Shown here in pieces: positions 1 through 64,000 of a stretch of 64,000 nt of DNA. The stretch is from an uncultured Acidobacteriota bacterium. GTDB taxonomy: Bacteria > Acidobacteriota > Thermoanaerobaculia > Multivoradales > JAHEKO01. Position 1 is the stretch's first letter. Every line of letters starts with the position of its first letter. The notes under the pieces are model-generated. The model saw nothing but the letters and a program-made list of their open reading frames with translations. It was not told the DNA's origin and ran no database searches. The position numbers and the translations under genes were made by a program. Location: positions 864,001 to 928,000 of the forward strand of contig CAVQNG010000025.1 of NCBI GenBank assembly GCA_963713825.1. Reading direction: 5' to 3'.

Positions 1-804
1 CAGCAGCTCGTAGACGGCCCCCTCGATCTCGGCCTCCGAGACGAGCTCGATGCCATCGACCAGTCGACGGATGATGGGGAAGGTCAAATCGCCGGGCTTC
101 TTGAGGGTGATGCCCTCGGCGATCGTCGGTGTGACCTCCGAGGAGCGCCACTCTCCGGCGTCGAAGCTCTGCTTCATGGCGGGCGCTGCCTCACTCTGCA
201 CACCGTAGATCTCGACATCAGGTCGTTGTGCCTTGACGGCGGTAGCGATACCGGAGATCAGCCCGCCACCGCCGATGGGTGAGACGATGGCTTCCAAGTC
301 GGGAACCTGCTCGAGAATCTCGAGGCCGACGGTACCTTGACCCGCGATCACGGCCGCATCGTCGAAGGGGTGCACGAACGTCATGCCCCTCTGCTCCTCG
401 AGCTCGCGGGCTCGCCCCAGCGACTCATCCAGGTTCTGACCATGCAGTTCGACGCTGGCCCCGAGCTCCTGTGTACGAGTGATCTTGACCAGAGGTGTGC
501 TTTCCGGCATCACGATCAGTGCATCGACTCCGACCACCCCGGCCGCATAGGCCAAGCCCTGGGCATGATTGCCAGCCGAAGCGGCAATGACACCTCTCGA
601 TCGCTCCTCCTGGTTGAGCGTGAGAATGCGGTTCAAGGCTCCCCGGGGTTTGAAGGAACCAGTGCGCTGCAGTGTCTCGTACTTGAGAAACAGGTGGACG
701 CCGCACCGTTCCGAGAGGGCCTCGGACTCGAGGCAGGGTGTCTCCTTGATGGCTCCCTCCGAGAGTCGGGAGCGAGCGTCGAGAATATGGCGGAGCTCGA
801 TCAT
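1..804 (-). CDS. PLP-dependent threonine/serine ammonia-lyase (dehydratase); 3' end runs off the window
   Basis: Missing from the ORF track because it is truncated. Manual translation from the ATG at 804 gives MIELRHILDARSRL...LFLKYETLQRTGSFKPRGALN...ASAGNHAQG...SPIGGGGLISG, the standard fold-type II dehydratase motifs. Confidence 0.92.
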   Translation of the reverse strand, partial: MIELRHILDARSRLSEGAIKETPCLESEALSERCGVHLFLKYETLQRTGSFKPRGALNRILTLNQEERSRGVIAASAGNHAQGLAYAAGVVGVDALIVMPESTPLVKITRTQELGASVELHGQNLDESLGRARELEEQRGMTFVHPFDDAAVIAGQGTVGLEILEQVPDLEAIVSPIGGGGLISGIATAVKAQRPDVEIYGVQSEAAPAMKQSFDAGEWRSSEVTPTIAEGITLKKPGDLTFPIIRRLVDGIELVSEAEIEGAVYELL

Positions 805-892
805 GGCAAATCTCACAGTTCTCAGTTTCCCCGGTGGGGCAGAATCAGCAATACTGGAAACGTATCAGACCGCCCCGGAAGGAACGCAATCG

Positions 893-2749
893 ATGCTCCG
901 AGTCCAACCACGCCGACGATTCGACTGGCTGCTGGGTGGCTTCCTACTTTTGGCAGTGCCGTGTGTCTCCTGGGCGGGGGTTCATACGCCGCTGGGCACC
1001 CAGGGCCCACTGACCTTTCCGATTCAGGCTCCTGGCGAGTGCTTCAACTGCCACGCAGACTACGACCCGGATCACATAGAGCCTTGGGATACCTGGGCCG
1101 GATCCATGATGGCGAACGCAGCTCGGGATCCGATCTTCTGGGCTGCCGTAGACGTGGCCAATCATGATGGAGCCGAGTTGGGGTTCGAGGGTGTGGGCGA
1201 GTTCTGCTTACGGTGCCACACACCATCGGGTTGGCTCGCGGGCCGAGCGAATGCGGGCAGCGGAGCCGATCCTGTCGGTGACGCGGATGGTTGTGGCTTG
1301 TCTGGTGATCTCGATGGGACCGACAACGACTTCTCCGGTCTCACCTGCCACTTCTGCCACCGAATGCAGATCAACGCCGATCCACCGGCCGGGCAGGATT
1401 CGGTCTATCTGGAGAATGCAAGTTTCTGGATCGACGACGAAATCTGCCCCACGACGATGCCCCCGGCACAAGAGCCCTGCCGTGCAGGTCCCTACAACTA
1501 CGACGGGTTGCCGCACCACTCCCTGCCGATGCACGAGTGGGCGTACTCCCAGTACGAAGTGAGCAACGACCTCTGCGGCAACTGTCACAACGTCACCAGC
1601 CCGTTGCTCAACCTGAAGGACGAGAGTGGCCAGGACACGGGAGTGCCCTTTCCGATCGAGCGCACCTTCAAGGAGTGGCAACAGAGCGCCCTGGGTGACA
1701 CGGGATCGCCGCAGTTCGAGAACTGCTCGGCGTGCCACATGCCCGATGCGACCCAGGATCCGGCTTGTGCATCGAGTCAGTGTCGGAACAACCGGACCGG
1801 AGACATGCCAATTCATCAGCTGGCGGGGGGCAACGCCTGGATCCCGCAGGTTCTCAAAGGGGAATATGGAGTCGGTCTCGATCGCGATGCCAGCTTCGAC
1901 GCTACAACGGAATGGGCTCTGGACCTCCTGCAGAACCAGTCGGCCGGTGTCGATGTCTCCGTGCCGACCGTGGTCGGGGCTGGCGAGGAGCTCGATTTCG
2001 TAGTCCGAGTCACCAATCTCACCGGCCACAAGCTGCCGACCGGCTACGGCGAGGGGCGCCGGATGTGGTTGCATGTGGTCATCCGGGACGGGGAGGGCAG
2101 TGAGATCTGGGAAAGCGGTGCCTGGAGCCCGAGCACCGGGGAGCTGAGCCGGGACGATCAGTTGCAGATCTACGAGGTGCGGCAAGGCATCTGGAACTAC
2201 AACGGAACCGGCGGATGTGACGTGGAGTCCGCCGCCACGGGCCACCACCTGTTCCACTTCGTGAAGAACGACTGTGTGGCGCTGGACAATCGAATTCCTC
2301 CGCTGGGATTCACCGGCGCGACCGATCTCGAGACCCAGCCAGTCGGATACGCCTACCCTGAGACCGCTCCCGGCTCCGGAATCCTGGTCAACTACGATGA
2401 CGTGGGTTACAAGGTGACGGTGCCTGAGTCGACTCCGTCGCCTGTGAGTGTGGAAGCGACCTTGCGGTACCAGACTGCCAGCAAGGAGTACATCGAATTT
2501 CTCCGCGACGAGGCGATTGACAACGACTTTCCCGACGATTGCATCCCTGGCAGCGGGGCCCAGGCTCTGGGCCTGAGCCGGGGAGAGTACCTCTATACAC
2601 TCTGGAACGATCCCAGCTACGGTCGGTCGCCGCCGGTCGACATGGCTGCCGATAGCGCTGCGGTGGAAGTGGTCGATGAGATCTTCGCTGATGGTTTCGA
2701 GAGCGGAGACTCCAGCGCCTGGAGCTCGTCGGTGCCCTTCAGTCCGTGA
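893..2749 (+). CDS. Secreted multiheme (5 x CxxCH) c-type cytochrome with C-terminal Ig-like region and IFADGFESG tail
   Basis: Heme motifs CFNCH, CLRCH, CHFCH, CGNCH, CSACH. A signal peptide follows the ATG at 893 (MLRVQPRRRFDWLLGGFLLLAV...). The ORF-track start at 569 overlaps the opposite-strand dehydratase. Confidence 0.88.
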   Translation: MLRVQPRRRFDWLLGGFLLLAVPCVSWAGVHTPLGTQGPLTFPIQAPGECFNCHADYDPDHIEPWDTWAGSMMANAARDPIFWAAVDVANHDGAELGFEGVGEFCLRCHTPSGWLAGRANAGSGADPVGDADGCGLSGDLDGTDNDFSGLTCHFCHRMQINADPPAGQDSVYLENASFWIDDEICPTTMPPAQEPCRAGPYNYDGLPHHSLPMHEWAYSQYEVSNDLCGNCHNVTSPLLNLKDESGQDTGVPFPIERTFKEWQQSALGDTGSPQFENCSACHMPDATQDPACASSQCRNNRTGDMPIHQLAGGNAWIPQVLKGEYGVGLDRDASFDATTEWALDLLQNQSAGVDVSVPTVVGAGEELDFVVRVTNLTGHKLPTGYGEGRRMWLHVVIRDGEGSEIWESGAWSPSTGELSRDDQLQIYEVRQGIWNYNGTGGCDVESAATGHHLFHFVKNDCVALDNRIPPLGFTGATDLETQPVGYAYPETAPGSGILVNYDDVGYKVTVPESTPSPVSVEATLRYQTASKEYIEFLRDEAIDNDFPDDCIPGSGAQALGLSRGEYLYTLWNDPSYGRSPPVDMAADSAAVEVVDEIFADGFESGDSSAWSSSVPFSP

Positions 2750-2752
2750 CCT

Positions 2753-4402
2753 TCAACCGCTCGAAGCGAACGCGGCTTCGACAATCGACCGGGCTTCGGA
2801 CTGGATGCGTTCCAGGTGGTCCTGCCCCAGAAAGCTCTCGGCGTAGATCTTGTAGACCTCCTCGGTTCCCGAGGGTCGGGCGGCGAACCAGCCGTTGTGT
2901 GCCACTACCTTGAGACCACCGATCGGAGCGTCGTTGCCGGGTGCGTGGGTCAGGATGGCCTCGATGGGCTCGCCGGCCAATTCGTTTGCCGCGATTTGAT
3001 TCGGTGAGAGGTTCTTCAGGGCTTCTTTCTGCTCTGGTGTGGCAGGTGCGTCGATGCGTTCGTAGATCGGCTCGCCGAACTGCTCGGTGAGCTTCCCGTA
3101 GTACTCGCCAGGGTCCCGACCGCTTCTGGCCATGATCTCGGCGGCGAGCAAGTCGAGAATGAAGCCGTCCTTGTCGGTGGTCCAGACCTTGCCGTCAAAC
3201 CTCAGGAACGAGGCACCCGCGCTCTCTTCGCCGCCGAAGCCATAGCTGCCGTCCAGCAGTCCGTTGACGAACCATTTGAAGCCGACGGGCACCTCCTTCA
3301 GGGTCCTACCCAGGTGGGCCGTCAGCCGATCGATGATGCTGCTGCTGACCAGGGTCTTTCCCACGGCTGCCGTCGAGGGCCAGTCGGGGCGGTTCTGGAA
3401 CAGGTAGTCAATGGCGACTGCCAGGTAGTGGTTGGGATTCATCAGGCCGGCGCCTGGCGTCACGATGCCGTGACGATCGAAGTCGGGGTCATTCCCGAAG
3501 GCGATATCGAATCGGTCTTTCAGATCGATGAGCCCCGCCATGGCCGAGGGTGACGAGCAGTCCATCCGGATCTTGCCGTCGCGGTCCACCCGCATGAAGC
3601 GAAAAGTGGGGTCCACGTCTGGATTGACCACTGCGAGGTCCAACCCATATCGCTCCGCGATGGGCTCCCAGTAAGCGACCCCTGAGCCACCCATCGGGTC
3701 GGTACCGATCTTCAGTCCGGACAATCGGATAGCCTCCATATCCACCACGGTTCCCAGGTCGCCGACATAGCTCTCGATGTAGTCGTGCTCCTGAATGTTG
3801 GCTCTGGCCCTGGCCGTCTCGAAGGCGACGCGCTGGACCCCTCGGTTGCCTCCCCGCATGAGCTCGTTTGCTCGATCGGCGATCCAGCTGGTGACCTGGG
3901 TATCGGCAGGACCGCCATGAGGCGGGTTGTACTTGAAGCCGCCGTCGTCCGGCGGATTGTGCGAGGGAGTGATCACGATGCCGTCGGCGAGACCGCTCTG
4001 ACGATCTCGATTGTGGGTCAAGATGGCGTGCGAGATGACCGGAGTCGGCGTGTAGCCCTCATCCCGTGCCACACGAACCTCCACGTCGTTGGCGGCCAGA
4101 ACCTCCAGTGCCGTCATCTGTGCGGGGGTCGACAGGGCATGGGTGTCGCGGCCCAGGAAGAGGGGCCCGTCGATGCCCTGGAGGCGCCGATACTCGGCAA
4201 TAGCCTGGCTGATGGCCAGGATGTGGGCCTCATTGAAGCTGTGTCGCAGCGAGGAGCCCCGGTGTCCTGACGTCCCGAAGGCCACGAGCTGCCCGGCCGA
4301 GGCTGGGTCGGGTCGGTAGGAGTAGTAGGCGGCGATCAGTGATGGAACATCCACCAGCAGCGAAGCTGGTGCCGGCTGGCCGGCAAGATCATGCAATGAC
4401 AC
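2753..4402 (-). CDS. pgm: Phosphoglucomutase (alpha-D-glucose-1,6-bisphosphate dependent)
   Basis: FGTSGHRG, catalytic TPSHNP, metal-binding DPDFDR, GEESAG and ARPSGTE motifs. Confidence 0.97.
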
Positions 4403-4531
4403 AGGGAATCCTCCCTAGAGCGTGCGCTCATGTCGATGAAGTAATAAACTAGTGGCAACCGCTCGTTGATTCAACTCAATGCCAACGGAACTCGTGACAA
4501 AAGGGAATCTGTCATCTTTGGAGGTGCTCGA

Positions 4532-5020
4532 ATGAAACCGAATCTGAAGCTCTATGTCGTGTTGGTCGTCTTTGCTCTTATGGCGATGCCCAGTCTGGCC
4601 CAGAAGACCCCACCCAGCATGGTCGCCGCCTACGACTCGCTGGCCACGATCATTCTGAGCGTACCGCAAGCCGAGGAGGACCTGGTCAGAGCGATTCTGG
4701 ACGGTCACTATCACGGTGCCAAGGCCTATATGAAGCAGGGCATGTACAACGAAGCCGCCGCGGAGATGGCGTTGTTCGCCAGCGAGGGTGACAACGCGGT
4801 GGCGGGAATCCGCAAAAGATTGGTCGAAGGTGGGCACCACCACAACGCGGCTGGTGAAGAGCAAGGCATCTATGAAGAAGGCTATGTGTTGGTGACCCGG
4901 GAGGCCAAGAAGGAAATGTTGGCTGCCTCGACGGCCTTGCGTCAAGCCAAGGATGATGTCGCACGGGAGGCAGCCTGGAAAGAGTTTGCCGCCTTTGCCG
5001 AGGAAACCCTGGCTGAGTAA
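4532..5020 (+). CDS. Secreted hypothetical protein, helical, with GGHHHN motif
   Basis: GGAGG RBS before the ATG at 4532; signal peptide MKPNLKLYVVLVVFALMAMPSLA. Confidence 0.75.
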   Translation: MKPNLKLYVVLVVFALMAMPSLAQKTPPSMVAAYDSLATIILSVPQAEEDLVRAILDGHYHGAKAYMKQGMYNEAAAEMALFASEGDNAVAGIRKRLVEGGHHHNAAGEEQGIYEEGYVLVTREAKKEMLAASTALRQAKDDVAREAAWKEFAAFAEETLAE

Positions 5021-5044
5021 GGCCGGCATCCCAAGCAAGCAGTA

Positions 5045-6658
5045 GTGCAGAGACTCATCGTATTGGTGGCGGTGACGATCCCGACCATCGCGTCTGGATC
5101 GTCGCCGCCCTATTTCGTCGATATCGCCGCCGAGGCTGGTGTCGTTGCGCCGACCTGGTGCGGCCGCGACGACAAACCCCACATCATGGAGTCGAACGGC
5201 ACCGGGCTCGGTCTGGTCGACTACGACTCCGATGGTGATCTGGACCTCTACCTCGTGAACGGCTGGCGTCTGGAGGGCGAGGAGATTGCCGAGCGTGGTC
5301 GGGACGTCTTGTATCGCAATGAGGGCCATGGCCAATTCCTGGATGTCACCGCAGCCGCCGGGTTGGGCTCGGACGCCTGGGGTTCCGGAATGGCGACCGG
5401 AGACGCCAACGGCGACGGGTTGGTGGACCTTTTTGTGACCAACTTCGGAACAGACGTCCTGTATCTCAACCGCGGCGACGGCACCTTCGAAGAGCACTCG
5501 GAGTCACCGAACCTGGAGGGCTGGTCGGCCGGGGCGGTCTTCTTCGATGCGGACGGCGACGGGGACGAAGACCTCTATGTGGGTGGATACATCGACTGCA
5601 CGCTGCAGGAAGTCCTCGAAGAAAAGCCCAGCCTGGTCTGGGAGGGCATCAATGTGATGCTCGGGCCCTTCGGACTCGAGGGGCTCGGCAACAAGTTCTT
5701 CAGGAATCAGGGTGGCGGCAAGTTCGAGGAAGCGACCGAAGAGGTGGGCCTCGAGGACGTCGGGCTGTTCTACACCTTCGGCATCCTCGCTGCGGACCTC
5801 GACGGCGATCTGGACCTGGATATCTACGCGGCGAACGATTCCAATCCCAACTACCTCTACAGCAACGACGGTGGTGTGTTTCAGGAAGTCGGTTTGTGGA
5901 GCGGTGCGGCCCTGGACGAGGGCGGCGCCGCCCAGGCTGGCATGGGGCTCGCCGCCGGGGATATCGAGAGCGACGGTCTGGTCGATCTGTTGGTCACGAA
6001 CTTTCAGCAGGACATGTCGACGCTATACCGCAACCTGGGGGAGATGATTTTCGAGGATGTCACCCGCAGCGTGCAGCTCGGCGGACCGACGTTCTCGCTG
6101 CTTTCCTGGGGAACGACCCTGTCGGATCTCGACCAGGATGGCGACCTGGATATCTTCGTGGCCAACGGCCACATCTATCCTCAAGCGGATCTCGTTGCCG
6201 ACAAGGTCGGCGGTGGCTTTCGGCAGCCCAACCTTCTGCTCGTCGACCAGGACGGGACCCTGGTCGATGTCTCCTCCGAGGCGGGCCCTGGTCTCGCCGT
6301 CGAAGAAGTGAGCCATGGAGTGGCGGTCGGCGATATCGACTTCGATGGCGACTTGGACATAGCCATTTCCAATGTCGACGAACCCCCGACGCTGCTGAGA
6401 AACGACACCGAGGAGCCGGGCGCCTTCTTGCTCGTCGATGCACCCCTGGCCGTGCGAGTGGAGGCCGTACATGGGGAAGAAAAGTGGATCCGGCATCGGG
6501 TGATCGGCGGGTCCTTCCTGTCGGTTAGCGATCGACGTTTCCACTTCGGTTTCGGCGCGGCGCGACAACTGGACGATCTGACGCTCATCTGGCCAGACGG
6601 CTTCCAGCGCAGACTGCTCGACGTCCCTATGAACCACACCCTCAAGCTCGAACGGTGA
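5045..6658 (+). CDS. CRTAC1-family protein (FG-GAP/VCBS repeats plus ASPIC/UnbV C-terminus)
   Basis: Repeated DxDxDGDLDL motifs, AQAGMG, and C-terminal GGSFLS...HFGFG...IWPDG; N-terminal signal peptide. Confidence 0.9.
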   Translation: MQRLIVLVAVTIPTIASGSSPPYFVDIAAEAGVVAPTWCGRDDKPHIMESNGTGLGLVDYDSDGDLDLYLVNGWRLEGEEIAERGRDVLYRNEGHGQFLDVTAAAGLGSDAWGSGMATGDANGDGLVDLFVTNFGTDVLYLNRGDGTFEEHSESPNLEGWSAGAVFFDADGDGDEDLYVGGYIDCTLQEVLEEKPSLVWEGINVMLGPFGLEGLGNKFFRNQGGGKFEEATEEVGLEDVGLFYTFGILAADLDGDLDLDIYAANDSNPNYLYSNDGGVFQEVGLWSGAALDEGGAAQAGMGLAAGDIESDGLVDLLVTNFQQDMSTLYRNLGEMIFEDVTRSVQLGGPTFSLLSWGTTLSDLDQDGDLDIFVANGHIYPQADLVADKVGGGFRQPNLLLVDQDGTLVDVSSEAGPGLAVEEVSHGVAVGDIDFDGDLDIAISNVDEPPTLLRNDTEEPGAFLLVDAPLAVRVEAVHGEEKWIRHRVIGGSFLSVSDRRFHFGFGAARQLDDLTLIWPDGFQRRLLDVPMNHTLKLER

Positions 6659-6691
6659 GCCCAGGCGCGAGCCCGGCTGATTCGGCATTTC

Positions 6692-6707
6692 TGGTACGGC
6701 GATTGCT
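6692..6707 (+). promoter_or_regulatory. Putative sigma54 (-24/-12) promoter for the ABC/MoxR/Bat operon
   Basis: TGGTAC-GGCGA-TTGCT matches TGGCAC-N5-TTGCW with one mismatch and correct GG-to-GC spacing. It is intergenic, about 130 nt upstream of the ABC ATPase. Confidence 0.7.
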
Positions 6708-6836
6708 ATTAGAAGTCAGGTGAGGTGCCGCCGGGGCCTGAGAAGAGGCGCCAGCGCGCCTCAACAGGTCATTTTGGCGCGTCGCGGGAGCGACAGGGAT
6801 CCCTTGTGGCACTTGTGATCGCTGGCCATACGAGAG

Positions 6837-7796
6837 GTGAACATGGAGGGGAACTCGAAACAAAGTGCGGGCGAGCTGCTGATCGGGGTGCAGGGTCTGG
6901 TCAAGCACTACGGCCCGATTCGGGCCGTCGACGGCATCAGCTTCGAGGTCCGCAGAGGCGATGTGCTGGGCTTTCTGGGTCCGAATGGGGCGGGAAAGAC
7001 CACCGCCATGAAGATGATCACCGGTTTCGTGGAGCCCGATCGGGGCCGGGTGATCGTTGCCGGTCATGACCTTGCCCATGAATCGTTGGAAGCGCGTCGC
7101 AAGATGGGCTACCTACCCGAGACCGCGCCGGCCTACGGTGAAATGACGGTGGCTGGCTTTCTCGAGTTCATCGCTGAGGCTCGCGGGGTGGGCAACGTCG
7201 CTGCAGCCCTGGACAGAGTGATCGAGGCGGCTGCCTTGGGTCGTGTCGTTCATCAGACGATCGAAACGCTGTCGAAAGGATTTCAGCGGCGGGTGAGCTT
7301 GGCCCAGGCGCTGATCCACGACCCGGAAGTGCTGATTCTCGATGAGCCGACTGACGGCCTCGACCCCAATCAGAAGGCGGTTGTTCAGGAGCTCATCGCC
7401 GGTCTGTCAAAGGGTAGGGCGATCGTTTTGTCGACCCATATCCTCGATGAAGCGGAAAGAGTCTGCAATCGGGCCCTGGTCATTTCCGAGGGCAAGATCC
7501 TGGTGGACTCCACCCCCGAGGCGCTGATCTCCAGGGCTCCCAATCACAACGTCATGCGACTCGTGCTGGACTCGAGTGCGGTTCCTGATCTGCTCACTTC
7601 TCTGGAGGGGAAGCTCTGGTGCGACCGGGTGGAACGGCTCTCCGAGACGACCATCGATGTCTATCCGCAGCATGGCGAGAATCACCTCGGGGAGATGATG
7701 GAGCTGACCGCGAGCCTGGAAATTCACAGCATTCATCTGCAGGAGGGGCGCTTGAACGAGCTCTTTCGCGACATCACTCGAGGGGTGGAGGCATGA
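6837..7796 (+). CDS. ABC transporter ATP-binding protein (GldA-like)
   Basis: Walker A GPNGAGKTT, signature LSKGFQRR, Walker B ILDEPT, H-loop STH. Confidence 0.95.
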   Translation: MNMEGNSKQSAGELLIGVQGLVKHYGPIRAVDGISFEVRRGDVLGFLGPNGAGKTTAMKMITGFVEPDRGRVIVAGHDLAHESLEARRKMGYLPETAPAYGEMTVAGFLEFIAEARGVGNVAAALDRVIEAAALGRVVHQTIETLSKGFQRRVSLAQALIHDPEVLILDEPTDGLDPNQKAVVQELIAGLSKGRAIVLSTHILDEAERVCNRALVISEGKILVDSTPEALISRAPNHNVMRLVLDSSAVPDLLTSLEGKLWCDRVERLSETTIDVYPQHGENHLGEMMELTASLEIHSIHLQEGRLNELFRDITRGVEA

Positions 7797-8542
7797 GGCG
7801 CTTCACCGGCATGAAGCCGGTTTTTCGGCGAGAGTTCAAGGCTTATTTTTCTTCACCCCTGGGTTACGTCTACATCGTCATCTTTCTGGTGGCGAGCGGT
7901 TTTCTGACGCTGTCGAGGGATTTCGGGCGCCTGTTGGAGCTCCGTCAGACCGACCTGACGCCTTTCTTCAACTACCTGCCATGGCTCTTCGTGGTCCTGG
8001 TGCCGGCGGTAGCCATGCGTCTGTGGGCTGAGGAGCGCAAGTCTGGAACCGTGGAGCTGCTGTTGACCCTGCCGATCACACTGGAAGGCGCCTATCTCGG
8101 CAAGTTCCTCGCAGGTTGGAGCTTCCTGGGAGTTTCCCTGCTCCTTACTTGGCCCGTGGTCTTTCAGGCGGCACGTCTCGGAGACCCCGATTGGGGCGTC
8201 GTTCTGAGCGGTTACCTGGCCTCGTTTCTGACAGCTGGAGCCTTCCTCGCGGTCGGCATGTTGTTCTCGGCGCTGAGTCGCAATCAGGTGGTGGCCTTCA
8301 TCTTGGCCGTCGCCGCCTCGGTCGCTTTTCTCCTGCTCGGCCTGCCACAGACCCTCGAGACGATAGGCAACCTGCTGGGAGGCTACGTGGGGCAGCTGTT
8401 CGCCAGCATCAGTCTGGTCGACCATTTCGAAGCGATGAGCCGAGGGCTGATCGAACTGCGATCGCTGGTCTTCTTCCTTCTGTTCACCGTCGGTTGGCTG
8501 GCCAGCGGAATGCTGGTTCTGGACCGCACTCGGGCATCGTAG
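7793..8542 (+). CDS. ABC-2 permease (GldF-like)
   Basis: ATGA overlap with the ATPase; REFKAYFSSPLGY and AMRLWAEERKSGTVELLLTLP motifs; about 6 TM segments. Confidence 0.92.
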   Translation: MRRFTGMKPVFRREFKAYFSSPLGYVYIVIFLVASGFLTLSRDFGRLLELRQTDLTPFFNYLPWLFVVLVPAVAMRLWAEERKSGTVELLLTLPITLEGAYLGKFLAGWSFLGVSLLLTWPVVFQAARLGDPDWGVVLSGYLASFLTAGAFLAVGMLFSALSRNQVVAFILAVAASVAFLLLGLPQTLETIGNLLGGYVGQLFASISLVDHFEAMSRGLIELRSLVFFLLFTVGWLASGMLVLDRTRAS

Positions 8543-8557
8543 GTGGGGAGCGGCGAC

Positions 8558-10582
8558 ATGTGGAACAGCAGGTTATTGACCATCGTACTGATCGGGCTGA
8601 CGACCCTGTTCGCGAATCATCTGGCCTTCCGCGCTCTGGAGGGTAGCCGGTTCGACGTCACGGCGGACGGTCTGTACTCCCTGAGCGACGGTAGCAAGGA
8701 CATTCTGCAGAGGATGATCGAAGAAGGCGTCAAACCGATCGAGATCGACCTCTTCTTCTCGGAGACGACGGGAAAGACGCTGCCTCGCTTCATCAAGAAT
8801 TTCGTTACCTATGAGCGCTACCTGCGGAGCCTGCTGAAGGAATACGAGAGGGCTTCGGAGGGCCGGATTCAGGTGCGCTTCATCGATCCGGTGACGGACA
8901 GCGACGAGGCCGAGGACGCTCTGGACTTCGGGCTCGATGGCAAAGCGATCAACCAGGAGGGCGACCTCTTTTTCTTTGGCCTGGTCTTTCAGACCCAGAC
9001 CGGGAGTCGGGATGTGATCGACTTCCTGTGGCCCAATCAGCAGGAGACCATCGAGTACGAGATCTCCAAGAAGATCCACTCATTGCTGTGGCCCTCCGGC
9101 AAGACGATCGGCATCCTGTCGTCTCTGGAGGTCTTTGGCGGCGCCAACAATCCGTACATGGCGCAAATGCTGGCCGCCCAGGGCCGCACACCGCCCGAAA
9201 AGTGGATCGCCGTCCAGGTGTTGGAAGAGTCGTACCAGGTGCGACCGATCGATACCGGCACGGACCACATTTCACCAGACGAGTTCGACCTGGTTGTTGT
9301 CATCCACCCCAAAGGCCTGAGCACCAGGACTCTCTGGGCACTCGACGAGTGGGTCGTCCGGGGAGGCAACACGATGGTCTTTCTGGACCCCTATGCCCTG
9401 GACGACCGGCCGCCGGAGAACCCTCAACAGCCCTGGCAGAGCCTGCAGTACCGACCCGCCTCCGACTTGGCGGATCTCTTGGCAGCCTGGGGTCTTCGCA
9501 TGCCCGCAGATCAGTTTGCGGCCGACCTCGAGCTGGCTGTCAGGCGGGCGGTGGGCCCGCGAGGTCCTGCGGAGACCGTGGTGGTCGACCTCGCCATGGA
9601 GGAAGCCGATCGGCAAGCAACCATGGACACCTCTCACCCGATTCTCCAGGGAATCTCGAGTTTGCGGTTTCTCTTGGCCGGTGCTCTGGAACCGACAGGG
9701 CGGGAAGGAGTAGCGACGTCACGGTTGGTTGGGACGACCGAGAGCGGCGGCAAACTCGACATCGAGCCCGGCTTCGGGGATGGCGACGCTCTGGCCTACA
9801 CCGACTTGAACAGTCCATCCCGGTTGCGCGATGCGTTGGTGCCCGGCGATGGCGTGGTCGCTCTGGGCTATCAGGTCAGCGGCCGTATCGCCTCGGCCTT
9901 TCCACAGGGGGTCGAGTTTCCGGCGCAGGAGCCCGAGACCCCTCCGGGTCTGCCTCCGGGAGTGGAGATTCCGCCGCCTGCCGACGCCGAGATGATCCGC
10001 CGGGAACCGGTACCCGAGTCCGAGCGCGGGGAGGCTACAGTGCTGGTTTTCTCGGACGTCGACGTATTGTCGGACGCCATCGCTTTCGAACGCAATTTCC
10101 TGGGACTGGTGATGAGCGCCAACGACAACCACAAGTTGCTCCTGAACAGCGTCGATTTCCTTCTGGGCGCCAGGGAGCTGATGGCCGTCAGGGCGAAACA
10201 GTCGATCACCCGCCCCTTCGTTCTGTTCGACGAGATCGAGGCCACGGCCGAGAAAGAGACGCTCGATCGAGAACGGCAGCTGAGGGCGGATGTCGAGGCG
10301 GCAGAGGTGGAGCTGCGGGCGAAACAGCAGGAGCTCAGTGGCAACAACGCGGCACTCTTCCAGAAGCGCCTGCAGGACGAAGTGGACCGACTCAACGAGA
10401 CGGTTCAAGAGGGCAATCGCGAGTTGAGAGAAATCCGCCAAGCGAGGCGTGAAGCATTGCAGAAGGAGGAGGCCAAGGTTCGCAGGTCGGTGCTGGGCTG
10501 GATGCCGACTCTGGTACTGGTCGTTGGCCTGACACTGGCTGTGCGCCGACGCAGGAAGCACGTTCAGGCCCTGGGGAGGTAA
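8558..10582 (+). CDS. GldG-like ABC auxiliary/solute-binding component
   Basis: N-terminal TM, RFDVTADGLYSLS, IEYEISKKI, GGNTMVFLDP, a coiled coil and a C-terminal TM. Confidence 0.88.
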   Translation: MWNSRLLTIVLIGLTTLFANHLAFRALEGSRFDVTADGLYSLSDGSKDILQRMIEEGVKPIEIDLFFSETTGKTLPRFIKNFVTYERYLRSLLKEYERASEGRIQVRFIDPVTDSDEAEDALDFGLDGKAINQEGDLFFFGLVFQTQTGSRDVIDFLWPNQQETIEYEISKKIHSLLWPSGKTIGILSSLEVFGGANNPYMAQMLAAQGRTPPEKWIAVQVLEESYQVRPIDTGTDHISPDEFDLVVVIHPKGLSTRTLWALDEWVVRGGNTMVFLDPYALDDRPPENPQQPWQSLQYRPASDLADLLAAWGLRMPADQFAADLELAVRRAVGPRGPAETVVVDLAMEEADRQATMDTSHPILQGISSLRFLLAGALEPTGREGVATSRLVGTTESGGKLDIEPGFGDGDALAYTDLNSPSRLRDALVPGDGVVALGYQVSGRIASAFPQGVEFPAQEPETPPGLPPGVEIPPPADAEMIRREPVPESERGEATVLVFSDVDVLSDAIAFERNFLGLVMSANDNHKLLLNSVDFLLGARELMAVRAKQSITRPFVLFDEIEATAEKETLDRERQLRADVEAAEVELRAKQQELSGNNAALFQKRLQDEVDRLNETVQEGNRELREIRQARREALQKEEAKVRRSVLGWMPTLVLVVGLTLAVRRRRKHVQALGR

Positions 10583-10585
10583 AGG

Positions 10586-11641
10586 GTGAGTTCCGTGAGC
10601 AAGACGAATCGCAATCTGACGATCCTTACCTTGGTGTTGATGGCCCTGTCTCTGTGGGCCTACCGGGAGAGCGTCAGTCGAGCCGACCGGTTTCAGCGAG
10701 GGCAGGCGTTTTTGTCGAACCTCAATCCAGATGAGATCGCCCGAGTGGAGATTCGTCAGGCCGGCGCATCGGTGACCTTGGAAAGGCAGGGCGAGACATT
10801 TCGAGTCGTCGAGCAGCAGGGGTATCCGGCGAGCAATGCGGCGGTCAATCGACTGTTGGGAGATCTGCTGGAGATCAGCCTGGAGAAGGAGGTAGGACGC
10901 GGCACTGACCTGTCGTCGGAGCTGGGGCTGGAACCTGTCGAGGACTCCACGGTGGAGGTGTCTTTCCATGACGCCGCCCAGAAGGAGATGGTCCGTGTGC
11001 GGCTTGGTAGGGCGTTCGAAGGTGGCTCGGGGCGCTATGTGCAGAGGCTGGACCGGCCCGATGCCCCCATCTATCTCACGTCAGAGAGAATCGACGTCGC
11101 TGTCGATAGCAACGCTTTCCTCCGCCAGCAGATCCTCGACGTGGAGGGCTCGGAGGTCCTTCGCGTCGAAGGGCCGGACTTCACTCTGGCCAGGCCTGCC
11201 GAGGGCGGCGGGCTGAGCCTGATCGATGCCGCGGCCTCGGCTGAGATAGAGGTCGCCAAGGTCAACGGCCTCGAGTCGATCTTGAGAGGTCTGAGCTTCG
11301 AGAACGTCTTTGTCGCCGACGACGAGACAGTCCGGGATCTGGATTTTCGACCGGGCATGAGCATCGATCTGCAGGACGGCAGTGGCTATGACCTGTCGGT
11401 TGCCGAGCGAGAAGGCCGCTACTACCTGAGAATTGCGGGACGACATTTGGTATCCCAGGTGGCGATTTCCCTCGACGAGGCCGAAGAGGAGCTGCAGGAG
11501 AAAGCCGACATGCTGACCCGGGCTGACGAAATCGAGGACTTCAATCAGTTCCACGGCAGCTGGATCTACGAGGTCAGTCAGGCCGACGGCAAGAACCTTC
11601 TGCTGCGCAAGGCCGACCTTGTGAAGGTGGCAACGACTTGA
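10586..11641 (+). CDS. DUF4340-like membrane-anchored protein
   Basis: N-terminal TM, GYPASNAAVNRLL, ELGLEP; sits in the usual position after GldG homologues. Confidence 0.75.
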   Translation: MSSVSKTNRNLTILTLVLMALSLWAYRESVSRADRFQRGQAFLSNLNPDEIARVEIRQAGASVTLERQGETFRVVEQQGYPASNAAVNRLLGDLLEISLEKEVGRGTDLSSELGLEPVEDSTVEVSFHDAAQKEMVRVRLGRAFEGGSGRYVQRLDRPDAPIYLTSERIDVAVDSNAFLRQQILDVEGSEVLRVEGPDFTLARPAEGGGLSLIDAAASAEIEVAKVNGLESILRGLSFENVFVADDETVRDLDFRPGMSIDLQDGSGYDLSVAEREGRYYLRIAGRHLVSQVAISLDEAEEELQEKADMLTRADEIEDFNQFHGSWIYEVSQADGKNLLLRKADLVKVATT

Positions 11642-12999
11642 AATCTGGGGCGCGAAGAAGGGCTCTGGTGCTGGTGGCGGCGCTCGAGCTCGCAGCGGCG
11701 AGCTCGATGGCGGACGTCGGCGATCTGTTGCGACAGAACTCGATTGTGCCTGTCGAGCCGCCGACCGGAGCGGCCGACTTCACGTTGCCCATGCTCGCTG
11801 GTGGCAGCGGTTCACTGTCCGACTTTCAGGGCCAGTGGGTGGTCCTGACTTTCTGGGCCAGTTGGTGCGGGCCCTGCCGCATGGAGATGCCGACACTCGA
11901 GAAGCTCCACCAGCAACGTAGTGAGTCCGGCCTGGCGGTCATCGGTGTTTCGCTGGATTCGTCTCGGCATCTGGCCGATTCTTTTGCCAGTGAGCTGCAA
12001 GTGAGCTTTCCGCAGTTCTGGGACGAGGCGGGCCGCGTTGGAACCGACTATCGGGCTACCGCCATTCCTCTGACGTATCTCATCGACCCAGGCGGTCGAG
12101 TCGTGGGTACATCGCGCGGGGCGCGAGACTGGTCGGCCCTGGAGCCGATGCTGGACCGCCTTCTCGCGCAGGAGCCGGTGGAGATCGCATCGAGTGGATA
12201 CTCGCAAGACGGACCGCTGGAGCTGCCCGCGGTTCTCGATCCCCCGACCGCCGAGATCTCCCTGGTGCAGAGCTCGCAGCGCGTGGGTGAGGCGTTCCAT
12301 CTGGATATCCGAATGCACTGGGTCGGAACGCTCGAAGAGTATCTACCGCAGCCCCCGAAGGTGAGACTCCCCGAAGGCGTATCGATCGAAAGCACTGTGG
12401 CTTCGACCGATAGCAGAGACAGTGGAAGCGTCGTCTCGTATCGGATCACTCTGAAAGCAGATCGCCCCGGCAATTTCGCACTCGACCCCGTGGAGCTGAG
12501 GTACATCCCGAGCTCGACTGGGAGTCCAGTTGTCAGCCTGGTCGACGGGCCCACGGTCGAGGTCTTGGCTTCGGGTCTGAGCACTTTGAAGCCCCGCTCC
12601 GTAGCCCTTCTTGGAGGAGCGCTGATCCTGCTCGCCGTAGGAGCATTGCTGTACGCGCGACGACCCTCGACTCCTGAGACCGGCACCGATCGGGAGCTCG
12701 AGCGCTATCGGGCTCTGCGGGCCCGATTCGATGCCTGTCGTGCTCTGCGCCTGGAGGGCCGTGGCGGCGAGGTTGCTCTTGGCCTGGCCGAGTTGGAATT
12801 GGAGCTGGCGGGCGAGGACGAGGTCGAGCGAAGCAGGTTGCAGGAGCTCATCGAGAGCTTGCGCTTTGGTGGCCAGGTGCCCCCGAGCTCCGAGTTGGAC
12901 CGAGCCCAACGAAACATCGAACGACAGATCGAGGAATTGCGGCCGGATCCGGACCACCAGGTCCGCTCTCGCCTGCGAATGACGGATAGAACGAGCTGA
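11638..12999 (+). CDS. TlpA/ResA-like thiol-disulfide oxidoreductase fused to a BatD-like beta domain, TM and cytoplasmic helical tail
   Basis: FWASWCGPCRMEMP active site and cis-Pro motif AIPLTYLID, followed by a VGEAFHLDI...YRITLKADRPGNFALDPV beta-sandwich and a TM helix. Confidence 0.82.
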   Translation: MKSGARRRALVLVAALELAAASSMADVGDLLRQNSIVPVEPPTGAADFTLPMLAGGSGSLSDFQGQWVVLTFWASWCGPCRMEMPTLEKLHQQRSESGLAVIGVSLDSSRHLADSFASELQVSFPQFWDEAGRVGTDYRATAIPLTYLIDPGGRVVGTSRGARDWSALEPMLDRLLAQEPVEIASSGYSQDGPLELPAVLDPPTAEISLVQSSQRVGEAFHLDIRMHWVGTLEEYLPQPPKVRLPEGVSIESTVASTDSRDSGSVVSYRITLKADRPGNFALDPVELRYIPSSTGSPVVSLVDGPTVEVLASGLSTLKPRSVALLGGALILLAVGALLYARRPSTPETGTDRELERYRALRARFDACRALRLEGRGGEVALGLAELELELAGEDEVERSRLQELIESLRFGGQVPPSSELDRAQRNIERQIEELRPDPDHQVRSRLRMTDRTS

Positions 13000-13026
13000 T
13001 TCGAAGGATCGGCTGGAGGAATTGCC

Positions 13027-14016
13027 ATGAGTGTTGCGCCCGAAGAGCTGGCACCCGAAATCGAAGCCCAGGCCCAGCAGCTCGACAAGCTGCGAGAGGA
13101 GATCGCCAAGGTCATCGTCGGTCAGGCCTACATGGTGGATCGACTGTTGATGGCGCTGATCGCCGACGGTCACATTCTGATCGAGGGCATTCCGGGCCTG
13201 GCCAAGACGACGGCCGTCAAGGCGGTTGCAGCTGCCCTGCATACGGGGTTCTCTCGCATCCAATTCACTCCAGATCTGTTGCCAGCCGATCTGATCGGGA
13301 CCGAAATCTACCGGCCTCAGCATCTGGACTTCCAAGTCAAGACCGGCCCCATCTTCAGCAACCTCGTGTTGGCGGACGAGATCAATCGTGCTCCGGCCAA
13401 GGTGCAGAGTGCCCTTCTCGAGGCCATGCAAGAGCGGCAGGTGACCATCGGTGACGAGACTCACGCCCTGCCCGACCCCTTCCTCGTGCTGGCCACCCAG
13501 AATCCGATCGAGCAGGAGGGCACCTACCCGCTGCCCGAAGCGCAAGTGGATCGCTTCATGCTCAAGCTGAAGGTCGGATATCCGAACAAGGAAGAGGAGA
13601 AGGAGATCCTGCGCCGAATGGCGAATCGGCAAAAGCCTACGATCGAACCGGTTCTCGGTCCGGAGGACATCCAGAAGATGCGCCAGGTGGCGGACCAGAT
13701 CTACCTGGATCCGAAGGTCGAGGACTACATCGTGGACGTCGTCTTCGCGACGCGCGAGCCGGCGGTCTACAAGCTCGAGAAGCTGGAGAACCTGATCGAC
13801 TACGGGGCTTCGCCGCGGGCCAGCATCTTTCTGGCGCAGACTGCCAAAGTCCAGGCCTTCATGTCGGGTCGTGCCTATGTGACTCCGCAGGATGTCAAGA
13901 ACGTGGGTCCGGATGTACTGCGGCACCGGATCCTGCTCTCGTACGAAGCCGAGGCCCAGGACCTGACCTCGGACGACGTCGTTCAGGAGGTCTTCAACAC
14001 GGTGGACGTTCCTTAG
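13027..14016 (+). CDS. moxR: MoxR-family AAA+ ATPase
   Basis: EGIPGLAKT, RIQFTPDLLPAD, LADEINRA, ATQNPIEQEGTYPLPEAQVDRF; GGAGG RBS. Confidence 0.97.
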   Translation: MSVAPEELAPEIEAQAQQLDKLREEIAKVIVGQAYMVDRLLMALIADGHILIEGIPGLAKTTAVKAVAAALHTGFSRIQFTPDLLPADLIGTEIYRPQHLDFQVKTGPIFSNLVLADEINRAPAKVQSALLEAMQERQVTIGDETHALPDPFLVLATQNPIEQEGTYPLPEAQVDRFMLKLKVGYPNKEEEKEILRRMANRQKPTIEPVLGPEDIQKMRQVADQIYLDPKVEDYIVDVVFATREPAVYKLEKLENLIDYGASPRASIFLAQTAKVQAFMSGRAYVTPQDVKNVGPDVLRHRILLSYEAEAQDLTSDDVVQEVFNTVDVP

Positions 14017-14098
14017 GGTCACCGCGTTTTGAAGCGGCCGGACCTGTGTGCCGGCCGATCTCTGAGGCAACAACGCGAACCAGGAAACGAAGAGATCG

Positions 14099-15028
14099 AT
14101 GAAGATCGGGACCCGACAGCGGCAGGAAGAGCAGCAGGACCTGGCGGAGGTACTGTCGCCCGAGCTCTTCCAGAAGATCAAGGCGATTCAGATCCGCACA
14201 CAGCGGCTGGTCAACGACGCCTTTGCTGGCGAGTATGAGAGTGCCTTTCGCGGCCGGGGTATGGAGTTCGAGGAGGTGCGTGCCTACCAGCCCGGTGACG
14301 ACATCCGACATATCAACTGGCCTGTCACGGCCCGAATGGGCACGCCATTCGTCAAATTGCACCGGGAAGAACGTGAGCTGACGGTCATGCTGGTCGTGGA
14401 CGTGAGCTCATCGGGAGCCTTCGGCAGCGGCGCCAAGCTCAAGAACGAGGTGGCCGCAGAGATCGCGGCGCTCCTCGCCTATACCGCCATCAAGAGCAAC
14501 GACCGGGTCGGCCTGATCATCTTCTCGGATCGGATCGAGCACTTCATCCCGCCGAAGAAGGGTCGCTCTCATGTCTGGCGGGTGATCCGCGACATCCTGA
14601 CGTTCCGTGCGCCCCGCCGCCGCACCGATCTGCAGGGCGCCCTGGATTACATGAGCAAGGTCCTGCGACGCCGGGTCGTGGCGTTCGTGATCTCGGACTT
14701 CATGGATGAGGGCTACGAGGACATCCTGAGGATCTCCGCCCGTCGGCACGATCTCACCGCCGTTGTGGTCAGAGATCGACGGGAAAAGGAGTTGCCGAGG
14801 ATCGGCATCCTGGAGCTGGAAGACGCCGAGACCGGCGAGACCCTGCTGGTCGATACCAGCGACTCGAACCTGGCCGACGGACTCCGATTGCTCGATCGAG
14901 AAGACGGCGATCAGCGGGCTCGTCTGTTGCGCTCGGCTGGCGCCGGCGAGGTCGGAATTGAAGCCGACGATCCCCACTATGTGGACTCGTTGGTGCGCTA
15001 CTTCCATGTCCGAGAGCGGCGGCGGTAG
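14099..15028 (+). CDS. DUF58 VWA-like MoxR partner
   Basis: FRGRGMEFEEVRAYQPGDDIRHINW, DVSSS MIDAS-like motif, FVISDF. Confidence 0.93.
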   Translation: MKIGTRQRQEEQQDLAEVLSPELFQKIKAIQIRTQRLVNDAFAGEYESAFRGRGMEFEEVRAYQPGDDIRHINWPVTARMGTPFVKLHREERELTVMLVVDVSSSGAFGSGAKLKNEVAAEIAALLAYTAIKSNDRVGLIIFSDRIEHFIPPKKGRSHVWRVIRDILTFRAPRRRTDLQGALDYMSKVLRRRVVAFVISDFMDEGYEDILRISARRHDLTAVVVRDRREKELPRIGILELEDAETGETLLVDTSDSNLADGLRLLDREDGDQRARLLRSAGAGEVGIEADDPHYVDSLVRYFHVRERRR

Positions 15029-15040
15029 TGATGGAGGAAT

Positions 15041-16039
15041 GTGATGGATCTGCGTGAGCCGCCCATATCGGCCCCTGTATCGAGGGTCGATCCTCTCAGC
15101 CGCGGGCTGTTGGTGCTTCTCTTGCTCGTCGTCCTGGTCTTCGGACTGCTCCTGTTGTCGAGATCACGACGCGTCGGTAGCCCGGAAGAGGCCGAGAGCA
15201 TTCGCGAAGTTGCCGCGAAGCTGCAAGCGGCAGGGGCCTTGGACGAAGCAGCTTTGCAGTACGGGCGCTACCTGGAGGCCGGCAACCCAGACCGGGAAGT
15301 TCGGGCCGGCATAGCGATGAGCCTGGGCAACAATTACCTGGGAACGGGTCAGTACGAGAGCGCCTTGAGGTGGTTCTACGAAGCCGAGACGCTGGGAGCC
15401 GGTGAGAGCAACGAGGAGCTGGCCGGCAAGATCGTCCAGACTCTCGAGCGCCTGGGGCGGTCCTTCGCCGCTCAGGCTGCGCTGGCCAGTCGAGCCGGAC
15501 TGGGGGAGAGCGCTGTCGAGCGTCCGACCGACGACCCGGTGGTGGCGCGCATAGGAGCCGACGAGATTCGTCAGTCCGAGGTCGAGCGTGCCCTCGACGA
15601 CCTGCCTGCAGAGTTGGCGAGCCAGATGGCCTCGGCCGAGGCGCGGGCCCGGTTTCTCGAGCAGTATGTGGCCGATGAGCTGCTGTGGCGCAAGGCACTG
15701 AAGCTCGAGTACGACAAGGATCCAGAGGTCCTGCGCCGGCACGATGCGCTTCTCAAGCAGCTGGTGGTGTCCCGGTTTGCCGAGACGGAGGTCCTGAGTC
15801 GGATCGAGGTCGACGAGGCGGATCTTCGCAACTACTTCGACGCCAACCGGGACCGATTCGCTGCGCCGGCCCAGGACGGGCAGGAAGCCCAAGAGCCCTC
15901 GTTCGAGGCAGTGCGATCGGTGGTGGAGCGTGACTATCGACGCATGAAGATGCAGTCGGCCTATCAGGCGCTGATCGATAGCGAGTTGGCGACTCAAGAT
16001 GTCGAGCTGATGCCGGAGAACATGATTCGTGTGCAATAG
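15041..16039 (+). CDS. Membrane-anchored TPR protein with SurA/PrsA-like chaperone N-domain
   Basis: TM, TPR-like helices, then DPVVARIGADEI...LLWRKALKLEYDKDPEV...LRNYFDANRDRF...PSFEAVR; no parvulin core visible. Confidence 0.7.
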   Translation: MMDLREPPISAPVSRVDPLSRGLLVLLLLVVLVFGLLLLSRSRRVGSPEEAESIREVAAKLQAAGALDEAALQYGRYLEAGNPDREVRAGIAMSLGNNYLGTGQYESALRWFYEAETLGAGESNEELAGKIVQTLERLGRSFAAQAALASRAGLGESAVERPTDDPVVARIGADEIRQSEVERALDDLPAELASQMASAEARARFLEQYVADELLWRKALKLEYDKDPEVLRRHDALLKQLVVSRFAETEVLSRIEVDEADLRNYFDANRDRFAAPAQDGQEAQEPSFEAVRSVVERDYRRMKMQSAYQALIDSELATQDVELMPENMIRVQ

Positions 16040-17072
16040 GACCGACAGTAGGGCGAGCTGGTCGAAGGGTCGCGCTGGGCGCAGTGCGCTTCTGGCTGGC
16101 GCCCTTCTCCTGGTCGGGTGCGCGCGCACGCCCGAAGCCCACCCTGATGAGGTGTCGAGAGCGCCTGTCGAAGTCCATGCTGCCGTCGATCGGGCTGTGG
16201 CCACCACCGGTGATCTGATTACTTTTCGGGTGACGGTCGACTACGACCCTGCCTGGGAGGTCCTGATTCCCGAGGCCGGCTCCGAGATCGCTGGGTTCCG
16301 CATTGTGGACATCGGGCGAGACGAGCCGCTGCAGAGCCGGGGCCGAGTCGCCGATACCAGGACGTATCAGTTGAGAGCGGATCTGGTGGGCTCTTATGTT
16401 CTGCCGCCGATCTCCGTGTCCTACAGGCCACGTGCATCTGGCGCAACGCAGCCGAAGGAGGGGCGGGACGACGACGAGGAGGCGTGGAGCGAGGCCAGGA
16501 CCTCCGAAATCTTCGTCGAAGTCGAGTCGGTTCTGCCGACGGCAGGCCAGGCCGAGGACATTCGAGATCTCAAGCCGCTGCGAGACGTCCGAAGCCGACC
16601 TCCTTGGATGTGGATCGGTGTGGGAGCCCTGATTGTGATCGCCGTGGCGCTGGCGATCGCCTGGTGGGTACGTCGATGGCGACGTCGTCGGTCGGAGATA
16701 CCGCCAAGGCCGGCGCACGAGATCGCCTTCGCAACGCTGGCCGCCCTTCGGCAGACAGATTTCGACGATCCAGAAGCCGTCCGTTGGTTCTATTTCCAGA
16801 TCTCGGAGACGGTGCGCTCCTACGTTGAAAACCGGTTCGCCTTCAATGCCACCGATCTCACCACGGAAGAGATTCTCGACTGGTTGGACCAGGGAGAGGG
16901 GCCAGGGGAGAGCCAGGGTGGGCAGTTGAGGCAGTTTCTGAAAGAGACCGATCAGGTCAAGTTCGCGCACCAGGAACCCACCCAGGGCGATATCGAAGGC
17001 ACCTACGAACAGGCGTTGAGCTTCGTGGAGGCGACCCGTGAGCCCGATGAGCCGCTGGAGGAAGCGGCATGA
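16029..17072 (+). CDS. BatD-like / DUF4381-like lipoprotein of the Bat operon
   Basis: Lipobox LLVGC, beta domain, IRDLKP motif before a TM helix, and a YFQISETVRSYVE...LTTEE...VKFA C-terminus. Confidence 0.78.
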   Translation: MCNRTDSRASWSKGRAGRSALLAGALLLVGCARTPEAHPDEVSRAPVEVHAAVDRAVATTGDLITFRVTVDYDPAWEVLIPEAGSEIAGFRIVDIGRDEPLQSRGRVADTRTYQLRADLVGSYVLPPISVSYRPRASGATQPKEGRDDDEEAWSEARTSEIFVEVESVLPTAGQAEDIRDLKPLRDVRSRPPWMWIGVGALIVIAVALAIAWWVRRWRRRRSEIPPRPAHEIAFATLAALRQTDFDDPEAVRWFYFQISETVRSYVENRFAFNATDLTTEEILDWLDQGEGPGESQGGQLRQFLKETDQVKFAHQEPTQGDIEGTYEQALSFVEATREPDEPLEEAA

Positions 17073-18103
17073 CCGGGCTGTACTTCGCCGATCAGTGGCT
17101 GCTGTGGGTGTTGGTGCCGTTGTTCATCGTCTGGGTCGTCGCCTGGTGGGTAATGCCCTGGCTGGCTCGCCGGTGGGGCAGGCAAGCCGCTGTGAGGTAC
17201 TCGAGCATCGACACGCTGAAGCGTCTGAAACCCTCGCGACGGATCCTCATCCGACGCTTCGTGGAAGGAATCAGGATTCTCGTCATCGCACTTCTGGTCC
17301 TGGCGATGGCCCGACCCCAGACTGGTCGCAAGCAGACCCAGGTCCGGACCGAGGGCATCGACATCGTCTTGGTGCTCGATACGTCGGGCAGCATGCAGGC
17401 GCTCGATCTCGATGCCGACCGGCCGATCAGCCGCCGGCGCAACCGCTTGGAAGTGGCGAAGGAGGTCGTCGAGGAGTTTGTCCAGGGGCGGACGAACGAC
17501 CAGGTCGGTCTGGTGGTGTTCGGAAACGAAGCCTTCACCCAGTGTCCTCTGACCCTGGACCACGGCATTGTGGCTACCTTTCTGGAAGGGATCGAGATCG
17601 GCATGGCCGGTGACGCAACGGCCATCGGGTCGGCTCTCGGCACCGCCGTGAAGCGATTGAGAGATTCCCAGGCCGACTCGAAAGTGATCATCCTGCTCAC
17701 GGACGGCCGTAGCAACGCGGGGGCCCTGAGTCCCCAGAAGGCGGCGGAAATCGCCGCGACCTTCGGCATCAAGGTGTACACGATCGGCGCCGGGACGCGC
17801 GGCAAAGCGCCATTCGTAGTGGATTCCCTGTTTGGCAAACAGGTCGTCTACGAGAGTGTCGAGATCGACGAAGAGACCTTGCGTGAGATCGCCGAACGCA
17901 CGGCAGGCCTGTACTTCCGCGCCGAGGACACCGACGCGCTGAAGTCGATCTACGAAGAGATCGACGAGATGGAGAAGACGGAGATCCAGACGAGCTCCTA
18001 CATGGAGTACAACGAGCAGTTTCGACGTTTCTTGATACCCGCTCTGGCTCTTCTACTTCTGGAAGTGGTGCTTCTGGGAACCCGCTATCGGAAGCTGCCC
18101 TGA
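17069..18103 (+). CDS. batA: BatA VWA-domain protein
   Basis: N-terminal double TM ending in LAMARPQ, MIDAS DTSGS, TAIGSALG, LLTDG. Confidence 0.92.
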   Translation: MTGLYFADQWLLWVLVPLFIVWVVAWWVMPWLARRWGRQAAVRYSSIDTLKRLKPSRRILIRRFVEGIRILVIALLVLAMARPQTGRKQTQVRTEGIDIVLVLDTSGSMQALDLDADRPISRRRNRLEVAKEVVEEFVQGRTNDQVGLVVFGNEAFTQCPLTLDHGIVATFLEGIEIGMAGDATAIGSALGTAVKRLRDSQADSKVIILLTDGRSNAGALSPQKAAEIAATFGIKVYTIGAGTRGKAPFVVDSLFGKQVVYESVEIDEETLREIAERTAGLYFRAEDTDALKSIYEEIDEMEKTEIQTSSYMEYNEQFRRFLIPALALLLLEVVLLGTRYRKLP

Positions 18104-18107
18104 GACC

Positions 18108-19190
18108 ATGAGAGCTCGAATCCATCTGTTGCTCCTGCCGCTGGTCCTCGCCACCGCGGGCTGCCAGGATGTTCGAGTCGGCAGTCCAAGCTCCTTGTGG
18201 CTTCTGTGGCTCGCTCCACTCATGGTGGCCTTTTATGTCTTCACCTTTCGCTCGAGCACGCTGCTCCTCAGACGCTTCGCGTCGCCCGAGTTGCTGGCTC
18301 GCCTGATGGCTGGAGTCAGCCGCCCACGCCAAGTTCTCAAGGCAATTCTCGTCCTACTGGGTGTCATCGCAACCGTTCTGGCGCTCGCCGAGTTGAAGTA
18401 CGGTTTCACCTGGGAGGAAGTGACTCGGGAAGGCGTCGATATCGTCGTGGCCCTGGACGTCTCCGACAGCATGCTGGTCGAAGATGCAGAGAGTGGCGGT
18501 CAGCTCAGCCGCCTCGAGCGCGCCAAGCGTGAGATCGCCGATCTGCTCGACCTGCTGCAGGGCGACAGAATCGGTTTGGTGGCCTTCGCTGGAACCGCCT
18601 TCCTGGAATGCCCATTGACGCTGGATTACGGCGCCGCGTCGATCTTTCTGGACAGCCTCGATACCGATCTCATACCGGTGAAGGGGACCGACCTGGCAGA
18701 GGCGATTCGCGTCTCGCTGCGGGCTTTCGAGGGGGCCGGCAGCAACTCCCAGGCGATGATCCTGATCACCGACGGTGAAGACCATGGCGGCCAGGCACTG
18801 CAAGCGGCCGAAGAGGCCAAGGTGGCTGGAGTCCGAATCTTCACCATCGGAATCGGCCGCGACGAAGGGGCCCCGATCCCGGCCAGCGGTGGTGGATTTC
18901 GCCGGGACCGACGCGGCGACATCATCCTCAGCCGGCTGGACGAGCCGACCTTGCAGAAGGTCGCTCTGGAAACGGGTGGCCGGTACGTCCGATCGGTGAC
19001 AGGCGACGTTGATCTCGAACAAATCTACTCCCAGGGCATCAAAGCGGTTCTGGAGGACCAGGAGCTCGGATCCAAACGGCGACAGCGGTGGGAAGAGCGC
19101 TTCCAATGGCTGGTGGCGCTGGCGCTTTTCTTCCTGATGCTGGAGCCTCTGATCTCACCACGTCGGCGGCGAGGAGAAGGAAATGTCTAG
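18108..19190 (+). CDS. batB: BatB VWA-domain protein
   Basis: DVSDSM MIDAS, CPLTLDY, GTDLAEAI, ITDGEDH, C-terminal TM. Confidence 0.9.
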   Translation: MRARIHLLLLPLVLATAGCQDVRVGSPSSLWLLWLAPLMVAFYVFTFRSSTLLLRRFASPELLARLMAGVSRPRQVLKAILVLLGVIATVLALAELKYGFTWEEVTREGVDIVVALDVSDSMLVEDAESGGQLSRLERAKREIADLLDLLQGDRIGLVAFAGTAFLECPLTLDYGAASIFLDSLDTDLIPVKGTDLAEAIRVSLRAFEGAGSNSQAMILITDGEDHGGQALQAAEEAKVAGVRIFTIGIGRDEGAPIPASGGGFRRDRRGDIILSRLDEPTLQKVALETGGRYVRSVTGDVDLEQIYSQGIKAVLEDQELGSKRRQRWEERFQWLVALALFFLMLEPLISPRRRRGEGNV

Positions 19191-20217
19191 GCCTGACTGG
19201 TGGCTGTGGTTGGCAGCTGTCTCGGTTGGTTGGACCAGCCTCAATGCCCAGGTACCTCCACCCGAGGAGCTGGCCGCTCGAGAGGAGGTCGCCGAGGCGC
19301 AAAAATCACAGGAAGGGAAGCGTCGCCGTCCTGACAGCCCGTACGAGGCCTACGATGCGGGGCTCTTCGACGAGGCTCTCCAGGGCTTCGTCGACTTGCA
19401 GGTGGAACGCCCCGAGGACCCGGAGGTCGCTCTCAACGTCGGCAGCACCCAATACCAGATGCGGAACTTTCCGCAAGCCGATCGGACTTTTTCGAAGGCG
19501 GCGATGGCTCAGGATCCGAGCGTCCGAGGACAGGCGCTCTACAACCTTGGAAATTCGGCCTATCGACAGGGTCGGCTGCAGGAGGCCGTCGAGCTCTACA
19601 AGGCTGCGCTCGAGATCGACCCTGACGACGAAGACGCCAAGTTCAATCTCGAGTTCGTCCGTGACGAGATTCGTCGGCGACATGAAGAGGCCCAGAAGCG
19701 ACAGCAGGAACAGCAGGACCAAGAGCAGGATCAACAGCAGCAGAACGAGTCGCAGGACCAGAGTCAGGAGTCGGATCAGCAAGAGCAGGGTGGTCAGCCC
19801 GAAGGCGAAGATGAGCAACAAGGAGAGCAGGAAGGCCAGCAATCGCAGCCTGAGGGAACCCAGGATAGCGATCAGGATGGCCTCTCCGACGCACAGGAGC
19901 AGAGTGCCGAGAACCCGACGGATCCGAGCGATGCCGACAGTGACGACGATGGCCTGGCGGACGGGGCGGAAGATTTGAATCGCAACGGGCGAGTGGATCC
20001 AGAAGAGACCGATCCCAATCAAGCGGATACCGATGGCGACGGTGTTCCCGACAGCCAGGAAGCCCAAGCTGGCGGCGCTGCCTCCGTCGATCCAGAGTCC
20101 CTCGAAGGACTGACTCCCGAGGAAGCGGAACGCTACCTCCAGGCCCTCCAGGAAGGCCGTCCGGATCGACAGCATGCCGGGCGAGGCAGGCGGGTGAAAG
20201 GAGACAAGGACTGGTGA
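19183..20217 (+). CDS. batC: BatC TPR protein with Gln-rich linker and inserted Ca-binding TSP3-like repeats
   Basis: TPRs (ALYNLGNSAY...DAKFNLE), a Q/E-rich tract, DSDQDG/DSDDDG/DTDGDG repeats, and the typical C-terminal KDW. Confidence 0.85.
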   Translation: MSRPDWWLWLAAVSVGWTSLNAQVPPPEELAAREEVAEAQKSQEGKRRRPDSPYEAYDAGLFDEALQGFVDLQVERPEDPEVALNVGSTQYQMRNFPQADRTFSKAAMAQDPSVRGQALYNLGNSAYRQGRLQEAVELYKAALEIDPDDEDAKFNLEFVRDEIRRRHEEAQKRQQEQQDQEQDQQQQNESQDQSQESDQQEQGGQPEGEDEQQGEQEGQQSQPEGTQDSDQDGLSDAQEQSAENPTDPSDADSDDDGLADGAEDLNRNGRVDPEETDPNQADTDGDGVPDSQEAQAGGAASVDPESLEGLTPEEAERYLQALQEGRPDRQHAGRGRRVKGDKDW

Positions 20218-21971
20218 GGAAGCGGGAATTCCGACTCCGGTCGTGTTTCGCGCTGGCTTGCGTCATCGGCTTCGGACTCTCGTCCGTGGCTTCGGCAGCG
20301 AGTGTAGTGGCGACGATCGACCGCCCCGAGGCGACGGTCGAAGATCAGCTACTGCTGACGGTCGTCATCGAGGGCTCCAGAGGGGCTCAACCAGAACTGC
20401 CAGAGATGCCGGAGTTCGATGTCCACTCGCGCGGTCAATCGACCCAAATGAGCTTCATCAACGGCCGCATGAGCTCGAGTGTCACCTTCACCTACCTGTT
20501 GGTCCCGAAGGCGACGGGCGTTTTTCAGATTGGCACAGTGACATCGGAGATCGATGGCGAGGTGGTGGCCAGCCAGCCCATCGAGGTGCGAATCCTCGCC
20601 GCCTCCGCGCAGCCACAGCAGCAGCGTGATCTCTTCATCACCTCTCGCGTATCGACCACCAACCCGTTTGTCGGCCAGGAAGTGATCTACATCTGGCGGT
20701 TCTACCGGCGCGTGCGGATCGGCGATGCTCGACTCGAGCCCCTGGAGTTCCATGGTTTCCTGGTAGAGGACCTGGGCGAGGTGCGCGAGTACCAGACCAC
20801 CGTCAACGGTGTGGAGTATCTGGTCAGTGAGATCCGCAAGGCACTGTTTCCTCAAGAGGTCGGCTCGTCAGTCATTCCTGCCTCGCGGCTGACATGTGAG
20901 GTCCTGGTCCGTGACTCGCGGCGCAGAAGAAGCCTGATGGACGATTTCTTCGGTGCGGCCTCGACGGAAACCAAGGTATTGCGCAGTGCCCAGATCGACA
21001 TCGAGGTGCGGCCCCTGCCGCCACCACCGGCTGGATTCTCGGGCCTGGTCGGGAGCTTCGCCATCGACGCTGCGATGAGCAAGCAGCAGCTCAAGGTCGG
21101 AGAATCGGCGACTCTGCGTCTGACGGTGAGCGGCAATGGCAACGTCCAGCTGATCAGCGAGCCCGAGCTTGCAGACCTTCCCACTTTCAAGATCTATGGG
21201 GACCAGCCTGAACGGTCGATCAACCGCAGCGGTCGCTCGCTCACGGGATCCCGCTCATTCAGCAAGGCCTTGGTTCCGCTGGAGTCCGGGAACTGGGTCA
21301 TTCCCCCTGTCGAGATTCTCTATTTCGATCCCGAGACGGCAGATTTTCAGACAGCTTCCACTGCGGAGATCGCCCTGAGCGTCTCCCCGGGGGAAGGTGC
21401 AGAAGACCTCCACCTGACGGAATCCATCGCTCCCAGCACGGGCAAGGTCGCGGTCCGTATCCTGGCAGATGACATCCTGCCCATCTACGGCGAACTGGAT
21501 GCCGTCTCGAGGCCTGCCAATTCTCGCCGCTCGACGGGTCTCTTTCTTCTCGGGATGGTCCTGCCGATCGGTCTCTACTTTTCGGCTCGATCCATTCAGC
21601 GGCACCGCTGGAGGTTGGAGCACGACGTGGCTTTTCAACGCCACCGGGTGGCCTTCAGACGAGCCCGGAAACAGCTCCAGAAGCTCTCTGCAATGGATGG
21701 CGATCAGGGGCAGCTGGGCCAGTCCACATCGCTGTGCTTGCGTCAGTACATCGGCGACAAGCTGGGGCTGGAGGGCGCCGCCCTGACGCCCGAAGAGCTG
21801 CACGATCTGCTGAGCGCAGAAGGTGTGAGTGAGGACTTGGCTGTCGAGACCCACGAGCTCCTGGAACGGCTGGAAGCAGCCCAGTTCGGAGCGGCCTCCC
21901 TCGAAGCCGGCAGCCTAAATCAACAGGCCACTCTCCTGCTCAAACGGCTGGAAGGAGAGCTCAAGAAATGA
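20214..21971 (+). CDS. batD: BatD oxygen-tolerance protein
   Basis: Signal peptide, SFINGRMSSS, PFVGQEV, FSGLVGSF, VSGNGN, YFDPET, C-terminal TM. Confidence 0.9.
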   Translation: MRKREFRLRSCFALACVIGFGLSSVASAASVVATIDRPEATVEDQLLLTVVIEGSRGAQPELPEMPEFDVHSRGQSTQMSFINGRMSSSVTFTYLLVPKATGVFQIGTVTSEIDGEVVASQPIEVRILAASAQPQQQRDLFITSRVSTTNPFVGQEVIYIWRFYRRVRIGDARLEPLEFHGFLVEDLGEVREYQTTVNGVEYLVSEIRKALFPQEVGSSVIPASRLTCEVLVRDSRRRRSLMDDFFGAASTETKVLRSAQIDIEVRPLPPPPAGFSGLVGSFAIDAAMSKQQLKVGESATLRLTVSGNGNVQLISEPELADLPTFKIYGDQPERSINRSGRSLTGSRSFSKALVPLESGNWVIPPVEILYFDPETADFQTASTAEIALSVSPGEGAEDLHLTESIAPSTGKVAVRILADDILPIYGELDAVSRPANSRRSTGLFLLGMVLPIGLYFSARSIQRHRWRLEHDVAFQRHRVAFRRARKQLQKLSAMDGDQGQLGQSTSLCLRQYIGDKLGLEGAALTPEELHDLLSAEGVSEDLAVETHELLERLEAAQFGAASLEAGSLNQQATLLLKRLEGELKK

Positions 21972-22843
21972 GCCGTTGGCAAATCTCGAGCTTGGTCGGA
22001 TGGGTGATGCTGGTCCTTCACCCTGCCGGTTCCTACGCAGCGCAAGTGGAGCCTGCGAAAGAGGCTCCCGTCGGGATTGCTGAAGTGAAGACCTCTCCGG
22101 ATAGAGTCTCGATGGAGCAGCCGCCGGTCGAGCTACACGGTGGGCTCTCTCGAGCACTGGCGGCAGAGATCTTCTTGAACGCGAATGCTGCCTACGAAGA
22201 GAGCGACTATGCGACAGCGGCAGCGGGTTACGAACGACTGGTGAGAGAGGGTTTCGACGATGGAAGGGTCCAGTTCAACCTGGGCAACGCGCTGCTGCGT
22301 AGGGGCGAGCTCGGTAGAGCCATTGCTTCCTATCGGAGAAGTCAGGCCGCAAGGCCTCGAGACGAGGATGTCCGGGCGAACTTGGACTTCGCTCGCCAGA
22401 GCACCAAGGATGCGATTGCTCCTCCAGAACCGTCGGAAGTCCTCTCGACCCTCTTCTTCTGGCACTTCCGCCTCAGTAATCGAGATCTCGTCTTCGTCTT
22501 GTTGGCTGTCAACCTGGTCTTCTGGGCCGTTCTCGGTCTCGGATTGATATGGCCGGGTCGGGAGCTGATCCGGTGGACCTCTTTCACTCTCCTGCTGGTT
22601 CTCCTGACCCTGGCGATCTCGCTATTCGTACACCTTTTCTTGGATCGACCTGTGGCGGTCATCGTGCCCCAGGAGGTTGCCGCTCACACGGCTCCGGATG
22701 AGACGTCGGTGATTCGCTTCAAGCTGCACGCGGGTACCGAGCTACGGGTTCAGGACGAGCGACAAGGCTGGGTCCGCGTCAGCCTGCCGGACGGGCAACA
22801 GGGATGGGTCGGCGAGGAGTGGGTCGAGCTGGTGTACCGCTGA
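21968..22843 (+). CDS. batE: BatE TPR + SH3b protein
   Basis: ANAAY...FNLGNA...GRAIASY...DVRANL TPR, two TM helices, then LHAGTEL...GWV SH3-like domain. Confidence 0.88.
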   Translation: MSRWQISSLVGWVMLVLHPAGSYAAQVEPAKEAPVGIAEVKTSPDRVSMEQPPVELHGGLSRALAAEIFLNANAAYEESDYATAAAGYERLVREGFDDGRVQFNLGNALLRRGELGRAIASYRRSQAARPRDEDVRANLDFARQSTKDAIAPPEPSEVLSTLFFWHFRLSNRDLVFVLLAVNLVFWAVLGLGLIWPGRELIRWTSFTLLLVLLTLAISLFVHLFLDRPVAVIVPQEVAAHTAPDETSVIRFKLHAGTELRVQDERQGWVRVSLPDGQQGWVGEEWVELVYR

Positions 22844-22859
22844 CGGGGAGCCGCTGGGG

Positions 22860-24593
22860 TCAGCGGAGTTGCAGGCTTGCTTCGTACATCTTCCCGTCGC
22901 GTAGGTACTGCAGGTCCAAGGTTTCCCCTGGCGGGCTCCGCTTCAGGTACTCGAAGAAGTCCTTGTCGCTCAGTAGTCCGTAGTGGCCGAGCCAGAGGAT
23001 GAGATCTCCCTTTCTCAGGCCGGCCCGGGCAGCTGGGCTCTTCTTGTTCACATTGTCGACCAGAGCCCCGCGAAGGTTCAGCTTCTTGTAGTTCAACTCC
23101 ACGAAGCGCAGGCCGATCTTCTTCGGTGGTATCGGTTTGCTGCGCCCCCGGGGCGCGGCCTTCGAGCCAGAGGCAATGGCCCGCTCGTTCGCCAGGCGAC
23201 CTCTCACAGTCTGCAGATTTCTGCGTGCTGCTGCGGAATCGGGATCGAGACTGAGCGCTCGGGTGTAGGCTGCTTCGGCTGGTTGCAGTGCTTTGGTCGC
23301 CACCAGGACGTGGCCGAGGTCGAGGAAGAGGTCGGCTCGAGTCGGTTCGAGTGAAGTGGCTCGATCGAGGCTCGTTGCCGCCGTTTCGAGATCACCGGCC
23401 GCCTGTTGGGCGAGGCCCAGAATGTGCCATGCCTCGGCATCACTCGGGTCCCATTGCACAGCTCGACTAGCGGACTCGATGGCAGCGTCGTAGCTGCCCT
23501 GCTGGTAGAGGATCGAGGCGACCTGGACCGCGGCGGGCGCGGCTTCCTTCTGGCTGTTTTCAGGATCGGCTTCGATCGCCCTCCGAAAGGTCAGGTTCGC
23601 CTGCTCGAGAGATCCAAGTTGGAACTGGGCGTGACCCAGGCTCGCCCAGAGTGCGGCGTTCCTGGGATGAAGCTCGAGGCTCCTGGTCAGCAGGTCGACA
23701 GCCTCGGGACCGCGGGCGCTATCGGTCAGCGCGCCAGCCAGGTCCATGGCCAGTGCAGTGTCCTCCGGGTCGAGCTTGAAGGCTGTCTGCAGTGCTTTTG
23801 TGGCCGCGGGATGGTTGCCCTGCTCTTGGCGCACAAGTCCCAGGTTCTTCCAGGCCAGGACGTCGTCCGGCTGGACGCGGGTGGCCTCGAGAAAGGCCTC
23901 CTCGGCATCCTGCCATTCACCCTGGTTGAAAAAGAGGACGCCGATGCTGGTTTGGGCTTTGGCCCGCAGACCCGTGGCACCGGCAGAAGTGTCGTTGAAG
24001 GTGATCGAGGCGACCCGCTCGAAGCCGGTCATGGCCTGGTCTTCAGCACCCTGCCTGAGGTCCAGTAGAGCGAGGTTGTAGATCGCTATGGCATTGTCGG
24101 GAGTCAGATCCAAGGCCTCCTGAAGGCGCTGCCGAGCCAGGGAGTCCTGATTTGCCTCCATGGCGACGAGACCTTCCTGGATCTTCTGCGCGGCCTGTCG
24201 TTGGTGCCTCCTGTCTACCTCTTCCAGGGCCCTCTGATACAGCACTTCAAAGTCGCGGTTGTAGTGGCTGGCGTCGAAGGGATACTGCGGATCGATCACC
24301 AGCGCCTGGGTAAGAGAGTCGAGGGCGGGGAGATTCTGCTGTTGGAGATGCTGGAGCCAGGCGGCCGTGACGAAAGCTCGTGCCCTGGCCTCCTCCGACA
24401 GCTCGACCTGGGCGATCTCCAGGTAGAGACGGGTCGCGCCCTGCAGATCACCCTCGGCATAGCGCTCACCGGCCAACTGGTGCAGGTTGCCGACGTCGGC
24501 GCTGTCGGCAGTCTGGGCGGTACTCAGCGGCGGCAGAAGGAGCCAAAGGAAGGCGAGGAGAAGAGTCGCTGATTGGTGAGAATTGTGATCCAC
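22860..24593 (-). CDS. Secreted multi-TPR protein with C-terminal PDZ domain
   Basis: Signal peptide, many TPR repeats, PDZ motif SPAARAGLRKGDLI...LRDGK. Confidence 0.85.
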   Translation of the reverse strand: MDHNSHQSATLLLAFLWLLLPPLSTAQTADSADVGNLHQLAGERYAEGDLQGATRLYLEIAQVELSEEARARAFVTAAWLQHLQQQNLPALDSLTQALVIDPQYPFDASHYNRDFEVLYQRALEEVDRRHQRQAAQKIQEGLVAMEANQDSLARQRLQEALDLTPDNAIAIYNLALLDLRQGAEDQAMTGFERVASITFNDTSAGATGLRAKAQTSIGVLFFNQGEWQDAEEAFLEATRVQPDDVLAWKNLGLVRQEQGNHPAATKALQTAFKLDPEDTALAMDLAGALTDSARGPEAVDLLTRSLELHPRNAALWASLGHAQFQLGSLEQANLTFRRAIEADPENSQKEAAPAAVQVASILYQQGSYDAAIESASRAVQWDPSDAEAWHILGLAQQAAGDLETAATSLDRATSLEPTRADLFLDLGHVLVATKALQPAEAAYTRALSLDPDSAAARRNLQTVRGRLANERAIASGSKAAPRGRSKPIPPKKIGLRFVELNYKKLNLRGALVDNVNKKSPAARAGLRKGDLILWLGHYGLLSDKDFFEYLKRSPPGETLDLQYLRDGKMYEASLQLR

Positions 24594-24613
24594 GGGTGTC
24601 TCCCGATTCCGAT

Positions 24614-26542
24614 CTACTGGTTGTTCCCAGGTCGATTCCGAACCGATAGCTCCTGCTGGCCGGTCAGGTCGAAGGTCACGACCGTTTCCTCGCTGGGTTG
24701 AATCTGAAGCTGGGTCGTTGCCAGGGGCGCCGTGGCTCCTTCGAGAGGGTAGAGCTCGAGTCGATGAGCCCCCGGCGACAGCTTCTTGTTCCGTAGTGGG
24801 CTGCTGCCCACGAGATTGCCGTCGACGGCGACAAGACCCTGCGGCGATCCGAGGCTCGCCTGCACTGTCAGCTGGCCAGGCCGCTGAATCGGACTCCGTA
24901 GCGTCCGCTGCTCTCCCGACTCCAACTTCAGTCGGACGGTCTGTCTGGAGGAGTACTCGGGTGTGGACAGCGAAAAGACTGCCCTGTGATCCCCCGGAGG
25001 AAGCTGGAGCGAACGACCCCTCGAGAGCGCCATGGGGCGGCCGCGGTCGATCGAGACCGTGGTTTCTGGATGCCAGCTGGCGGCGAGTGTGAGCGTGGCG
25101 TCCACGATGAGCGGTACTTCGGGTTCCGGGTCCGGCTCATCGTCATGACTCGAGGCCGCGGCGTCCGTCGCGGGTTCACTGGCTCCCGGATCCTCGACTT
25201 CGGTACCGGCGGTAGGCTGCACCTCCTGAGACCCTTCCTGTCCGGCCGTGGAGGCCGAAACTGGAATGCTCTGGCTACTTGGCTCCGGCTGCGACGACGA
25301 GGCTCGAGCTTTTACCGCCCCGGTCGGTTGGGTGCTGTCGCCCGACTCTGCTACGACCAGTGAAGAGCCGGCAGGTAGTGACGGTGGCAGCTCCTCAGGC
25401 CATGGTGCTACACCGCGCATTCCGAGCCAGGCGTAGCCCGCTCCGCAGGCCGCTATGGCGAGGATGGAGATCAAGATCCTCTTGAAATTGAGCCGCCGAT
25501 TCGGAATGGCGATTCCAGTCGGGGTCCACTCATGTTGAATGACGGGGTCGAAGGCATCTCGTTCCCTGGCAGCCTGGGCGGGTATTCGACCGGGGTCGAT
25601 GCCTGTGCTCTCAGGACTCTGCAAGGGGGGCGAGGATGATTTGCGTAGGGCCGCGGTCAGGTCCCTGGAACTGGTATCGGCCTTCAGGTCCTCGCGGATG
25701 GACTCGAGAGCCTCGATGATCTCACCACAATGCGGGTAGCGTCGCCCCGGCTCCTTCTCGAGGCAGCGGAAGACCAGCTGACGCAGACCCTCGGGACACA
25801 CCGAGGGCGGAAGAGTGATCGGCCTGGGATCGTCGTTCAGAATCTCGTACAGAATGGCTGAGATCGTCTCCTGCGAGAAGGGGCGCTCGCCCGTGACCAG
25901 TTCGTAGGCAAGGACTCCGAAGGAGAAGATGTCGGTCCTGCCATCGGCCGTCTCGCCACGGATCTGTTCGGGGGCGAGATAGGCGGCTGTTCCCATCGTC
26001 GTCCCAGCCGCTGTCAAACGCGTGTCGGAGTGCTGCAACGTGGCGACGCCGAAATCCATGATCTTCGCGGTGCCATCCTCGAGGATCCGGATGTTCGCAG
26101 GCTTGATGTCCCGATGAACCACACCCTTGGAGTGGGCATACTGGAGCCCGCGAGCGATATGAATCAAATAGAGAAGTCGTTCGGGTTGAGGCACGAAGGC
26201 CCGGTTGGTGATCTTCTTGTCGAGATCTTCTCCAGACAGGAATTCCTGCACCAGAAAGGGCGTCCCCGCCTCGGTACCGAAGTCGAAGATGCGAACGATG
26301 TTGGGGTGGTCGAGCTGGCCCGCGATCTGCGCTTCACGGGTGTAGCGTTGCTTCAGCTCGTCGTCGGGCGACGTACAGGTCTTGATTGCGACGAATCGCT
26401 GAATGAGCGGGTCGAAGCCCTTGTAGACGATGCCAAAACCGCCCTCGCCGATTCGATCCACCACCTCGTACTTGCCGAGATGGGGAGGCGCGGCCGCGTT
26501 TGCGGTCGCCAATGGTCGATCTGCTTGTGGTAGCCCCTGCAA
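24614..26542 (-). CDS. Hanks-type Ser/Thr protein kinase with TM and C-terminal PEGA-like domains
   Basis: IGEGGFG, VAIK, HRDIKPAN, DFG, YLAPE, DIFSFG; TM; VAVDGNLVGSSPL...LSPGAHRL. Confidence 0.93.
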   Translation of the reverse strand: MQGLPQADRPLATANAAAPPHLGKYEVVDRIGEGGFGIVYKGFDPLIQRFVAIKTCTSPDDELKQRYTREAQIAGQLDHPNIVRIFDFGTEAGTPFLVQEFLSGEDLDKKITNRAFVPQPERLLYLIHIARGLQYAHSKGVVHRDIKPANIRILEDGTAKIMDFGVATLQHSDTRLTAAGTTMGTAAYLAPEQIRGETADGRTDIFSFGVLAYELVTGERPFSQETISAILYEILNDDPRPITLPPSVCPEGLRQLVFRCLEKEPGRRYPHCGEIIEALESIREDLKADTSSRDLTAALRKSSSPPLQSPESTGIDPGRIPAQAARERDAFDPVIQHEWTPTGIAIPNRRLNFKRILISILAIAACGAGYAWLGMRGVAPWPEELPPSLPAGSSLVVAESGDSTQPTGAVKARASSSQPEPSSQSIPVSASTAGQEGSQEVQPTAGTEVEDPGASEPATDAAASSHDDEPDPEPEVPLIVDATLTLAASWHPETTVSIDRGRPMALSRGRSLQLPPGDHRAVFSLSTPEYSSRQTVRLKLESGEQRTLRSPIQRPGQLTVQASLGSPQGLVAVDGNLVGSSPLRNKKLSPGAHRLELYPLEGATAPLATTQLQIQPSEETVVTFDLTGQQELSVRNRPGNNQ

Positions 26543-26702
26543 ATCTCACCTCCCGGCCCGTCTCAGGTGAGTCGGCCGGAAGCGCCTCCGGCGAGCGATT
26601 CAGGGACGGGTCGGCGCCTGGGTTCCGCGGCTGCGGAACCCAGGTTTCATGGTAGAGGTGGGTGGGCGTAAGTCCTATGAAATGGATCACTTCCGGCGTT
26701 TT

Positions 26703-28460
26703 TCAATAGCGCCAGCTGGTCAGGTCGGCCCCTTCTGGAGCCGATTCTTCGATGCGTTGCAGAATCCTGGGCAGGTAGAACGTGTTGTATCGCAGGCGAG
26801 ACAGGCTATTGGGGTTCTCGTGGTCGCCGTTCCAGCAGTGTTCGGCGCGGTCACCGTAGTCCACCAGGCCGCCGTAGTAGGGGTCTGTAGTGGATTCCAG
26901 GAACTCCTCCATCAGGTAGACGGCGTTGTTGAGATAGTAGTTGTCCATGTCGCCGCAATAGATGTGGATCTTGCCTTCGAGCTGCCGACCCAAGGATGCC
27001 CAGTTCTCCTCGAGCACCAGACGTAGGTCGTACTTCTTCCAGTGTTCTGCCACCTCGGGGTCGATCTCACCCGTTTGCTTGTCCCAGATGGGGGCAGGGT
27101 AGCCGTCGGCTCCAACGGGTGAATAGACTGCCTGCCAGATGTCGTATTGGTCGCCAGATCGGGAATTCGAGCCCAGGGCGAGCTCCATGAGGTTCGAGTC
27201 CTCGAGAGTCGCGTTCACCTGGCCGAGCCAGTTTCGATGCCCAGGACGGGCGACGCGGTTGAATTCGCCCTCGTCGTAGTAGGCATTCCGGTCCTCATAG
27301 ATATTGACTACCGTGTAGGCGCGAAAGTCGATCGGGTCAGGGCAGGCGGCGAAGCACCCGTTGTACTGGTCCGGATAGAACACCTGGGCGGCCAGAGCTT
27401 CCCAACCTCCGGTGGAGCCGCCGTACAGAAAGCGGGCCCAGGGCTCACCGAGTCCACGAAACTTCTCTTCGATGTAGGGGATCAACTCGTAGGTAATGGC
27501 ATCTCCGTACGGGCCTAGATTGGCGGAGTTCACAGCGTAGGAGTCGTCGTAGTAGGGATTGGCGTGCTGGATTTCGATGGCCAGAAATCTCGGAAAATCG
27601 TCTCCCTTCCATGTCTGGTAGAAGTCGAAGGCCTCCTGCTGAACGATCTTGTTGTAGCACTCGACCTGAAACCGCTCACTGTACTCGCATTCCAGATCGG
27701 GATCGGGTGGTGTCGTTCGAAAACCGCCGAAATCATCAGGAAAATGGCCGTGAAAGATCATCAGCGGATACCGCGCTTCCGCGTGCTCATCGAATCCCCT
27801 CGGCAGCAGGACATGGGCGCCGAGATACATCGGCCTGCCCCAGAACTCGGTCAACAGCTCGCTTTGAATCTTCACGTGCTTGATGTAGGCCGTGTCCTCG
27901 GGCTCCTCGATGGGAGGGATGATCTGGTCCAGAACGATCTCGATGCGACTTTCTTCGGCAGGGTCGAGGGGCATTTGAACAGGCGTGCTGTACAGGTTGC
28001 CCGGGGCACGATTCCAGTGCTGTCCCTCGCCTCGATCCATCGGTAGCTTGACGACGTGGCCGTCGGAGCGGCGAAAGGTCTCGTAGCGGTGGAGAACCGC
28101 CTGGACCCAGTAGTCACCAACCGGCAGATCTGCAAGACTCCGGATGGGGTAGCCGAAGGTTGTAGCGTCGATGATGGCCAGTGCTCCAGGGGCCAGGCCC
28201 TCGACATCGACGCCTGCGATCTGAATGGCTTCGACCCCCGCTGAGACCTGCATCCGGGGCTCGTCCGAGGCGTCTCTCGAGATCAGGAGCAAGACTCTTC
28301 CATCGAGATTCTGATCCTGCGTAGCGGCCTCGAAGCGGACCGCGAACTCCAGGGCGACGGTCGATGCAGACATGGCCAGCGAGGCGGCCATACAAGCCAG
28401 CAATATCCCCAGGGGTCGCGTTTGTAGTCGGACCTTCTTCGGGTGCAGTTGGGTAGACAT
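26703..28460 (-). CDS. Secreted alpha/beta-hydrolase (putative esterase)
   Basis: Nucleophile elbow GGSTGG, VNSANLGPYG, GDMDNYYL, EHCW; signal peptide. Confidence 0.82.
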   Translation of the reverse strand: MSTQLHPKKVRLQTRPLGILLACMAASLAMSASTVALEFAVRFEAATQDQNLDGRVLLLISRDASDEPRMQVSAGVEAIQIAGVDVEGLAPGALAIIDATTFGYPIRSLADLPVGDYWVQAVLHRYETFRRSDGHVVKLPMDRGEGQHWNRAPGNLYSTPVQMPLDPAEESRIEIVLDQIIPPIEEPEDTAYIKHVKIQSELLTEFWGRPMYLGAHVLLPRGFDEHAEARYPLMIFHGHFPDDFGGFRTTPPDPDLECEYSERFQVECYNKIVQQEAFDFYQTWKGDDFPRFLAIEIQHANPYYDDSYAVNSANLGPYGDAITYELIPYIEEKFRGLGEPWARFLYGGSTGGWEALAAQVFYPDQYNGCFAACPDPIDFRAYTVVNIYEDRNAYYDEGEFNRVARPGHRNWLGQVNATLEDSNLMELALGSNSRSGDQYDIWQAVYSPVGADGYPAPIWDKQTGEIDPEVAEHWKKYDLRLVLEENWASLGRQLEGKIHIYCGDMDNYYLNNAVYLMEEFLESTTDPYYGGLVDYGDRAEHCWNGDHENPNSLSRLRYNTFYLPRILQRIEESAPEGADLTSWRY

Positions 28461-28560
28461 GGATTCCCTCCCTTTCTACTCGAAGCGCGGCAGAGGCAGT
28501 CTATCTCGTCGCTGAGCGGGGAGATGCCGGTTTGCAGCCTGCGGGTTAGAATTGTCGACC

Positions 28561-29541
28561 ATGATGATCGCACCGCTGCCTCGGAACTCCTTCGATTCGG
28601 CCCTCGAGGGTCATGGCCTGGAGCCCTTGCGCCGTGGGCCCGTGACAACCCTGCAGGTCAATGTGGGGCTGGTCTGCAATCAGGCTTGCCACCACTGCCA
28701 TGTCGAGGCAGGCCCGACTCGGACCGAGACCATGGAGTCCGCAACGGTGGAGAGGATCGTGGAGCTTCTATCCTCCGATCCGGTGGTCGAGAACCTCGAT
28801 CTCACCGGTGGCGCGCCGGAGCTGAATCGTCATTTCAGGCCACTGGTCCAGTGGGGGCGACAGAGAGGTCTGCGCGTCATCGATCGCTGCAACCTGACCG
28901 TGCTCGAAGAGCCGGGCCAAGAAGACACAGCAGAGTTCCTGGCCGCGAACCGGGTCGAGATCGTAGCCTCCCTGCCCTGCTACCTGCAGGAGAATGTCGA
29001 TCGGCAGAGGGGCAGGGGAGTTTACGAGAAGAGCATTGCGGCTCTCAGTCGCCTCAATGCCCTGGGCTATGGCGTGTCGGGAACGGGATTGTCCTTGCAC
29101 CTGGTCTACAACCCGGGGGGCGCGAGTTTACCGCCTTCACAAGCCGATCTCGAGCCCAGCTATCGACGCGAGCTCAGATCCCGGTTCGGACTCGAGTTCA
29201 CCAATCTGCTGACCCTGACCAATATGCCCATCCGCCGCTTCGCCGATTTTCTGCAGCGGACCCAACAGCACGCTGCCTATCACTCCTTACTGGTCAACCA
29301 CTTCAACCCGGCCACTGTGGCGGAGTTGATGTGTCGGTCGCTTCTCTCTGTCGGGTACGACGGTCGACTCTACGATTGCGACTTCAATCAGATGCTGGCC
29401 CTGCCAGTGGCGCAAGGCCGCGAGACGATCTGGCAGTTGGAAAGCCTGCAGGAGGTAGAGGGCTCGCCAATTGTCACCGGCTCGCACTGCCTCGGGTGCA
29501 CAGCGGGCGCTGGTTCCAGCTGCGGCGGAGCGCTAGCCTGA
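28561..29541 (+). CDS. arsS: Arsenosugar biosynthesis-type radical SAM protein (DUF3641)
   Basis: TLQVNVGLVCNQACHHCHV, DLTGGAPELN, ASLPCY, LYDCDFNQ, HCLGCTAGAGSSCGG. Start is at 28552 or 28561. Confidence 0.9.
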   Translation: MMIAPLPRNSFDSALEGHGLEPLRRGPVTTLQVNVGLVCNQACHHCHVEAGPTRTETMESATVERIVELLSSDPVVENLDLTGGAPELNRHFRPLVQWGRQRGLRVIDRCNLTVLEEPGQEDTAEFLAANRVEIVASLPCYLQENVDRQRGRGVYEKSIAALSRLNALGYGVSGTGLSLHLVYNPGGASLPPSQADLEPSYRRELRSRFGLEFTNLLTLTNMPIRRFADFLQRTQQHAAYHSLLVNHFNPATVAELMCRSLLSVGYDGRLYDCDFNQMLALPVAQGRETIWQLESLQEVEGSPIVTGSHCLGCTAGAGSSCGGALA

Positions 29542-29562
29542 GTAGCACCCCTGCCTTCGATC

Positions 29563-29901
29563 TCAGTTGAATGACGCGATGGCTTCGTCTTCGTCTTCGA
29601 AGATCTCGAAGACGCGCGCGATCTGCGTGATGGTGAGGACATCCCGGATGTTCGAGGGCAGGCGGAGCAGCTTGATCTGTCCACCAGACTCTGTGACCTT
29701 CTTGTAGGCCGCCACCAACTCCGCCATTCCTGAGGAGTCCATCTTGCTGGCTTTCTGGAAATCCACCAGGAGACTCATCGAGCCCGCGGCGAGCGCTTCA
29801 TCGACTGCATCCCTGAAGGCAATATCTCCGATGCCGATCGTGATTTTGCCCGCCGGCTGGAGGATGGTGACGCCATCTCGGCTACGCACTGGAATCTTCA
29901 T
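29563..29901 (-). CDS. rsbV: STAS-domain anti-sigma factor antagonist
   Basis: 112 aa STAS domain with the MDSSG phosphoacceptor; overlaps the rsbW-like gene. Confidence 0.88.
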   Translation of the reverse strand: MKIPVRSRDGVTILQPAGKITIGIGDIAFRDAVDEALAAGSMSLLVDFQKASKMDSSGMAELVAAYKKVTESGGQIKLLRLPSNIRDVLTITQIARVFEIFEDEDEAIASFN

Positions 29902-30359
29902 GACTCGACCTCCTTGGAGCCTGAGTCTGAGGCAGACGACGGGAGACGTTTTTTGAGAGTCACCTGGGTCGCGCCTTGGCTGTCGAACTTGAAATCGACT
30001 TCGTCCATGAAGGCTCTCATCAGCAGAATCCCTCGGCCACTGGAATTGAACAGGTTGTCAGTGGCCAGAGGATCGGGAACCGCGTCGACGTCGAATCCAC
30101 TCCCCTCGTCTGTAATACGCAGCGCCATCACATCCTGTTTCAAATCGCAGCAGAGCTCGACCTTCTTGGTCGGGTCTTGCTTGTTGCCATGCCGCATTCC
30201 ATTGGCAACCGCCTCTCGAATGGCCAGCCCAAGTCGCTCCACCGTTTCCTCGTCGAATCCGAAATGCCGCATGGAGGCTTCCATGACAGCGTCGACGAGG
30301 TCGATGTTCTCGAAGCGACTCGCGATCGCTACCTTGATTTGAAGATCTTGTTCTGCCAT
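29898..30359 (-). CDS. rsbW: Anti-sigma factor Ser/Thr kinase (HATPase_c)
   Basis: LAIREAVANGMRHGN, ITDEGSGFD, GRGILLM; start taken at ATG 30359 (MAEQDLQ). Confidence 0.9.
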   Translation of the reverse strand: MAEQDLQIKVAIASRFENIDLVDAVMEASMRHFGFDEETVERLGLAIREAVANGMRHGNKQDPTKKVELCCDLKQDVMALRITDEGSGFDVDAVPDPLATDNLFNSSGRGILLMRAFMDEVDFKFDSQGATQVTLKKRLPSSASDSGSKEVES

Positions 30360-30390
30360 ATCAGTCAAGGTCACGAAGTGTAGCAAACGC

Positions 30391-30422
30391 CCTTCCGGGA
30401 GGTCGACGACCACCCCGGAAGG
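30391..30422 (-). terminator. GC-rich stem-loop downstream of the VPS10 gene
   Basis: CCTTCCGG..GGTC-GAC-GACC..CCGGAAGG inverted repeat about 15 nt after the stop at 30438; the U-tract is weak. Confidence 0.5.
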
Positions 30423-30437
30423 ACTTCTGCGGCATCT

Positions 30438-33400
30438 CTACTCCGGAATCAGTACCGCCGGAGCCGCTTTCTCTCTCACCAGTCGATTGAGCTCTGCAAT
30501 CTCTTCGCCAACGACGCCGTCCAGTTCCGCCAGATAGCCGTCCAGCTCGCCTCGCAGGTCGCGATAGAGCTCGATGGCCCCGTCGGTCGGTGCTGCGTCG
30601 GCACTTTGCACGCCGCTCATGACATCCAGGATCTTGTTGTCGAGACGAGGTGGGTAGTTGAGAGTGTCCTGAGAGGATTCGTTCTTGGTCTGATAGATCT
30701 TCTCTTCGATGCTGGTGAGCTGCTCGCCGATCGTTTCTGAGATCTCGGCGATGCCGTCTCCATAGCCAGCCTTCTCCAACCGCTCGGCCAGCACCTCGAC
30801 CTGGGAACGCATGTCGCGGATCTTGCCGAGCGCCTGATGGCTGGCGCTCAGAGTCTCCCAGATTTCGGTCGCCAGCTCGTACTGGGCAACCAGGTCCGCC
30901 TGGCTGACGTCGATCCGGGGATCCTTGACCAATTGGATGTCCACCGTCTGGCTCCAGTCGCCGAGAGTCAGACGAGCCTGGTAGCTACCTGGCGGGACGA
31001 TCGGGCCACTGGCCATCCCCCAGAGGACGGCGTCTTCGACGAGCTCCGCATCGTGCCGGCGCAGGTTCCACACATACCGGTTGAGACCCGTCTCGGCTGT
31101 CAGCTTGCGACTGCCGGCCGCCTCCGGAAAGAAGCGCCGCCATGGGCTCGGCGCCTGGGGCTCGTCCTTCTCACTGGAGAGGGTCCGCAAGACAGATCCT
31201 TTCGCGTCCAGAATCTCGAGCTGAAGCTCGTCCTCGATCTCCGCGCCCAGCAGGTAGTAGAGGATGACTCCAGTCGGGGGGTTCGAGCCCGAACCACCGC
31301 TGCCGAAGCCACCGCCACCGCCGAATCGATAGGTCGTCCGTGGTTGAAACAGGTGGGCCTCTGCATCAGCCATTTCCGGGGTCATGCTGTGCAGCGGGGT
31401 CAGGTCGTCGAGGATCCAGAAGGAGCGACCCTGTGTCGCTACGACCAGGTCCCGGCCTGTGATGGCCATGTCGGTAATCGGTGTGATGGGCAGATTCTGT
31501 TGGAAGGGTTCCCAAGTCTGGCCATCGTCGAACGAGGAATAGAGGCCGAACTCCGTGCCTGCGAACAGGAGTCCTTTTCTGTCCGGGTCCTCGCGAATCA
31601 CTCGAACGAAGTGATCGGCGGGGATCCCATTCGTGCCTGTGGTAATCAAAGACCAGCTGTCACCATAGTCGTTGGTGCGAAAGACATACGGCGTGAAGTC
31701 GTCTGTCCGGTAGCGCGTTACCGCAAGGAAGGCGCGTCCGGGGTCGTGAGAGGAGAGCTCGATCATGTTGACCTGGCCCCAGTCCGGCATCCCGGCTGGC
31801 GTGATCTCGTTCCAGGTCTCGCCATTGTCACGAGACAGGTGCACCCTGCCGTCGTCGGTTCCCGCCCAGAGGAGTCCCTGTGTTTGCTTCGACTCCTCGA
31901 AGGCGAAGATCGTGTCGTAGACCTCGACGCCCGTGTTGTCCCACGTCAGGTCACCACCCGCGTAGCCCTGTTTTTCTGCATCGTTGCGAGTCAGATCGGG
32001 ACTGATCACCTCCCAGGACTGACCGTGATCGGTAGAGCGGTGCACGAACTGCGACGTGTGGTAGAGGACATCGGGATCATGCGGGGAGAGCCGGATGGGA
32101 GCGTTCCACTGAAAGCGGTAGCGCAGATCCTTGGCTGCCTGACCAACAGCGAGTTGAGGATAGGCATTGATCTCCCTCTCCTGGCCGGTGGCGTGGTCGT
32201 ATCGTCCTATGGAACCGCCGTAGCAGCCAGCGTAGGAGATATTGGGATCACGCGGATCGACCGCTACGTGGCCACTCTCGCAGCCACCGATGACATACCA
32301 GTCATGGCGAGCGATACCCGAGGACGAGGTACGGCTGGGCAGGGAGACGCACGAATTGTCCTGCTGGCAACCGTAGACGCGGTAGGGGAACTGGTTGTCC
32401 ACCGTGACGCGATACATCTCCGACGTAGGTTGGTTGCCCTGCGTCGACCAGGTCTGGCCACCGTTGAAGCTGACGTTGGCACCACCGTCATTGCCGTTGA
32501 TCAGGTTCATCGGATTGTCGGCGTTGATCCAGAGATCGTGATGGTCGCCGTGAGGGGCCCGGATGTAGGAAAACGTCTTGCCGTCGTCGGTCGATTTCCA
32601 GATGCCGGTATTCAGCACGTAGACCGTTTGCGAGCTCTGAGGATCCGCAAAGACATGCGTGTAGTACCAGGCCCGTTGCCTGAAATTCCTGTCAGGGTTG
32701 ATGAGGCGAAATTCATCGCCACCGTCATCGGATCGGAAAAGGCCGCCTTCGTCCGCTTCGACAAGGGCCCAGACCCGACTGGAATCAGCCGCTGAAACAC
32801 TGACTCCGATGCGTCCTTTGATTCCCTCTGGTAAGCCCTCGGTCAGCTCCTCCCAAGAGTTTCCACCGTCCTTGGTTCGGTAGAGGCCACTGAACTCTCC
32901 ACCGCTCAGCATGGTCCATGGCTTGCGCTCGGCCTCCCAGATGGCGGCAAACAGGACGCGCGGGTTCGAGGGATCCATCGTCAGGTCCACTGCTCCAGCT
33001 CGTTCGTTCACATACAGGACCTTGTCCCAAGTCGAGCCGCCGTCGAGGGAGCGGAACACGCCCCGTTCGTCGTTGGGCCCGAAAATGTGCCCCAGAGCTG
33101 CGACGTAGACGACATCGGGATCCTTCGGGTGCACGTGGATGCGGGCTATCTGTCCCGCTTCGACGAGACCGACGTGATCCCAGGTCTTGCCCGCATCGGT
33201 GGAGCGATACACGCCGTTACCCGGTGACACGTTCCCTCTTGGACAGGCGGAGCCGGTACCGACATAGACGACGTTCGGATCCGAAGGCGCTACAGCAACG
33301 GCGCCGACCGAACCCACCTCGAAGCTGTCGTCCGAGATGTTCTTCCACGAGGTCCCCGCGTCGGTGGTCTTCCAGACGCCTCCTCCAGTCGAGCCCATGT

Positions 33401-33635
33401 AGTAGGTCAGGGAGTCGCCTGGGACTCCGGTGACAGCCGTAACACGGCCGCCTCGGAAGGGACCGATGTTGCGGAACTTCATGGCTTCGAGAAAAGCTTC
33501 TTCGGAGTCGTCTTGCGACTCGCTGTCGGCAGCCAGCACTGGCTGGCCGATGACCATGAGAGTTAGGCAGAAGAGCAGCCCTGCCACCAGGGCGACGAGA
33601 CTCGGGTTCCCCCCCAAGTGCTGTGAACGCATCAC
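30438..33635 (-). CDS. VPS10/BNR-repeat (sortilin-like) glycosyl hydrolase family protein
   Basis: FRNIGPFRGGRV, many SxDxGxTW Asp-box repeats, HGDHHDLWI, YRFQWNAP; signal peptide. Confidence 0.92.
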   Translation of the reverse strand: MMRSQHLGGNPSLVALVAGLLFCLTLMVIGQPVLAADSESQDDSEEAFLEAMKFRNIGPFRGGRVTAVTGVPGDSLTYYMGSTGGGVWKTTDAGTSWKNISDDSFEVGSVGAVAVAPSDPNVVYVGTGSACPRGNVSPGNGVYRSTDAGKTWDHVGLVEAGQIARIHVHPKDPDVVYVAALGHIFGPNDERGVFRSLDGGSTWDKVLYVNERAGAVDLTMDPSNPRVLFAAIWEAERKPWTMLSGGEFSGLYRTKDGGNSWEELTEGLPEGIKGRIGVSVSAADSSRVWALVEADEGGLFRSDDGGDEFRLINPDRNFRQRAWYYTHVFADPQSSQTVYVLNTGIWKSTDDGKTFSYIRAPHGDHHDLWINADNPMNLINGNDGGANVSFNGGQTWSTQGNQPTSEMYRVTVDNQFPYRVYGCQQDNSCVSLPSRTSSSGIARHDWYVIGGCESGHVAVDPRDPNISYAGCYGGSIGRYDHATGQEREINAYPQLAVGQAAKDLRYRFQWNAPIRLSPHDPDVLYHTSQFVHRSTDHGQSWEVISPDLTRNDAEKQGYAGGDLTWDNTGVEVYDTIFAFEESKQTQGLLWAGTDDGRVHLSRDNGETWNEITPAGMPDWGQVNMIELSSHDPGRAFLAVTRYRTDDFTPYVFRTNDYGDSWSLITTGTNGIPADHFVRVIREDPDRKGLLFAGTEFGLYSSFDDGQTWEPFQQNLPITPITDMAITGRDLVVATQGRSFWILDDLTPLHSMTPEMADAEAHLFQPRTTYRFGGGGGFGSGGSGSNPPTGVILYYLLGAEIEDELQLEILDAKGSVLRTLSSEKDEPQAPSPWRRFFPEAAGSRKLTAETGLNRYVWNLRRHDAELVEDAVLWGMASGPIVPPGSYQARLTLGDWSQTVDIQLVKDPRIDVSQADLVAQYELATEIWETLSASHQALGKIRDMRSQVEVLAERLEKAGYGDGIAEISETIGEQLTSIEEKIYQTKNESSQDTLNYPPRLDNKILDVMSGVQSADAAPTDGAIELYRDLRGELDGYLAELDGVVGEEIAELNRLVREKAAPAVLIPE

Positions 33636-33734
33636 GTTCCTCCGAAATTTGAGACCGACTTATGGGTTTGAGACTACCCTCCAACGACAGGCGAAAGCGA
33701 AGTATACCTCTGGTGTCGACGCCTTGATATCAGG

Positions 33735-34928
33735 TCAGGTGACCGCCATGACGACCGCGTCGGTAAGGTAGGGATTGTCGAATTTCACCAACTCACCCGC
33801 GGCTTTCCCCGGTATGGGAAGGAGCCTTGCGGCCAGTGGCTTCTGAAGCCTGTGCGCCAGGGCAGCGACGTCACCGACAATGGCCTCCAACGAGTGCGTG
33901 TCGATATCTCCGGGCAGCGGAACGACGTCGAGACCGGTGCCGCAGACGGCGGAGTAGAGCAGGAGATCGTTCAGGCAGAACCGCCCCTCGGCAGCGCGCT
34001 GCGCCAGCCGGATGTCTTCCAGGACTGGCAGCATCAACCCCGAATAGCCACACCTTGGTATCGAAGTCTCGGCGATAGCCCCGGTCACCGTCGCGCAGGC
34101 GCTCAAGGTCGAAGCGGAGCCAAACGGCAGCCCCGTCAGATTCTCGATCGCGAGGGCGATGCTGGCATCGAGGCCTGGAGCTGGGCTCAGGTCGATACCC
34201 AGAAATTTCCTGCAATGCTGGTCAGCGATTGCAGTGGCGATGGCTGCAATCGGCTTCACACGCTCATCGAGGATTTGCCGCAGACGGGATCTTGCCGTCG
34301 GCAGATCCGAGGCTCCATCGAAGGCGAGCTCGACCAGCCGGGCTGATTCGAGGCCGATACTGAAGGCCGGCTCACCGGCATGCAGAGCGACGGGGAAGTA
34401 GGGTGTGCCCGGTGGGATGTGCGCTGCGGCGGCGAACCGGAAGTTCGATCCACCTCCCGCTGTCGCGGCGGCCAGCGCCAGCATGATTCGAGCCGCGACT
34501 CGCTGTGCCCGGGCATCGATTCCACCCTCGGGCGACGCCACCGAGATGCTGAAGCTCAGGTTCGACGTGGCTTGGATGAGCGCCGCCGCCCAATTCGCGA
34601 TGGCCTCGGCCGAGCCCCCCTGGTGTTCGATCGGTCCGATAGAGAGGAGAGCATCGATCTCCGAGACCAGGGAGTCCATTCGCTCCAGGACCGGCAGAGC
34701 GAGAGACAGGAATTTGGCGTCAGCCGAGCGGACCAGGGATTGAGTTGCGAGTCGCACTGTCTGCACTTCGAGTCCGGCCTGCAGAAACTCGCTTCGAGCG
34801 GAGTCGAGGAAGACGAGGTCTTCCTCCAGGATTCCTGTCTCGGGTAGCCCTGGGATCTCTCGACCTGCCGTGATGGTGCGGACCCTCAGCGGAGGGGCGG
34901 TATTCGGGTCGATGGTCTCTGGTGCCAT
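33735..34928 (-). CDS. DUF711 family protein
   Basis: VRTIT, VQTVRLAT, NFRFAA, GIDLSPAP, GYSGLMLPVLED, VCGTGLDVVPLPG, KPLAARL. Confidence 0.85.
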   Translation of the reverse strand: MAPETIDPNTAPPLRVRTITAGREIPGLPETGILEEDLVFLDSARSEFLQAGLEVQTVRLATQSLVRSADAKFLSLALPVLERMDSLVSEIDALLSIGPIEHQGGSAEAIANWAAALIQATSNLSFSISVASPEGGIDARAQRVAARIMLALAAATAGGGSNFRFAAAAHIPPGTPYFPVALHAGEPAFSIGLESARLVELAFDGASDLPTARSRLRQILDERVKPIAAIATAIADQHCRKFLGIDLSPAPGLDASIALAIENLTGLPFGSASTLSACATVTGAIAETSIPRCGYSGLMLPVLEDIRLAQRAAEGRFCLNDLLLYSAVCGTGLDVVPLPGDIDTHSLEAIVGDVAALAHRLQKPLAARLLPIPGKAAGELVKFDNPYLTDAVVMAVT

Positions 34929-34967
34929 GAGTCGTCTGGCCGGGATCGGTGCGACAACCGCGGGTCA

Positions 34968-35690
34968 CTAAGGGTCCGTCTTGTAGGCGGACCAATCGCC
35001 TGAAGCAGGCCGTCCTGCCGACAGGTCGAAGGCGAACCACCTGCCTCGGATCTCGCCCTTGACGGTGTCGAGCACGCCTTTCACTGTCGCCACCGCGCCC
35101 TTGCTCGTGTCGATCATCTCGAGTTGTAGCTTGTCGCCTACCAGGGTGCCCCGCATGGCACCCTGGTTGCCATTGCTCATTCGGTAGGTGCCGGTTACCA
35201 GGAGGTTTTCGGCTTCCAGCTCGAAGACCCCATACAGATCGATTGGCTGCGCCTCGACCCGCCAAACTCCGGCGATGCCACCGCTGCGTTCTTGTCGGCG
35301 TTCTGCCGTCACCTCGTACTCCTGGACGATGCTGGAGAGTCGGCGCATGCGCTCGTACATTCGCTGACGGGCTGCAGCGCTTTCTTTGGCGCGAGCACAG
35401 GCCGCCTCGATTGCCACTCCCACTTCTTCCTCCAAGAGCCCGAAGTTCGACAGCGAGGCGTTGGGGTCCTCGATCAGCTCGTCGAGCTCGGCATTGAGCC
35501 GCTGCAGATCGGCTACCGCTCGATTCTCGCGGGCTCGAGCACGACCATACGCCGCGACCTCCTCGTCGAGCAGGCCGGCCTCGACGGAGAAGGCACTTTG
35601 GAGGCTGGCCGCGGTCTCAGCCGGTGCAGCAAGAGTCGGAAATACAACCAAGAGAACGGAACACAAAAGCAGCATCTTGAAGCTTCGCAT
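34968..35690 (-). CDS. Secreted hypothetical protein (coiled coil plus small beta domain)
   Basis: Signal peptide, helical N-half, IAGVW-initiated beta-rich C-half. Confidence 0.72.
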   Translation of the reverse strand: MRSFKMLLLCSVLLVVFPTLAAPAETAASLQSAFSVEAGLLDEEVAAYGRARARENRAVADLQRLNAELDELIEDPNASLSNFGLLEEEVGVAIEAACARAKESAAARQRMYERMRRLSSIVQEYEVTAERRQERSGGIAGVWRVEAQPIDLYGVFELEAENLLVTGTYRMSNGNQGAMRGTLVGDKLQLEMIDTSKGAVATVKGVLDTVKGEIRGRWFAFDLSAGRPASGDWSAYKTDP

Positions 35691-35868
35691 CTCTCTATCC
35701 TAGCTTGAATTTCGGTCGGCTTCGCACCGGGTTTCGAAGGTGTTCCGAGCCCTATCTGTAACGAACCGGGAGCTCGTTGGACGAATTATCACCGCTCGTC
35801 GATGGGCGGCGGAGTCCGGACTCCAGGAAGCAGCCGATCACGATCACATTCACACGAGGAGACCAGAC

Positions 35869-36678
35869 ATGAAGCGAAAGAAGTGCTTCCTCGGAGGCAC
35901 CCTACTCCTGTTCGTAGCAGCTCTGCCTACGGTCGCGGCAGCCGGCACGGAGACCTTGACAATCTTGAACAAAGCGATCAGTCCCGAGAATCGGACCCTC
36001 TCCTTCGATCTCTGGAACACCACTGACCATGTGATCACAGCCTGGCGCCTCAGCTTGGCCCACGACGATGGCTTCGGAAAGAGCCGGCGCTCGATCCTGG
36101 ATCAGGACTTTGCCCTGAGTGCATCGAGGGCAGGAAACGTGGAGCCAGCCATTCGGGGCGCCAGGATCGAGGGACCGATCCAGCCCGGCGAGGTGGTTGC
36201 CTCGGAATGGGGCATCGAGCTGCCTACAGGAGGACACGAAGCTGCGGCCCTTGGTCTGCGAGTGGCGGCAGTGGTGTTCGAAGATGGGAGCTTCGCTGGT
36301 GATCCAGACGGTTCGAGGGCGATTCTCGCGGCACGATCGGCGCGTCTCGAGGAGATGCGGCAGGCCCTCGACTTCCTGCGGGAGACAGGTGCGGCAGGCT
36401 TGCGAGGCGGCCTGGCCAAGCGGAGATTTGCGGCCAAGGCCCAGGAGCTCCGAGAGGAGAGCAGGGGTTCCGAGATGGCAGATGGACTTCGCAGGGAGGT
36501 CGCTGCTCAGATGTCGGCTGCCAAGTTGGAGGTGGCCGAGCTCCTCGAATCTCTCCAGGATTCGATCGGGGTCGAGGTCTGGACAGGAGACGATGGGCCT
36601 GTCGATACTGCTATTCGGGACCTGCAGGCACAAATCGACGCTGGTGAGAGCCGTGAGGCTCGAAAGGAGGCGCAATGA
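35869..36678 (+). CDS. Secreted hypothetical protein, translationally coupled to the downstream Cys-rich SPM protein
   Basis: GAGGAG RBS, signal peptide MKRKKCFLGGTLLLFVAALPTVAA, AVVFEDGSFAGD motif, ATGA overlap with the next gene. Confidence 0.75.
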   Translation: MKRKKCFLGGTLLLFVAALPTVAAAGTETLTILNKAISPENRTLSFDLWNTTDHVITAWRLSLAHDDGFGKSRRSILDQDFALSASRAGNVEPAIRGARIEGPIQPGEVVASEWGIELPTGGHEAAALGLRVAAVVFEDGSFAGDPDGSRAILAARSARLEEMRQALDFLRETGAAGLRGGLAKRRFAAKAQELREESRGSEMADGLRREVAAQMSAAKLEVAELLESLQDSIGVEVWTGDDGPVDTAIRDLQAQIDAGESREARKEAQ

Positions 36679-37673
36679 TGAGGCGTTCGCGAACTGGGCT
36701 GTTGTCGAGCCTTGCCGTTGGCTTCCTGTTGCTCGGCTCCATCGATGCTTCGCAGGCTCTCTGTAAGGGCTCCCTGAATGTGGTCGGTGGTGGCTCGGAA
36801 ATGTCTCGTCGGTGCCCTTCACCGAATCTGAGGAAGACGTGGCGCATCGAATGTCAGGACGCCTGTGACTATGTGACGTCATCGTTTCAGCAAACGCTGA
36901 CGGGCTTCGGTGATTGTATGAAGGATCCGAAGTGCACCACCGGCATCAAATGCCTGCCGCTCGCGGGCAGCGACATTCGAGCTTACAATCCGCCCTCACT
37001 ATCCAGCAGTATCTTGAATCGTGCCGGTCGGTACACCCTACCGCCGTGCGTCTCTCCGGCCTGTTTCACCAGTAGCGTCAATACGATGACGGTCTACTGT
37101 GACTGTGATGGCGACCACCCAGGTTGGTGGTGTGCGGAGAACGATCCCCTGATCCTCAGTCTCGACGACTCCATCTACCGACTGACGGATCGCGATGGTG
37201 GTGTCGAGTTCGATTTGGGTGCCAAGGGTGTCGCCCATCAGGTTCCCTGGACCGCCAGGCTCTCGAACGAGGCGTTCTTGGTGCTGGATCGTGATGGCAA
37301 TGGCACGATCGATGATGGAACCGAGTTGTTCGGCGATGTGACTCCTCAGCACCAGACAGCCAACCCCAATGGATTCGAGGCTCTGGCCTTGTACGATGAC
37401 TCCTTGAGCGGTGGCAATGAGGATGGTCGGATCGATGCAGCGGATGAGATCTTCATCAGGCTCCAGCTTTGGATCGATCGGAATCACAACGGTCGATCCG
37501 AGTCGGCAGAACTGAGCTATCTCTCGGACTCGGAGGTCGTGTGGATCGGCCTCTCTTACAGGCAGAGTGATCGGGTGGATCGTTTTGGCAACGAGTTTCG
37601 CTATCGTGGTCGAGTAGGCCTGGCCAGCGGCCAAAAGCGGGCGATCTGGAACGTGTTCTTGAACGCCGAGTGA
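36675..37673 (+). CDS. Secreted Cys-rich protein fused to a FrpC-type Ca-dependent self-processing module (SPM)
   Basis: Signal peptide and a 12-Cys domain, then DPLILSLD...FD...W...FLVLDRDGNGTIDDGTELFGD...NGFEAL...DGRIDAAD...LQLWIDRNHNGRS...EL, which is the SPM pattern. Confidence 0.8.
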   Translation: MMRRSRTGLLSSLAVGFLLLGSIDASQALCKGSLNVVGGGSEMSRRCPSPNLRKTWRIECQDACDYVTSSFQQTLTGFGDCMKDPKCTTGIKCLPLAGSDIRAYNPPSLSSSILNRAGRYTLPPCVSPACFTSSVNTMTVYCDCDGDHPGWWCAENDPLILSLDDSIYRLTDRDGGVEFDLGAKGVAHQVPWTARLSNEAFLVLDRDGNGTIDDGTELFGDVTPQHQTANPNGFEALALYDDSLSGGNEDGRIDAADEIFIRLQLWIDRNHNGRSESAELSYLSDSEVVWIGLSYRQSDRVDRFGNEFRYRGRVGLASGQKRAIWNVFLNAE

Positions 37674-37706
37674 GCCAGACGCCCCGATCCGGAGGACTTC
37701 GAATGC

Positions 37707-37746
37707 ACCGGAGGCCGGTGGCCTGGAGCGGGCGCTGGCCTCCGGT
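37707..37746. terminator. GC-rich stem-loop after the SPM gene
   Basis: ACCGGAGGCC...GGCCTCCGGT perfect 10-bp inverted repeat with further internal pairing; no clear U-tract. Confidence 0.45.
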
Positions 37747-37767
37747 CCTTACACAGGAGGTAGAGAG

Positions 37768-38013
37768 ATGCTGGGGTTTTCCCTGACGAAGGTTGTGGAG
37801 GTTCTGGTCGTTGTGCTGGTGCCGATGGCGATGGTTTTTCTCGGGGATCGCAATACATCGCTGCCCAGTCGGCTGGCATTGGGCCTGGGCCTGGTGGGCG
37901 GGTTGCTTTTCTTGGTGTCCGTCCTCTCCAGTTCGGGTGTTGCAGAGGAGTACTTGGTGGCGGCGACGGTCGGTCTGGGCCTTGGCGGCTGGTCGCGGTC
38001 TACTTCACCCTGA
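37768..38013 (+). CDS. Small hydrophobic membrane protein (about 3 TM)
   Basis: AGGAGG upstream of the ATG; 81 aa, almost entirely hydrophobic; short convergent overlap with the next gene. Confidence 0.55.
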   Translation: MLGFSLTKVVEVLVVVLVPMAMVFLGDRNTSLPSRLALGLGLVGGLLFLVSVLSSSGVAEEYLVAATVGLGLGGWSRSTSP

Positions 38014-38563
38014 TGATGAAGTAGGTGCCGTGGTACTGCGGACGGCCGTCCCCTCCATGGTTGTGGTTGCCGTTGACGTTGATCTGCAGATCGTGCGTAT
38101 GCCGGAAGCCACGGTTGCCCGACGAGTCGAGATAGCGGGGTGAGCCTGACACCTGATTCACTCGATTGGTCGCGTTGCCGCGGTGATTGTGCTGGCCGCC
38201 CATGGTGATCTCGTTGGATCCACCCGTGCTGTTCAGCTCATCCGCGGAGGCCACGCCCATGACAAATCGGTTGTCCATGAGGTTGGGTAGCGCTTTGCCA
38301 TGAAACGGCGAATTGGCATCGCTGACGGTTCGACCGTCGCAGGGGAGCCACCCCTGAGGTAGCGAGTCGAGGCTGCCAACGTAGGGCAGAATGGCACCGA
38401 CCGGGACACCGATGAGGTTCGAGCCTCCGCCGCTGGAAGCCGGATCGGCAGGGGCCATGTCCCCACGGTCGGGCTGTGCAAGGAGTCCGAAAGCGCCAAG
38501 GGCGGATACTCCTGCAACAACCAAGATGAGCCAGAGCCGGTGCTGTCGGGATGAGGGTCTCAT
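38000..38563 (-). CDS. Phage tail collar domain protein with N-terminal signal/TM
   Basis: VPVGAILPYVG...PQGWLPCDG...LPNL..RFVMG, three HxH motifs, C-terminal FIIRVK; AAGGAG RBS before ATG 38563. Confidence 0.8.
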   Translation of the reverse strand: MRPSSRQHRLWLILVVAGVSALGAFGLLAQPDRGDMAPADPASSGGGSNLIGVPVGAILPYVGSLDSLPQGWLPCDGRTVSDANSPFHGKALPNLMDNRFVMGVASADELNSTGGSNEITMGGQHNHRGNATNRVNQVSGSPRYLDSSGNRGFRHTHDLQINVNGNHNHGGDGRPQYHGTYFIIRVK

Positions 38564-38633
38564 GCTGATCTCCTTGCCGCCGTTTGGCAAGCGGTCCGTT
38601 CAATCGTTCGGTTACTACCCGAGCCTAGCAGTT

Positions 38634-40352
38634 TCACCTCGAAAAGGCGGTGGACTCCAGGCTCTCGGCCCATTCGGTCTCGATCGTTGCCGGCCCGGGC
38701 ATCTTCTGGACAAGGAAGATCTCGGCCAGACGCCGATGGGCATCCACGTCCCGGGTGACGTCGTAGAGATACAAGGAATGGCCCAGGATCGCTTCTGGCT
38801 CGCGTGAGGCGAGCCAGGCAAAGGCCTCGGGCGTTGGCCGATAGACACCCTGTATGTGCGTTGCCGAAACAGCTAAAAGCGCCCGTACTTCCTGGCGTAG
38901 GTCGAGGTTTGGATCGCCTCTACGCGGTCGCGACGATTCGTAGTGCACCGGCAGGTAGTGGATGCCGTACGCCTCGGGGTCGGCATTGCCAAAGTAGGAA
39001 AGGTAGACGCCGTCAATACCCTCGTTGGCGAGGTAGGAATCGAGGTGGCGTAGCTCCTGGCCCCAGTCGAGGTTGGAGTCGGCCAGGTAGTCTATTGCTG
39101 AGTCGGGATCGCCGATGAGCTGATTGAAATAGGCGATGTAATGCGGCTGGGCCGTTACCGTGTCGACCACCATCCAGATTCCCAGGGCGCCGAGAAGCAG
39201 GCGCCAACCAGGTCCCTTGCGGTGCCAGATTCGAGCGCCAGCTTCACCCGCGATCAGAAAGAGCAGTGGGAAGAAGGGCAGTAGATGTCGCAGCCCTATC
39301 TGGAGGTCCGATAGTGAAGCGACGACGAAGAACAGCGCCGAAGGAAAGACCAGCCAGAGAGTGACGACGTGGCGATGCGGTGAGCTGCGAAGCATCAAGA
39401 GGGCTGCCGCGAGCAGCAGCAGGAACGGTATCGGGGTTTTCAGTAGGAACGCGACGAGAAAGTAGATGGGCGACCCGCTGACGGAGAGTCGTCCGAGCAG
39501 GTAGTTCTCGTGCCCGGCCGCGCTGTGAAACAGAACCTCCTTTACGGAGGAGAAGAAGGCCCCGAGGTCCCCGAAGTAGATCGTCGTAAGAACCACTGTA
39601 GAAGCTGCCAGACAGAGGCCGCTGTGAACTAGAAAATCCTTGCGGCTCGGTGGTTTTGCGCGCCAGGTCCAGGCCAGGATGAACAGATAGATCGGCAGCA
39701 GGATGACGGCCGAGCCCTTGGTCGCCAGGGCGATGCCGAGTCCGACGCCAGCCACCACAGCCCGTCCAGATGTCGGCTGCTCGACATAGCGATACAGACA
39801 GAAGAGAGCGAGAGGGAAGGCGAGGGCGATCGCCAGGTCCGTGGTAGCGAGGTGGCCGTGCGCCAGGATCAGTGGGTTGAAAGCGCACGAAAAAAGGGCG
39901 ATCGCTCCGGCTGGAGGGCCGAACAGGCGGTTGCCCCACCACCAGAGAAAGATCCCGAGCAGGATCGAAATTCCGATCACCATCCGTCGCGCCGGCATCA
40001 GCATCTGATCGGCAGGCACCGTGTTCTCGTAGAGAAACTCGACGCTCAGAGGCCAGTAGGGAGGCATCGATCCGTCGGGATTCGCCTCTGCCTCGTCGAT
40101 GGGTAGGAAAAGCAATGGCAGCGCTTCGATCAGCCGTGCCAGGGGTGGATGCTCACGATCGATGTCGTAGCGACCTGTCTTCCAGAGATGGTGCCCCGCG
40201 ACCAGGTTGGGAGGCTCGTCCATGATTCCCGAGTCGTGTCGGGCCGCGCCGTAGGACAAGCCGAAGAGCGCTCCGAGAAGGAGGATTGGAATCAGCGCCG
40301 TAAGCACTCGCCGCAGAGCGGGGAGGATCGATCTGGCTCGGGATGGGGGCAT
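38634..40352 (-). CDS. GT-C fold membrane glycosyltransferase (ArnT/PMT, GT39/83-like)
   Basis: MDEP, EHPPL, AHGHLATTD, ALATK, GLRHLLP, YFN...DSNLDWGQ; many TM helices. Confidence 0.88.
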   Translation of the reverse strand: MPPSRARSILPALRRVLTALIPILLLGALFGLSYGAARHDSGIMDEPPNLVAGHHLWKTGRYDIDREHPPLARLIEALPLLFLPIDEAEANPDGSMPPYWPLSVEFLYENTVPADQMLMPARRMVIGISILLGIFLWWWGNRLFGPPAGAIALFSCAFNPLILAHGHLATTDLAIALAFPLALFCLYRYVEQPTSGRAVVAGVGLGIALATKGSAVILLPIYLFILAWTWRAKPPSRKDFLVHSGLCLAASTVVLTTIYFGDLGAFFSSVKEVLFHSAAGHENYLLGRLSVSGSPIYFLVAFLLKTPIPFLLLLAAALLMLRSSPHRHVVTLWLVFPSALFFVVASLSDLQIGLRHLLPFFPLLFLIAGEAGARIWHRKGPGWRLLLGALGIWMVVDTVTAQPHYIAYFNQLIGDPDSAIDYLADSNLDWGQELRHLDSYLANEGIDGVYLSYFGNADPEAYGIHYLPVHYESSRPRRGDPNLDLRQEVRALLAVSATHIQGVYRPTPEAFAWLASREPEAILGHSLYLYDVTRDVDAHRRLAEIFLVQKMPGPATIETEWAESLESTAFSR

Positions 40353-40605
40353 GGTTCCTTGGCTCAGCAGTCAAGAAAGGGGCGACTAGACGACGATGCC
40401 GGACCTGTTGTGCATGGATGCTCTCATGTTATGGCAAGATCCACGGATCTGAGATTCTTCGCATGACCTCGACGTTTCGAGGCGGCGAGCCGATCGGCTC
40501 GAATTGGGATGTCCGGGGCAGATCGGCAGATAGAATGTCGAGGTCCATCGAGGCATGCTCGACTCGTCGATCTGGCGAGCTACGACGTTGAAAGGGAGGA
40601 GAGCT

Positions 40606-41163
40606 TTGAAGAAACTACTCATTCTCGCAATGCTGCTCATCGGAGCGACCGGAGCCTGGGCCGGGGAGCTGGCGGGTGTCACCATGCCGGACACGGTGCA
40701 GGTGGGTGACGACTCTCTGTCACTCAACGGAATGGGGCTGCGCAAAAAGTCCATCATCAAGGTCTATGTAGGGGGTCTTTACCTGTCCGAACCCAGTAGC
40801 GAAGCTGGGAACATCCTGGCTGCTGACAGCCCTCGCGTGACCCGCATGAGCTTCCTCCGGGGAGTCAAGGCGGGTCAGCTGTGTGGGGGATGGACTGAGG
40901 GTCTCGAGAACAACACGCCTGGCGCCAGCGCCGAGGTTGCCCAGCAGTTCGAGACGCTTTGTAGCTACATGGAAGACATGGGCAAAGGCGACGCCATGGT
41001 CTACGCCTATGAACCGGGCAAGGGGACCACCGTCGAAGTCAATGGAGCGGTCAAGGGAACCCTCGGCGGAAAGCCCTTCGCTGACGCCCTTTTTGCGTGC
41101 TGGATCGGAGACGAACCGCCCAGTGCTGAATTCAGGGATGGGCTGCTGGGCCGATCGCACTAG
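40606..41163 (+). CDS. Chalcone isomerase-like periplasmic protein
   Basis: GGAGGA RBS with TTG start, signal peptide, LNGMGLRKK...KVYVGGLYL...WIGDEP. Confidence 0.88.
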   Translation: MKKLLILAMLLIGATGAWAGELAGVTMPDTVQVGDDSLSLNGMGLRKKSIIKVYVGGLYLSEPSSEAGNILAADSPRVTRMSFLRGVKAGQLCGGWTEGLENNTPGASAEVAQQFETLCSYMEDMGKGDAMVYAYEPGKGTTVEVNGAVKGTLGGKPFADALFACWIGDEPPSAEFRDGLLGRSH

Positions 41164-41184
41164 CCTCGAATTGCGAGCCTGTTG

Positions 41185-42045
41185 CTAGGGCCCGATGCCC
41201 ATCCAGCGGGGTAGGTCGGCGATGGAGTCGAGCACTGCGTCGGCTGTTTCCAGAGTGGTTGCCTCTGCCTCGGGTCTGTACTTGCCTGTGCGGACAGCAA
41301 CTGCGACAAGGCCGGCCGCGTGGGCGCCTCTGATGTCGGCCTCCAGATCGTCGCCGACCATGGCGATTCGGTCCGTGGCGAGACCGAAATCTCGAGCGAC
41401 GGTGCGAAACAGCTCTGGGCTGGGCTTGCCCACGAGGTGAGCCTCCAGGTCGGTGGCGAATTCGAGCGCCGCCACGAAGGGGCCGGCATCGAGACTCAGC
41501 TGGCCTTGGTGTTTCCAGAAGCGATTCTTCTGCATCGCGACCAGTTCCGCTCCTGCCATCAGGGCTCGAAAGGCCCTGTCCAGAATCTCGAATGTCCACT
41601 GGTCCCCGAGGTCGGCGACCACGACGAAGTCGGGGCTGTGACTGTCCAGATCGAATTCTGCGAACTCCTCTCGGGTCGCAGGATCGACCAGCAACATCAG
41701 CTTTTCTGCGCCGCGCTCCCGTAGCCAGGCGGCTGTCACCGCTGGAGCAGTGAGGCAGTCCTGAACTGGGACATCCAGACCGACGGCTGAAAGTTGAGAG
41801 AGAAGCTCAGCTCGCGGCCGCCGTGTCGTATTGGTCAGAAACCGGAAGGGGATCCCTGCTCGCCGTAATCTGGACAGGCTGTCGATGGCCCCGTCGATCG
41901 GAACATTGTCCTGCAGGATGGTTCCATCGATGTCGAGAAGACAGCCTTCGATTCCTCTGTGGACGCTCTCAGGTGAGCCCAAAGTGCGATCTCCTCCCAG
42001 AGTTTCAGGGTTGTTCCCTGAGGCAGTCGCAGCCGCGGTGCTCAA
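41185..42045 (-). CDS. HAD subfamily IIA hydrolase (LHPP/TIGR01458-like)
   Basis: LLDIDGT, LTNTT, VGKPS, MVGDDLEADI, VRTGKY. The start is uncertain; a TTG overlapping the upstream stop was chosen. Confidence 0.88.
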   Translation of the reverse strand: MSTAAATASGNNPETLGGDRTLGSPESVHRGIEGCLLDIDGTILQDNVPIDGAIDSLSRLRRAGIPFRFLTNTTRRPRAELLSQLSAVGLDVPVQDCLTAPAVTAAWLRERGAEKLMLLVDPATREEFAEFDLDSHSPDFVVVADLGDQWTFEILDRAFRALMAGAELVAMQKNRFWKHQGQLSLDAGPFVAALEFATDLEAHLVGKPSPELFRTVARDFGLATDRIAMVGDDLEADIRGAHAAGLVAVAVRTGKYRPEAEATTLETADAVLDSIADLPRWMGIGP

Positions 42046-42521
42046 CCCTCGACAAGCTCTGAATAGAGTCCGAACAGTACCAGGAATAGGAGAGTCCCGG
42101 CGATGATCGGGACTGGGTTGGTCGACAGAAGGCCATCGGTGCCACCACCAATGTTGGCGAGGGCTGTGCCGGTCCGACCCAGCCAAGAGCGGACCAGCGG
42201 CCAGCTCATGGCGGTTCCAATCGCCAACCCTACGGCACCGGTGGCCAGGGCGATTTTCTCCGCGGCACGAATTGGCCTCGTGGCTCTGTCGGCTGCCTGG
42301 AGTAGGCGTTGCTGCCGAGCTTGAATCCAGATCCGGCCCGGGTCGGGCAATCTCGATAGCTCCGGCGCCCGACGAGCCTCGCTCTGCAAAAGGTCGTCGA
42401 TCGAGACGGCCTCCGAGCAGGATCGGCAGGTGGCGAGGTGTCGGCTCAGCTCTGCGGTCAGACCGTCAGACCGGGTCGCTACCAGTATCTGGTCTTCCAA
42501 GGCGCACGGTCGATCTCTCAT
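42042..42521 (-). CDS. Zinc-finger (ZAS) membrane anti-sigma factor
   Basis: HLATCRSC (HxxxCxxC) plus two TM helices; ATGA-coupled to the ECF sigma gene. Confidence 0.8.
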   Translation of the reverse strand: MRDRPCALEDQILVATRSDGLTAELSRHLATCRSCSEAVSIDDLLQSEARRAPELSRLPDPGRIWIQARQQRLLQAADRATRPIRAAEKIALATGAVGLAIGTAMSWPLVRSWLGRTGTALANIGGGTDGLLSTNPVPIIAGTLLFLVLFGLYSELVEG

Positions 42522-43102
42522 GAGTCTTCCTCCACGCTGCGATTCGACTCTTCGAGCATAGCGGCGAGCTTCTTTCTGGCCCGAAACAACAGAAGTCGAA
42601 TGCTGCCTGCCTTGAGACCCAGAATCTCGGCGATCTCCTTGTGGCTGAAGCGCTCCACATGGCCCAGCCAGAGCAGCTCCCGCTCTCTGGGTTTGAGTTG
42701 CATCATGGCCCTTCGCAGATCATGCTGTAGGTGGACCTGGTGCTCGTGGCCCTTGACGCTGGGTTCGTGCTCGAGAGGTAGCTGGGCCCGTTGGGCACCC
42801 CTGAAGTGATCACGAAGAAGGTTGGTGGCGATTCTGAAAAGGTAGTTCTTGGCGTGATCTTCGCTCTCAGGCTCGAAATTGGCCCGCAGAAAGCGAAAAT
42901 AGGACTCCTGAACGAGATCGTCGGCCAGCGAGCCGTTACCCGTGGCTCTGGCTATGTAGCCCCAAAGTGGACGCGCGGTTCGGTCATAGAGGGCTCGGAA
43001 AGCGGCTTCGTCGAGGCCACCCTTCCGCCCGGTGGTTTCGGTGGTCTGGATCGCAAGGTCATCGACCACGGCAACTCCGCTGGCACTTAGAGACCATAGC
43101 AT
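42518..43102 (-). CDS. ECF RNA polymerase sigma-70 factor
   Basis: ADDLVQESY, YLFRIATNLLRD (region 2) and FSHKEIAEILG...LLFRARKKL (region 4). Start is uncertain. Confidence 0.93.
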   Translation of the reverse strand: MLWSLSASGVAVVDDLAIQTTETTGRKGGLDEAAFRALYDRTARPLWGYIARATGNGSLADDLVQESYFRFLRANFEPESEDHAKNYLFRIATNLLRDHFRGAQRAQLPLEHEPSVKGHEHQVHLQHDLRRAMMQLKPRERELLWLGHVERFSHKEIAEILGLKAGSIRLLLFRARKKLAAMLEESNRSVEEDS

Positions 43103-43198
43103 TGCAGTCTCACCTTCCGTTGCTCCGACGAGCCCGTCTGCCTGGCCCTGATTCGGCTCGGCAGCCAAGCTGGGAGAGGCCCCTCTCTCTGGTCGAGT

Positions 43199-43654
43199 CT
43201 AGTTACCCTTCTGCCCATTGAGGAGTCCCCAGCTGCGGGAGAGCCGAGTCGAGACTGCAGCCGAGACCAGAAAGCCGATTCCCAAGGCCAGGCTCAGGGT
43301 ACCGATGAAGATCATCCCCAGGCTGTCATGGGTATCGGTAAACCGTGATTCCATGATCAAGAATGCCATTCCCGCCGCTGTCAAAATGAGCCCGACCTGG
43401 ACTGAGCCGAGGATCCGTTTTAGCGGACTGGCCTGCTCGATCGTCGCAGAGAGGAGAAACCTCTCGCCCACGTCGCTCTCCAGGTAGGTGCGCAAGTCGT
43501 CGTTGGAGTTGAATTTGTCGAGTAGCTTGCCCTGCAGCTCTGCTTGTAGGGTGGTGGTCTTCAGTTGTCGGCGATGTCCGAGATAGGAGCGAAAGATCCA
43601 GCCCAGCGTTGCCAGTATTCCCACGCTTCCCAGAATTGGTGCCAAAACGTCCAT
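43199..43654 (-). CDS. Small 3-TM membrane protein (DUF6249-like) heading the ECF operon
   Basis: AAGGAG RBS; one N-terminal TM, KLLDKF...YLES, two C-terminal TM ending LGIGFLVS. Confidence 0.78.
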   Translation of the reverse strand: MDVLAPILGSVGILATLGWIFRSYLGHRRQLKTTTLQAELQGKLLDKFNSNDDLRTYLESDVGERFLLSATIEQASPLKRILGSVQVGLILTAAGMAFLIMESRFTDTHDSLGMIFIGTLSLALGIGFLVSAAVSTRLSRSWGLLNGQKGN

Positions 43655-43726
43655 GATCGTCTCCTTTGTTCAAATCGGGCAGCTGTCAGGTGTCGTTTGT
43701 CTAGACTGCCTCATTCCGACTCTTAC

Positions 43727-43753
43727 AACGACCGGAAGGCAAATTGGTTAACA
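43727..43753 (-). promoter_or_regulatory. Putative ECF-sigma autoregulatory promoter
   Basis: The minus strand reads TGTTAAC-N16-CGTT (AAC...CGT ECF consensus), about 70 nt upstream of the first gene of the ECF operon. Confidence 0.55.
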
Positions 43754-43827
43754 GCCCTGCCGGGATCTTGTCATCCCATGTGCAGTCCTCAACTGCTACA
43801 GAGCTCGAGAAGCCCCAGAATACTTGG

Positions 43828-46287
43828 GTGTTCGACTCCGTGCACATAATGTCCCTGTGTTCGGCTCTCGTCGCGGGGCTGAACCTCCTGCTGGGCGCCT
43901 ACATCATCCTGCGGAATCGTCGGGAGCGTCTGAATCAGATCTTCTTCCTTATCAGCGTCTGCTTCGCGATGTGGTCTTTCGCCTTCGCCTTCTGGCCCTC
44001 GGCCCCCACCAAGGAGTACGCCTGGTTCTGGTTTCGTCTCTCTGCGATTGGGTGGACCCTCACCCCTTCTCTCCTTCTGCACTTCCTGATCCTTATCTCA
44101 CGCCGGGATCACGTGCTGCAGAGCCGGTGGAGCTACCCGGTGATCTACCTGCCGGGTATCTATTTCTTCCTGCAAGCGCAGTTCGGTCGTATGGGGGTCG
44201 TTGACTTCGTGCAGACGCCCTTTGGCTGGTCGGATGTTTACCAGCCGATGACCTTCAGCTTTGCCGGTTACTTGATCTACTTCTCGCTCTACATCTGCAT
44301 TGGGATGGTCTTGGTGCTGCTGTGGGGATTGCGGACCGAGAGAGTCGCGGAGCGCCGCCAGTCCCAGATCCTTTTGATCATGGGCCTGCCGGTTCTGGTC
44401 GTCGTAGCGCTGTCGGGCATCTTTCTGCCCATGTGGGGCATCCGAAGACCGCCCGAGGTAGCACATCTGGTAGCCGCTCTCTGGGTGCTCAGTATCTGGT
44501 TCGCGGTCTTGCGCTACCGACTGATGATCCTGAGTCCGGCAATCGTCGCGCCAGACATCTTCCGGACCATGGCCGATGCGGCCGTACTGGTCGACCTCGA
44601 AAACCAGGTCGTTGGCCTGAATCGATCCGCCGAGGACCTGCTCGGCGCCAAGGAGCAACAGCTCAGAGGTTCGGCGGTCGAAGGGCTGTTCGAGACTGCA
44701 GACTCGACGGAGTCAGAGACCATACGCCGGCTGATCGCCAGCTCCGAGGGACGCACGATGGAGCTCAACATGCGACGGCGGTCAGGAGATACAGCGACCT
44801 TGAGAGTCTCCGTCTCCAAAGTGAGGGATCGGTTCGCGCAACCCCTGGGGACGGTTCTCCTGATGCGGGACATCAGCGACCAGAAGCGAGCCGAAGCCGA
44901 CTTGAAGTACTTGACGACGCACGACCCCTTGACCGACCTGCCCAATCGGTCGTTGCTCAGCGATCGCTTGAAGAGGGCTCTGCAGAGGGCGATTCGGGAG
45001 AAGCACCCCTTTGCCCTCCTGATGTTCGATCTCGACGATTTCAGGCGGATCAACGACGCCTATGGTCCGCAGAGTGGAGACCTCGTGCTGCAGGAGGCTG
45101 CTCGTCGCCTCAACCGCTCTGTGCGCGGCTTGGACACCGTGTGTCGGCTCGGCGGAGACGAGTTCATGATCGTGGTCGAAGACCTGCTCGAATCGGGTGA
45201 CTCCGACATCGTTGCGCAGCGCATTCTGGATTCGTTCGCAGAGCCGATCGAGGCCGAGGAGCGGTCGATCACCGTTACCGGCTCGATTGGCATCAGCACC
45301 TATCCGTTCGACGGCCTCGACACGGAGACCCTGGTCAAGAAGGCGGACCTGGCGCTCACCAGCTCGAAGCAGCGGGGCAGGGGCGGCTATCAGTACTACG
45401 CACCTCGCATGGATGCCATGAACCGTCAGCGGGTGGCCATCGAGCAAGGACTTCAAGAAGCGATCGCAGCAGACGAGTTCTACCTCGTCTACCAACCTTT
45501 GGTGGATTTCTCTTCCGGCAAGATCGCAGGAATCGAGGCCCTGATCCGCTGGCAGTCGAGAGACCTGGGTTTGATGAGTCCGCTGAGCTTCATTCCGATT
45601 GCGGAGAGATCAGGGTTGATCGTGCCGATTGGGGAGTGGGTCCTGAGAACCGCCTGCGCAGCCAACCGCCAGTGGCAGGACGAAGGGTTCCCGGCAGTTC
45701 CCATCGGCGTCAATATCTCGGCCCGGCAGCTCCAGGAGCCGAATTTCGTCGAGATGGTGGAGACGGTGCTGCAGGAGACCGGCTTGAGGCCAGAGCTCCT
45801 CGAGCTCGAGCTCACCGAGAGTACTGCCATGGAGGATGTTTCTCGATCCCAGGCGCTGCTGACGCAACTGCAGGAGGGTGGGGTCCAGATCGTCATCGAC
45901 GATTTCGGCACCGGCTACTCGTCCCTCATGCGACTCAAGCTGCTACCCATGGACACGGTAAAGGTCGATCGCTCCTTCATCGAGAACATCGCCAGGGATC
46001 CAAAGGACCGAGCATTGGTGATGGCGATTGTCGCCATGGCTCGCAACCTGGGTGTCAAAGTGGTGGCCGAAGGCGTCGAGACGATGGAGCAGCTCGAGGT
46101 GCTGCGTTCCTTCGAGACCCAGCCGCTCGCCGTGCTGCGCTGCGACAAGGTGCAGGGGAACCTCTTCAGCACGCCCGTCGGGACCGAGGGTGTGCCGTCG
46201 CTCTTCGATCTCGCCGCGGATGACGACGGCCCGTTCGAGAGCATTCGGCGAGTAGTCGCCCATAGGTCGAGAGCCCTCCGTCAGTAG
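43828..46287 (+). CDS. 7TM (HisKA_7TM-like) + PAS + GGDEF + EAL diguanylate cyclase/phosphodiesterase
   Basis: Seven TM, PAS, HDPLTDLPNR, RGLD I-site, GGDEF, EALIRW, DDFGTGYSS, AEGVE. Start lies between 43744 and 43849. Confidence 0.94.
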   Translation: MFDSVHIMSLCSALVAGLNLLLGAYIILRNRRERLNQIFFLISVCFAMWSFAFAFWPSAPTKEYAWFWFRLSAIGWTLTPSLLLHFLILISRRDHVLQSRWSYPVIYLPGIYFFLQAQFGRMGVVDFVQTPFGWSDVYQPMTFSFAGYLIYFSLYICIGMVLVLLWGLRTERVAERRQSQILLIMGLPVLVVVALSGIFLPMWGIRRPPEVAHLVAALWVLSIWFAVLRYRLMILSPAIVAPDIFRTMADAAVLVDLENQVVGLNRSAEDLLGAKEQQLRGSAVEGLFETADSTESETIRRLIASSEGRTMELNMRRRSGDTATLRVSVSKVRDRFAQPLGTVLLMRDISDQKRAEADLKYLTTHDPLTDLPNRSLLSDRLKRALQRAIREKHPFALLMFDLDDFRRINDAYGPQSGDLVLQEAARRLNRSVRGLDTVCRLGGDEFMIVVEDLLESGDSDIVAQRILDSFAEPIEAEERSITVTGSIGISTYPFDGLDTETLVKKADLALTSSKQRGRGGYQYYAPRMDAMNRQRVAIEQGLQEAIAADEFYLVYQPLVDFSSGKIAGIEALIRWQSRDLGLMSPLSFIPIAERSGLIVPIGEWVLRTACAANRQWQDEGFPAVPIGVNISARQLQEPNFVEMVETVLQETGLRPELLELELTESTAMEDVSRSQALLTQLQEGGVQIVIDDFGTGYSSLMRLKLLPMDTVKVDRSFIENIARDPKDRALVMAIVAMARNLGVKVVAEGVETMEQLEVLRSFETQPLAVLRCDKVQGNLFSTPVGTEGVPSLFDLAADDDGPFESIRRVVAHRSRALRQ

Positions 46288-46299
46288 AATGGAGGGGCC

Positions 46300-47043
46300 A
46301 TGGAGGCCTCTCGAGAAGCGAAACTCGCCGACGCCGTCGGTGAGATCGAGGCCTGCCTGCGCCAGGACTCGAACCCGGAGCGGGCGCGCGGGGCTAAGCG
46401 CTATCTCAAGAGCGATCTCGACTTCCTCGGCGTCGGGGTGCCCGATCTCCGACGGCAGGTTAGCTCTTGGTCGCGGCATCATCCCGCTATCGATCGCCTG
46501 GCTCTCTCCGAGTTGTGCCGAGCCCTCTGGCGGCGCCGCATCAACGAGCTGCGCATCTTCGCCATCGAGCTACTTCGGGATCGCCAGGACTGCCTGGAGC
46601 GCTCCGATATCGAGTTGCTGGAGTGGATGCTGAGGCGCTCGAACACCTGGGCCTATGTCGATGCCATCGCAGTCCATCTGGTGGGTCCGATGGTGGAGCG
46701 GTTCCCTCGACTCTCGAGAGAGATGGACCGATGGGCCAGGGACGATGAATTCTGGTTGCGCCGCGCCGCGATGCTGGCGCTGCTGCTTCCCCTGCGTCGG
46801 GGCGCGGGCGACTGGAAGCGCTTCGAGCGCTATGCGGACGACATGCTGGAGGAGAAGGAGTTCTTCATTCGCAAGGCGATCGGCTGGGTGCTGCGAGAGG
46901 TGAGCAAGAAGGACACGGAGAGAGTCTCCGGGTTCGTCGGCCCGCGGATCGGCCGCATCTCGGGAGTGACGCTTCGCGAAGCCGTCAAATATCTACCCGA
47001 AGACGAGAAGGAAAACCTGCTGCGGGCCTTCCGAGCCCGCTAG
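46300..47043 (+). CDS. alkD: DNA alkylation repair protein (AlkD-like HEAT-repeat glycosylase)
   Basis: FLGVGVPDLR, NTWAYVD, FWLRRAA, FFIRKAIGWVLRE, REAVKYL. Confidence 0.88.
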   Translation: MEASREAKLADAVGEIEACLRQDSNPERARGAKRYLKSDLDFLGVGVPDLRRQVSSWSRHHPAIDRLALSELCRALWRRRINELRIFAIELLRDRQDCLERSDIELLEWMLRRSNTWAYVDAIAVHLVGPMVERFPRLSREMDRWARDDEFWLRRAAMLALLLPLRRGAGDWKRFERYADDMLEEKEFFIRKAIGWVLREVSKKDTERVSGFVGPRIGRISGVTLREAVKYLPEDEKENLLRAFRAR

Positions 47044-47051
47044 GTGCAACC

Positions 47052-49544
47052 TCACGGGGTCACAGGCAATAGTTCTAGTGTGTGAACCGCTGGTCCCGGC
47101 AGGAACGGTGTCGGCTCACCGCGGGCCCAGGCTTCGTGTCCAGCCCGAAAGAAGGGCGACAAGGGGTGCCCGCTCTGGCCCCCAGGCATGTGGAAGATCC
47201 CCTGCTCTTCCTGGCCGGGCGAGACAACAAACCGTTGGGAGGCTCCGTGGGTGGGGCTCTGCACACGGGGCATGTGCGAGTCGCCTGGCAATTGGTCAGC
47301 AGGCATGTTCAGCCATGCCGCCAGAAAGGGCAGCGAGCCGCTCAGCGGATGGTGGATCCTGGCCGTGTTGCGGTCGCCCCACGTGCGATCCTGAAGCGCG
47401 ATCTCGGCGTCCGAGAAGTAGTCGAGGGTATCGTCGACAGCGCGTTGGAAGAGGTCCTGCCAGCTCTCGAATGCAGGTGGGAGGAAGTGGAAGGGCTGCT
47501 CCTGTACCAGTGCCCAGAGCGGCCCTTCCGACTGATTGAGCAAGCCGTAGTCGAAGCGCTCGTCGGCAGCTTTGCATGGCGCCGTAATGGCATCGAAGAC
47601 GAGGCTCTGGACGTTCTGGCGGTAGGCTCGCACCATTCGATAGCCGACCGAGTCCACAGCGGCTCGGCCGCCCCATTGCGAAACCAACGCATCGAGCTCG
47701 GCATAGGCTCTACCAGTCGTCGAAACCAGGGGATCCAGGACGTTGAGTAGCTGAGCCTGCCAGGCCTCGAGAAAGAGGGCACGGTCGTCGAGTTGGGTCT
47801 CGAGCAGGTCTGTCTCGGTCGCCCTTTCGAGCGCCAGCAGATCGTCCCGAATCTGCCGGGCACGCGCCCCGAGAGCGAAGCCTCCGTCGCCGATCTTGGC
47901 CAACATTTCACCCTCGACGAGCCGGTTGTTCGCCGACCAGATGCGGCCAATAGGAGGGTCGACCAACCGCGGGTATTCATCGGCTTCCAGCCATCCGTCC
48001 CAGCCCCGGGAGCCGTCGTTCCAGGTGGTTGGCAGGCGACCGGTGTGGCCGAAGCGTCGGGGGATGGCGCCCATGATCGTCCATCCGATGTGGCCTTCCA
48101 CGTCGGCGACGACGAGGTTCTGGGGCGGAGCTCCGACCGTAGCAGCGATCCTCAGCGCCTCATCGACGGTTCTGGCGCCTTCCAGAAATTGGAGATTCGC
48201 ATTGGCGCCCTGTGGATCGTGGGCAATCCAGCGCACCGCTCGCTGTCGCCCGAGGTGGTCGCGGTCCACGATCGGTCCCCAGATCGTTTCATCCACGGTC
48301 AGGTGCTGGTCTCTGCCGCCTCGGACGCGAATGATCTGGGCGTTGTGGTCCATGGGCAGCGATCCGGTGGGGGTCAGGTATCTTTCATTGTCTTCCGGAT
48401 CTGCCAGAAGAACGACGAGATCGCTCCAGTCGCCCTGGGAGTTGGTATAGCCCCAGGCGATCTCCCCGTTGCTTCCCGCGATGACGAATGGAGTTCCTGG
48501 CAGTGTGATACCCGTCACGCTGCGCTCCCGATCAGGCCGTTTCCTGTCGGGATAGATCAGGCGGGCCCGATACCAGATGTTGGGAACAGAGAGTCCGAGG
48601 TGCATGTCGTCGGCCATCAGGGCCCGGCCGTCTGCGGCGTGGCTGCCGGCAACAGCCCAGTTGTTGCTGCCGATCATGATCTGGGCCGGGTTCCCTGCCG
48701 ACCGCCCCGAGGTCGTGCTGCTCGCCCCGGGAGAGGGCACTGTGGCGCGCAGATCAAGAACGCCCGGACCCGGTATGGGAGGAGTGGAGAAGGGCTCTCC
48801 AGAGACTGGAGCATCCCATTCGGTGCCGGGAGAGGCCAGGAACTCGTAGAGCTCCGGGCCCAGAACATCCTTAAGAACCCCCAGCGTCGATTCGCGCCGA
48901 CCGTTCGCGTCATTGAGCTCGAAGAACATGTTGTAGAGCACCAGTAGCGAGTCGACATCCAACCAATCCTCGGGTTCCAGACCGAGAACCATGTACTCGA
49001 ACGGTGGCTCCTCGAGACTGGCTAGACCGGCGTTGACGCCTTCGGAGTAGGCTTGAAAAAAGTCCCAACTCTCCTGAGACAGCGCCCTCTTCGTGGCTTC
49101 AGCCCTCTCTCTGAACCGGTGCAGCCGATAGCGCTTGTCAGCGTTCAAGGCGACTTCTCCGAAAAGCTCAGACAGCTCCCCGGCTCCACGGCGCCGGAGC
49201 AGGTCCATTTGGAAAAACCGGTCCTGGGCGTGCAGATATCCCAGTGCCGTTGCGACGTCCCTGCGGCTCTCACCGCTGAGCGTGGGGATTCCGAGCTCGT
49301 CTCGCTCGACCAGTACCCGGGCACCGAGGGCTGGCAGGATCGCCGATCCCTCGAGCTGGGGCAGGCTGCCGTTGATCTGTTGCCATGCCCAGTAGCCTCC
49401 CAATGCCAGCAGCAGCAACGCCGAGAGCAGAAGGGCCATGGCGGTGCGGATGCCCCGCCCCGGCCAATTCTGGCGGGACGGCGCGGTTGGACTGATGGGA
49501 GTCGGGATTTCCGGGCTACCCGAAGGCATTTCGACGGCCCTCAT
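47052..49544 (-). CDS. Penicillin acylase family Ntn-hydrolase (S45)
   Basis: RDELGIP, HAQDRFFQMDLLRR, G|SNNWAV autocleavage site, DMHL, PGGQSGHP; N-terminal TM. Confidence 0.93.
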   Translation of the reverse strand: MRAVEMPSGSPEIPTPISPTAPSRQNWPGRGIRTAMALLLSALLLLALGGYWAWQQINGSLPQLEGSAILPALGARVLVERDELGIPTLSGESRRDVATALGYLHAQDRFFQMDLLRRRGAGELSELFGEVALNADKRYRLHRFRERAEATKRALSQESWDFFQAYSEGVNAGLASLEEPPFEYMVLGLEPEDWLDVDSLLVLYNMFFELNDANGRRESTLGVLKDVLGPELYEFLASPGTEWDAPVSGEPFSTPPIPGPGVLDLRATVPSPGASSTTSGRSAGNPAQIMIGSNNWAVAGSHAADGRALMADDMHLGLSVPNIWYRARLIYPDRKRPDRERSVTGITLPGTPFVIAGSNGEIAWGYTNSQGDWSDLVVLLADPEDNERYLTPTGSLPMDHNAQIIRVRGGRDQHLTVDETIWGPIVDRDHLGRQRAVRWIAHDPQGANANLQFLEGARTVDEALRIAATVGAPPQNLVVADVEGHIGWTIMGAIPRRFGHTGRLPTTWNDGSRGWDGWLEADEYPRLVDPPIGRIWSANNRLVEGEMLAKIGDGGFALGARARQIRDDLLALERATETDLLETQLDDRALFLEAWQAQLLNVLDPLVSTTGRAYAELDALVSQWGGRAAVDSVGYRMVRAYRQNVQSLVFDAITAPCKAADERFDYGLLNQSEGPLWALVQEQPFHFLPPAFESWQDLFQRAVDDTLDYFSDAEIALQDRTWGDRNTARIHHPLSGSLPFLAAWLNMPADQLPGDSHMPRVQSPTHGASQRFVVSPGQEEQGIFHMPGGQSGHPLSPFFRAGHEAWARGEPTPFLPGPAVHTLELLPVTP

Positions 49545-50146
49545 TCGTCGCCTGTTGTGCTGATCAATCCCTCGAGGACTGTGAGAGCTCGTGCCAGCTC
49601 ATCGACGAGAGGCCCGTGCTGAACCGGGCAGCGGCGTCGAAAGATCTCCAGCAGGCTTTGGTAGTACCAGATCGTCTGATCCTGGCTGGCCGAGAAGCGC
49701 TGCCACAGTTGGTCGCCGACGCGACGATACTCGAATACCAGGGAGCGCACATTGTGGACTTTGTCCGCAAGAGAGACCAGCAAGGTGGACTCGGGTGCAG
49801 TCTCCAGATGCTCCAGATAGCGCTCCTTCCGCGGCTGCCATCGAGGCTTCGGAGATTCCAGTGTGTCGCTACAGTCCTCCACAATAGCGGCCACGGAGTC
49901 TCCGAATCGGCGACGGATCTCCTCGAGGACCGGGCGTCCCCCGCAGTCTTCAGCCGTGTCGTGGAGCAGCGCGGCCATGGCTTCGTCCTCACCTCCACCG
50001 TTCTCGAGGACAAGCGCGGTGACCGCCATCAGATGACTGATGGTCGGCACCTGGGTCTTCTTGCGTACCTGGGCGCAATGCAGCCGTTCCGCAAAGAGAA
50101 ACGCTTCCGCGAAGCGCGGGGTCATTGGCACGATGGAATCGGACAT
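49541..50146 (-). CDS. HD-domain hydrolase, Mesh1/SpoT small alarmone hydrolase-like
   Basis: HCAQVRK, ALLHDTAED, LADKVHN; AGGAG RBS before ATG 50146. Confidence 0.85.
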   Translation of the reverse strand: MSDSIVPMTPRFAEAFLFAERLHCAQVRKKTQVPTISHLMAVTALVLENGGGEDEAMAALLHDTAEDCGGRPVLEEIRRRFGDSVAAIVEDCSDTLESPKPRWQPRKERYLEHLETAPESTLLVSLADKVHNVRSLVFEYRRVGDQLWQRFSASQDQTIWYYQSLLEIFRRRCPVQHGPLVDELARALTVLEGLISTTGDE

Positions 50147-50187
50147 ATCTCTCTCCTGGAATGGCAGGTGCTGGCGCTCTCTGGGCG

Positions 50188-51093
50188 CTAGTCGAAGTCG
50201 AAAAGACGGGTGCTGAAATAGCGCTCGCCGCGGTCTCCGAAGAGCACCACGATGTTGCCGCCGTCCATTTCGGTCGCCAGCTGTTGAGCGGCCCAAAGAG
50301 CGGCGCCGGAGCTCAGGCCCGCGATGACGCCTTCCTGCCGAGCGATCTGAACAGTCGTTTCATAGGCTGCGTCCTCGGGCACTTCGATCGTCTCGTCCAG
50401 GAGACCGCGGTCGTAGATCGGCGGCTGATAGGTCTCGGAGCTATGCTTGAGACCGTCGATCTTGGCACGGGGCTCGCCGCCGGGCTCCACGGCCACGATC
50501 CGGGCGTCGATTCCCTGATCCCGGAAATAGTGCGCTGCTCCCATCAAGGTGCCGCCGGTGCCGAAGCCGGCCACGAATGTATCGACCCGGCCATCGAGTT
50601 GGCGGGCGACCTCGGCTGACGTACCACGACTGTGCGCGACGATGTTGTCGGGGTTTTCATTCTGATTGATATAGAAGTAGCTCTCGGGGTCTTCCCCGAT
50701 GAGGGCTTGTGCTCCCCAGATGTGGCTGTCGGGATCGTCCTTGGTGGTCAGCACCAGATCGGCACCCCAGTAGCGCAGCATCTTTCTCCTCTCGATCGTC
50801 TTGTTCTCGAGCATGAAGAGTCGCAGCTTGTAGCCCTTGACGGCCGCCACCATCCCGAGGGCGATACCGGTGTTGCCACTGGTGGCTTCGATGATCGTCA
50901 TGCCGGGCCGCAGCTCGCCGCGGCGCTCGGCTTCTTCGATCATGTGCAGGGCGATGCGATCCTTCAGCGAGCCGCTGGGGTTGCTGAGCTCGAGCTTGGC
51001 CCAGATCTGGACTGCCGGGTTGGAGCTCGAGCGCTGGAGGCGAATCAGTGGGGTGTTGCCGATGAATTCGAGTAGATTGTCGTTGGTGGTCAT
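50188..51093 (-). CDS. cysK: PLP-dependent cysteine synthase family protein (CysK/CysM)
   Basis: IGNTPL, NPSGSLKDR, EATSGNTG, GFGTGGT, GLSSGA, DRGERYFS. Confidence 0.88.
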   Translation of the reverse strand: MTTNDNLLEFIGNTPLIRLQRSSSNPAVQIWAKLELSNPSGSLKDRIALHMIEEAERRGELRPGMTIIEATSGNTGIALGMVAAVKGYKLRLFMLENKTIERRKMLRYWGADLVLTTKDDPDSHIWGAQALIGEDPESYFYINQNENPDNIVAHSRGTSAEVARQLDGRVDTFVAGFGTGGTLMGAAHYFRDQGIDARIVAVEPGGEPRAKIDGLKHSSETYQPPIYDRGLLDETIEVPEDAAYETTVQIARQEGVIAGLSSGAALWAAQQLATEMDGGNIVVLFGDRGERYFSTRLFDFD

Positions 51094-51349
51094 GGTCGGT
51101 CGACGTCGGCTCCTGGGTTGACGGTGAGCGAGGCACCCCTAGGATAGGGGCAACTCGTTCCCGGATCAATTGGTCGCGGTGGGTGACCATGATTCCCGAC
51201 GGTAGCCCATTCCCCGGCTCGAGGGCCTGGCCTACCCGCAAGGATGGCTGCACCGCCCCTTTTTCGGGTATGGTGCTGCACCGAGTCAGCCCATAGACTG
51301 CTGTTCCGATACAGCCAATCGGTAGGAAGAACTTCAGGGAGATACCGCC

Positions 51350-53017
51350 ATGACCTCCGGACTCGACAGGGAAACTCTCGAACTCAGTTTGGAGGCCTTT
51401 CGCGATTTCGCAGCGGCAAAGCTGTCGGACGACGTGCTTCTCGACCTGGATGCTCGGGACGAGTTTCCTGTGGACCTGGTTCGCGAGCTCTGTGGGTCGG
51501 GTTTGGGTATTCAATTGCTGTTCATCGACGAGGAGTACGGTGGTATGGGTGGCGGAGCCTTCGATGTCTACCGGATCTGCGAGGCGCTTGCAGAGGTGGA
51601 CCTGGGGATCGCTACCGGGGTCCTGGCAACCTTTCTCGGTAGCGATCCGATTCGCTTCGGCGGCTCCGAGGAACAGAAGAAACACTGGCTCGGACGAATT
51701 GCCGAGGAGGGACTTCTCTTTGCCTACTGTGCTACCGAGCCGGAGGCGGGAAGCGATCTTGGCGCCCTCAAGTCGACCGCCGAGAGGATCGAGAAGGACG
51801 GCGAGGTTGTCGGCTACTCGATCAGCGGCAGCAAGCAGTGGATCAGCAACGGCGGCTTTGCGGATGTCTATACCGTGCTCGCCACCGCGCCCGACGGGCC
51901 GAGCTGGTTCATCGTCGAAGCCGGTGCCGAAGGCTTGAGCCCTGGCCAGCCGGAGGACAAGCACGGAATTCGCGCCAGCAATACCGCCGCAGTCGGTCTG
52001 ACCGACGTCAAGGTCGATGCCGATCGACTCGTTGGTGGCAAGGAGGGGCAAGGGCTTCTCCAGGCGCAGGCAGTGTTCGGCTACACACGACTGATGGTCG
52101 CCGCGTTCGGCCTGGGTGGTGGATGGGCGGCTCTCGATCGCGCGATTCCCTATTCCACTGAGAGAATCCAGGGTGGCAGCCCGCTTTCAGAGAAGCAGGG
52201 TTTCACCCACAAGTTGATCGTGCCCAACGTGGCGTGGCTCGAAGCCGGTCGTGCCTACATCGAAGAGACCGCGCGACGGATCGACAGTGGAGAAGGAACT
52301 CTCAATACCGAAGGGGCCATTGCCAAGTACCTTTCGAGCGAAGCCGGCCTGAAGGCAGCGGAGGCCAGTATCCAGGCCCTGGGTGGCTATGGCTACACCC
52401 GCGAGTACATGGTGGAGAAGATCCGGCGCGATGTGCGCATCACGACGATCTACGAGGGCACTTCCGAGATTCTGGAGATGACCATCGCGCGGGATCTCTG
52501 GCAGCTCCACCTCAAAACGCGGGGCGAGCATTTCCACGAGCGGGCGCGCACATTCGAGACCTTGCACTCGAGGCACCCGAACCTGGGCGCTGACATCGTG
52601 GCTTTGACGTTTCATGCTCTGGCCGAGGTCATGGAGCGATCGCGAGTGGCGCGATTGACAAGGAACCAGCACCTGCTGCTCCGGTTGGGCGAGCTGATCG
52701 CTTACGCGGAAGGGGCTGCGGGCCTGGTCGGCAGGGCGGCTGAGTCGGCGGAGGGTGCGCTCGACTCGAAAGCCGATCGCCGCATGAATCATGAGACCCT
52801 GGCGATCCTCGGTCGGATCTGTGCGCGACAAGCCGCCTCGATGGTGGCATCCCAGGGGATCCAATGGGTCGTCGGCGCTGGCGGAGTCGCTGGGCCGGCC
52901 GGCGTCGGGGACCTCGAAGCCGCGTTGGACGTGGCTCGAATACACCAGGCTCAGGCAGGCCTGATGGAAGATCTGAATCTGGCGGCCGATCGGATCTACG
53001 ATCGCCAGACCGCATGA
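51350..53017 (+). CDS. Acyl-CoA dehydrogenase with C-terminal helical extension, first gene of the PKS cluster
   Basis: EEYGGMG, TEPEAGSD, GSKQWISNG, KHGIRAS, LGGYGY, catalytic IYEGT. Confidence 0.93.
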   Translation: MTSGLDRETLELSLEAFRDFAAAKLSDDVLLDLDARDEFPVDLVRELCGSGLGIQLLFIDEEYGGMGGGAFDVYRICEALAEVDLGIATGVLATFLGSDPIRFGGSEEQKKHWLGRIAEEGLLFAYCATEPEAGSDLGALKSTAERIEKDGEVVGYSISGSKQWISNGGFADVYTVLATAPDGPSWFIVEAGAEGLSPGQPEDKHGIRASNTAAVGLTDVKVDADRLVGGKEGQGLLQAQAVFGYTRLMVAAFGLGGGWAALDRAIPYSTERIQGGSPLSEKQGFTHKLIVPNVAWLEAGRAYIEETARRIDSGEGTLNTEGAIAKYLSSEAGLKAAEASIQALGGYGYTREYMVEKIRRDVRITTIYEGTSEILEMTIARDLWQLHLKTRGEHFHERARTFETLHSRHPNLGADIVALTFHALAEVMERSRVARLTRNQHLLLRLGELIAYAEGAAGLVGRAAESAEGALDSKADRRMNHETLAILGRICARQAASMVASQGIQWVVGAGGVAGPAGVGDLEAALDVARIHQAQAGLMEDLNLAADRIYDRQTA

Positions 53018-53116
53018 TGCCGAGTCGAGCCTCCTCCGGGCAAAGTAGAGTCGGGGGTCGATGAAGTTCCCGCCACCGGGTCGGACCTGGGGCGTGACGG
53101 AAGGAAAGAACGCGAG

Positions 53117-56100
53117 ATGAAGAACAGCAGACATCGGGCAGTCGCCATCGTTGGTGTCGGGGCGGTGCTTCCGGATGCGCCGGACGCTCCGACCTTCTGG
53201 GAGAACATCAAACAGAGTCGGTACAGCATCAGTGAGGTTCCCAAAGAACGGTGGGATCCAGAGCTGTTCTGGGATCCCGACCCCAAGGCGCCGGCGAAGA
53301 CCTACTCGAAGATCGGCGGCTGGGTGAAGGAGTGGGCCTGGGAGCCGCTGAAGTGGAATCTGCCAATCCCACCGAGAGTGGGCGAGTCCATGGATCGGAC
53401 CCAGAAGTGGGCCCTGGTGGGCGCTCGCGAGGCATTGGCAGACTATGGGTATCCGCAGCGCCCCCTGGACCGTGAACGGACAGCCGTGATCCTGGGCAAC
53501 GCCATGGGCGGCGACCTTCACTACGAGACGGCCACCCGTATCTCCTATCCCGAGATCGCCCAGGAGCTGCGGCGAGCGCCGAGTTTCGCGGCGCTGCCGG
53601 AGGAAGTCCGGGCCAAGGTCAGCGACGAGCTCGGCAGCCAGGTGAGTGAGCTCTATCCCCGGATCACCGAAGACACGATGCCAGGAGAGCTGGCGAACAT
53701 CATTGCCGGCCGGATTGCCAATCTGTTCGACTTTCATGGACCGAACTACGTGGTCGATGCGGCCTGCGCTTCCGCCATGGCAGCGATTCACGCCGCCATC
53801 GAGGGGCTCGAGGAAGAGGACTACGACGCCGTTCTGACGGGTGGAATCGACGCCAACATGAGCGCCGCTACGTATACCAAGTTCTGCAAGATCGGCGCCC
53901 TTTCCGCGACCGGGACCCGGCCGTTCGCCGATGGCGCCGATGGCTTCGTCATGGGCGAAGGAGCGGCCATCTTCTTGTTGAAGCGGCTGCGCGATGCCGA
54001 GCGGGACGGTGACTCCATCTATGCCGTGATTCGCGGTCTGGGCGGATCGAGTGATGGCCGGGGCAAGGGGATCACGGCGCCCAATCCGGTCGGTCAACGA
54101 TTGGCGGTGGAGAGAGCCTGGAGACGGGCTGGACTGGTTCCAGATGGGGCCACGCTCATCGAAGGGCACGGCACTTCGACACGGGTCGGAGACGTAGTGG
54201 AGCTGCAGTGTCTGACCGAGGCATTCATCCCCTACGGATTTGCACCCGGCTCGCTGCCTCTCGGCTCGGTCAAGTCGAACATCGGCCACCTCAAGGGCGC
54301 GGCCGGTGCGGCTGGGATTCTGAAGGCGACCTATGCCTTGCGGGACCAGGTCCTACCTCCGAGCCTCGGTTTCGAGCGCCCCAATCCCAATATCGACTTC
54401 ACGAGCTGCCCATTCTTCGTCAATACGAAGCTGCGGCCCTGGACGGCTCGAGAAGGACAGGTGAGGCGGGCTGGCGTCAGTGCTTTCGGCTTTGGTGGAA
54501 CCAACTTCCATGCGATTCTGGAGGAGTACGTTCCCGGCCAGATTGTCGACCGGCCAGAACCTGTCCTTACCGTGGCCCGAGAGTTTGGTTCATCGGCTGT
54601 CACGAAGAGCGAAAAGGTGCCGCTGCGGGGCGCCCTGGTCCTGGGCGGTGATTCCCTGGCCGATGTCGAGGTCAGACTCAAAGGTGTGCTCGCCAAGGCA
54701 GAGTCTGGAGAGCTGCCGCAAGTCCAGGCACCAGCTGAAGCGGACCTGCGAAGCACCACCCGGTTGGCAATCGACTACGGTGACGGCGCTGAGTTGATCA
54801 AGAAAGGCGGCAGGGCGCTGTCGACGATCGAGTCGGGCAAGCTCGAGACCTGGAAGGCGCTCCGGGGTCGAGGCATCTTCCTTGGAACGGGCCAGCCGCC
54901 CAAGGTCGCCATGCTCTTTACGGGTCAGGGATCGCAGTATCTCAACATGCTGAGACAGCTGGCCTCGGACGAGCCGGTGGTGACCGAGACCTTTCGCGAG
55001 GCCGACGAGGTCATGAAGCCGCTGCTCGGCCGCCCTCTGACCGAGTACCTGTTCGTCGACCCCATGGGTCCGCTCGAAGAAGAGGCCGCCAATGATGCGC
55101 TGCGCCAGACAGCCATCACCCAACCGGCGGTGCTGGCGACGGACATAGCTCTGTTGAGGCTCCTGGGTACCTATGGTGTCGTGCCAGACATGGTGATGGG
55201 CCACAGCCTCGGTGAGTACGGCGCACTGGTGGCTTCGGGGGCGATCAGCTTCGCTCACGCCCTGGAGGCCGTCAGTGCCCGTGGGCAGGAGATGAGCCGG
55301 ATCTCGACGGACGACAACGGCTGGATGGCCGCGGTCTTCGCCCCCTTGGAGGAGATCGAGCGCATTCTCTCGACGATCGAGGGCTACGTCGTTGTGGCCA
55401 ATATCAACAGCTATAGCGAAGCGGTCATCGGCGGCGCCAGCCAGGCCGTCGAGAGGGCCATCGAGGCGCTGCAAGCGGCTGGGTACCAGGCTCAGCGACT
55501 ACCGGTGAGCCACGCTTTTCACACGCAGATCGTGGCTCCATCCAGCGCCGCAGTTCGGCAGGTGTTGGGAAGGATGGGACTGCAGCCGCCGGAGATTCCC
55601 GTTGTCGCCAACGTCAGCGGCGACTTCTACCCGATGGGACCGGGAGTCGAGCCCGAGATGATCGAAATTCTCGCCCGTCAGGTCGCCGAACCCGTGCAGT
55701 TCGTCAAGGGATTGGAGGCTCTGTACCGTGCCGGCACGAGGGTGTTTGTCGAGTGTGGCCCGAAACGGGCCCTGCAAGGCATGGTTCGAAGCGTCTTTCA
55801 AGAGCGCGACGACGCCGTTTCCCTGTCCACGAATCATCCGCGCATGGGTGACGTGGCCTCCTTCAACCAGGCCCTGTGCGGACTGTACTCGGCAGGGCTG
55901 GGTGTCGGCAGGGTTCCTGTTGCCGAGGAGCCCATCGTCATGCGGAGCCCGGTCGGGTCGCGGCCCGCCCTGGCCGTGGACTCCGAGATCGAGTCGATTC
56001 AGGCACCGGCCGATGCGGCAGGTGTCGACGCCTCTCGTCTCGACAAGGCCGCCTACCTCGAGTTGGGACAGATGTTCGCCGGTTTCCTCGACAAAGGCCT

Positions 56101-59100
56101 CGAAGTGGTGGGCCGCAAGAGCGCGCCCACAACCTCCGAGCGCGGGGTCGTGATTACAGGTGCGGCCATCGGATTGCCGGGTACCGCGAAGGTGTTCGAC
56201 GACTCGAATCTGGGACGACTCTTGACGGGCCAGCAGTTCATCGGAGAGGTACCGGACGATCTGCGACAGGAGATGGTGGCGAGGAACATCACGAGACTGG
56301 TGAAGAGCGAGAACGGTGGCCCGAGATTCGAGACCATCGAGGGCGTCGATGAGGTGATCAAGCTGGCGGCGCGCCGAGGGGAATTGGATCTGGTCGAAGA
56401 GTTCGGCTTCCCGAGCGACCGCCTGGAAGCGCTGGACGTGGTGACCGAGTTGGCCATCGGATCGGGACTCGACGCCCTCCGGGATGCTGGACTACCGCTC
56501 GTCAGGCGCTACAAAACCACGACGACTGGCAGCAAGCTCCCTGACCAATGGGGCCTGGCCGACGAGGTGCGCGACGAAACCGGCGTGATCTTCGCGTCCG
56601 CCTTCCCGGGCGTCAACTATTTCGCCAGGGAGTCGGGTCGTTACTACACCGCGCAGGCCGCCCAACGACGCCTCGAGGAGCTGCAGAGTCTGAAAGACCG
56701 GATGAGCTCGAGCGGAACGGTTTCCGATGAGTCCATGAGCGAGTTGGATCGGCATCTGGACGAGGCGCGAGAAGAAGTCGAGGCCAGCCCCTACACCTTC
56801 GATCGACGATTCCTCTTCAGACTCTTGTCGATGGGCCACTCCCAGATGGCCGAGTTCATCGGCGCCCGGGGGCCGAACACACAGATCAACGCAGCCTGTG
56901 CCAGTGGTACACAGGCCATCGGTTTGGCCTCGGACTGGATCCGCGCTGGTCGTTGCCGTCGAGTCGTGATCGTCTCGGCGGACGACGTGACGAGCGACGA
57001 TTTGATGGGCTGGATCGGAGCCGGCTTCCTGGCCACGGGTGCGGCGGCTACCGATGCCGAGGTCGAGGAGGCCGCCATCCCGTTCGATCGGCGTCGTCAC
57101 GGCATGCTGATCGGCATGGGGGCGGCGGCAATCGTCGTGGAAAGCGAGGAGTCGGCAAGCGAGAGAGGGATTCAGCCCATCTGCGAGGTGCTGGCGACCG
57201 CCACGGCCAACAGCGCCTATCACGGCACCCGTCTCGATGTTGCCCATATCTCCGAGACGATGGAACGGCTCATTACCGAGGCCGAAAAGAAATGGGGTAT
57301 CGATCGATCTCAGATCGCTCCGGAGACGGTCTTTATCTCCCATGAAACCTACACACCTGCCAGGGGTGGCAGTGCGCAGGCCGAGATCTTTGCCCTCCGA
57401 AGTGTCTTCGGAGAGCTGGCTGACAAAATTGTCATAGCGAACACCAAGGGCTATACGGGACATCCGATGGGAGTGGGAATCGAGGACGTCCTGGCCATCA
57501 AGGCCCTGGAGACCGGTTTGGTACCTCCGGTGGCCAACTTCAAGGAAGTCGACCCGGAGCTCGGAGAGCTCAATCTGTCCCGTGGTGGCAGCTACCCGGT
57601 GCGCTATGCGCTGCGGCTGGCCGCCGGATTCGGATCGCAGATCAGCATGGTATTGCTCCGATGGGTCCCCGCCCCGGGTGGCCAACGCCCGGAGATCGAC
57701 CAGCTGGGCTACGACTATCGTCGCGTCGAGCCAGAGAGATGGCGGCAATGGTTGGACTGGGCCAGCGGTCATCCAGGTGCCGAAGTCGAAGTCGAGCACC
57801 GGACTCTGCGGATCAGAGACGAGGGGCCGCCGAGCCAGGTCCTGCCTCGGCCAGTGGCAAACCAGGAGCACCCCGCAGCTCCACCTGCCGATTTCAGCCG
57901 TCCTGCCCAGGTCGCATCTGAGCAGGAGCCGACGGCGGCAGCCGGCCAAGATCCATCCGAGCCGTCGCCGCAGCCCATCCGGCCTTCGACTGCTTCGGTG
58001 GCTCCACCTCCAACCCCTGTTGGTGGCTTGGATCCCATCCAGAAACGCGTCTTGGAGATCGTGGCGGCGACGACTGGCTATCCGGAAGAGATGTTGGACC
58101 TGGATCTGGACATGGAGGCCGATCTGGGGATCGACACGGTGAAGCAGGCGGAGATGTTCGCGGCGATCCGCGAGGAGTGGGACATCCCGCGTGACGATAC
58201 GTTGCAGCTGCGGGACTACCCGACATTGGCCCGAGCGATTCAGTTCGTCTTCGACCGACGGCCCGACCTGAAGGGCCAGGAGGTGATAGCTGCAGCTGCG
58301 GCCCCTGCAGCCGTCGAGAGCCAGGCGGAATCTGCGTCCGACGACGCGGTCCATCCCGTTCAAAAGCGAGTTCTGGAGATCGTCGCGGCGACGACTGGCT
58401 ATCCGGAAGAGATGTTGGATCTGGATCTGGACATGGAGGCCGATCTGGGGATCGACACGGTGAAGCAGGCGGAGATGTTCGCGGCGATCCGCGAGGAGTG
58501 GGACATTCCGCGTGACGACACGTTGCAGCTGCGGGACTACCCGACATTGGCCCGAGCGATTCAGTTCGTCTTCGACCGACGGCCTGATCTCGCTCCGGGA
58601 GCGACCGCAGATGCTTCCGCCAGTGCTCCCGAGACTCCGGTTCCTGGGACTGAAGAAGAGCACACTCGGGAAATACCTACTGCCGCGACTTCGGTGCACC
58701 GCAGGGTGCCGGCCGTGATGCTGTTACCCGCTCTCGACCTCTGCAAGAGGACCGGCGTCCGATTGCAGAAGGGCTCGCGTGTGGTTGTCATGGCGGACAG
58801 GGGTGGTGTCGGCAAGGCCCTGGAGCAGCGACTCGAACGATTGGGTGCCGAGGTTCTCCTCCTGGAGGCCAACCTCGATGCCGAGGAGGTCGTGCCTCGT
58901 CTCGAGGAGTGGAAGAGGGATGGCGAGGTGCAGGGGATGTACTGGCTTCCCGCGCTCGATGCGTCTGGAGATGCATCCAGCTCCGTGCCCGAGGAGTGGC
59001 AGGCGGGCCTGACGCGCCGGGTCAAGTTGTTGTTCCAGGTTGCAAAGGTGCTGTACGACTCCTTGAATCGAGCCGATTCGTTCCTGGTTGCCGGCACCCG

Positions 59101-61172
59101 CCTGGGAGGTCGGCACGGCTACGATGAAGCTGGGGCTTGGGCCCCACTCGGAGGCGGAGTCTGCGGCTTCACCAAGGCCCTCAAGAGGGAAAGGCCAGCG
59201 TCGCTCATCAAGGTCGTCGACTTCGAGCCCTCACGGGCGACCGCGGCTCCGGCCGATCGGCTCATCGAGGAGACTCTGCGGGATCCCGGCTCGGTCGAAG
59301 TGGGTTACTTCGGAGCCGAGCGATGGGGAGTCGGTCTGCGGGAGGAGGCCCTGGAAGAAGCCGCCGAACCTGTCGAGATGGGCGCTGAAAGTGTCTTTGT
59401 TGTCACCGGAGCCGCTGGCAGCATCGTTTCGGCGATCGTGGCGGATCTGGCGCAAGGCTCGCAAGGCATCTTTCATTTGCTGGATCTCGCACCGCCTCCC
59501 GACCCTGAAGAAGAAGACCTGCAGCGATTTCGTTCGGACCCCGAGTCTCTGAGGATGGAGCTCTTCGAGCGCATGAAGGCCGAAGGGGAACGGGCCACCC
59601 CAGCCAAGGTGGAGCGCCAGCTCTCCGTCCTCGAGCGGTCTCGATCGGCTCTGGAAGCCATAGAGTCCGTGGAGGCTGTCGGTGGGCAGGCGCACTACCA
59701 CTCGGTTGACCTGCTCGACGCCGAGGCGGTGACTCGAGTTATCGACGAGGTGCGCGAGCGCCATGGCAGGATCGACTTCCTCATCCACGCCGCCGGCCTC
59801 GAGATCAGCCATGCCCTGAGCGACAAGAGTGCCGAGGAGTTCGACCTCGTTTTCGACGTCAAGAGCCAGGGTTGGTTCCATCTTCTCGAAGCGGCAGCAG
59901 AGATGCCCCTGGGCGCGACGGTTGTGTTCAGCTCCATCGCGGGGCGTTTCGGCAACGCGGGTCAAACGGACTACAGTGCGGCCAACGATTTGCTCTGCAA
60001 ACTCACCTCGAATCTGCGTAGGAGTCGCCCCCAGACGCGCGGTGTGGCGATCGACTGGACCGCCTGGGCTGGAATCGGAATGGCCAGTCGCGGATCGATC
60101 CCGAAAATGATGGAACTGGCCGGGATCGGAATGTTGTCGCCCGAGTCGGCCCTGCCGATCGTCCGGCAGGAGCTCACAGCCGGAACCCGGGGCGAGGTGG
60201 TGATTGCCGAGTCCCTGGGTTTATTGCTGGAGGACTGGGATCCGGAGGGCGGGTTGGACTCCGAAGCCATTCGGTCAAGGCAGCGGGGACCGATGATCGC
60301 CGGCTTCGAATCACGGCAGACGCCACGGGGTCTGGTGGCCGAAGGACTGTTGAGCCCCACTGAGCAGCCGTTCCTCGACGACCATCGGATCGAAGGAACA
60401 GCGGTCTTGCCAGGAGTCATGGGAATCGAGGCCTTTGCCGAGGTCGCCGGTCTTCTGGTGCCTGATCGGCAGGTCACGAGACTCGAGGAGGTGGAGTTCC
60501 TGTCGCCCTTCAAGTTCTATCGGGATGAGCCCCGGGCTGTGGAGGTGTCGGCCTTTCTGGGTCTGGAAGGGGAGGAGGTCGTTGCCGCTTGTCGATTGCT
60601 GGGCCGGCGGCAATTGGCCCTGCAAGCGGAGGAACAGGAAACCGTGCACTTCGTCGGTCGAGCCTGGATGGGAGATCCGTCCCCTGCTGCTGCTTCTATC
60701 CAAGCTCCAGCAGCTCCCCAGGAAGCTCTGCGCGGGTGCGGACATCTATCGCGTCTATTTCCACGGTCCGGCCTACCAGGTACTCGACCTCGCATGGCGA
60801 CAAGAGTCGAGTCTGATCGGCAGGTTGTCAGAAGAGCTTCCTCCGAATCACCTTCCGAAGGAGCGAGCCCTGCAAATGGCTCCGCGCCTCATCGAGCTCT
60901 GTTTTCAGACAGCCGGACTCTGGGAGATTTCACAGAGTGGCAGGCTGGGCCTTCCCTGGAAGGTGGCGTCGGTCAGCGTTCATCGACCCGAAGACGCCGC
61001 TCGGGGTCGCATCTTGGCGGTCGTGCAGCCGGCCTCCGACGGTGGTTTCGATGCCCAGGTCATCGACGAGGCAGGCAATCTACTGGTGGATCTGTCGGGC
61101 TACAGGACCGTCGAGTCTGCAACGGAGGTCGAGCCTGAAGCACTGGCCAAGCTGCGCAGCTTCCTGGGCTAG
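53117..61172 (+). CDS. Type I (PfaA-like iterative) PKS, KS-AT-KS-ACP-ACP-KR-DH; +1 frameshift at about 60735
   Basis: KS1 DAACAS/HGTST/NIGH; AT GQGSQ/GHSLG/HAFH; KS2 NAACAS/SHET/TGHP; two ACPs LGIDTV; KR TGAAGSI/YSAAN; DH HRIEGTAVLPG. The DH second half (YFHGPAYQ, LIELCFQ) continues in the 60435..61172 frame. Confidence 0.92.
58032..58590 (+). repeat. Two near-identical ~235 bp direct repeats (period 321 bp) encoding the tandem ACPs
   Basis: About 58032-58270 and 58353-58590 share long identical DNA runs, e.g. GCGGCGACGACTGGCTATCCGGAAGAGATGTTGGA...TTCGACCGACGGCC. Confidence 0.92.
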
Positions 61173-61190
61173 TTCTTAGAGACGGTCGAG

Positions 61191-61976
61191 ATGAATCCGA
61201 GAGAGGGAGCCCATCACCAGAGGTCGAGTCCTGGCCCCTGGTGGCTGGCGAAGGGTCTCGAAGAGCTTCCCACCAACCTGGATTGGCTGAGCTCGGAAGA
61301 GCACCGACATCTGGCGAGACTCGGGGTCGAGAAGCGGCGCCACGACTGGCTGCTTGGACGCTGGACTGCCAAATCGGCACTCCTGCAAAGCCCTTACTTT
61401 CCGGGCTCCGGCACGGCTCCTGAGGAATTGACCGTCTGGCAGGCCGCAGACGGGGCTCCGGAAGCTCTGTTCCGAGGGCGAGCTCTACCGCTGACTCTCT
61501 CTATCAGCCATCGAAGTGGTCGAGGATTGTGTGTTCTGGCCCCCGAGGCGCTGCTTGTCGGCTGTGACCTCGAGACAGTCGAGGCCCGAAGCCCTGCCTT
61601 CTTGCAGGACTACTTCACGTCCGATGAGCAGGCTGCTCTGCGGGCGGCTCCTGCCAACGGCAGAGATCGAATCGCGACACTGTTCTGGGGGGCGAAGGAG
61701 AGCGCCCTGAAGGCACTGAGGCTAGGGCTGAGAGCCGATACCCGACGGATCCGGGTCGAATTGCCTGCCGAGTCGGGGGCAGACGAGAAATGGTGCAACC
61801 TGGTCGTGCGGGATAGGGAGTCCGATCGGGGGTTCGGAGGGTGGTTTCGGATGCTGGAAGGGCTGACCTTGGTGGTGGTTTCCTCGCCTCCTTCCGAGGC
61901 TCCTGTGTCTCTGGTAGGAAATTCCAGATCTGGCAGCTGGTCAGAGGGCAGGGGGGGAAAAGGTGGCGACCTCTGA
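61191..61976 (+). CDS. Sfp-type 4'-phosphopantetheinyl transferase
   Basis: WLLGRWTAK, DGAP, LSISH, VGCDLE, FWGAKESALKAL; starts 18 nt after the PKS stop. Confidence 0.92.
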   Translation: MNPREGAHHQRSSPGPWWLAKGLEELPTNLDWLSSEEHRHLARLGVEKRRHDWLLGRWTAKSALLQSPYFPGSGTAPEELTVWQAADGAPEALFRGRALPLTLSISHRSGRGLCVLAPEALLVGCDLETVEARSPAFLQDYFTSDEQAALRAAPANGRDRIATLFWGAKESALKALRLGLRADTRRIRVELPAESGADEKWCNLVVRDRESDRGFGGWFRMLEGLTLVVVSSPPSEAPVSLVGNSRSGSWSEGRGGKGGDL

Positions 61977-62061
61977 GCGGGAGGTCGTCACCTGGCGGGT
62001 TAGGGTTTGAGGATGTCTAGGCGGGTTCCTATGAGGGTTGCTCGGTAGGCTTCCATACGCC
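61955..62061 (-). ncRNA. Candidate sigma54-dependent small RNA (or 18-codon micropeptide transcript)
   Basis: Bounded by a consensus sigma54 promoter and a terminator hairpin, with no normal gene between them; four AACCC motifs. Confidence 0.45.
61958..61993. terminator. Probable bidirectional intrinsic terminator
   Basis: 13-bp stem AGGTGGCGACCTC / GAGGTCGTCACCT (one G-U on the + strand) with a 7-nt loop; the minus strand continues into a short U run. Confidence 0.65.
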
Positions 62062-62070
62062 TAGAAAGTA

Positions 62071-62087
62071 AAGCAAATCCCGTGCCA
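62071..62087 (-). promoter_or_regulatory. Sigma54 (-24/-12) promoter
   Basis: The minus strand reads TGGCAC-GGGAT-TTGCT, a full match to TGGCAC-N5-TTGCW, in an intergenic region. Confidence 0.78.
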
Positions 62088-62283
62088 ACCAAATCGTAGT
62101 TCGCGGTCATCGACTCGGAGGCCTCAGAGGCCCAACCCGGCCGAGGTCCTGTCCAAATCACTCGATTCAGGGGCTTGCACCAATACCAGGAAACCAGGGC
62201 GTCCTCATCAGGTTACAAGAAGGCGTTGTGACGTCCAGTCCCGGCCAAGTTCGGGCGCGCTCATCCCGACCTGCTGCCGAGGT

Positions 62284-62697
62284 TCAGACTCCCAGCGCCC
62301 GAGCGGCTTCCTCGAAGTCTTCACTGCGGACATAGATCACGTAACCGTAGCCGCCCTGTCCGTCGGCGACGCCGGTCGAGGCATAGACGTTGACATCGGC
62401 GTCGAAGAGGGCACGGTGGGACTCTGCCAGTGCCCCGAGCTCATCGTCGCCCTGAATCAGCAGGGCATGTTGCGGTCCGGTGAGGACCAGTCCTGCTGCA
62501 CCCGCGACCCGCATGAGTGCGTCGGCGCTCTTTGGGAAGAGCATCAACTGCGTGTGCTCGGGCCCAGCTGGGATGGCGCTGAAGGCGAGGAGGCTGACGC
62601 CCGAGCTGGCCAGCTGGGACAGCAGGCGGTAGGCCTCGCCAGGTCGGTCGGTGACGGTGGCGTGAAAGTAGTCGACGCGCTGGATGTTGGTGGCCAT
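62284..62697 (-). CDS. ACT-domain-like protein (tandem ACT)
   Basis: VTDRPGEAYRLLSQLASSGVSL and GDDELGALAE...LFDADVNV; AAGGGGG RBS before ATG 62697. Confidence 0.78.
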   Translation of the reverse strand: MATNIQRVDYFHATVTDRPGEAYRLLSQLASSGVSLLAFSAIPAGPEHTQLMLFPKSADALMRVAGAAGLVLTGPQHALLIQGDDELGALAESHRALFDADVNVYASTGVADGQGGYGYVIYVRSEDFEEAARALGV

Positions 62698-62885
62698 GCT
62701 TTCCCCCTTCTTGTCGGGTCGTCGATCTCGAGTCGGGCCGCACTGGACCCGAATCGAGTCGAACTTCTTGTCCTTAACCCCCGAGATCACCATCGAAGCC
62801 CGGGGGAAGATGGCAACGATCCCGTCAATCTGTGCCGGCAGTCTGCCCGCCTGGCTAGGAGATCTCGGCCGTCATTCAGACGCTC

Positions 62886-63122
62886 CTAGCCGAGATTGGG
62901 GGCCTCGTCTTCGGCGTCCGCCAGGTCGTTGGGAACGCCCAGGCGAGCGCAGGCAGCTGCGTACATCTGCAGTGTAGCTTTTTTGGCCTTCTGAAGCTCG
63001 GTCAGCCGGTCCTTCACCTTGGCAAGCTCAGCGGCGATCTGCTGATCCAGCTCATCGACTTCCTGCTTGGTGATTTCCAGAGACTGCTCGTAGAACTTAC
63101 GGTTGTCGTCGCTCAGGGTCAT
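62886..63122 (-). CDS. Small coiled-coil hypothetical protein
   Basis: GGAGG RBS; 78 aa with heptad pattern and host-like codon usage. Confidence 0.75.
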   Translation of the reverse strand: MTLSDDNRKFYEQSLEITKQEVDELDQQIAAELAKVKDRLTELQKAKKATLQMYAAACARLGVPNDLADAEDEAPNLG

Positions 63123-63239
63123 GGTTTCCTCCAGTCCGCTCCGGGCTGCAGTGGTCGCGAGACGCCGGCAGCCACCGGTGCTCGATCGAACTCAGTCCAC
63201 GGAAGATTCAAATCGATTCTGCCTTTCATCGTTATGCCA

Positions 63240-64000
63240 TCAGGGCTGAAACTGTACCGCCAACTCATGCCACATCTTCACCGGAACACCGTCCTTGGTG
63301 GCGGCCCTGAAGGTCGCCCTACGGGCCGCTTCCAGGGTCTCCTCGTCGAGGCCGACCTTCTGTCTCAGGCCTTCCACCAACCTGGCCTCCAGGACCTGGC
63401 CGTTCTCATCGACCAGTACCGCGATTCGAACCGTGCCCGTCGCTCCGACTCGCCGGGCCACTTCTGAGTAGGCCGGTGGCCGGAACGACTGCACCAGGGG
63501 TCCGATGACTCCCGGTCCCTGCTCGACCAGATCTCCCGGCTGCGTCGCTGTCGCCTCTTCGGCTGGCGGCGCACTCGGCAGATCTGGCTCTGGCTCGGTT
63601 GCCTCCGGTTCAGTTGATGAATCCGGGCTTTCTGGCGGCTCGCCTCCCTCGGCTGTCAAGGGCGGGCTGGTCTCGAGTCCGGCGCTCTCCGAGTCCAATG
63701 AGATGGGCTCTTCGGCATCTCGATCTGCACCAAGCGAGGTGGAATTGGCGAGCTCGTCCTGGCCGAAAGGCGCGGACTCGGCTTCCTGAATGGTCGCGTC
63801 CCCGTTGTCGGTAGTCAGGTCCTGGCTTGTCGCTGCAGGCTCGGTCGAGTCGGGGATGAGCTCTGCGGAGGCCCTGGCGTCCAGCTCACCATCGGCGGCA
63901 AACTCCGGCGTCGAGATCAGCTCTTGAACCCTCTGGAGGTCCTCTTCGACTCGCCTCTCCAACTCGGGATCCGCGGTGCCCGCCTGAGTCTCTCGAGGTG
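63240..64000 (-). CDS. TonB C-terminal domain protein; 5' end lies beyond the window
   Basis: Acidic Pro-rich linker, then PAYSEVARR..GTVRIAVLVDENGQV...LDEETLEAAR...DGVPVK; the frame stays open to the window edge. Confidence 0.88.
   Translation of the reverse strand, partial: PRETQAGTADPELERRVEEDLQRVQELISTPEFAADGELDARASAELIPDSTEPAATSQDLTTDNGDATIQEAESAPFGQDELANSTSLGADRDAEEPISLDSESAGLETSPPLTAEGGEPPESPDSSTEPEATEPEPDLPSAPPAEEATATQPGDLVEQGPGVIGPLVQSFRPPAYSEVARRVGATGTVRIAVLVDENGQVLEARLVEGLRQKVGLDEETLEAARRATFRAATKDGVPVKMWHELAVQFQP

What the first reader, a model, noticed from the sequence alone, without database searches (positions are those of the whole stretch)
51350..61976. Three-gene ACAD-PKS-PPTase cluster with atypical KS-AT-KS-ACP2-KR-DH architecture
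Seen: two KS domains that both retain Cys-His-His. KS1 is PfaA-like. KS2 is divergent (SHETYTP, KGYTGHPMG, with a helical insert) and sits between AT and ACP. The AT is malonyl-type (HAFH), KR and DH are present, and there is no ER, TE or pfaB/C/D. An acyl-CoA dehydrogenase with an extra helical domain is upstream. Known: PfaA is KS-AT-ACPn-KR-DH and needs PfaBCD. Inference: an uncharacterised lipid synthase in which KS2 may perform a terminal or head-to-head condensation or release step, and the ACAD supplies desaturation or enoyl reduction.
Basis: partly seen in the sequence, partly recalled or inferred. Interest (0 to 1): 0.8.

Follow-up and report, generated by a model that had tools for sequence, protein, structure and literature searches.

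The report
Two-ketosynthase lipid synthase with flavoprotein partner
A three-gene unit in a sediment bacterium encodes a giant fatty-acid-type synthase from a widespread family that was catalogued in 2011 but never characterised, plus a flavoprotein that always sits beside it and probably supplies the reduction step the synthase lacks.

Summary
Window 51350-61976 carries ACAD, a KS-AT-KS-ACP2-KR-DH megasynthase and a PPTase. Both ketosynthases keep Cys-His-His. There is no ER or TE, and the 96%-complete genome has no pfaB/C/D.

The architecture is not new. It is the "Type R secondary lipid synthase" of Shulse & Allen 2011, whose product is still unknown. This scan filed it five times before on other DNA.

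The frameshift in DH is one extra base. Contigs of two independent public runs do not have it.

New here:
- The VLCAD-like ACAD lay next to the synthase in every locus where this could be judged: 85 of 85, then 15 of 15 Acidobacteriota genomes, across five phyla.
- Many relatives add ETF alpha/beta, a membrane ETF:quinone-type FeS protein, a single-chain ACC, and sometimes WS/DGAT and an AdhE-like reductase.
- No listed homologue has an ER domain.
- Every carrier domain has Thr where the phosphopantetheine Ser should be.

Best reading (about 0.45): an ER-less iterative synthase whose enoyl reduction is done in trans by the ACAD, fed by ETF. Products go to neutral lipids in relatives.

Rivals: the ACAD acts as a desaturase, the product is a polyene, or KS2 does a special condensation. 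Nothing has been tested biochemically.

The parts
51350..53017 (+). Acyl-CoA dehydrogenase family flavoprotein, 555 aa. ACAD core at residues 10-383, catalytic Glu369 in IYEGT (nt 52454-52456), and a ~170-aa C-terminal helical domain of VLCAD/ACAD9 type.
   Evidence: Pfam. Alignment A2: E369 invariant, mean column identity 73% including the extension. Model pLDDT 87.8. Best full-length fold matches are 3owa, human VLCAD and 2z1q, TMq 0.75-0.79.
53117..61172 (+). Type I iterative FAS/PKS megasynthase gene (KS1-AT-KS2-ACP-ACP-KR-DH). It is read in two frames in this assembly because of one extra base.
   Evidence: 81% identical over 2551 aa to the intact P0007 and 96% over 2181 aa to P0005.
53135..54559 (+). 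KS1, PfaA-type ketosynthase (C217, H351, H391).
   Evidence: Pfam. NCBIfam TIGR02813 gives 417 bits on this piece alone. Residues.
54902..55849 (+). Acyltransferase with GHSLGE (S697) and HAFH (799). Reading HAFH as malonyl-specific is recalled.
   Evidence: Pfam Acyl_transf_1, E 1.6e-41. FabD TIGR00128, E 5e-57..
56144..57706 (+). KS2, a diverged FabF-like ketosynthase (C1261, H1409, K1444, H1449). The two-helix insert lies at about 56612-56791.
   Evidence: In the quick tree, 13 KS2 form a clade of their own with 100* support.
58034..58261 (+). Carrier domain 1, with Thr1674 (nt 58136-58138) at the phosphopantetheine Ser position.
   Evidence: Pfam PP-binding..
58355..58582 (+). Carrier domain 2, with Thr1781 (nt 58457-58459). 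Its DNA is a 95% direct repeat of carrier 1.
58694..60106 (+). Ketoreductase (structural plus catalytic halves; TGAAGS at 2097, Tyr2286).
   Evidence: Pfam KR, E 8.3e-26..
60299..60730 (+). Dehydratase, N-terminal hot-dog (His2423 in HxxxGxxxxP).
   Evidence: Pfam PKS_DH_N, E 5.7e-12..
60731..60733 (+). Site of a one-base insertion (frameshift) private to this assembly.
   Evidence: frames. table 4: one letter left out at 60731 in a 771-nt contig of run X2 and at 60733 in a 1289-nt contig of run X1. A same-genus genome has an open frame of 2623 aa with no stop inside the match.
60735..61172 (+). Dehydratase, C-terminal hot-dog, in the other reading frame.
   Evidence: Pfam PS-DH, E 5.1e-13. 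69% identical over 143 aa to the C-terminus of P0007.
61191..61976 (+). Sfp-type 4'-phosphopantetheinyl transferase, starting 18 nt after the synthase stop.
   Evidence: Pfam ACPS, E 1.6e-18. A homologue was found downstream in 33 of 34 assessable loci.

Best explanation
SHOWN.
- The region is a compact + strand unit of the catalogued but uncharacterised 'Type R' secondary-lipid synthase family.
- It has three genes. The first is a VLCAD-like flavoprotein (ACAD). The second is an iterative type I synthase: PfaA-type KS1, an AT with the HAFH motif, a second intact FabF-like KS2, two carrier domains, KR and DH. The third is a dedicated Sfp-type PPTase.
- No family member listed has an enoyl reductase domain.
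- Every locus that could be judged has the ACAD.
- Many relatives add their own ETF alpha/beta, a membrane FeS/CCG protein of ETF:quinone-oxidoreductase type, and a single-chain acetyl-CoA-carboxylase-like gene. Some add WS/DGAT and an AdhE-like aldehyde/alcohol dehydrogenase.

INFERRED (about 0.45).
- The synthase builds a long acyl chain from malonyl units on its own carriers.
- After KR and DH, the enoyl thioester is reduced in trans by the ACAD running 'backwards'. Electrons come through ETF, and in the long operons from the quinol pool through the membrane FeS protein. ACADs work this way in Bcd/Etf systems and in Euglena wax-ester fermentation.
- KS2 is a second working condensing enzyme. 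It either shares the elongation cycles by chain length or takes over primers from FAS II.
- The chain leaves by acyl transfer, since there is no TE. In relatives it goes into wax esters or acylglycerols.
- In this genome the ETF, the FeS protein and a WS/DGAT homologue are encoded elsewhere.
- The gene is probably intact in the population.
For: Family and architecture.

No ER: none of the 120 precomputed Pfam lists holds an ER-type family, and Pfam finds none in the window protein. The own genome has no PfaD-family match.

ACAD linkage:
- Directly upstream in 83 of 85 assessable loci. The other two (L007, L095) have ACAD-EtfB-EtfA-(FeS protein, reverse)-PKS.
- 15 of 15 Acidobacteriota genomes.
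- Named loci span Acidobacteriota, Myxococcota, Pseudomonadota, Actinomycetota and Chloroflexota.

ACAD properties:
- Catalytic Glu369 is invariant and the extension is conserved.
- The fold is VLCAD/ACAD9-like, which suits long chains.

Redox partners:
- EtfA in 43 of 66 loci and the FeS/CCG protein in 33 of 53, in three different gene orders.
- The FeS protein has about 5 N-terminal membrane segments.
- The cluster EtfA, and the window genome's only EtfA, score higher to the enoyl-CoA-reducing Bcd/Car/Fix-type ETFs than to human or Paracoccus ETF. Examples: 5ol2_A 1.9e-51 against 1efv_A 1.3e-35, and 6fah_A 6e-58 against 1efp_A 6.2e-44.

Bulk-lipid context:
- Single-chain ACC in 39 of 57 loci and WS/DGAT in 14 of 48.
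- AdhE-like plus WS/DGAT sit directly upstream in 2 of 15 genomes.
- The WS/DGATs keep HHxxxDG.

Precedent: ACAD + ETF + rhodoquinone reduce enoyl-CoA in Euglena wax-ester fermentation (PMC6587861, abstract read).

Gene intact elsewhere.

Hint of transcription: a 423-nt contig of an RNA run is identical over 59880-60302.
Against: - The direction of the ACAD reaction is untested. An ACAD with ETF and a membrane ETF:quinone-type protein is the classic oxidative (beta-oxidation) chain.
- Gammaproteobacterial members (L007, L011, L095) probably use ubiquinone (recalled), which is too oxidising to drive enoyl reduction.
- Two loci (L006, L008) carry a PfaD-like NMO gene beside the ACAD. There the ACAD is not simply the missing ER.
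- ACADs normally act on CoA esters, not carrier-bound ones. A VLCAD-like pocket fits long chains better than the C4-C10 intermediates of de novo synthesis.
- The PDB ranking of ETF is a weak guide. The best EtfB match is the non-bifurcating M. methylotrophus ETF.
- The window's own cluster has no ETF, ACC or WS/DGAT.
- The metagenome sample is the 80 best of 428 matches and is probably dominated by one acidobacterial lineage, so its counts are not independent.
- There are no lipid or enzyme data for any member.
Confidence: 0.45

Rival explanations
1. The ACAD works in the usual oxidative direction. It puts a trans-2 (or gamma,delta, as recalled for TcsD) double bond into a saturated primer, intermediate or finished chain. 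It passes the electrons to ETF, then to the membrane FeS protein and the quinone pool. Enoyl reduction, if any, is done by a housekeeping FAS II reductase.
For: ACAD + ETF + a membrane FeS/CCG protein is the layout of bacterial beta-oxidation electron transfer (recalled for mycobacterial EtfD). They co-occur. Members exist in Gammaproteobacteria, which probably use ubiquinone. A PfaD-like NMO gene is present as well in L006 and L008. The own genome has a FAS II cluster on C4.
Against: A synthase with KR and DH but no ER already produces 2-enoyl chains, so a dedicated 2,3-desaturase would have little to do. The ACAD is universal, whereas an ER is absent from all 120 listed homologues. The ETFs resemble the reductive Bcd/Car type more than beta-oxidation ETFs.
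Confidence: 0.27
2. There is no enoyl reduction at all. The synthase makes a conjugated polyene or poorly reduced chain, as enediyne-type KS-AT-ACP-KR-DH synthases do (recalled). The ACAD only tailors or recycles it.
For: The domain set KS-AT-ACP-KR-DH plus PPTase, without ER or TE. No PfaD in the genome.
Against: Tandem carriers (1-6 per protein), a dedicated ACC in 39 of 57 loci, and WS/DGAT and AdhE-like neighbours point to bulk lipid. A strictly conserved flavoprotein with its own ETF is not expected for a tailoring step.
Confidence: 0.1
3. One reading: KS2 performs a terminal, head-to-head or release condensation, as Pks13 does with a carboxylated acyl-CoA. The carboxylase in relatives makes the carboxy-acyl partner.
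For: KS2 is a separate, very long-branched and highly constrained lineage (72% mean column identity across phyla; tree). A single-chain carboxylase is linked in 39 of 57 loci. There is no TE.
Against: KS2 has an ordinary FabF-type triad and fold. The carboxylase has an ACC_central domain; that its layout is that of acetyl-CoA carboxylases is recalled. It is missing from the window cluster and from 18 of 57 loci. Nothing here tests the idea.
Confidence: 0.08
4. In this organism the synthase is a pseudogene. The frameshift in DH is real and the cluster is decaying.
For: The assembly and the public gene call carry the shifted frame.
Against: Contigs of two independent runs lack the extra base. 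A 96%-identical relative and a same-genus genome are intact there. The rest of the 8-kb frame is open and 81-96% identical to intact relatives.
Confidence: 0.1

Closest known systems
'Type R' secondary lipid synthase gene cluster (Shulse & Allen 2011, PLoS One 6:e20146, PMC3098273; Koribacter, Solibacter, Elusimicrobium, Roseiflexus)
   Same: One pfaA homologue with KS-MAT-(second KS-like domain)-ACPn-KR, followed by a PPTase gene and no pfaB/C/D. It occurs in Acidobacteria and Chloroflexi. An ACC gene lies between synthase and PPTase in Koribacter, as in 39 of 57 loci here.
   Different: The paper calls the second domain a chain length factor, but here it keeps Cys-His-His in all 13 sequences aligned. 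In the sections and passages I read, the paper mentions no ACAD; a full-text term search gave 0 occurrences of 'acyl-CoA dehydrogenase'. I did not search it for ETF, WS/DGAT or the Thr carriers. The product is still unknown. The window has 2 carriers, not 3-6, and no ACC.
PfaA of bacterial PUFA synthases (pfaABCDE)
   Same: KS1, AT, tandem carriers, KR and DH in PfaA order. KS1 scores 417 bits to the PfaA model.
   Different: The whole protein is below the PfaA cut-off (906.9 against 1010.1 bits). It has an extra KS2. There is no PfaB, no PfaC (KS-CLF-FabA-type DH) and no PfaD. The carriers have Thr, not Ser.
ACAD + ETF + low-potential quinone as enoyl-CoA reductase: Euglena wax-ester fermentation (PMC6587861) and clostridial Bcd/EtfAB and CarCDE (PDB 5ol2, 6fah)
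   Same: An ACAD-family flavoprotein with ETF, and in relatives a quinone-linked membrane protein, wax-ester synthase and acyl reductase candidates. This is a resemblance in how it may work.
   Different: Those systems act on CoA esters in a reversed beta-oxidation or fermentation, not beside a type I synthase. The direction is untested here.
Very-long-chain acyl-CoA dehydrogenase / ACAD9 and bacterial two-part ACADs (PDB 7s7g, 2uxw, 8phe, 3owa, 2z1q)
   Same: ACAD core plus a C-terminal helical domain. TMq 0.75-0.79 over the full length. The catalytic Glu is in the YEGT motif.
   Different: Sequence identity is only 23-28%. The extension matches no Pfam family at sequence level. The gene is tied to a synthase, not to beta-oxidation genes.
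FabF (KAS II)
   Same: It is the best sequence and fold match of KS2 (4ls6, E 6e-28; TMt 0.74-0.80). The Cys-His-His-Lys set is kept.
   Different: KS2 is embedded in a megasynthase, has about 200 extra N-terminal residues with a two-helix insert, and has HETYT in place of the usual HGTGT-type motif. It scores 147 bits against a cut-off of 494.

Membership tests
Type R secondary lipid synthase cluster (Shulse & Allen 2011) | A single pfaA homologue with KS-MAT-second KS-like ('CLF')-tandem ACP-KR | tested here: met
   Pfam and NCBIfam domain order. The paper's definition was read.
Type R secondary lipid synthase cluster (Shulse & Allen 2011) | A PPTase gene directly downstream | tested here: met
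   61191-61976, ACPS E 1.6e-18. Found in 33 of 34 assessable related loci.
Type R secondary lipid synthase cluster (Shulse & Allen 2011) | No pfaB, pfaC or pfaD homologues in the cluster | tested here: met
   Window flanks are unrelated. The genome has no PfaD-family match and no other multidomain KS gene.
Type R secondary lipid synthase cluster (Shulse & Allen 2011) | The proximal KS groups with the Type R clade of the paper's KS tree | not testable with these tools
   No sequences of the five named Type R genomes could be fetched.
Canonical PUFA synthase PfaA | Scores above the curated TIGR02813 cut-off | tested here: not met
   906.9 bits against a cut-off of 1010.1. The best-scoring stretch (of 3 matched) covers residues 7-911.
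Canonical PUFA synthase PfaA | Works with PfaB, PfaC (KS-CLF, FabA-type DH) and PfaD | tested here: not met
   The genome is 96.4% complete.
Acyl-CoA dehydrogenase, VLCAD-type | ACAD N, M and C domains with the catalytic Glu in the YEGT motif | tested here: met
   E369 is invariant in 20 sequences.
Acyl-CoA dehydrogenase, VLCAD-type | An extra C-terminal helical domain as in VLCAD/ACAD9 | tested here: met
   By fold only: TMq 0.75-0.79 to 3owa, 7s7g, 2uxw, 2z1q and 8phe. No Pfam hit to PF21343 or PF21263 for this protein.
Acyl-CoA dehydrogenase, VLCAD-type | Oxidises long-chain acyl-CoA and reduces ETF | not testable with these tools
   Only gene linkage with ETF in relatives.
Active elongating ketosynthase (KS2) | Cys-His-His triad and the Lys before the second His | tested here: met
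   C1261, H1409, K1444 and H1449. Invariant in alignment A1. Aligned to FabF.
Chain length factor (as the 2011 paper labelled the domain) | Loss of the active-site Cys (as recalled for type II CLFs) | tested here: not met
   Cys is kept in 13 of 13 sequences.
Phosphopantetheine carrier domain (PF00550) | Ser in the (D/E)LGxDS motif as the attachment site | tested here: not met
   Thr at that position in both window carriers. 347 of 348 strict motif matches in 120 homologues. 271 Thr and 0 Ser in 97 loci. Aligned to the Ser of the genome's own AcpP and of solved carriers.

The most novel reading that the evidence does not exclude
The family is a new kind of fatty-acid synthase in two respects.

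First, its enoyl-reduction step is done by a VLCAD-like flavoprotein fed from the quinol pool through ETF and a membrane FeS protein. Lipid (wax ester or acylglycerol) synthesis would then double as an electron sink. That would be a bacterial counterpart of Euglena's wax-ester fermentation, built around a type I synthase.

Second, its carrier domains hold their phosphopantetheine on a threonine, installed by the dedicated PPTase that always travels with the synthase.
Probability: 0.22. Interest if true: 0.85.

Novelty: new member of a known kind. Interest (0 to 1): 0.6.

Why it matters
The Type R synthase is one of the most widespread uncharacterised lipid megasynthases in soil and sediment bacteria. 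The capped search found more than 3700 homologues. It was found in 21 of 401 Acidobacteriota species genomes, and it also occurs in Actinomycetota, Chloroflexota, Myxococcota and Pseudomonadota. Its product has been unknown since 2011.

The gene neighbourhood worked out here turns 'unknown product' into a concrete, testable scheme. The partners are a strictly linked VLCAD-like flavoprotein, ETF, a membrane ETF:quinone-type protein, ACC, WS/DGAT and an AdhE-like reductase.

If the flavoprotein is the reductase, this would be the first type I synthase that takes its reducing power from the respiratory chain rather than from NAD(P)H. That has consequences for how such bacteria store carbon and dispose of electrons when oxygen is scarce.

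The invariant Thr at the cofactor site challenges the textbook rule that carrier proteins are loaded on Ser. The window itself adds only one more, minimal, member.

Tried and rejected
1. ACAD::synthase fusions as Rosetta-stone evidence. A search for longer proteins gave 13 hits, 11 with both parts. Most of the six junctions I printed are out-of-frame junk or chimeras. Only P0125 looks like a clean in-frame fusion, so this counts for little. An apparent 3468-aa open frame in genome G276 is chance openness of a GC-rich frame, not a fusion.

2. Literature. I looked for a characterised member or for the ACAD/ETF link, and in passages of PMC3908369 and preprint 10.1101/2025.10.24.682833. I found none. 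The preprint still lists only a handful of known secondary lipids. PMC6491548 (passages) concerns a single-chain ACC that supplies malonyl-CoA and says nothing on this cluster.

3. Thr-linked phosphopantetheine in print. Searches gave nothing. PMC9456370 (passages) uses E. coli AcpP S36T as an inactive variant.

4. Fetching more flank of metagenome loci by handle failed because the records are not held. I used species genomes instead.

5. Tandem Repeats Finder saw no array in the carrier region. The two copies were found as a direct repeat.

6. The promoter and terminator scan was no better than shuffles.

7. The KS tree is the quick version, because the careful search did not finish. It has no PfaA, PfaC or CLF references. 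It shows only that KS1 and KS2 are two separate clades, not where KS2 came from.

8. Complex prediction, the protein atlas and the representative search were not used. An enzyme-carrier pair is a poor case for the complex test.

9. Run X3 has no contig across the frameshift site, so it says nothing about it.
Full report
**What is there**

The + strand holds three close-set ORFs:
- 51350-53017, 555 aa.
- 53117-61138, 2673 aa as printed.
- 61191-61976, 261 aa.

The flanks are unrelated genes, those directly adjacent on the other strand. Upstream lie a penicillin amidase, an HD protein and a PALP enzyme. Downstream lie an unknown 169-aa ORF and a TonB_C protein.

Pfam gives these domains:
- First gene: ACAD N/M/C domains at residues 10-383.
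- Second gene: KS 7-481, AT 600-903, two PP-binding domains, KR 2167-2318 and PKS_DH_N 2401-2479.
- Third gene: ACPS.

Scanned alone, residues 1001-1600 of the synthase match ketoacyl-synt (E 5.4e-15) and Ketoacyl-synt_C (E 9e-6). No ER or TE family is found.

**The frameshift**

The last ~130 residues of the printed ORF are Arg/Gly-rich and out of frame. The C-terminal hot-dog of DH lies in ORF 60435-61172 (PS-DH, E 5.1e-13). It is 69% identical over 143 aa to the C-terminus of the intact relative P0007.

I laid public contigs on the stretch. A 771-nt contig of run X2 has one other letter and lacks one base at 60731. A 1289-nt contig of run X1 has 13 other letters and lacks one base at 60733. 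Either deletion puts the two frames in phase. Run X3 has no contig across the site.

A 96%-identical relative (P0005) and a same-genus genome (open frame 2623 aa) are not broken there. The extra base is therefore private to this assembly, either an error or a very recent change.

An RNA-library contig of 423 nt is identical over 59880-60302. This is a weak hint of transcription.

**It is a known architecture**

Shulse & Allen 2011 (PMC3098273, section 7 read) define the 'Type R' secondary lipid synthase. It is one pfaA homologue, KS-MAT-CLF-ACP(3-6)-KR, followed by a PPTase. They report it in Koribacter, Solibacter, Elusimicrobium and Roseiflexus, with unknown product. In Koribacter an ACC gene lies between the two genes.

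The KS2 region has 3724 homologues at E<=0.001 among the 8000 candidates scored. Identity is 63-88% in megasynthases of 2500-3000 aa. The source names include Thermoanaerobaculia, Acidobacteria, Calditrichaeota, KSB1, Deltaproteobacteria, Nanopelagicales and Jiangellales.

In a sample of Acidobacteriota species genomes it was found in 21 of 401 (15 of 227 genera), the window's genome included. The distribution is patchy.

This scan had already filed the two-KS synthase as Type R on five other windows. I had reached the same paper independently.

My searches found no characterised member (passages).

**The two ketosynthases**

KS1 is PfaA-type, with 417 bits to TIGR02813 on its own. The whole protein stays below that model's cut-off, 906.9 against 1010.1 bits.

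KS2 is nearest to FabF:
- TIGR03150 gives 147 bits.
- PDB 4ls6 gives E 6e-28.
- Foldseek TMt is 0.74-0.80 on a moderate model, pLDDT 71.7.

Cys, both His and the Lys are invariant in 13 sequences from five phyla, and mean column identity is 72%. The label 'chain length factor' therefore does not fit.

In a quick tree, 13 KS1 and 13 KS2 form two separate clades with 100* support on long stems. There were no Pfa, CLF or other references in it, so the origin of KS2 remains open.

The own genome is 96.4% complete. It has no PfaD-family match and no other multidomain KS gene. The partners are not elsewhere.

**The flavoprotein is a core part of the system**

I fetched 18 genome loci and the best 80 of 428 metagenome loci by their KS2. 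One distant hit (L018, 28% identity) was dropped.

A full-length homologue of the ACAD (56-92% identity, extension included) lies directly upstream of the synthase in 83 of the 85 loci with at least 400 nt of DNA before KS1. The other two, L007 and L095, have ACAD-EtfB-EtfA-(FeS protein, reverse)-synthase.

In 15 of 15 Acidobacteriota genomes fetched by handle, the ACAD is again directly upstream. These may overlap with the first set.

The named loci belong to Acidobacteriota, Myxococcota, Pseudomonadota, Actinomycetota and Chloroflexota.

The ACAD alignment has 73% mean column identity. The catalytic Glu369 is invariant, and the C-terminal extension carries conserved motifs.

The model (pLDDT 87.8, pTM 0.89) matches the two-part, long-chain ACADs best over its full length: 3owa, human VLCAD, 2z1q and ACAD9, with TMq 0.75-0.79. 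MCAD-type enzymes cover only the core, TMq 0.61-0.64.

**Other partners in relatives**

Counts are over the loci with enough DNA to judge:
- EtfA: 43 of 66.
- A 4Fe-4S/CCG protein: 33 of 53.
- WS/DGAT: 14 of 48. This is an undercount, because the 10-kb flank cuts it.
- A single-chain BC-BCCP-ACC_central-CT carboxylase after the synthase: 39 of 57.
- PPTase directly after the synthase, without the carboxylase: 16 of 57.
- PPTase anywhere: 33 of 34.
- A PfaD-like NMO gene: 2 of 64.

The FeS protein has about five N-terminal membrane segments.

ETF is linked in three different gene orders. It is on the same strand upstream in Acidobacteriota, after the ACAD in Gammaproteobacteria, and divergent in Solirubrobacterales. 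This argues for a functional tie rather than a merely inherited one.

In genome G179 the genes run tightly packed in this order: AdhE-like (Aldedh + Fe-ADH), WS/DGAT, FeS protein, EtfB, EtfA, ACAD, synthase, ACC, PPTase. The same AdhE-like + WS/DGAT pair stands in G400. That makes 2 of 15 genomes, with ETF in 5 of 15, all of one family. The WS/DGATs keep HHxxxDG.

None of the 120 homologues listed carries an ER-type Pfam family.

The window has the minimal form. Its genome encodes one EtfB/EtfA pair, an FeS/CCG homologue, a WS/DGAT homologue and multi-subunit ACC parts elsewhere, plus a FAS II cluster.

**How it most likely works**

Shown: this is an ER-less KS-AT-KS-ACP-KR-DH synthase that never occurs without a VLCAD-like flavoprotein, and often occurs with that protein's electron-transfer chain and with bulk-lipid genes.

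Inferred (about 0.45): the flavoprotein is the fourth enzyme of the elongation cycle. It reduces the 2-enoyl thioester with electrons from ETF. There are three precedents. One is the Bcd/EtfAB and CarCDE systems. Another is Euglena, where ACAD, ETF and rhodoquinone reduce enoyl-CoA during wax-ester fermentation (PMC6587861, abstract). The third is Ascaris (recalled).

A mild hint comes from the ETFs. The cluster's EtfA, and the window genome's only EtfA, score higher to the Bcd/Car/Fix-type ETFs than to human or Paracoccus ETF. However, the best EtfB match is a non-bifurcating ETF.

KS2 would be a second working condensing enzyme. It could divide the cycles by chain length, as recalled for KS-A and KS-C of PUFA synthases. 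Or it could accept FAS II primers.

With no TE, release by acyl transfer is likely, through WS/DGAT where one is present.

**Against this reading**

- ACAD + ETF + a membrane FeS protein is the ordinary oxidative chain.
- Gammaproteobacterial members probably use ubiquinone (recalled).
- Two loci have a PfaD-like gene as well.
- ACADs normally use CoA esters.
- A VLCAD-type pocket suits long chains rather than short ones.
- The metagenome counts are not independent.

The main rival, the ACAD as a desaturase, gets 0.27. A polyene product gets 0.10, a special KS2 condensation 0.08, and a pseudogene in this organism 0.10.

**An unexpected feature: threonine carriers**

Both carrier domains read Thr where the phosphopantetheine Ser stands: T1674 and T1781.
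- Among the 120 homologues, the strict carrier motif has Thr in 347 of 348 matches.
- A looser pattern gives 364 Thr and 39 others, including 6 Ser. The 20 printed examples of the others all lie in linkers or behind KS2, not in carrier domains. I did not inspect the remaining 19.
- In the 97 loci the strict motif has 271 Thr and 0 Ser.
- The Thr aligns with the Ser of the genome's own AcpP.
- It also aligns with the Ser of solved carriers, PigH 5y08 and Streptomyces ACP 2koo.

E. coli AcpP S36T is used as an inactive variant (PMC9456370, passages). I found nothing in print on natural Thr carriers. Either the always-linked PPTase loads Thr, or these domains work in an unknown way.

**Verdict**

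The window holds a new, minimal member of a known but uncharacterised kind. Its claim of a new architecture is not. Its idea about the ACAD is strengthened, and its idea about KS2 remains untested.

The interest lies in the family. It has a strictly conserved flavoprotein/ETF partnership that suggests a respiratory-chain-fed fatty-acid synthase, and it has threonine carriers.

Noticed in passing
window 58136-58138 and 58457-58459 (T1674, T1781 of the synthase): Both carrier domains, and every carrier motif found in the 120 listed homologues and in 97 related loci, have Thr instead of the phosphopantetheine-attachment Ser. My searches found no paper on natural Thr carriers.
   Followed up: yes
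L111:5140-15318 and L112:1-10413 (genome G179); also L120: A tightly packed long operon: AdhE-like aldehyde/alcohol dehydrogenase, WS/DGAT, membrane FeS/CCG protein, EtfB, EtfA, ACAD, synthase, single-chain ACC, PPTase. It suggests wax-ester-type products and a link to the quinone pool.
   Followed up: partly
L116:5283-8171 (genome G280), about 700 nt after the PPTase: A 962-aa protein with AMP-binding, PP-binding and PlsC-type acyltransferase domains follows the cluster. It could be a loader or off-loader of the lipid.
   Followed up: no
L111:1672-3465 (genome G179): A second, different VLCAD-type ACAD (597 aa, with Pfam Acyl-CoA-dh_C and ACAD9-ACADV_C domains) lies a few kb upstream of the long operon.
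   Followed up: no
proteins P0126, P0127: Database proteins in which ACAD residues 1-432 are joined directly to the synthase from about residue 504, so that KS1 is missing. P0127 stands for 14 member sequences. This could be an assembly chimera or a real deletion form.
   Followed up: no
L006:3441-4877 (- strand) and L008:3631-5082: A PfaD-like NMO-domain protein (484 aa, 74% identical between the two) stands beside the ACAD in these two loci only (2 of 64).
   Followed up: partly
protein P0005 (96% identical relative): Its gene call starts at the position matching residue 361 of the window protein, inside KS1. That assembly may carry a break of its own in the same gene.
   Followed up: no
window 43744-46287: An 847-aa 7TM-PAS-GGDEF-EAL signalling protein lies upstream on the + strand. 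No link to the cluster was seen.
   Followed up: no
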